NCBI GenBank assembly: GCA_053919585.1
Contig: CM132793.1
Strand: one strand, 5' to 3'
DNA from: Euprymna scolopes
Lineage: Eukaryota
Length of the DNA: 64,000 nucleotides
Shown: one piece after another, positions 1 to 64,000 of the stretch
Layout of the letters: the number at the start of each line of letters is the position of its first letter
Position numbering within the stretch: the stretch's first letter is position 1
Notes under the pieces: model-generated
Database searches by the model: none
What the model was told of the DNA's origin: nothing
What the model saw: only the letters and a program-made list of their open reading frames with translations
Translations under genes and position numbers: made by a program

Positions 1-46
1 TAATGGAGAGGGGACCAGTAGATGATTTCTCTGAAATGGTGCATCA

Positions 47-1017
47 GACAGATGGTGTTTATTTGCTCCCCCACAGAGCAAATTAGGCACAAGGCCGTTT
101 TTAATGTGAGGTAAAAACCAGCTCCCCTTAAAGTAGGCAAAAAGGGGGCACTCTGGTTACCAAAAATAATAATTGTCCCAGCATAGAGGGTTTCCCCTCC
201 ATTGACTGGTACAAATTATCTTAAGTGCAGCATCTGAAGAACAGATGGTATTTATTTGCTCCCCCACTGAGCAAATTAGGCACAAGGCCGTTTTTAATGT
301 GAGGTAAAAACCAGCTCCCCTAAAAGGGGTCACTCTGGTTACCAAAAATAATAATTGTCCCAGTATAGAGGGTTTCCCCTCCATTGACTGGTACAAATTA
401 TCTCAAGTGCAGTATCTGCCGGAACAGATGGTATTTATTTGCTCCCCCACTGAGCAAATTAGGCACAAGGCCGTTTTTAATGTGAGGTAAAAACCAGCTC
501 CCCTAAAAGTAGGCAAAAAGGGGGCACTCTGGTTACCAAAAATAATAATTGTCCCAGTATAGAGGGTTTCCCCTCCATTGACTGGTACAAATTATCTTAA
601 GTGCAGCATCTGCCGGAACAGATGGTATTTATTTGCTCCCCCACTGAGCAAATTAGGCACAAGGCCGTTTTTAATGTGAGGTAAAAACCAGCTCCCCTAC
701 AAGTAGGCAAAAAGGGGGCACTCTGGTTACCAAAAATAATAATTGTCCCAGTATAGAGGGTTTCCCCTCCATTGACTGGTACAAATTATCTTAAGTGCAG
801 CATCTGCCGGAACAGATGGTATTTATTTGCTCCCCCACCGAGCAAATTAGGCACAAGTCCGGTTTTTAATGTGAGGAGTGAAGGGAGGGGGGAGGGGAAA
901 AGGGGACCAGCTCCCGAGAGGTGGGAAATGGGAGCTGGTTAATGGTCAGGCATGTGGGGTTGCCCCCACATCTGGTCTTTGCTAGTCATTGCTAGTCATA
1001 GCCTGCAGCATCTGCCG
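47..1017 (-). repeat. Tandem array of ~190-bp SINE-like units (47-238, 239-421, 422-615, 616-809, divergent 810-1017) joined by the U2 8-mer ATCTGTTC; probably continues off the window start
   Basis: GAACAGAT recurs at 239, 422, 616, 810 and 1018 (GACAGAT at 47). Units 1-4 are near-identical. Unit 5 keeps both ends but has a different middle. Homologous dispersed copies lie at 46440-46627 and 48181-48390. Confidence 0.9.
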
Positions 1018-1041
1018 GAACAGATACTACACTTTGATCTT
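1018..1041 (-). other. 3' target-site duplication: U2 snRNA segment AAGATCAAAGTGTAGTATCTGTTC
   Basis: Identical 24-mer at 8609-8632. Matches about nt 23-46 of invertebrate-type U2 snRNA, including GTAGTA. Confidence 0.88.
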
Positions 1042-1326
1042 GTTTATATATTTTATGTAGAAAGAAAAAATTGAACATAAAAAACGTACAAAAAATTCAA
1101 TTCAACAAAATTAGGCACAAGGCCCTACAAGAAATTGGGAGGGGGAGGGTACAGGGTCTTTTTGACTATGTAACAGATGAGACTTTGAAGTCTTACTCTT
1201 GACTGGCAACATTTACCAAAATACCTCAATCACTCTGTGGATCCTAATCTAACTAATAACCCCAGCGTTCAATGTAAAATTTAACTATGTACACTTGGTA
1301 TATTCATTTCTGTATGTTGTGTGTGC

Positions 1327-1362
<36 letters not shown>

Positions 1363-1859
1363 TATGTGTGAGAAAATAAAGTTCGATTTCATTAGAAAGA
1401 GTTCTTGAATTAATTGGCATAAAATGTTCGTGGAGTGGGAAAAAACTAATGAAAATGTTCATTTCAAAAATAAGGAAAATCTACTAATGTGTTGTTAGTA
1501 AGACCCCCCTGTACTATTCTATGTGGCTAGATCCCCCACTGTTTTCCGGGGAACCGAAAACAAGCAGAGCATCCCTAATGGGGGTTGGGGAAGTCGCCTT
1601 AATGGAGGTGGGAGAAAATAAAGCAACGGATGGAGGGGGTAGGAAGGTGACCTCTGAGTGGGGGGGGATGATCGGGGGCATCAGAAAATAAAGATGAGGA
1701 GCAGGGGGGTTGGGCAGACTCAGAGGTTCTCTAATACCAAAAAATAAAATCAGGAACAGGATCTCATTTGTACCACCAGTCAAGAGTTACTTTACTGAAC
1801 TTATAATGCTAACCTAGGCGGGATGGGTTCCGTAGGACCCAGCACCGCCCATGCCATGC

Positions 1860-4800
1860 CTAAGGAGGGAACACGTATTGAAACTTGGCTCCTCGACGGA
1901 TGCACAAACTAGTGCTGTGCACCCACCTCTTGTCAAATTCCACTCTAGGCAACCTCTTCCAATCGCATCTGATCTTTACTTTAAGCAAATGTTTAAAGTA
2001 AATGATCAGATCCCGATCAGGAACAGATGTCCCTTCGTGGACCAACTTGAGGCGCGCGATCCAAATGGTCATGCGCGCTACTGCTAGGATCGCCAGGAAA
2101 ACCAAACTTTCCTCCCTGGGGAACGGCGGCTCCATGTTGTACACAAAAGTTCCTACGTCGAGATCGAGCAGACACTCGGCATCGATGCGAGCTGTTACCC
2201 CCTCGACGTACCTTAATAGGGGCTGTATCCGGCTGCAACTAAAAAACGCGTGCTCGATTGTTTCGGGCTCGCGTTCGTCACAGCACGGACAGAAGCGGCT
2301 GGTATGTTCTTTATACCGGAAAAGTACGTCGAAGAGGGGCAGCGCATTTCGGACCAGTCGCCAAGTCAGGGAGAATTCCGAGTTATTCAGAATCTCCCGT
2401 CCCGGCGCCCAACGCCATTGAGAACGGACAACCTCCATCGACCATCCCATCCGCCTACAAAGTGGATCCTTCGCGGTCCCCTCCACTAAATCCCGATACA
2501 GTTTCTTCCTTGGCTGATCGAGGACATTGGTCCCCGGCAAAGCTCTAAGAGCGGTTCGGCATTCGGAGAAGAACTTGGACGCCCCCTTCGGTCTACGACG
2601 ACCTTCTACCGAAGGGTTGGGTTTGAGGTTGGGAAACGAGTTCTCAACCACAGGGACCCAAGGAGCGTCTCCTTCAAGCGAACGACCCAGGAAAGCCAAT
2701 CTCTCGGCGTTTCTATGACACAAGAGACTGGGCTGACCCAGGCCTCCCTCGCTCGGATTTTGAACACAGACCTCTCTGCAGACATAATGCTTACCCTCGT
2801 TCCACAAAAGTGAATCGAGGCGCCCTTGTAAGCGGGTTAGTCGTTCTGCAGGGAGAGGAAGTACAGACAAACGGTAAAGGATGAGCGGAAAGACGTATGT
2901 AGCACACGCCCCGCCCGACCCTTCAAGGACAATTTCCTTCCAATCCAAGTCTTTACTGACGATTTGACCTTAGACTGTACTTCCGACCAATTCTTTTCCA
3001 GCTGAAGTCCCGGTCCAAACCAGACACCGAGAATGCGGACCGGTCCATCGGTCCAGCTGAAAATACCTGAAGCGAGTTCACCCCGGTCCAGGCCCCCAAC
3101 CGCAGGCCAACAGACTTGCTACGGTTGAAGATGGCCCCTGTTACTTCTTCGTATCGAGCGAGCGCCTCGACCACCGCTTGAACGTCCGTGAGGCAAGACA
3201 CGAACACGGTGACGTCATCGGCGAACGCGGAAACCCTGGCTCGTGTGCCTCCAGGGAGAGCTATTCCGCGCAGGACTGGTGTAGCCGCCTTGTCCCTTAA
3301 CTTGCGAAGGAGGGGTTCCAACGCCAGGACATACAACAGAGGCGACAGCGGACAACCCTGTCGCACCGACCGAGAGACAGCGAATGACTCCGACAGCTTA
3401 CCGTTGATCTGCACCGCTACCGTCGGCCTGTCATACAGAACAAAGATCCACTTGCGGAAGTCCGGATTAAATCCGGCGGCCTCTAGCACAGATCCTAGGA
3501 ACCGATGGTCGACCCTATCGAATGCCTTGGACTGATCCAAACTGATCAGCGCGGCTTCGGCGTCGTCTTCTGTCCCCTCTATGATCGAGCGTATCAAGTG
3601 CAAATTGTCTTGAATCGATTTCCCCTTCACAGCATAAGTCTGGTCCGGTTCGATCAAGTCAGTGATGACAACCTGCAAGCGATTCGCAAGAATCTTTGCC
3701 AAAATCTTTAACTCTGTGTTTAGCAGAGTCAAGGGCCTAAAATCATCAAAGTTTTCCCTCCCACCATGCCGTTGACCTTTCCTCAGCAATGTGATCACAC
3801 CCTTGGTCACCTGTCCAGGGATGGAACCCTGGGCAAACCAATGGTTGAACATATCCTTCAGAATAGGGACCAACATGGGCGACAGCCTCAAGTAAAACTC
3901 GTAGGGTAAACCATCAAGCCCCGGGGATTTGTTATAGCCGACCTGCTTCAACGCAGTAATGACCTCATGTTCAGTAATAAGACCATCACAGCTAGCTGCC
4001 CGAGCCGCCGTGAGGCGGGGCGAGTCAGCCAAATAGCTGCCAAACTCATCAACCCTGAGTCCGGGTAGTTGGGTGAAGCGCACCGATAGATGCTCCCGAA
4101 ACCCCTCGCAGATCTCCCGAGTCGATACTAAGGGGTGTCCTTCCAGGTTATGTACTTTACGAATGTACCCATCCGAACCGCGCCTTAAAGCAGCCTTACG
4201 CTCAACAGCGTCAACATTCACAGCCTCGTTAGAAACTTTGTTTAACCTAGCCCTAACTACTTGACCTTCATACCGCTCGCTAGCCAAGCGGTTGAGATCT
4301 TGTTTAGCTAGTGCTAACTCTAGGGGGTCCCCCCCTCCACCGCCCGGGTCAGCTTATCCTCTAAACGCTTCTTTGCCTTAGCCTTATCTATCGCGAGGCG
4401 TTGGCTATACTGGACAGAGAAGCGCCTAATTTTGGCCTTAAGACTAACCCACCACTTACTCCCTGTAACCGCCCCCACTAAAGCCCGCTGAATTAGCTCA
4501 GTGACCTTCAACCGGTAGTCCTCCAGCTCCAACAAGGTGCTGTTGAACTTCCAGTATCCGGCCAGTTTAGGCCTAGCACTTAAGCTCAAACGGGCCATAA
4601 CAAGTTTATGGTCCGAGTGTCCTAGCAAGTGGAACGTGGGGCAAGATAGGAAGTCTACATCACCTCTTCTAACTAACATCCGATCCAAGTAAGTGCTTGG
4701 ATGGGAAGGCACTACAGGATGCCACGTCCACATCTCCCGCCCCGGATGATCCAGACGAAATCTGTCGACGAGATCGCACGAGGCCATCAGGTCAGACAGA

Positions 4801-5288
4801 CTGCTGTCACACCACGCCGACCCGCTAGTCCCCCCGACCTTATCTATTTTGGGATCAAGGATTGCATTCCAATCCCCCATTAAAACTAACCGTTCCGGAT
4901 CCACTAAGAAGCCCTCCAACCGTCGAAAAAAGGTTGCCCTCTCTACAGCAGCATTGGGAGCATAAACAGCAACAATCCGAAAAACACTACAATTAACAGC
5001 AACATCAACAACAAGCGCCCGCCCGTCCTCGCCTGCGTGAACAACATTCACCGACGCTGACAGGGTGCGACTCACTAGCAAGGAGATTCCACGACTATAG
5101 GTATTGCCATATGCTGAGTAGACATCGTAATCGTTTACCAGCACCTGACAATCCCCGTCACAAACAAAGTGGGTCTCCTGGATAGCGGCAATATCTACCT
5201 TGAGGGACACCAAGTCTCTCACAACGCGCGAGGCCTTGCTTCGACACCTGATGCCCCTCACATTCAATGTAGCCAAGTTCAAAGACAT
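1860..5288 (-). CDS. ORF2 (APE endonuclease - reverse transcriptase - C-terminal CCHC), split by three 1-nt frameshifts (~4330, ~3070, ~2910)
   Basis: EN motifs LNVRG, IQETH, VYAPN, GDWN, YLDR, SDH, WKFN. RT motifs KSPGLDG, RPLTLLN, LDQSKAFDRVDH, VRQGCPLSP, FADD. The missing piece GIFSWTDGPVRILGVWF...LSLKGRA is in a third frame. C-terminal CPCC-ETIEHAFFSC. Confidence 0.93.
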
Positions 5289-5299
5289 GATCACTTACC

Positions 5300-7875
5300 T
5301 CAAGCACTGTCACAGACGGGTCTGAAATCCTGGGCAGTGAGGACATGGCAGGCCTGGCCAAGGCTGCCGGTAAGTAAATCCGATGAAGGTGATCCATCCT
5401 TGGCCACGCCCCCCACGTCCAGGGGGAAGGTTAGTTTGAGTGCCCTGTATAGCGATGGGTGTACATACATGGGGATTCTACCCTCACATTTAAAGAAAAT
5501 GTTGGTCAGTGAAGGATGGTCCCTATCCACCAGCTGCTGGCCTGGGATCGCATTCTTCGCTGCCTTAATCATTGCCCACATTCCTCCAGTCCTAGCGTCC
5601 TTGTCGACCCTAACGAAAGTGGTCAACAAGGGAGCGTCCTTGAATTTAGTGGGGTCTGTTACTAGGTCTCCACCGACTTTTTCAAAGTTTTTAAGTTTAT
5701 TGTACCGGACCTTCTGTTGTCCTTTAAGGTCCGGAGCCGGTTGGAGAGGGTCTGTTTCACAAATCCTGCTTCCTGGCAGGAAGGGGAGCTTTTTGGTCCG
5801 TTCAGTGCGGACTTTGGGAGTGGGGGAGGGGACCTCTTTTGGTTGATGGGGAGGCTGAGCGCTTGGGGAGGGGGTAGCCTGCTCGTTTTCTTCTTTTTGG
5901 CTCCTGTCACGGGATGAGGGGCGGGAAGAGTTTCTTGGGGCCTTTATAGGAGAGGGGGAAGGTTGTTCGGGTTGCTGGGGTGTTGGGATCACAGGGGGCT
6001 CATCCTGTGTTGTTGTTGCGAGGGAGTCCTTCTCAGTCTCAGTGGGGGTAGGAGGGTTTGCGCGTGTCTTGCGGCTTTTCCTCCTCCTGGCCCTCCTGAT
6101 CTCTGTTGCGCTCAGGGCCATAGAGACTGTTGTTGTCTCTTCCTCTGCCTCTGACGCGGCCTCCTCATCAGATTCTGGTAGTTTCCTCTTGTTTGAGGAG
6201 GAGGGTGTCTGTGTGTCCATTTTCTCCGTCTCGCTTTTCGGTTGTTCTTGGTCTTGGGTGACTGTCTGCAAGGATGGCTGTTTGTTGATCTTGCCTTTCT
6301 TTACGACCGTCACCCAGCCTGTCGGTGCCTCTGGAGGATTTGCGGCCGGCGCGGGAGCAGCGGCTTGATTTGTTGTCACGCTTGTTCCCGCCGCTTTTGT
6401 GGGCTTCTTCCATCCATTCCTCTTTGGACAGTCCTTCGCCATATGCCCTTGTTGTGTGCACAGCCAGCAATGGGGCCTCCTCCCTTCCACTATAAGGGAG
6501 AGTGTCCACTCTCCGAACTTGAGTGTGGCTGGGATGGCGTAGAATCCAGCCTTGTCCAGGACCATCTGTACTTTGTAGTCCCCGGTCATGATGTTTCTTA
6601 ATCCGCGGACCGGGGTGACTTCCTCTACGTCCCCATACTGGCTTAGGATAGCCCCCAGTTGTTTGGCCTCCATATAGCAGGGGACGTTTAGAGCAGAAAC
6701 ATTTGCTCTCCTCTTGTTCATATAGATGGGTTGGAGCTTTATGTTCCTGCTCTGATGGCAGGTCCTGGACAGCCTGACTGCGTCTTCGGAGGTGGGGAGC
6801 AGAACATCCCACTGTGCGTAACTCCTTCTACAGATGTAGTTGGCGGGAATGTTCTGTTCCAGCAACACGTTCATCATGGTGTCCTTGTTGATGCCCGTCA
6901 GACCCCTTGTCTTGGTGTCTGAAGTTATCAGCGAGAGCACTCTTTTCTCCAGAACTTCCACTTGACCCGGGAGGGGTTGGATGTTGTTCCCCTGGGTATA
7001 CTCCTTGTAAGTGGAGTCGAAGAGTGCTCTGTAGTCTTCGGGCGTCAACTTCCCTTGCTGCTCTTTGGGGCCCCATGCCGGTCCTCCATCCTGGTGGGTG
7101 TCAGCTGGACTCGGGTTGGGGGGCGTAGCTGGTGTTGTGGGGCTCTCCCCTGTTATGGGCCTTTTTGGTTTCGGAACTGGCCCGTTACCAGGCAAAGTAG
7201 GCCATTGTGTTTTTGGCGTTGTTTCGTCCTGGCTTTCTTCCTTTGCTGGGTGGCTGTCCCCTTGGGGGATGGAGGTGTCTCCCCTTCTGGTGCCGTGTTC
7301 CCAGCTGGAGCCTTGGTGGGTACTGTCAAGGGTGTCTCTCGTTCCAGCTTGCTTTTGTTACCACTGGCCGGAGAGTCACCCTTTTTCCGTATTTGGTCCT
7401 CTTGGGGAGTGTTGGGGGGCCAATCACTGTCTTCCCCGCCGAATAGTGAGCAGATGGAGGCTATTACATCTTCATCCAGCGCCTCGGTTTGGTCCGCGGT
7501 GCTGTTTTCCTCCTTTTCTGTTGGGGAGTCGCCCTTTGGGGGAGCGGGGGATGGGTTCCCCGGTCTTCCTCCCTTGGTTCTGCCGTCCTGGGGTGCAGCT
7601 GGTTGGCTGGGTTCTGCACTTTCCCCAGCTAGTGAGTTAACGGCAGCTTTTTCCGCTGGGTTGCCCTCGTGGGGAGCGGTTGCAGGTGCTTTTTGGGGGG
7701 TCGCCGCGGGCTGCGGCCCTACCCTCCCGCTTTCTTCCAAGGTCGCCGCGCGCCGGGGCCCTACCTTGTTTCCTGGCGCCGTCTCGCCGGGAGATGCATC
7801 AGCTCCCTCACATAGGGAGTCGTTAGCAGTTGAGATGCTGCGCATTTGGGGTGACGTACCCCTCCTGCCTGGCAT
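5300..7875 (-). CDS. ORF1 (gag-like RNA-binding protein): low-complexity N-terminus, RRM-like region, zinc knuckle, conserved C-terminal domain; one frameshift within 7153-7357
   Basis: ATG at 7875 opens a 240-aa ORF that overlaps the 631-aa ORF (TTG start only; its frame is open to 7357). One missing base joins them. CWLCTQQGHMAKDC is CX2CX4HX4C. NVPCYME...LSQYGDV is typical of Tx1 ORF1. Confidence 0.85.
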
Positions 7876-8019
7876 CGTGGCGGTTGCACTAGCCGCTGGC
7901 GCGGACCAAAGTGTAGTGGGGGAAAAGAAAACCCAGGGGAATGGAGGGGGAGGAGGGGGAGGAGCGGACTTTGAAGAAATTAGAGTTTTTGACTTCCCCT
8001 CACGGGGATGTCGGGTTAG

Positions 8020-8330
8020 CAGCTCAGATCCCCCCGTGAGGGGGGAGAGCAGAGAAGAAAGACGCAGTGGGTGCTAGCGGGTCAGAGTGCCGCGTCGCAA
8101 TTAAGAGAGAGAGGGGATAGGCATCCCTGCCCGCAGAGGGGAGCAGAAACGAAGCACCCGCCCTACCCCACGTCACCCTACCCACTAACTTACCCCAACA
8201 GAAGCGAGAAAGAGAACCCTGTCTGCTCGATCCACTGGGAGAGCAGCGAAGATAGACAAAGTTTGGGCCTGGCAGGTCAGAGTGCTGCTCAGGCAATTAA
8301 GTGTGGAGAAATTAGACCATCCCAGTCTCG
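8020..8330 (-). repeat. Two diverged ~195-bp monomers in the LINE 5'UTR
   Basis: GAGAGCAG-GAAGA-AGAC at 8045 and 8239; GGTCAGAGTGC...GCAATTAAG at 8080 and 8275 (offsets 194-195). Confidence 0.6.
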
Positions 8331-8608
8331 AGAAGTGAGACCGAAACGAAGAAAAAACAACATGCAAAAACAACAAATGAAAAAAAAGAAGGTCTCAACT
8401 ACCAGCGATAGTGGTGTTGGTCCCGAGATTCTAGTCTCCCAAAAGAGGGGATCGGTTTCCGGGTCCAAGCTACCACAAATGTGGAGTCGGTCCTCTAGGT
8501 CCTGACTCCCCAAAGGAGGGGGTCGGTCCTTGCTAACAAAGGTTAGTAAGAAAAAACACCTTAACCTAGTCCGAAAGCCCGGTGGTGGGTCAAGTTTAGT
8601 AACTGAGA

Positions 8609-8694
8609 GAACAGATACTACACTTTGATCTTGTTTATATATTTTATTGAGAAAGAAAAAATTGAACATATTGGCCAAAAGGCCAAGTAAGCGT
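8609..8694 (-). pseudogene. U2: U2 snRNA 5' fragment (about nt 1-46) interrupted by a 38-nt insert; includes the 5' TSD (8609-8632)
   Basis: The minus strand reads ACGCTTACTTGGCCTTTTGGCCAA-[38 nt]-AAGATCAAAGTGTAGTATCTGTTC versus U2 ATCGCTTCTCGGCCTTTTGGCTAAGATCAAAGTGTAGTATCTGTTC. No 3' half of U2 is seen in the window. Confidence 0.85.
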
Positions 8695-8754
8695 AATATA
8701 GTTTCTACCAGACATTACCTTTTCTTAAAGACATACAAAATAACCGACACAGCA

Positions 8755-9200
8755 TATATTTTAAGAGGGGAAAGGGAATGTGGAGTAATTCCTGTAAATG
8801 GCTGAAGCAGTTTACGATCTTAAAAATACATAATTTCACATAAATTTTAAAGGAAGGGTGGATACGGAGTCAGGCCCGGAAATAGCTAAAGCAGTTTATG
8901 ATCTCAAAATTAATTTATTTCACATGCATTTTTAACAGTGAGGAAGGAGGTACATGGTGTCAGTCTGGGAAATTGCTGAAAGATTTTACGAGCTCAAAAT
9001 TACTTTATTTCATACCTATTTTTAAGGGAGGGGGCGATATGGAGTCAGTCCCAGAAATAGCTAAAGCAGTTTGCGATCTCAAAGTTTCTTTATTTTTTAC
9101 CTATTTTTAAGATGGAGATGGAATGATATGGAATCAGTCCCGGAAATGGTTGTAGAATTTTACGATTTCATATTTATTTTATTTCATATAAATTTTTTAA
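8755..9200. repeat. ~85-bp tandem repeat, about 5 diverged copies
   Basis: Recurrent GGAGTCAG-CCCGGAAATAGCTAAAGCAGTTT-CGATCTCAAA. Confidence 0.8.
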
Positions 9201-9229
9201 GACAGGGGGAAGGGAAATAAATAAGGGAT

Positions 9230-9760
9230 TATACTAAAATAATAACATTATTTACAAAGCCATTCTTAATATGGGGTATTTTTTTGACTATTCTGTACTT
9301 TCACCTAACAATTTAATAAATGAAAAAAAAACTGACTTATGGAATACGGACTGTACTGAAATAATAACGTTATAATTTAGAAAGGCATCCTTAATATAGG
9401 GAGAGGAGGGCGTTTTTGTAAACTATTCTGTACTTTCACCTAACAATTTATTAAATAAGAAACTGATATACGGAATACGGATTGTGCTGAAATAATAACG
9501 TAAATGTTTAAAAAGCCATTCTTAATATAGAGAGGGTATGGTTTTTGTTTTTTTTTAACTAATCTGTACTTTCACCTAACAACTTAATAAATAAAAACCT
9601 GAAATACGGAATACGGACCTACTGAAATAATAACGTTGATGTTTAGAAAGCCATTCCTTATATGGGGAGAGGAAGGCAGTTTTTAAATTATTCTGTACTT
9701 TTACCTAACAACTTATTAAATAAGAAACTGACATACGGGATACGGACCGTGCTAAAATAA
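9230..9760. repeat. ~120-125-bp tandem repeat, about 4 copies; single dispersed copy near 61875-61980
   Basis: Recurrent GAAATAATAACG...AAAGCCATTCTTAATAT...CTGTACTTTCACCTAACAA...GGAATACGGA. Confidence 0.8.
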
Positions 9761-10829
9761 TATTTACATATTTAATTGTAAAAAATCAGCTGAGTCCTAA
9801 TCTAGAAATGATATAATTTTGCTTAAAATCATAGTTGTGGTGGTGTTTGTGGTGGGAAAAGAAATACAGTAATGACGAATTTTCTGTTGAAGCAAGCGTT
9901 ACCTAATCACTAACAAGACAATATATTTATGTATTTAGTTGAAAATTCTAATGATTCATCTTCTAACAGTGAATTCAATTTTCTTAAAATTATGATGACC
10001 TTGGTGGGAAGAGAAATTAGTTCATATATGTTGTACAATACCTGTCAAGAGTACGTCAAATTGTTTCAGATATTTATTTACATTACCCATCAGAGGGTAA
10101 GAAAATATTTAAACATATTTTCTGTACATTATCCGTCCAAGGAATTGTAAAATTATTTAATATTCGTGCTGTTAATTACAAGTCCAAGGGAAGTTAAAAT
10201 TATTTTATACATAATTTATGTAATTCACGTCCTTGATTAGGTAAAATATTGTTTTACTCGAGATAGCGAATGATATATAGACATCAAAATTCATCTATCC
10301 GAGAAGAATAACAGATATGTTCAAAGTCAACTTCATTTTTCTCATGGTTTTATACGGTCCTGAGCAACGCCGGGTGGGTCTGCTAGTATTACATAAAAAA
10401 AGTTGAGAAAATGGGATTAATTGCATTAACGAAAATAAAAATGAGATCTGACTTAATTGACATTTCGAAATACTTAATGGAGTTTCTAATTATGCTGGCT
10501 AATTATTAATATTGTTTTACAATCTGTAAAGATAATATCAGGACACATTTCAAGAACTAGATCTCTTAACTAAGTAGACATCTTCGCGTGTTATAGTAAA
10601 CACACTCACAATATAATTAGATAACTGAAGTGATGGACTTAGACTTAAAACATCTGTTCATAACGATACCAGGTAAGTAATATATGATTAATAACGCATG
10701 TTCACGGGATTCTCGCGCTTATATACAAAAGAAGTTCTCAAAAGACTTACTCTATAAAGCGGATTTTTGCGTACAACATCATCAATTTAAATTTAATTCT
10801 ACATCTTTAGGAGTTTTCATTCCATCATT

Positions 10830-11120
10830 TGGTCGCGGTTTTCTTAGCATTTAAACTTCCTAGATTCAAGGACGTATCCATTGATATAAACAGTGTCAAC
10901 CATCGGCTTGAAGTTTTGGGGGATCAGGATGTTGCTGAATTGGTCAAGATTGCCCGTAAGCAACTCCAACGTGCGTCTCGACTGATATCACTGACATCCA
11001 ATGGAAAGATGAGTTTCATGACCCTATAAAACGAAGGATGGACGTACATTAGGACTCTTACCTTACAACAGACTGGCAAATGATTGAGGAAGTCATACGC
11101 CTTCTCTACCAACTTAAGAC
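10830..11120 (-). pseudogene. Relic of a related Tx1 element: ORF1 C-terminus plus start of ORF2
   Basis: RVLMYVHPSFYRVMKLIFPLDVSDI aligns with RIPMYVHPSLYRALKLTFPLDVGGV of the intact ORF1. It is followed by MDTSLNLGSLNAK, similar to MSLNLATLNVR. Confidence 0.8.
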
Positions 11121-12409
11121 TTGGGCTTGCCCCCTTGGTTGCTTCAACTATGCTTCACAATCCTTTAGTGCGTGTGGTAATCATGAGGGTGTCGGGGAAC
11201 ATTCTCAGATCGCTGACTGCTTTACCAATGCCTTGTCTAGCGACTGCAGTGGTCAGATTAATCGCCTTAGCTCGGACTTGCTATTCGCTTTAGCATGATG
11301 CGGGTTGGCCTCACAGAAGACCATTTCTCTATGTCGCCTCTGCACATAGTGTAACATTCTTTGTTAGGGGTTTTGCAACGTTGAAAGGTCTAGCAGAGTA
11401 GACCCTTATGATACGTACCATTTCAAGCTTAAAGTCATCGTTAGCAAACATTTGCATAGTACATAAATTTGATACCCTCTAATTATTTTTTTGTGAAAAC
11501 ATTGATTAACAACGTGCTTGTATTTTCAGAATTTTGATATTTTAATGTAATTTGCATATAGTTTATAAAACAACTCAAATTGCAGTGCAATTTCCTGCAC
11601 ATTTTGTTACGAATTCATACGAAAATATAATAACGCTCCTCTAAAAATCTGTTAACGAAAACACTTTTATGCACATTAATAACAAACATAGTTACAGTAC
11701 TTTATATATGCTCAGTTCAGGTCCAGTCTGATTTGCTGTGGCCATTTGCGCAATGTTAGAAACTCGACGAAGTTTAAATTTTCAGCGCTTCCATTGATAT
11801 GTTAGAAAATTATGTTCAATTAATCGTGTAATCAATTGCTTTAATCGATGTTGAATTTCTTACACATTACTCATAAATTTCAGGTCTGACTAATAAAACT
11901 TCACTTTAAGGCAACATACGATTTTATTAACCGAACAGTTTTCATCTAAAGTGATACATTGATTTCGAGTTTTCTCCAAAAATTCGATGCTTATTTGAAG
12001 AAAAAATGTATTTATTCTTAGAATTCGTTTCAGTTTCCAATCTTGCTTCTTCGTTGGAACTAAATCTCTTGGTTTTGAGACCTGCGACTTACTACTAGTC
12101 GCTGGGAGCTTTACGTGGAGAATAATGTTAGTGCGAAACAATGCCTATTATAATAATGTTAGTGCAAAACAATGCCAATTATAATGGATGTAATTTTACT
12201 AACGTAGAGATTGATTATTACACCGTACTTGAAGGTTATTTTTACTTAATTCTTAGCCGATTTTGGAAGCGACCTCTACCTTCAAAATGCAACACTTATT
12301 TTATCTTATATTCCCCATTGCTGGTTTTTCTTTTCTCATAGAATGTGAGAAACAGCATACCTTGCGCATTCCAAAATACAAAATTCAGAATTTTTTAATT
12401 TTTGATGTG

Positions 12410-13070
12410 TTGCCATAGATTGTGTCGTCGTCAGAATAAATGTCTACGAATGATCTAAGAATGTAATTTGAGAGATCGTTGATGAAGATCATGAAGAGAG
12501 TGGAGCCTAGGATCTAAACCTGAAGACGCCACCTTTAATCCTATGCACTTCAGATTATTCCCCACTGACGACTACTCTTATAAATCTATCAAGGAGAAAC
12601 AATTTAATAGTTAAGAGGACGATTTCGTAGCTGGAAATCTTGTGAAGTATACATTTATGCCATATCCTATCCAAAATATTGGATATGTTCAGAGCAATTG
12701 CTCTAGAAACAAAGTTCCGTCAAGAGATTAACTATTACAGTTTGCACATCAGCTACATGTGACTGAGTACGTTGTTTTCTTTTTTAGTGTTGGCTACTTC
12801 TCTATTTACCACAGATTCAAGCAACGTGATCAGGATGCGTAGGGGATTAGTTTGTCTATACTAAGAGGCAGATAACCGATCTCCAGAATTGTTACATATA
12901 GGGAAGACTGACAAACTTTTCGTAAGTTTAGGGAAATTTTTCTCCTTAAGACAACATTTAAACAGTTTTATAAAGATGAGAGCTAGTTCTATTTCGAGTT
13001 TTCTTGGAACTATGGTTGTGATGTTTGCTTTTTTTACTGTCATCACACCTCAAACAGGGCACAGTACCAA
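12410..13070 (-). pseudogene. Decayed RT fragment of a CR1/L2-group LINE
   Basis: Minus-strand remnants SRAIALNISNILDRIWH and LGSTLFMIFINDL...IYSDD. Confidence 0.7.
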
Positions 13071-13169
13071 TTGATCATAAAGCAATCCTCTAGAAATAAA
13101 CTTTACGAGGACAGTATGTTTATTATTTAACTGCAAGATGTCTGTTCACATTATATTTGAAATTCTGCA

Positions 13170-13600
13170 TGCCTGTACAATCAAGGAAGCAGGCATATGG
13201 AGAGGGGATTCCAAAATCTAACAGTTCGAGGGAAATAACTATTTAAGTAGAAGGCTTTCCGACATAAAGGCATCTTTCTGGTGGAGGGATAGATTTTACC
13301 GGGTTGGTCTGGAGTATTTACGTCGAGGGATTACAAGAACTTTATGCTTATCGGAGCATGTTCCATTAAAATAGTCGTAAAACATTTCGGCGATTGGGCG
13401 GGTTTGGAGTTTGGTTGTTAGTGCGGAAACTATTACTGTAGAGACTCTTTCTTCAACCGTGTCGAAAAACAAGAGACTAGTGGCAGACGGACCAGTGAAG
13501 ATGTGGAGACAATACGCATGCATAATTTTCTAGCATTGTAAAGAGAACTCGTTTTCTTGAAAAGAAAGACACTACCCTATGGGGCATCACTTATGTGATA
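13170..13600 (-). pseudogene. Decayed 3' part of a CR1/L2-group LINE ORF2
   Basis: MFYDYFNGTCSD and PRTVRFWN-like remnants, same type as 14525-14980 and 50655-51093. Confidence 0.55.
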
Positions 13601-13899
13601 TCAGATGACTTACTAATCAGTTATCTTTAAGTACTTTATCAGCTTGAGCAATAGCTCCATCAAAAAGTCGAGAGTTTACGGTGGTGTTTACTAATATCAC
13701 AACGTGGTCAGAATTTTTATATTCACAGAAGGATCGAAACTAATATTAAACGTATTATTCTATTGAAGGACATTCTATTGTTTGCTTATGGGATGATGCT
13801 TTCTACTACCGATGTATTTTCACGTGTTTTGTGAGTTATTATTATCATTATTATTTTTATTATTATTACATCACTTGTGTGGAATTCTAATTTTTATTA

Positions 13900-14360
13900 A
13901 AAGCTAGAAGACCTTAAAATACGCACAAGTAATTTATTTTAATTAATAAATGCGCATGCGAGTATTATGTTTTTTTTTCTTAACAATTCACTTTTTCTGA
14001 GTAAAAAATACTCGAGGTGAGATCGAAACCAAAACCTAAAGACAGTGAGTCAAATACGATACCCATTAGACCAGCTTTGCACGATCTTTACAAAGTGTTT
14101 TCAAACCCCTTATTAATTAACATAAAGAAACTGCCATGTTTCACGGTCGTGCACGCGCATTCGTGAAACAGTTGTTTGTTACATAATCCTCGGGATTACT
14201 GTAATCGAAGCTTTCGACAAGTTTGGCAGCATCTCTTGCAGATATATGGATGTCAAACAGCGTATTTCGTCCTAATCATAAAGGGTAAAATTTCCGGTTA
14301 CTTCTTTCGTCCACTACTATAGGGCTCCTTGACAGAATACTCATGTGTAAATATCACAAA
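13900..14360 (-). mobile_element. Copy of the repeat family also present at ~46942-47737 (Helitron-like)
   Basis: 14020-14110 is the reverse complement of ~47205-47300 (GATCGAAACCAAAACCTAAAGACAGTG). Confidence 0.55.
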
Positions 14361-14524
14361 GAAATTTAAATAAAAAAGAATTATGTGGTGCTAAAAATGC
14401 TGCAAGACAACTATAGATACCATACGCTAATCATATTTGCTTACGCGGTGAGAATTCATCAGTTGTGTTGAAATATTTTTTTTTACACGGTGGTCACCAC
14501 TTATCAAGGCCCGGAAGCCACTCA

Positions 14525-14980
14525 GGGATAAGGGTTATTGCAAGTACAGTACGTTAGTGTGGAGATTTGATGAAGTGTTTACTTAAGGGGGCGGTTCATT
14601 AGGAATTTGTTAACGTTGGACTTGAATACATCCAAGTTGTAGTCAGGTGGGAAGCAGACAGACGGAACAGAGTTCCACAGGCGTGAGGTTCTAAGAAAGA
14701 AGATTTGTTCATGGAATCCACGTTTTGAGTTAGGCACAGATAAAGAGTGCGGGAAATATTTCACAATGGATTCAGCTAGACGGGTGTTTTTCGTGAAAGA
14801 TTGGCGAGGGGGGCAGAGATTGGAGTTTAGACAGGCACCTGCCATGGAAATAGCGATAAAACAAGGATAGGCTCGCAACGACTCTTCTGTGGGAGAGAGG
14901 TTGCAGGGTAGAGAAAAGGGCATCCCCCACTAAGCCACGAAGTCTATTTTGTACTCTGTCAAGGCAGGATAGGCTGTTTT
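14525..14980 (-). mobile_element. 5'-truncated CR1/L2-group LINE 3' end
   Basis: LPCLDRVQNR...LQPLSHRRVVASLSLFYRYFHGRC and FFLRTSRLWNSVP...FKSNVNKFL. Confidence 0.75.
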
Positions 14981-15099
14981 AGCATTTTTAAAAGGATAAG
15001 AGACGGTGTTACACACCGAATGCTATTGTCGTAAAAGTCTGTTGTAACAAATAGAAAAAAAAAGCACGATGAAACTTAATTAAACAGACGCAAACATAT

Positions 15100-15256
15100 T
15101 CTACGTGTATCTGTTTTAACACACCGGTTCTCGTTATATCACCGAGATAAGCAACGGTGAACCTGGCCAGTGCTGAGAATACTAGGCTTTATGTATTGCA
15201 CAGGAACGTAAACATTTCAGGGTTAGTATCTGGGTGACTTTCTAAAACACCTGGGA
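15100..15256 (+). pseudogene. Degenerate 5S rRNA-derived sequence (pseudogene or SINE3-type head)
   Basis: ACACCGGTTCTCGTTATATCACCGAGATAAGCAACGGTGAACCTGGCCAGTGCT resembles invertebrate 5S ACACCGGTTCTCGTCCGATCACCGAAGTTAAGCAACGTCGGGCCTGGTTAGTACT. A later piece reads GGTTAGTA...GGGTGAC...CCTGGGA. Confidence 0.7.
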
Positions 15257-15468
15257 TACATTTACACTCAGTCTTCGTAGACATAACTTCAGAATAAGAA
15301 AAACTCTGATGTAAAACTTGAGTTCTACTTTCTGCACTACTATAATAGTAATTCCAAACAAGTTAGCCTTCACCACTGTAAACAATATAAAAAAAAATCA
15401 TCTACGTGGCTTTTGTAACGTTATTTATTGTATGAAGTCCATACGTCTAAATCAACAGATAGTCCATA

Positions 15469-15524
<56 letters not shown>

Positions 15525-16055
15525 CACACATATATGTAGCTATTTCTTTATTTTCCAAACACTTTAGTTACAAAATCGAAAAAAAACGTTGCTAAATATG
15601 TGAGATTATGATTGCTTATTGTAAATATACGCAAAGGACGTTTTAATGAAAAATTCAAGGTTTAAGGCAAATGTTAGGTATAGCGTTCAATATTAAATTT
15701 ATGAAAACAATAGATATAACTAGCAAATCTGCAGTAACGGATAACATTTTAGGTCTTGTATTGTGTAAACTTCAACTTTTGAACGACTAAAAAAGTAAAT
15801 GCAAACGTATGGAAACGATGTGTAATGTTGAAACTTTAAATAAAAATGTGTGTATATATATTTAATAAATTAAATTATTTTATTTTTTAATGTATTCATG
15901 TGCGTTTGTGAATAATTCAACCTATTTATGTGCAGAGAATAAAAAAAAACCGTGATAGGTCATCTGAGTACATTTTTACCCAATGTAAAGAATATTAATT
16001 TCTATGCTGACACGTGGCTTCACACTGAGAAAGACCATGCACACATACACACGCA

Positions 16056-16103
<48 letters not shown>

Positions 16104-16262
16104 AAGAGAGAATGAGAAAAAGAAAGAGAGGGGAGCCTGACAGTCGGGGTGATTACATATCATCACTATATCTATGACAGATAGGAAGGAAAGAACGGGT
16201 AATCGTAACGAATTGTAGTGGTTTTAGTCCGGGTCCAAATGTCGGGGTTGGTGTCTTACAGA

Positions 16263-16335
<73 letters not shown>

Positions 16336-16365
16336 TACATAATATAGTCAGACTTTGTGGACACC

Positions 16366-16414
<49 letters not shown>

Positions 16415-17403
16415 CAGATGAATACACTTGACAAAAAATAACTAAAATACCAGGAGGTGCTGAGGAACACAGTGAAGTCTTGCATAGACGAGATCGTCAC
16501 CGACGTTATCTACGTCTTACGACGACACTTCGCTCCTGTACACAAGATCATGTTGACTTTGGGGTGGCGGCTCCACAATGTTCCTCATCGCATATCATCG
16601 AATTTATGTCCAGCCCCCTCACTCGACTGAAACTCTATCGACTATTTCTTCTGCGTAATCGAGGCCAAGGCCAACAACCACGCCCAAAACACGGTCCACT
16701 CTTTGAAGATTGCGATTGGGAAAGCGTATAAAATTCTTTCGGCGAATACAATCCAACTGATTTTTAATCTTAACCTTACTCTAGGCAGCGGAGATGGACG
16801 TGCACTCACCTCTAAATGAGCCATGAGGGACAACATTTTCTTTAATCTTAAAGTACATTATCATTTGAATGAAATATTCAATAGATATGCAAGACAGTAA
16901 TTTAGAGGAGTTACCAACATTTTAGCGCATTCCGATTATATAATGAGGGTATAGAAGGAGGGACAATAAAAACAAAATATGATGCTATGAGCAGAATAAA
17001 AAAAAGTGCATAATATAATATTTATTCAATCCCTAACCGTGTCTAGTCGTCCTCCTAGTATGATATAAATTTCATCAAAAGAGAATATATTTGAAATTCG
17101 ACCTACATTTGGCTCTTAGGTTTGGAGGGTATTGAAATATTCGGAACCGCGTTCATTGTCTTCGACGGTATACTTTATGCATACTTACATTTGATAAAAA
17201 GGGAATATGTTTTTTACGTTTTTATAGGATTGTGCTCTCATAGACTTTTTAGGGGTGATCTTATAGATGCGTAATATTTCATTGTATTTCCGAATAAATT
17301 TTACATACGAATAAACTTCTTATTCTATGTAGATCCCTTAATCATTCTTTCTATGGGAACACACAAACAACATACGAACACAATCACATAGGCATGGAGT
17401 TAC

Positions 17404-17487
<84 letters not shown>

Positions 17488-17689
17488 GAGATTGTGATAG
17501 GTAGATAGGTAGATATAAATATATATATATATATTTAGGTCATGCAGAGAGAAATATATAGAGCTTGATAAAGAGAGAGAAAGAGAGAATATGTTGCCAA
17601 TGTTATTTCAATATTAAAATATGAACAACACTAGATTATATGCCGTTTTGTTGTCTTATCATACAAGTATATGTTAATTCGTCATTATA

Positions 17690-18160
17690 CTAACAGGCCG
17701 CCCGGCATTGCCCGATTGTAAAATATACTTAAATATAATACTTTTATTAATAAAAGCGTCATATTTATTATTATATTACATTGGACCCAATCTCTAGTAA
17801 TGATTTAAAAAGTTTAAAAAAAAAAGAACGGTTAGATTACGATTTACATTTTCCTTTAATGCTAATGCTCGAGCTATGAAGTCATGTTTGTTGCAAGGCT
17901 AAAAATTAACACACGAATCAATAGCTATTACGTTACGCATGCATATTCGTAATGCCGTCGTTCGACCGTTACCTGGCAAATGCCATTTCTGTAATTTTCA
18001 CACTTTTGCATTGATTTTCTCCAGCTAAAACCCAAATATAAAGTTTCTCCTGGGTTCGAAATTAAGTTTCATGTCTGTAGACTTACAACTGACAGAGGAG
18101 TTTGATAGGCAATTTTTTTTAAAAACAAATATATATCCACATACAGGTATATATATAGAG
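17690..18160 (-). mobile_element. Short non-autonomous Helitron-like element
   Basis: Left end CTAACAGGCCGCCCGGCATTGCCCG is a reverse-strand 3' hairpin with degenerate CTAG. Confidence 0.45.
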
Positions 18161-18524
18161 AGAAAGAGGTTTGTGTTTACGATAATCTTTTTACGCAAAT
18201 ATTACACAAGTATAAATCATATAGAATATCTGCATGAATATAATAGCACGAAATAGTTAACTAAAGATGACCATCCCGTAAGAAAACTGAAAAAAAAAAC
18301 TAAAAGGGAATTAATTAAAATGAATGTTTCAAAGAATATGCAAATTAGCTAGATCTTTTGCAGATTAATTCACTTCCACGACCCATGTATAAGAAAGTTG
18401 TATTTTCTGTTGAAATAAATATAAAAAAGGTGTTTTGATATGAATATCAATACACAAAATTAACAAATTTTTGGAGTAAGGAAGATTGGCACTCTTCAGG
18501 TGATTTCACTTACGCTCTATGGTG

Positions 18525-18600
<76 letters not shown>

Positions 18601-18892
18601 AACTTTAGCCAGGAACCAACACGTTATAGCCTTGATCGTAAAACAGACAAAAAATAGAACTTACCTTTGCTTCTTTTGGTGTACAACGGCATCTATTTTT
18701 CCATTCTCACGTTACCACTGTGACGTCATTCACATGATCACCATCTCGAATATGCTCTACAACGTTATCCACGCATCTAATGTGATGGTCCTCTCTAATA
18801 TGCTTTTTATTTGTTTGTAATTTTTCTTTACCGGTGACGTTATTTTGCATGAATCTGCACATGCGCGTCCCCGCTCTGTTACGCGCGCGCGT

Positions 18893-18945
<53 letters not shown>

Positions 18946-18954
18946 GATATATTT

Positions 18955-19596
18955 AAATATTAATGATTAATTATTTATTAATAATTACTACGTGCACAAA
19001 AGTAAGTCATATAAATGCATGCATGTTTCAGAGTTTAGTCTTCATCGGTATAGCTAGACTTTATTGACAATGATCGATCCTACAACGTAAGTAGTCTGGT
19101 GCTTTACCACGGGACCACCGGGTCCTTGCCAATTTTATGCACGATTTTAATCGCGTATAAATCTAAGATTGTTGAATTTTTATTTATTTTTTTATTAGCG
19201 ATTAATTTCTTTATTTCGCTCCCTGTGCGTTTTTTTTTATTATAAGAAAGGAGTTATTTGCCCTTTGTTTATATTTTTCTTCGCCCACATCTTTGGACGT
19301 ATTTACTTTTTTTATTATTTAATATATCAATAAAAGTCTAGCGATACTCATGAAGAGTAAACTCTTAAACATGCATGTATATAGATGACTTACTTTTATG
19401 CACGTAGTAATTATTAATTAATAATTAATAATTAATATTGAAATAAAATAAAAAAAAGTAAATACGTTCTAAAATGTGGGCGAAGAAAAATGTAAAGGGC
19501 CAAATAACTCCTTTCTTATAATATAAAAGCTCAGGGAGCGAAGTAAATAAGAAAGCAATTAATCGCTAATAAAAAAATAAATAAAAATTCAACAAT

Positions 19597-19600
<4 letters not shown>
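18955..19600. mobile_element. Interleaved inverted repeats with two degenerate hammerhead motifs (Penelope-like)
   Basis: 18955-19067 pairs with 19327-19440, and 19163-19315 pairs with 19445-19600. The consensus of the two motifs is CTGATGA-AGAGTAAACTCT-GAAAC-ATGCAT-GTA. Confidence 0.6.
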
Positions 19601-19650
<50 letters not shown>

Positions 19651-19651
<1 letters not shown>

Positions 19652-20403
19652 TAGCAAAAGTATCCGTCGGTGACTGGGTTCAAAAACAGCCTACAGAAAA
19701 TGGACTCTGATTTATTAAAGTATGATAGGTTATGAAAAGGAAGGGTTGTAAAGAGATAGCTTCGAATTTGGGGGTATCAAAACCAAAGCAAAATATGATG
19801 AAAGTAAAAATAAAATACATAAACCCCATAATTTATTATACCATACCTGTTCACGCTGAAACACTTATCACAATATTCTGTGGATCTATATTAAAAAAAA
19901 ACTTTGTGACATATTTCCATTCTATGGAGGTCAGGCGCGAACGAACACCCCATATTTTTTGTACCATATTTCTTCAAACTGAAACATTATTATCAAAGTA
20001 TACTTACGCAGATATGTATGAAAATCTTCATCAAAGTTTGTGCCTATTTCCATTCTATGGAGGTCAGGCGCGAACGCAGACCCCATAATTTTATTATACC
20101 ATCTCTATTTAAGTTAAAACATACTTATCAAAGTATTCTTATTTACATCTATATCAGAACCACTTGCAAACGTTTTTTTTAATTTTTAAATTTTTTATTT
20201 CCATACTTTGTGGACCAGGTGCGAACGAAGACCCCACAATTTTAATGAACCACCGTTCTGCCAGATCAAACATACCCATTCCTGTGCCTCGATACATCTT
20301 CTATCATTATACGTAAACAGTTTTTTTAAAATAGGCAACCATATAGGAGCCTATTCGTGATCAGACACACACACACAGACATTATTACATAAAAAATAAG
20401 CGA
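19651..20403 (-). mobile_element. Non-autonomous Helitron-like element with ~140-bp internal repeats
   Basis: CTAG plus hairpin at the left end next to (TA)n. Repeated ATTTCCATTCTATGGAGGTCAGGCGCGAACG. Confidence 0.5.
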
Positions 20404-20504
20404 TGAAGTGACAGAGACCAACACGGACGGAAATGAGTAGAGTAAGAAAAAACATTTTAGGGCATTTGGAAGCAAAATTAATAATAATACCCTTTCCACG
20501 TTCA

Positions 20505-20562
<58 letters not shown>

Positions 20563-20568
<6 letters not shown>

Positions 20569-22094
20569 TCTGTGCCTGAATTATATGCAAATCGATATTT
20601 TTGTTCTAACTCCAAAAGTTTTCAATGAAAATTCGTGAAACTTCGCACGTTATACGGCAACACTAACGCATGCGCAGATAAAAAAGTTTAAGCTGCTTTT
20701 CGCGATAGCGAGCAAACAGCAGACATTTTTGTGATTTGTAAATTTTTTTTAGCGTGCCGGCTTTATATGCAAGATGGGAGGTAAAATGGTTTAAGTCAAA
20801 CTGAGAAGTCTAAAATTGGTCAAAGGCTACATAATAAGATTTCACCCTTAGAAATATCCAAAAAATTACACCGTGATCATCGTGCAATCAAAAAATATTG
20901 TATTAACCCTCAACTTTGCAACGGACGTTCTGACAAAGGGAAAATTCGTAAGAAATCATATCTTTCCCGTCGAACAATGAGCAAGATCAAGAGAGAAGTT
21001 CGCTGTAACCCACTTGAAACTAGCAAACAAGTTTTTGAAAAAGCTGGCGTTCCTGATGTGCCCAAATCAACTGGTTGCCGTGTCCTGAGGACGATTGCAA
21101 AATTGGAAAGCCAGAGCTCCGTCCTCAATTGAAGAATATCCACAAGAAAAAGAGGATGGAGTGGGCACGGGATCACATGAAGGTGATTTTTCAAACTGTT
21201 GGTTCACCGATGAGTGTCGAGCGATCCTTAAGGACTCGATGGGTGGAGGGGAGTATAGTACCATAATAAGGGTTTACGTCCCCCCAAAGGATCAGGCGTC
21301 AACAAGAAGGTAGTAGTGTGATGTTCTGGGCTGCAATCATTGGCAATGAGCTGGTAGGACCATTCAGAGTCGTAGATGGAGTGAAAATTACCGCCAACTC
21401 TACATTGACTTCATTAAGGAACACTTGGAACCCTGACACAAGAAGAAGAATTTGGCATTCCGGAAAAAGATGGTATTCATGCATGATAATGCAACGTCTC
21501 GTTCTGCAAGGATAGCCACTGAATATTTCGAGAGAGTTTTTGCTAGACATGGGAAAATAATGCGATGACCAGCCTGTTCTCCAGATTTAAATCCCATCGA
21601 AAATCTGTGGAGCATCTTGAAACAAAATATTTACTCCGGAAGAAGGCAGTACAACTCCAAGGATGACTTCTGGAATGCTATTCGGACTGCTGCCAAAGAC
21701 ATTTCATCAGATGAAATTGAAAGTTTGACATCTTCAATAAACCAAAGCCTTTTTGCTCTTGTAAATAAAAATGGCAATTATATAAGATATTGATTGTATT
21801 ATGAAAACATATTGAAGTTGCTTGTTTTTTATTATTGTTGTTCTCAATTTACAAATTCCTAGAATAATCAATGTTTCGATGATCTTTTAACAGTTCACCA
21901 TATTTTTGCATTGCTTTGCATATAAAGTTTGAACGCTGAAAAAAATGCAAATCACCAAAATGTCTGCCGATTGTTTATTACTGTGCAGATTAGCTTAAAA
22001 ATTTAGATCTGCACTTGTGTTGATGTAGCCATATAACGTGCTAAATTTCGCAAATTAGAGTTAGAACAAAAATATCGATTTGCATTGACACTAG

Positions 22095-22096
<2 letters not shown>
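20563..22096 (+). mobile_element. Tc1-family DNA transposon (DD37E/TRT-type), decayed, in (TA)n
   Basis: Imperfect long TIRs (ATGCAAATCGATATTTTTGTTCTAACTC / GAGTTAGAACAAAAATATCGATTTGCAT), TA flanks and a transposase pseudogene. Confidence 0.85.
20774..21793 (+). pseudogene. Tc1-like transposase pseudogene, DD37E
   Basis: FTDE, VMFWAAI, FMHDNA and PACSPDLNPIENLW. I counted 37 codons between the second D and the E. Frameshifts and stops are present. Confidence 0.88.
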
Positions 22097-22135
<39 letters not shown>

Positions 22136-22618
22136 AAATATACATTTTTCTACAGGAAAAAAAAACCCTTTCGCTGTAAAAATGCTTTTCAAAAATTTTA
22201 TTAAAATATGAAATTATATATTCTTTGATATCGTATACGTTTATTAAATATAGAGAAGTAGAACTTGTATACTTAAAGAATCTCAAATTTAAATTCTGAA
22301 TCCGTGAAGTAGATGGAAAACTTCTGAATCTGTGAATTAGAAAGGAAACCTCTCAAACTGAAAAGCTTATAAAAAGAATGTACAAAAAGCGTTAAAACCG
22401 ACAAAGAAATCAGAAAATTTCTCACTATAGATTGAGTTTGAAACAGGGTAGTATATAACTATTTACTTTCACGCTTCTCTAAATTCCTGAAATGGATATA
22501 TATCCGGTAGTTTTTTACTAGGTAATATTTATGGGACTAGATGGATTTTTATATGTCTACTGACTTTATCTCAGTACTCCTCAGTGCAGTTAGACAAGCA
22601 CTTAGTAAAGTTTATATG

Positions 22619-22650
<32 letters not shown>

Positions 22651-22684
22651 ATTATATATTTATTTATTTAACTACCATAGTAAA

Positions 22685-22950
22685 CAAAAATTATGTCAAG
22701 CCCCTTAAGAAACTGGTTTCTTATCATCGAGCCCTTTCAGTTGAATTCAGTCGGCCAATTTAGCTCTTATGCATAAATCATCATATAACGCTCAGATCAC
22801 TGTGACTGACGTAAAGAACATTGAAAAATAAAATGTTTAAATTCAACGTTATTTCTCGCGGTTAATGGTAGCCGATTGGATATGGTCTTTGCTAATCGGG
22901 CTAGAGATGGCTCGTGTTGCCGGGTTCGAATCTGTCGACTGGTGTTAATT
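22685..22950 (+). mobile_element. Dispersed, permuted copy of the 348-bp tRNA-like/hammerhead unit (hammerhead absent)
   Basis: Colinear with 29165-29430. A box TAGCCGATTGG and B box GGTTCGAATC. Confidence 0.75.
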
Positions 22951-23416
22951 TCTATAAGGGGAGACTTATCTGGACATTATAAAGCTCAACAAGTATCTTG
23001 TATTATTTGAATTATTCAGACTGCTGTTCTCATCTNNNNNNNNNNNNNNNNNNNNNNNNNNNNNNNNNNNNNNNNNNNNNNNNNNNNNNNNNNNNNNNNN
23101 NNNNNNNNNNNNNNNNNNNNNNNNNNNNNNNNNNNNNNNNNNNNNNNNNNNNNNNNNNNNNNNNNNNNNNNNNNNNNNNNNNNNNNNNNNNNNNNNNNNN
23201 NNNNNNNNNNNNNNNNNNNNNNNNAGAAAAAGAGTGACCTCAATTCTATGAGAGGAGATTTATCTGGACATTATAAAGCTCAACAAGTATCTTTGGAGCT
23301 TATATATGAAAACAATAGGAGTGGGAAATGAAGTCACAGAACTATATATTGGTGGATATAGATTAGTTCATTTATTCAATAAGGGAATATAATCGATTAA
23401 TTGGGGGATAGAAGGG

Positions 23417-61800: not shown

Positions 61801-62738
61801 ATTTTTCCCTCAAGAGAATATTGCCATCATAGTGTAATGAAAACAAGCTCTGGTACTAGGGCACTTATTGATCCGTGCTGAAATAATAACCTTATTATTT
61901 AAAAAAGCCATTCTTAACATGTGGAGGGGAGGGTGTTTTGTACATATTCTGTACTTTAACCTTAAAATTGAATAAAAAAATATCATAAAGCTTTTAATTA
62001 AACTTGGAAATACGATTTAAAAAAATAGCGCGGATCAGTAAGTGTATTAGCACCCAAGCTCTTACTGGTCGTGTAGTTCAATTTTCGTAGGGTGAACCTA
62101 TCTTAGAAAATTTCTACTACGACCACGCATTCGACTGCGATTGCTTCAAGAAGTTTTTGTTTACAGAATAAGTCTCTTTGTTTTAGCTGTTGTGTAAGTT
62201 CTCTTAGTTTTCTGTTTGTTCTGACACTACATCCACGGATTTATTTTTGACATAGATGGTAGGGGCTGTCCATTACCTGCACTCAACTCTTGATAGGATG
62301 CTGTTTTTTAAAAAAAGTTTTTCAAGCTCCACATTATTTTTCACTAATGAGACGAACGGTACATTTGTTGTATTATTGGCTGTCATAAATTGGGGCTACA
62401 TATTAAAAAATGACGAACATTAATATTGGGGACACATTAACGGGGACTTATATAACAGGGTATACTGATGGTGATGACAATTCTTATGGAAGACATTTAT
62501 ACAGTTCTTATATGTTTTGGAGACTGGGTATTAACAGTTCTTATATTACCGATATTAGAATGATAATGACATTTACATATATTACATCATGACGACGACC
62601 ATGTGAATTTTAGGAGGTTTCATATTAAATACGGAGTGAGTGATATATGATGCAGTTCTTAACACAGGAGAGGGGAGATACATAATCTTCGAAGGGTTAC
62701 AAAATGTTCATTATAAGATGATAAACACAATTACCTTT

Positions 62739-63312
62739 TGTTCGTGATGAAGGATGACACAAAACAACAGTTACAACATAATGATGACTTCTTTATTCAT
62801 CGGATCGGCCGGTCGATGACGTCAGGAATTCCGCTTGTATCTAGGTGGTTAATCTTCTGCACCTCACTTCTAAGGGACTCTCCTCTCCAACTGACTGTCA
62901 ACTTTTGGCTGATAAACTGACTCTCTGACTGACTCTCTCTGGCTGACCGACTTATATCCTAACCCATAGAATCCTATATGGAGAAATGCCCTTTTTCTAT
63001 GACGTAATAAGTGTGTTTTCAAACGTGACTTAATTGCACGTGTCTTTTCATAAGTTGGTCGAAACACACTTCTGGCAAACAAAAGGATCCTAACCTATTT
63101 TTTAAGCAATATATTCTTAATTTGCATTGTCTACTCTTTTAATTGACATTTTAATATTCGGATTTTTAAAAGAATCGGACAATAGACCTAATTTCTAACA
63201 TTCCATTTCTTAACCTAGCCTACAGGGTTCGAATCTTATGCTAATCTTATTTTCACTTATCTAATATTCTTCATATTTACATGGAAAGGGGGCAGCCCTT
63301 TTCCATGTAACA
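62739..63312 (-). mobile_element. Possible solo LTR
   Basis: TGTT...TAACA ends, minus-strand AATAAA near the left end, terminal palindrome TTACATGGAAAGGG/CCCTTTTCCATGTAA, flanks CCTTT/CATTT. Confidence 0.3.
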
Positions 63313-64000
63313 CATTTATTTTTTTCTTGAATACTTTTTGTTTATTCTCCTTGAGTTCGAATCTGATTAATATGTTTGTACATTTTCCAAAATCGTCTAA
63401 GAAAACTTCAGAGAATTTTTCTTTTACTTCTGACTAGATATACCTTCTTAGTCCGTAGAGTTTCGACTTTTTGACAACATGCATTAATAGACAAGTCACA
63501 CAAATTGAATTGTTGCATAAAAAATATATCATGTTTCTTAACACGAAAAGTTAGTTTCTGAGTCTACCATTGAATGTAACATTAGTGATCAATTCACCTC
63601 AAAAATTTATTTTAAACTCAGTCACCGTTCTTGCTGTTTTGCAAAACTTTAGCATGGTAGGTATATTTAATATCCTAAGTCTGATTTTGAATCTAACTGA
63701 AATTTCGTCTTTTTAAAAAAATGTTTCTGCCAGTACATATTGATTACATATAGTTTTCATCTTTTTCGTTTGTTCTGGTGTATCGTACCTGACTTTTAAT
63801 TGTTTCTTTTGCTCTACAATCAGAACTTACATGTCCAATTCTGGCACAAGTAACGTCAGTTTGTGTGTGGCATGAGCATTCTTTAACCCAATGCTAGGAA
63901 CCGCATAGATAATATAGACTATGTGGTAACTTATTTTAACTTTTACTAAATTGTCTCTTTTGTCTGCAATTACCTTTTTTAAAAAAACATTCTGGATATT

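What the first reader, a model, noticed from the sequence alone, without database searches (positions are those of the whole stretch)
47..8694. Candidate system: U2-targeting Tx1 LINE plus a U2-headed SINE that borrows its tail and supplies new target sites
Seen: on the minus strand the order is U2 5' end, a 38-nt piece, the U2 24-mer, the full Tx1 LINE, the U2 24-mer again, then five ~190-bp units each ending at ATCTGTTC. The same unit is dispersed at 46440-46627 directly behind a U2 nt ~20-47 head and at 48181-48390 with a clean TSD. Unit and LINE 3'UTR share a 17-mer. Known: Tx1-clade Keno and the Utopia group target U2 genes, and snRNA-headed SINEs (SINEU) have been described from crocodilians. 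Inference: this invertebrate has a U2-headed SINE mobilised by a Tx1 LINE. Each SINE copy disperses the U2 target motif, creating landing pads for LINE and SINE away from real U2 genes. I know of no description of this in an invertebrate but could not search.
Basis: partly seen in the sequence, partly recalled or inferred. Interest (0 to 1): 0.9.

Follow-up and report, generated by a model that had tools for sequence, protein, structure and literature searches.

The report
U2-headed SINEs nested with U2-homing LINE
This stretch of a mollusc genome is a pile-up of a dead LINE and short dependent elements that all carry a piece of U2 spliceosomal RNA at their front end and have inserted into each other's U2 pieces, a variant of a system so far described only in crocodilians and vertebrate-type U2-homing LINEs.

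Summary
On the minus strand, a 24-nt U2 5' piece is followed by a 37-nt stub of LINE tail. Next comes U2 nt 22-46, then a 7.6-kb frameshifted L1/Tx1-type LINE, U2 nt 22-46 again, and six short units.

New points:
- The short unit belongs to a very abundant dispersed family. Most of its copies carry the whole U2 5' part (about nt 1-50), not only the 24-mer.
- The LINE therefore most likely sits in the head of such an element, not in a U2 gene.
- There are two classes of 3' junction. In class I the tail joins CAAGATC at U2 nt 22; this class covers four LINE junctions and SINE tails in public contigs. In class II the tail joins ATCTGTTC at nt 39; this class covers every junction in the array and is the published Keno/Utopia site.
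- The array joins three body types, so it is not only tandem duplication.
- The two dispersed copies at 46 kb and 48 kb are distant subfamilies with an extra 3' module.

The closest known systems are Keno LINEs and the crocodilian SINEU/Tx1-Mar pair, so this is a new variant of a known kind. The scan has already noted the same family on other pieces of this genome.

The parts
8671..8694 (-). U2-derived nt 1-24, the 5' part of the head that was split by the insertions. It has CTTGG, the form seen in SINE heads, where the U2-like sequence in L001 has CTCGG.
   Evidence: SINE head consensus comes from the loose end at 1042.
8634..8670 (-). 37-nt stub: a 5'-truncated copy, or a deletion remnant, of the LINE 3' end. 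It is joined to U2 nt 22 with CAA duplicated (a 3-bp TSD).
   Evidence: Matches 1079-1043 at 35 of 37 positions; the whole 62-nt repeat matches at 60 of 62.
8609..8633 (-). U2 nt 22-46 (CAAGATCAAAGTGTAGTATCTGTTC), the upstream copy. It serves as the leader of the LINE.
   Evidence: Rfam U2 hit at 8538-8662, 25.2 bits, E 0.004.
1043..8608 (-). Full-length but dead L1/Tx1-type LINE, 7,566 nt. The 5'UTR runs to about 7875. ORF1 carries a CCHC knuckle and one frameshift (8073-7156 and 7357-5303). ORF2 lies in three frames: APE 5294-4323, RT 4353-2956, zf-RVT 2969-1863. The 3'UTR is 1862-1043.
   Evidence: Pfam; frame map; PDB L1 ORF2p, E 3e-45 for RT and 1e-12 for EN; best Swiss-Prot fold match is Xenopus Tx1 at 33% identity.
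1107..1123 (-). 3'UTR motif GGCCTTGTGCCTAATTT, shared with the SINE tail and conserved in the 85%-identical LINE copies of L002.
1018..1042 (-). U2 nt 22-46, the downstream copy. It is the 3' part of the split head and runs straight into the body of unit 1.
   Evidence: Most public contigs have U2 nt 1-21 directly upstream of this 25-mer (loose end at 1042).
810..1017 (-). Unit 1: a SINE of the most abundant body type, with a tail ending AAATAAATACC (818), followed by ATCTGTTC (817-810).
   Evidence: (highest depth, 1-3.4 million summed words).
48..809 (-). Units 2-5 (809-616, 615-422, 421-239, 238-48): a second body type. Each is preceded only by U2 nt 39-46 and ends ...AAATA(A/C)ACC.
   Evidence: TRF period 194, 98% match.
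1..47 (-). Start of a sixth unit of a third type (CTGATGCACC...), cut by the window edge.
   Evidence: Its start resembles that of the 46-kb copy.
46441..46633 (-). Dispersed distant subfamily copy with a U2 head (about nt 3-47, internal deletion), and a further 3' module beyond 46441.
48133..48362 (-). Dispersed distant subfamily copy. Its head is 5'-truncated and degenerate. It has a 48-nt extra 3' module and is flanked by the 9-bp TSD ACTAATCAC.

Best explanation
The region is a nest made by site-directed retrotransposition into U2-derived sequence.

A very abundant family of short non-coding retroposons in this mollusc has three parts: a head copied from U2 snRNA (about nt 1-50), a variable body, and a tail of about 65 nt. 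The tail contains a motif also found in the 3'UTR of a Tx1-type LINE family and ends in an A/T-rich run. The LINE family carries the same U2 leader in front of its 5'UTR.

The LINE endonuclease is inferred to nick U2-like sequence, after which target-primed reverse transcription joins the element tail to the target. In this LINE family the joint falls at U2 nt 21|22 (tail|CAAGATC). In the SINE array it falls at nt 38|39 (tail|ATCTGTTC), which is the published Keno/Utopia site.

Every full-length copy brings U2 nt 1-46 with it. Either it was transcribed together with the U2 sequence it sat in, or its 5' end was joined by homology. Each copy is therefore a new target, and nests grow head-to-tail at their 5' end.

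At this locus, units 6 to 1 piled up first. A full LINE and a 37-nt stub of the same family then entered the one intact head at nt 22. The LINE has since decayed, with at least three frameshifts.

Shown: the anatomy, the recurrent junction positions, the abundance of the family, the presence of the head in most copies, and the shared motif.

Inferred: which LINE moves the SINE, the endonuclease specificity, the co-transcriptional origin of the head, and the order of events.
For: Anatomy and repeats.

LINE type:
- APE + RVT_1 + zf-RVT domains and a CCHC ORF1.
- The nearest solved structure is human L1 ORF2p.
- The nearest reviewed protein is Xenopus Tx1 at 33% identity, against 28-30% for mammalian L1.

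U2 association of the LINE in independent copies:
- In L001, U2 nt 1-44 abuts the LINE 5' end. Rfam U2 scores 47.5 bits there, above the gathering score.
- L002 is LINE-25mer-LINE-25mer-LINE.
- A related family also lies in tandem (gene map).

Class I junction (tail|CAAGATC):
- The window LINE, the stub and both L002 junctions.
- SINE tail ...AAATAAATACC joined to CAAGATC in 19, 12 and 21 contigs of three runs (joint 1042->818).

SINE head and abundance:
- The loose end at 1042 reads ...TTCTTGGCCTTTTGGC in 111 contigs.
- Summed depth is 5e4 to 3.4e6 over the units, against about 570 on the sixth-unit start at 1-47.

Class II junction: it joins three body types here and equals the published Keno 3' target TCTGTTCTTATCAGTTTAAT (PMC6136364; nt 39 in PMC4640811).

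Polarity of private changes: U5 about 6, U4 3 plus a deletion, U2 and U3 0-1.

No U2 gene is present in the 64-kb window.
Against: - Two different junction positions (nt 22 and nt 39) are not explained by one endonuclease. No LINE copy with a nt-39 junction was seen.
- The tail similarity is limited to a 17-18-nt motif plus an A/T-rich end. The motif lies at different distances from the 3' end in the two elements: 63 nt in the LINE and 24 nt in the SINE.
- Units 2 and 3 differ at only one base, so at least that pair could be a tandem duplication.
- The window ends inside the array, so a U2 3' part downstream cannot be excluded.
- The first 8 nt of the 8694-8671 piece look more like canonical U2 than like the SINE head consensus.
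- Transcription is not shown. RNA-labelled runs hold the sequence, but that may be DNA or read-through.
- Placement in the Tx1 clade rests on a 3-5 point identity margin, not on a tree.
Confidence: 0.7

Rival explanations
1. Units 2-5 are a small satellite. One inserted unit was multiplied by unequal crossing-over or replication slippage, so the array says nothing about repeated site-specific insertion.
For: TRF reports period 194 with 98% match. Units 2 and 3 differ at one base. All internal junctions are identical, and these truncated heads lack the nt-22 site.
Against: The same junction (tail|ATCTGT(T)C) also joins unit 1 to unit 2 and unit 5 to unit 6, and those units have different bodies. 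Private changes rise from the 5' end to the 3' end. Unchecked notes from other windows of this genome report arrays with the same junction at other loci.
Confidence: 0.25
2. The head-to-tail joints are made in a single integration by template switching. The reverse transcriptase reaches the 5' end of one (often 5'-shortened) element RNA and jumps to the 3' end of another. No endonuclease preference for U2 sequence is then needed for the arrays.
For: Public contigs show the SINE tail followed by several different head positions. The head start CTTTTCTTGGCC follows the tail in 109 contigs, with low agreement (0.44). Other contigs show nt 22 and about nt 26-28 (tables 5, 5c and 7). Template jumps were invoked for the repeated addition of snRNA heads in SINEU (PMC4494074).
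Against: The stub at 8670-8634 splits a head cleanly with a 3-bp duplication, which is the mark of an insertion. Four LINE junctions fall at the same base. Unit 1 carries about 7 differences from its family majority while units 2-3 carry none, which fits different ages rather than one event.
Confidence: 0.2
3. The target was a true U2 gene, or a copy within a U2 cluster, and this is an ordinary Keno-type insertion site. The LINE and the short non-autonomous elements sit in a U2 gene whose 3' part lies beyond base 1 of the window.
For: The first bases of 8694-8671 (ACGCTTAC..) are close to canonical U2. The class II junction is the published Keno site. The window ends inside the array. The last 47 bases contain TCAGAGAAATCATCT, which faintly resembles U2 nt 50-65.
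Against: The 25-mer at 1042-1018 runs directly into SINE body in the arrangement that most genomic copies have. There is no U2 gene or U2 3' part in the 64-kb window. The head has CTTGG as in SINE heads, not CTCGG.
Confidence: 0.15

Closest known systems
Keno (Tx1-clade LINEs specific for U2 snRNA genes; Kojima & Fujiwara 2004, as cited in PMC4494074, PMC4640811 and PMC6136364)
   Same: An APE-type endonuclease LINE of the L1/Tx1 group, flanked by U2 sequence on both sides and found in tandem. The array junction in this window (|ATCTGTTC) is the published Keno 3' target.
   Different: In all four junctions seen, this LINE family's own 3' joint is at U2 nt 22, which is 17 nt upstream of the Keno site. 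The target here is a U2-derived head of a SINE rather than a U2 gene. The host is a mollusc; Keno has been reported from vertebrates, lancelet and Hydra. The phylogenetic position was not tested.
SINEU with Tx1-Mar partners in crocodilians (Kojima 2015, PMC4494074)
   Same: Short non-coding retroposons with a U2-derived head. They contain oligo-T runs that argue against Pol III transcription. A Tx1-type LINE carries the same U2 head, and SINE and LINE share target preference.
   Different: SINEU ends in poly(A), shares no tail with a LINE, and targets a Mariner transposon. Here the tail ends ...AAATAAATACC, shares a 17-nt motif with the LINE 3'UTR, and the target is the U2 head itself, so the elements pile into each other. 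Copy number appears far higher and the host phylum is different, so an independent origin is likely.
Utopia (NeSL-clade, restriction-like endonuclease, U2-specific; PMC4640811)
   Same: The same U2 site as the array junction (downstream U2 starts at nt 39). Tandem insertions occur, and TSD length varies by lineage.
   Different: Utopia encodes a PD-(D/E)xK endonuclease. This LINE has an APE endonuclease.
R2 and its co-transcribed non-autonomous derivatives (target-promoter dependence; discussed in PMC4494074)
   Same: A site-specific LINE that probably relies on transcription from its target, with short dependants using the same site.
   Different: R2 removes the upstream target RNA. Here the upstream U2 part stays on the copies and is carried to new places.
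Automatic class 'SINE/U' in the Octopus vulgaris repeat annotation (PMC13282606, table and supplement)
   Same: A cephalopod repeat library in which one family was machine-labelled as U-type SINE (369 kb). A further 250 Mb of SINEs in that library are unclassified.
   Different: Only a table entry exists, with no description of head, tail, partner or target. I could not check whether it is this family.

Membership tests
L1/Tx1-group LINE | ORF2 with an N-terminal APE endonuclease, a reverse transcriptase and a C-terminal zinc-binding domain; ORF1 with a CCHC knuckle | tested here: met
   Pfam: Exo_endo_phos 9e-15, RVT_1 3e-31, zf-RVT 3e-8, zf-CCHC 0.0016 (below the curated cut-off). PDB: L1 ORF2p, E 3e-45 for RT and 1e-12 for EN.
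Tx1 clade | RT groups with Tx1 rather than L1 in a phylogeny | tested here: inconclusive
   No reference set was available for a tree. The best Swiss-Prot fold and sequence match is Xenopus Tx1 (33% identity over 398 aa), against L1 at 28-30% (model pLDDT 86). The margin is small.
Keno | Copies flanked by U2 snRNA sequence | tested here: met
   The window, L001 and L002 at two junctions.
Keno | 3' junction at |TCTGTTCTTATCAG (U2 nt 38/39) | tested here: not met
   All four LINE 3' junctions read ...TA(T/A)A(A)|CAAGATCAAAG, which is nt 22. An alternative reading, in which the LINE's own 3' end includes U2 nt 22-38, cannot be excluded.
Keno | RT clusters with Keno families | not testable with these tools
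   No Repbase sequences are held.
SINEU | 5' head derived from U1 or U2 snRNA | tested here: met
   U2 nt 1-21 lies upstream of the 25-mer in most public contigs. The 46-kb copy aligns to Rfam U2 positions 1-47.
SINEU | 3' poly(A) tail | tested here: not met
   The units end AAATAAATACC. The dispersed copies end in a further non-poly(A) module.
SINEU | Shares target preference with a Tx1 LINE that can carry the same snRNA head | tested here: met
   SINE tail|CAAGATC joints are seen in contigs, and the same joint is seen in LINE copies. The LINE leader equals the SINE head over nt 22-46, and over nt 1-44 in L001.
Classical SINE (Pol III, internal promoter) | Head from tRNA, 7SL or 5S with A/B boxes, and no internal terminator | tested here: not met
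   Rfam gives no tRNA, 7SL or 5S hit in 1-1100. A T5 run (ATTATTTTTGG) lies inside the unit.
LINE-SINE pair with a common tail | SINE 3' region homologous to the partner LINE 3'UTR | tested here: inconclusive
   A 17-nt exact match, conserved across diverged LINE copies, plus an A/T-rich end. The rest of the tail does not align.

The most novel reading that the evidence does not exclude
The U2 head is not a promoter. It is a portable landing pad left on the RNA by co-transcription with the target. By carrying its own target, the LINE/SINE pair escaped dependence on the few real U2 genes, and this self-seeding drove the SINE to very high copy number in this mollusc lineage. The same process would explain where the snRNA heads of the crocodilian SINEU and Tx1-Mar elements came from.
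Probability: 0.35. Interest if true: 0.75.

Novelty: new variant of a known kind. Interest (0 to 1): 0.58.

Why it matters
Site-specific LINEs are thought to be limited by the number of their target genes, and U2 genes are few. If the elements carry a working copy of their own target, that limit falls away, and head-to-tail nests and copy-number bursts follow naturally.

The system would also make two open questions from the SINEU paper testable in a living lineage: how snRNA heads are acquired, and how such promoter-less SINEs are transcribed.

For genome annotation, it gives a rule for splitting the large 'unclassified SINE' fraction of cephalopod-type genomes.

Tried and rejected
1. SINE body compared with the LINE 5'UTR beyond the 46-nt leader. 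By eye they share an Sm-like site and a CCCC/GGGG hairpin, but local alignment of six units against four LINE copies gave z scores from -0.6 to 1.6 against shuffles. Rejected.

2. U2 origin of the unit body. Rfam at E<=10 gave no U2 hit on a headless unit. The Sm-like stretches add only about 2 bits in the 46-kb copy. Only nt 1 to about 50 is solidly U2.

3. Tail hairpins. The UUUGCUC/GAGCAAA stem is predicted, and it changes to GUUUC/GAAAC in the 48-kb copy, but folding energies are no better than shuffles (z -0.3 to -2.1).

4. More LINE copies. Five further look-ups returned gene maps but no DNA because the sample files were too large. The ORF1 search found only the L001 copy, and the C-terminal search found nothing above 53% identity.

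5. The first structure model, from 20 sequences, had pLDDT 40 and was not used.

6. I looked for a TSD of 7 nt or more around the 46-kb copy and found none.

7. ESM Atlas names were generic.

Full report
**Observation**

Read on the minus strand (exact coordinates), the stretch has this order:
- 8694-8671: ACGCTTACTTGGCCTTTTGGCCAA, which is U2 snRNA nt 1-24.
- 8670-8634: a 37-nt A/T-rich piece.
- 8633-8609: CAAGATCAAAGTGTAGTATCTGTTC, which is U2 nt 22-46.
- 8608-1043: a 7,566-nt LINE.
- 1042-1018: the same 25-mer again.
- Short units at 1017-810, 809-616, 615-422, 421-239 and 238-48, and the start of a sixth unit at 47-1.

The 37-nt piece plus the 25-mer upstream of the LINE repeats the last 62 nt at the LINE's 3' side at 60 of 62 positions. 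The '38-nt piece' is therefore a stub of the LINE tail. The core 22-mer occurs three times in the window against 0.01 expected. The unit junction sequence occurs four times against none expected. Rfam finds no complete U2 gene in the 64-kb window, only sub-threshold U2 hits on these pieces.

**The LINE**

Pfam finds Exo_endo_phos, RVT_1 and zf-RVT in three consecutive reading frames, and a CCHC knuckle in ORF1. The frame map shows two frameshifts in ORF2 and one in ORF1, so this copy is dead.

The nearest solved structures are human L1 ORF2p, with E 3e-45 for the RT and 1e-12 for the endonuclease. R2 is far behind.

A model built on 57 sequences (pLDDT 86) matches Xenopus Tx1 best among reviewed proteins. 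Identity is 33% over 398 residues, against 28-30% for mammalian L1. This fits the Tx1 clade but is not a tree.

The closest named homologue comes from a cuttlefish, and runs labelled as mollusc hold the sequence.

**Independent copies of the LINE**

Two public contigs carry the same family (91% and 85% identity in ORF2).
- In L001, U2 nt 1-44 abuts the LINE 5' end. Rfam scores that start as U2 above its gathering score (47.5 bits). The alignment runs on into the 5'UTR, including an Sm-like AUUUUUUG, but most of the score comes from the first 46 nt.
- L002 is a tandem of LINE, 25-mer, LINE, 25-mer, LINE.
- A related family (64% identity) also lies in tandem on its contig (gene map).

In all four 3' junctions seen, the A/T-rich LINE end is followed by CAAGATCAAAG, which is U2 nt 22. 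The stub gives the cleanest picture: head nt 1-24, stub, then nt 22 onward. That is a 3-bp duplication (CAA) at nt 21|22 to 24|25.

The 25-mer is perfectly conserved in every copy while the adjacent LINE tail has diverged with indels. This fits target-derived sequence that is renewed at each insertion. It fits less well with an old part of the 3'UTR, although that reading cannot be excluded.

**The short unit**

I laid Logan contigs of four public runs of the same organism on 1-1400: two labelled DNA, one labelled RNA and one poly(A) RNA-seq run.
- Summed word depth over the units is 5e4 to 3.4e6. It is about 570 on the last 47 bases and 4e3 to 4e5 on the LINE 3'UTR. Tens of thousands of distinct contig pieces were laid. 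The unit is therefore a very abundant dispersed repeat. Unit 1, which has a different body, is the commonest type.
- The best-supported loose end lies just upstream of the 25-mer. In element orientation it reads ...ATTTTCTTGGCCTTTTGGC before CAAGATC, in 111 contigs of one run. Most copies therefore carry U2 nt 1-21 as well. The head is the whole U2 5' part, not only a 24-mer.
- Joints show the 194-nt type behind a full head too (613->1018).
- The unit holds a T5 run and gives no tRNA, 7SL or 5S match. A Pol III internal promoter is therefore unlikely, as in SINEU.

Given this, the simplest reading of the window is that 8694-8671 and 1042-810 are the two halves of one SINE whose head was split at nt 22 by the LINE and the stub. 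The head has CTTGG as in the SINE consensus, whereas the U2-like sequence in L001 has CTCGG. That supports the 'landing pad' idea at this locus. The window ends inside the array, so a real U2 gene as the original target is not excluded.

**Shared tail**

The units and the LINE 3'UTR share GGCCTTGTGCCTAATTT exactly. The motif is kept in the diverged L002 copies and, in altered form, in the distant SINE copies. Both tails end in an A/T-rich run (AAATATATAAA in the LINE, AAATAAATACC in the SINE). Nothing else aligns, and the motif lies at different distances from the 3' end in the two elements. A partner relation is plausible but not proven.

**Two junction classes**

Class I is tail|CAAGATC at nt 22. 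It covers the LINE junctions above and SINE tails in public contigs. The joint 1042->818 is present in 19, 12 and 21 contigs of three runs, with minor variants at about nt 26-28.

Class II is ...AAATA(A/C)ACC|ATCTGT(T)C at nt 39. It covers all five junctions of the window array.

Class II is exactly the published 3' target of Keno and Utopia (TCTGTTCTTATCAGTTTAAT, 37 nt into U2, PMC6136364; 'nucleotide 39', PMC4640811). It joins three different body types here: unit 1 to unit 2, units 2-5 to each other, and unit 5 to unit 6. It is therefore not one junction copied by tandem duplication.

Private changes rise from the 5' units (0-1) to unit 4 (3 plus a deletion) and unit 5 (about 6). This fits growth at the 5' end by insertion into the one intact head, but four units are few. 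Units 2 and 3 could still be a recent duplication.

I cannot explain both classes with one endonuclease. A second, canonical Keno-type LINE in this genome is the simplest guess, and it is untested. Template switching between element RNAs is a real rival for part of the joints. Contigs also show the tail followed by the very start of a head (109 contigs, low agreement).

**The two dispersed copies**

They are related to the unit (nhmmer E 1e-5 and 5e-12) but are different subfamilies.
- The 46-kb copy has a head from about U2 nt 3 to 47 with an internal deletion. No TSD was found.
- The 48-kb copy has a degenerate, 5'-truncated head and is flanked by ACTAATCAC. This TSD encloses 48 nt beyond the unit's homology.

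Both copies share this extra 3' module (CCTAGGTC...), which the array units lack. They show that U2-headed elements are mobile and modular. They do not show that this LINE moved them.

**Comparison with what is known**

Keno is a Tx1-clade, U2-specific LINE known from vertebrates, lancelet and Hydra (PMC4494074, PMC4640811).

SINEU elements have U1 or U2 heads, contain oligo-T, and are known only from crocodilians. They are mobilised by Tx1-Mar LINEs, which cluster with Keno, and some of those LINEs carry the same U2 head. However, SINEU elements end in poly(A), share no tail with a LINE, and target a Mariner transposon (PMC4494074).

The present system combines the two. U2-headed SINEs and a U2-led Tx1-type LINE still go for U2 sequence, so the heads themselves are hit.

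Full-text searches found no description of this in molluscs. The only trace is a machine label 'SINE/U' for one family in an Octopus vulgaris repeat table.

I rate it a new variant of a known kind. Notes from this scan show that the same family and the same idea were already recorded on several other pieces of this genome. Those notes are unchecked leads. The recurrence of the nt-39 array junction at other loci comes only from them.

**What failed**

- Similarity between the SINE body and the LINE 5'UTR beyond the leader is not significant.
- The unit body is not detectably U2.
- Hairpin energies are not better than shuffles.
- DNA of further LINE relatives could not be fetched.
- Transcription is not shown by the RNA-labelled runs.

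Noticed in passing
window 5300-7875 compared with L001 805-3207 and L002 6000-7400: The LINE copies are mosaics. Against L001, the 5'UTR is 81% identical and ORF2 is 91% identical, but the ORF1 region hardly aligns (114 nt at 72%; protein 49% identity over 30% of the length). ORF1 modules seem to have been exchanged between lineages.
   Followed up: partly
L001 47-174; window 8608-8460: The LINE 5'UTR behind the 46-nt leader aligns weakly to the rest of the Rfam U2 model, with an Sm-like AUUUUUUG and two stem-loops. The LINE leader may be a whole, decayed U2 copy.
   Followed up: partly
window 46380-46440 and 48133-48180: The two dispersed SINE relatives share an extra 3' module of about 48 nt containing CCTAGGTC. 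In the 48-kb copy it ends in the hairpin TCGTCG-GCTG-CGACGA. This is probably the tail for a different LINE partner.
   Followed up: no
window 8781-9209 and 9279-9762: Tandem repeats of 85-89 bp (4.8 copies, 70% match) and 135 bp (3.6 copies) lie directly upstream of the nest. Their nature was not examined.
   Followed up: no
window 8687-8671 and SINE heads in public contigs: In the SINE head, U2 CTCGGCC has become CTTGGCC. This makes a perfect 7-bp hairpin, CTTGGCC-TTTT-GGCCAAG, whose 3' arm (GGCCAAG) spans the nt-21|22 junction.
   Followed up: no
runs X19 and X20: RNA runs of a second, related organism hold about 40% of the sampled words of window 1-3000. A close relative therefore carries near-identical LINE or SINE sequence.
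   Followed up: no
window 42037-42590 and 43011-43943: Two long arrays of 35-37-bp units (TCTGTAACGATTAAATTTGAAATA... and TTTAGTTTGAAATAGCA...) appear in the TRF output. They seem unrelated to the finding.
   Followed up: no
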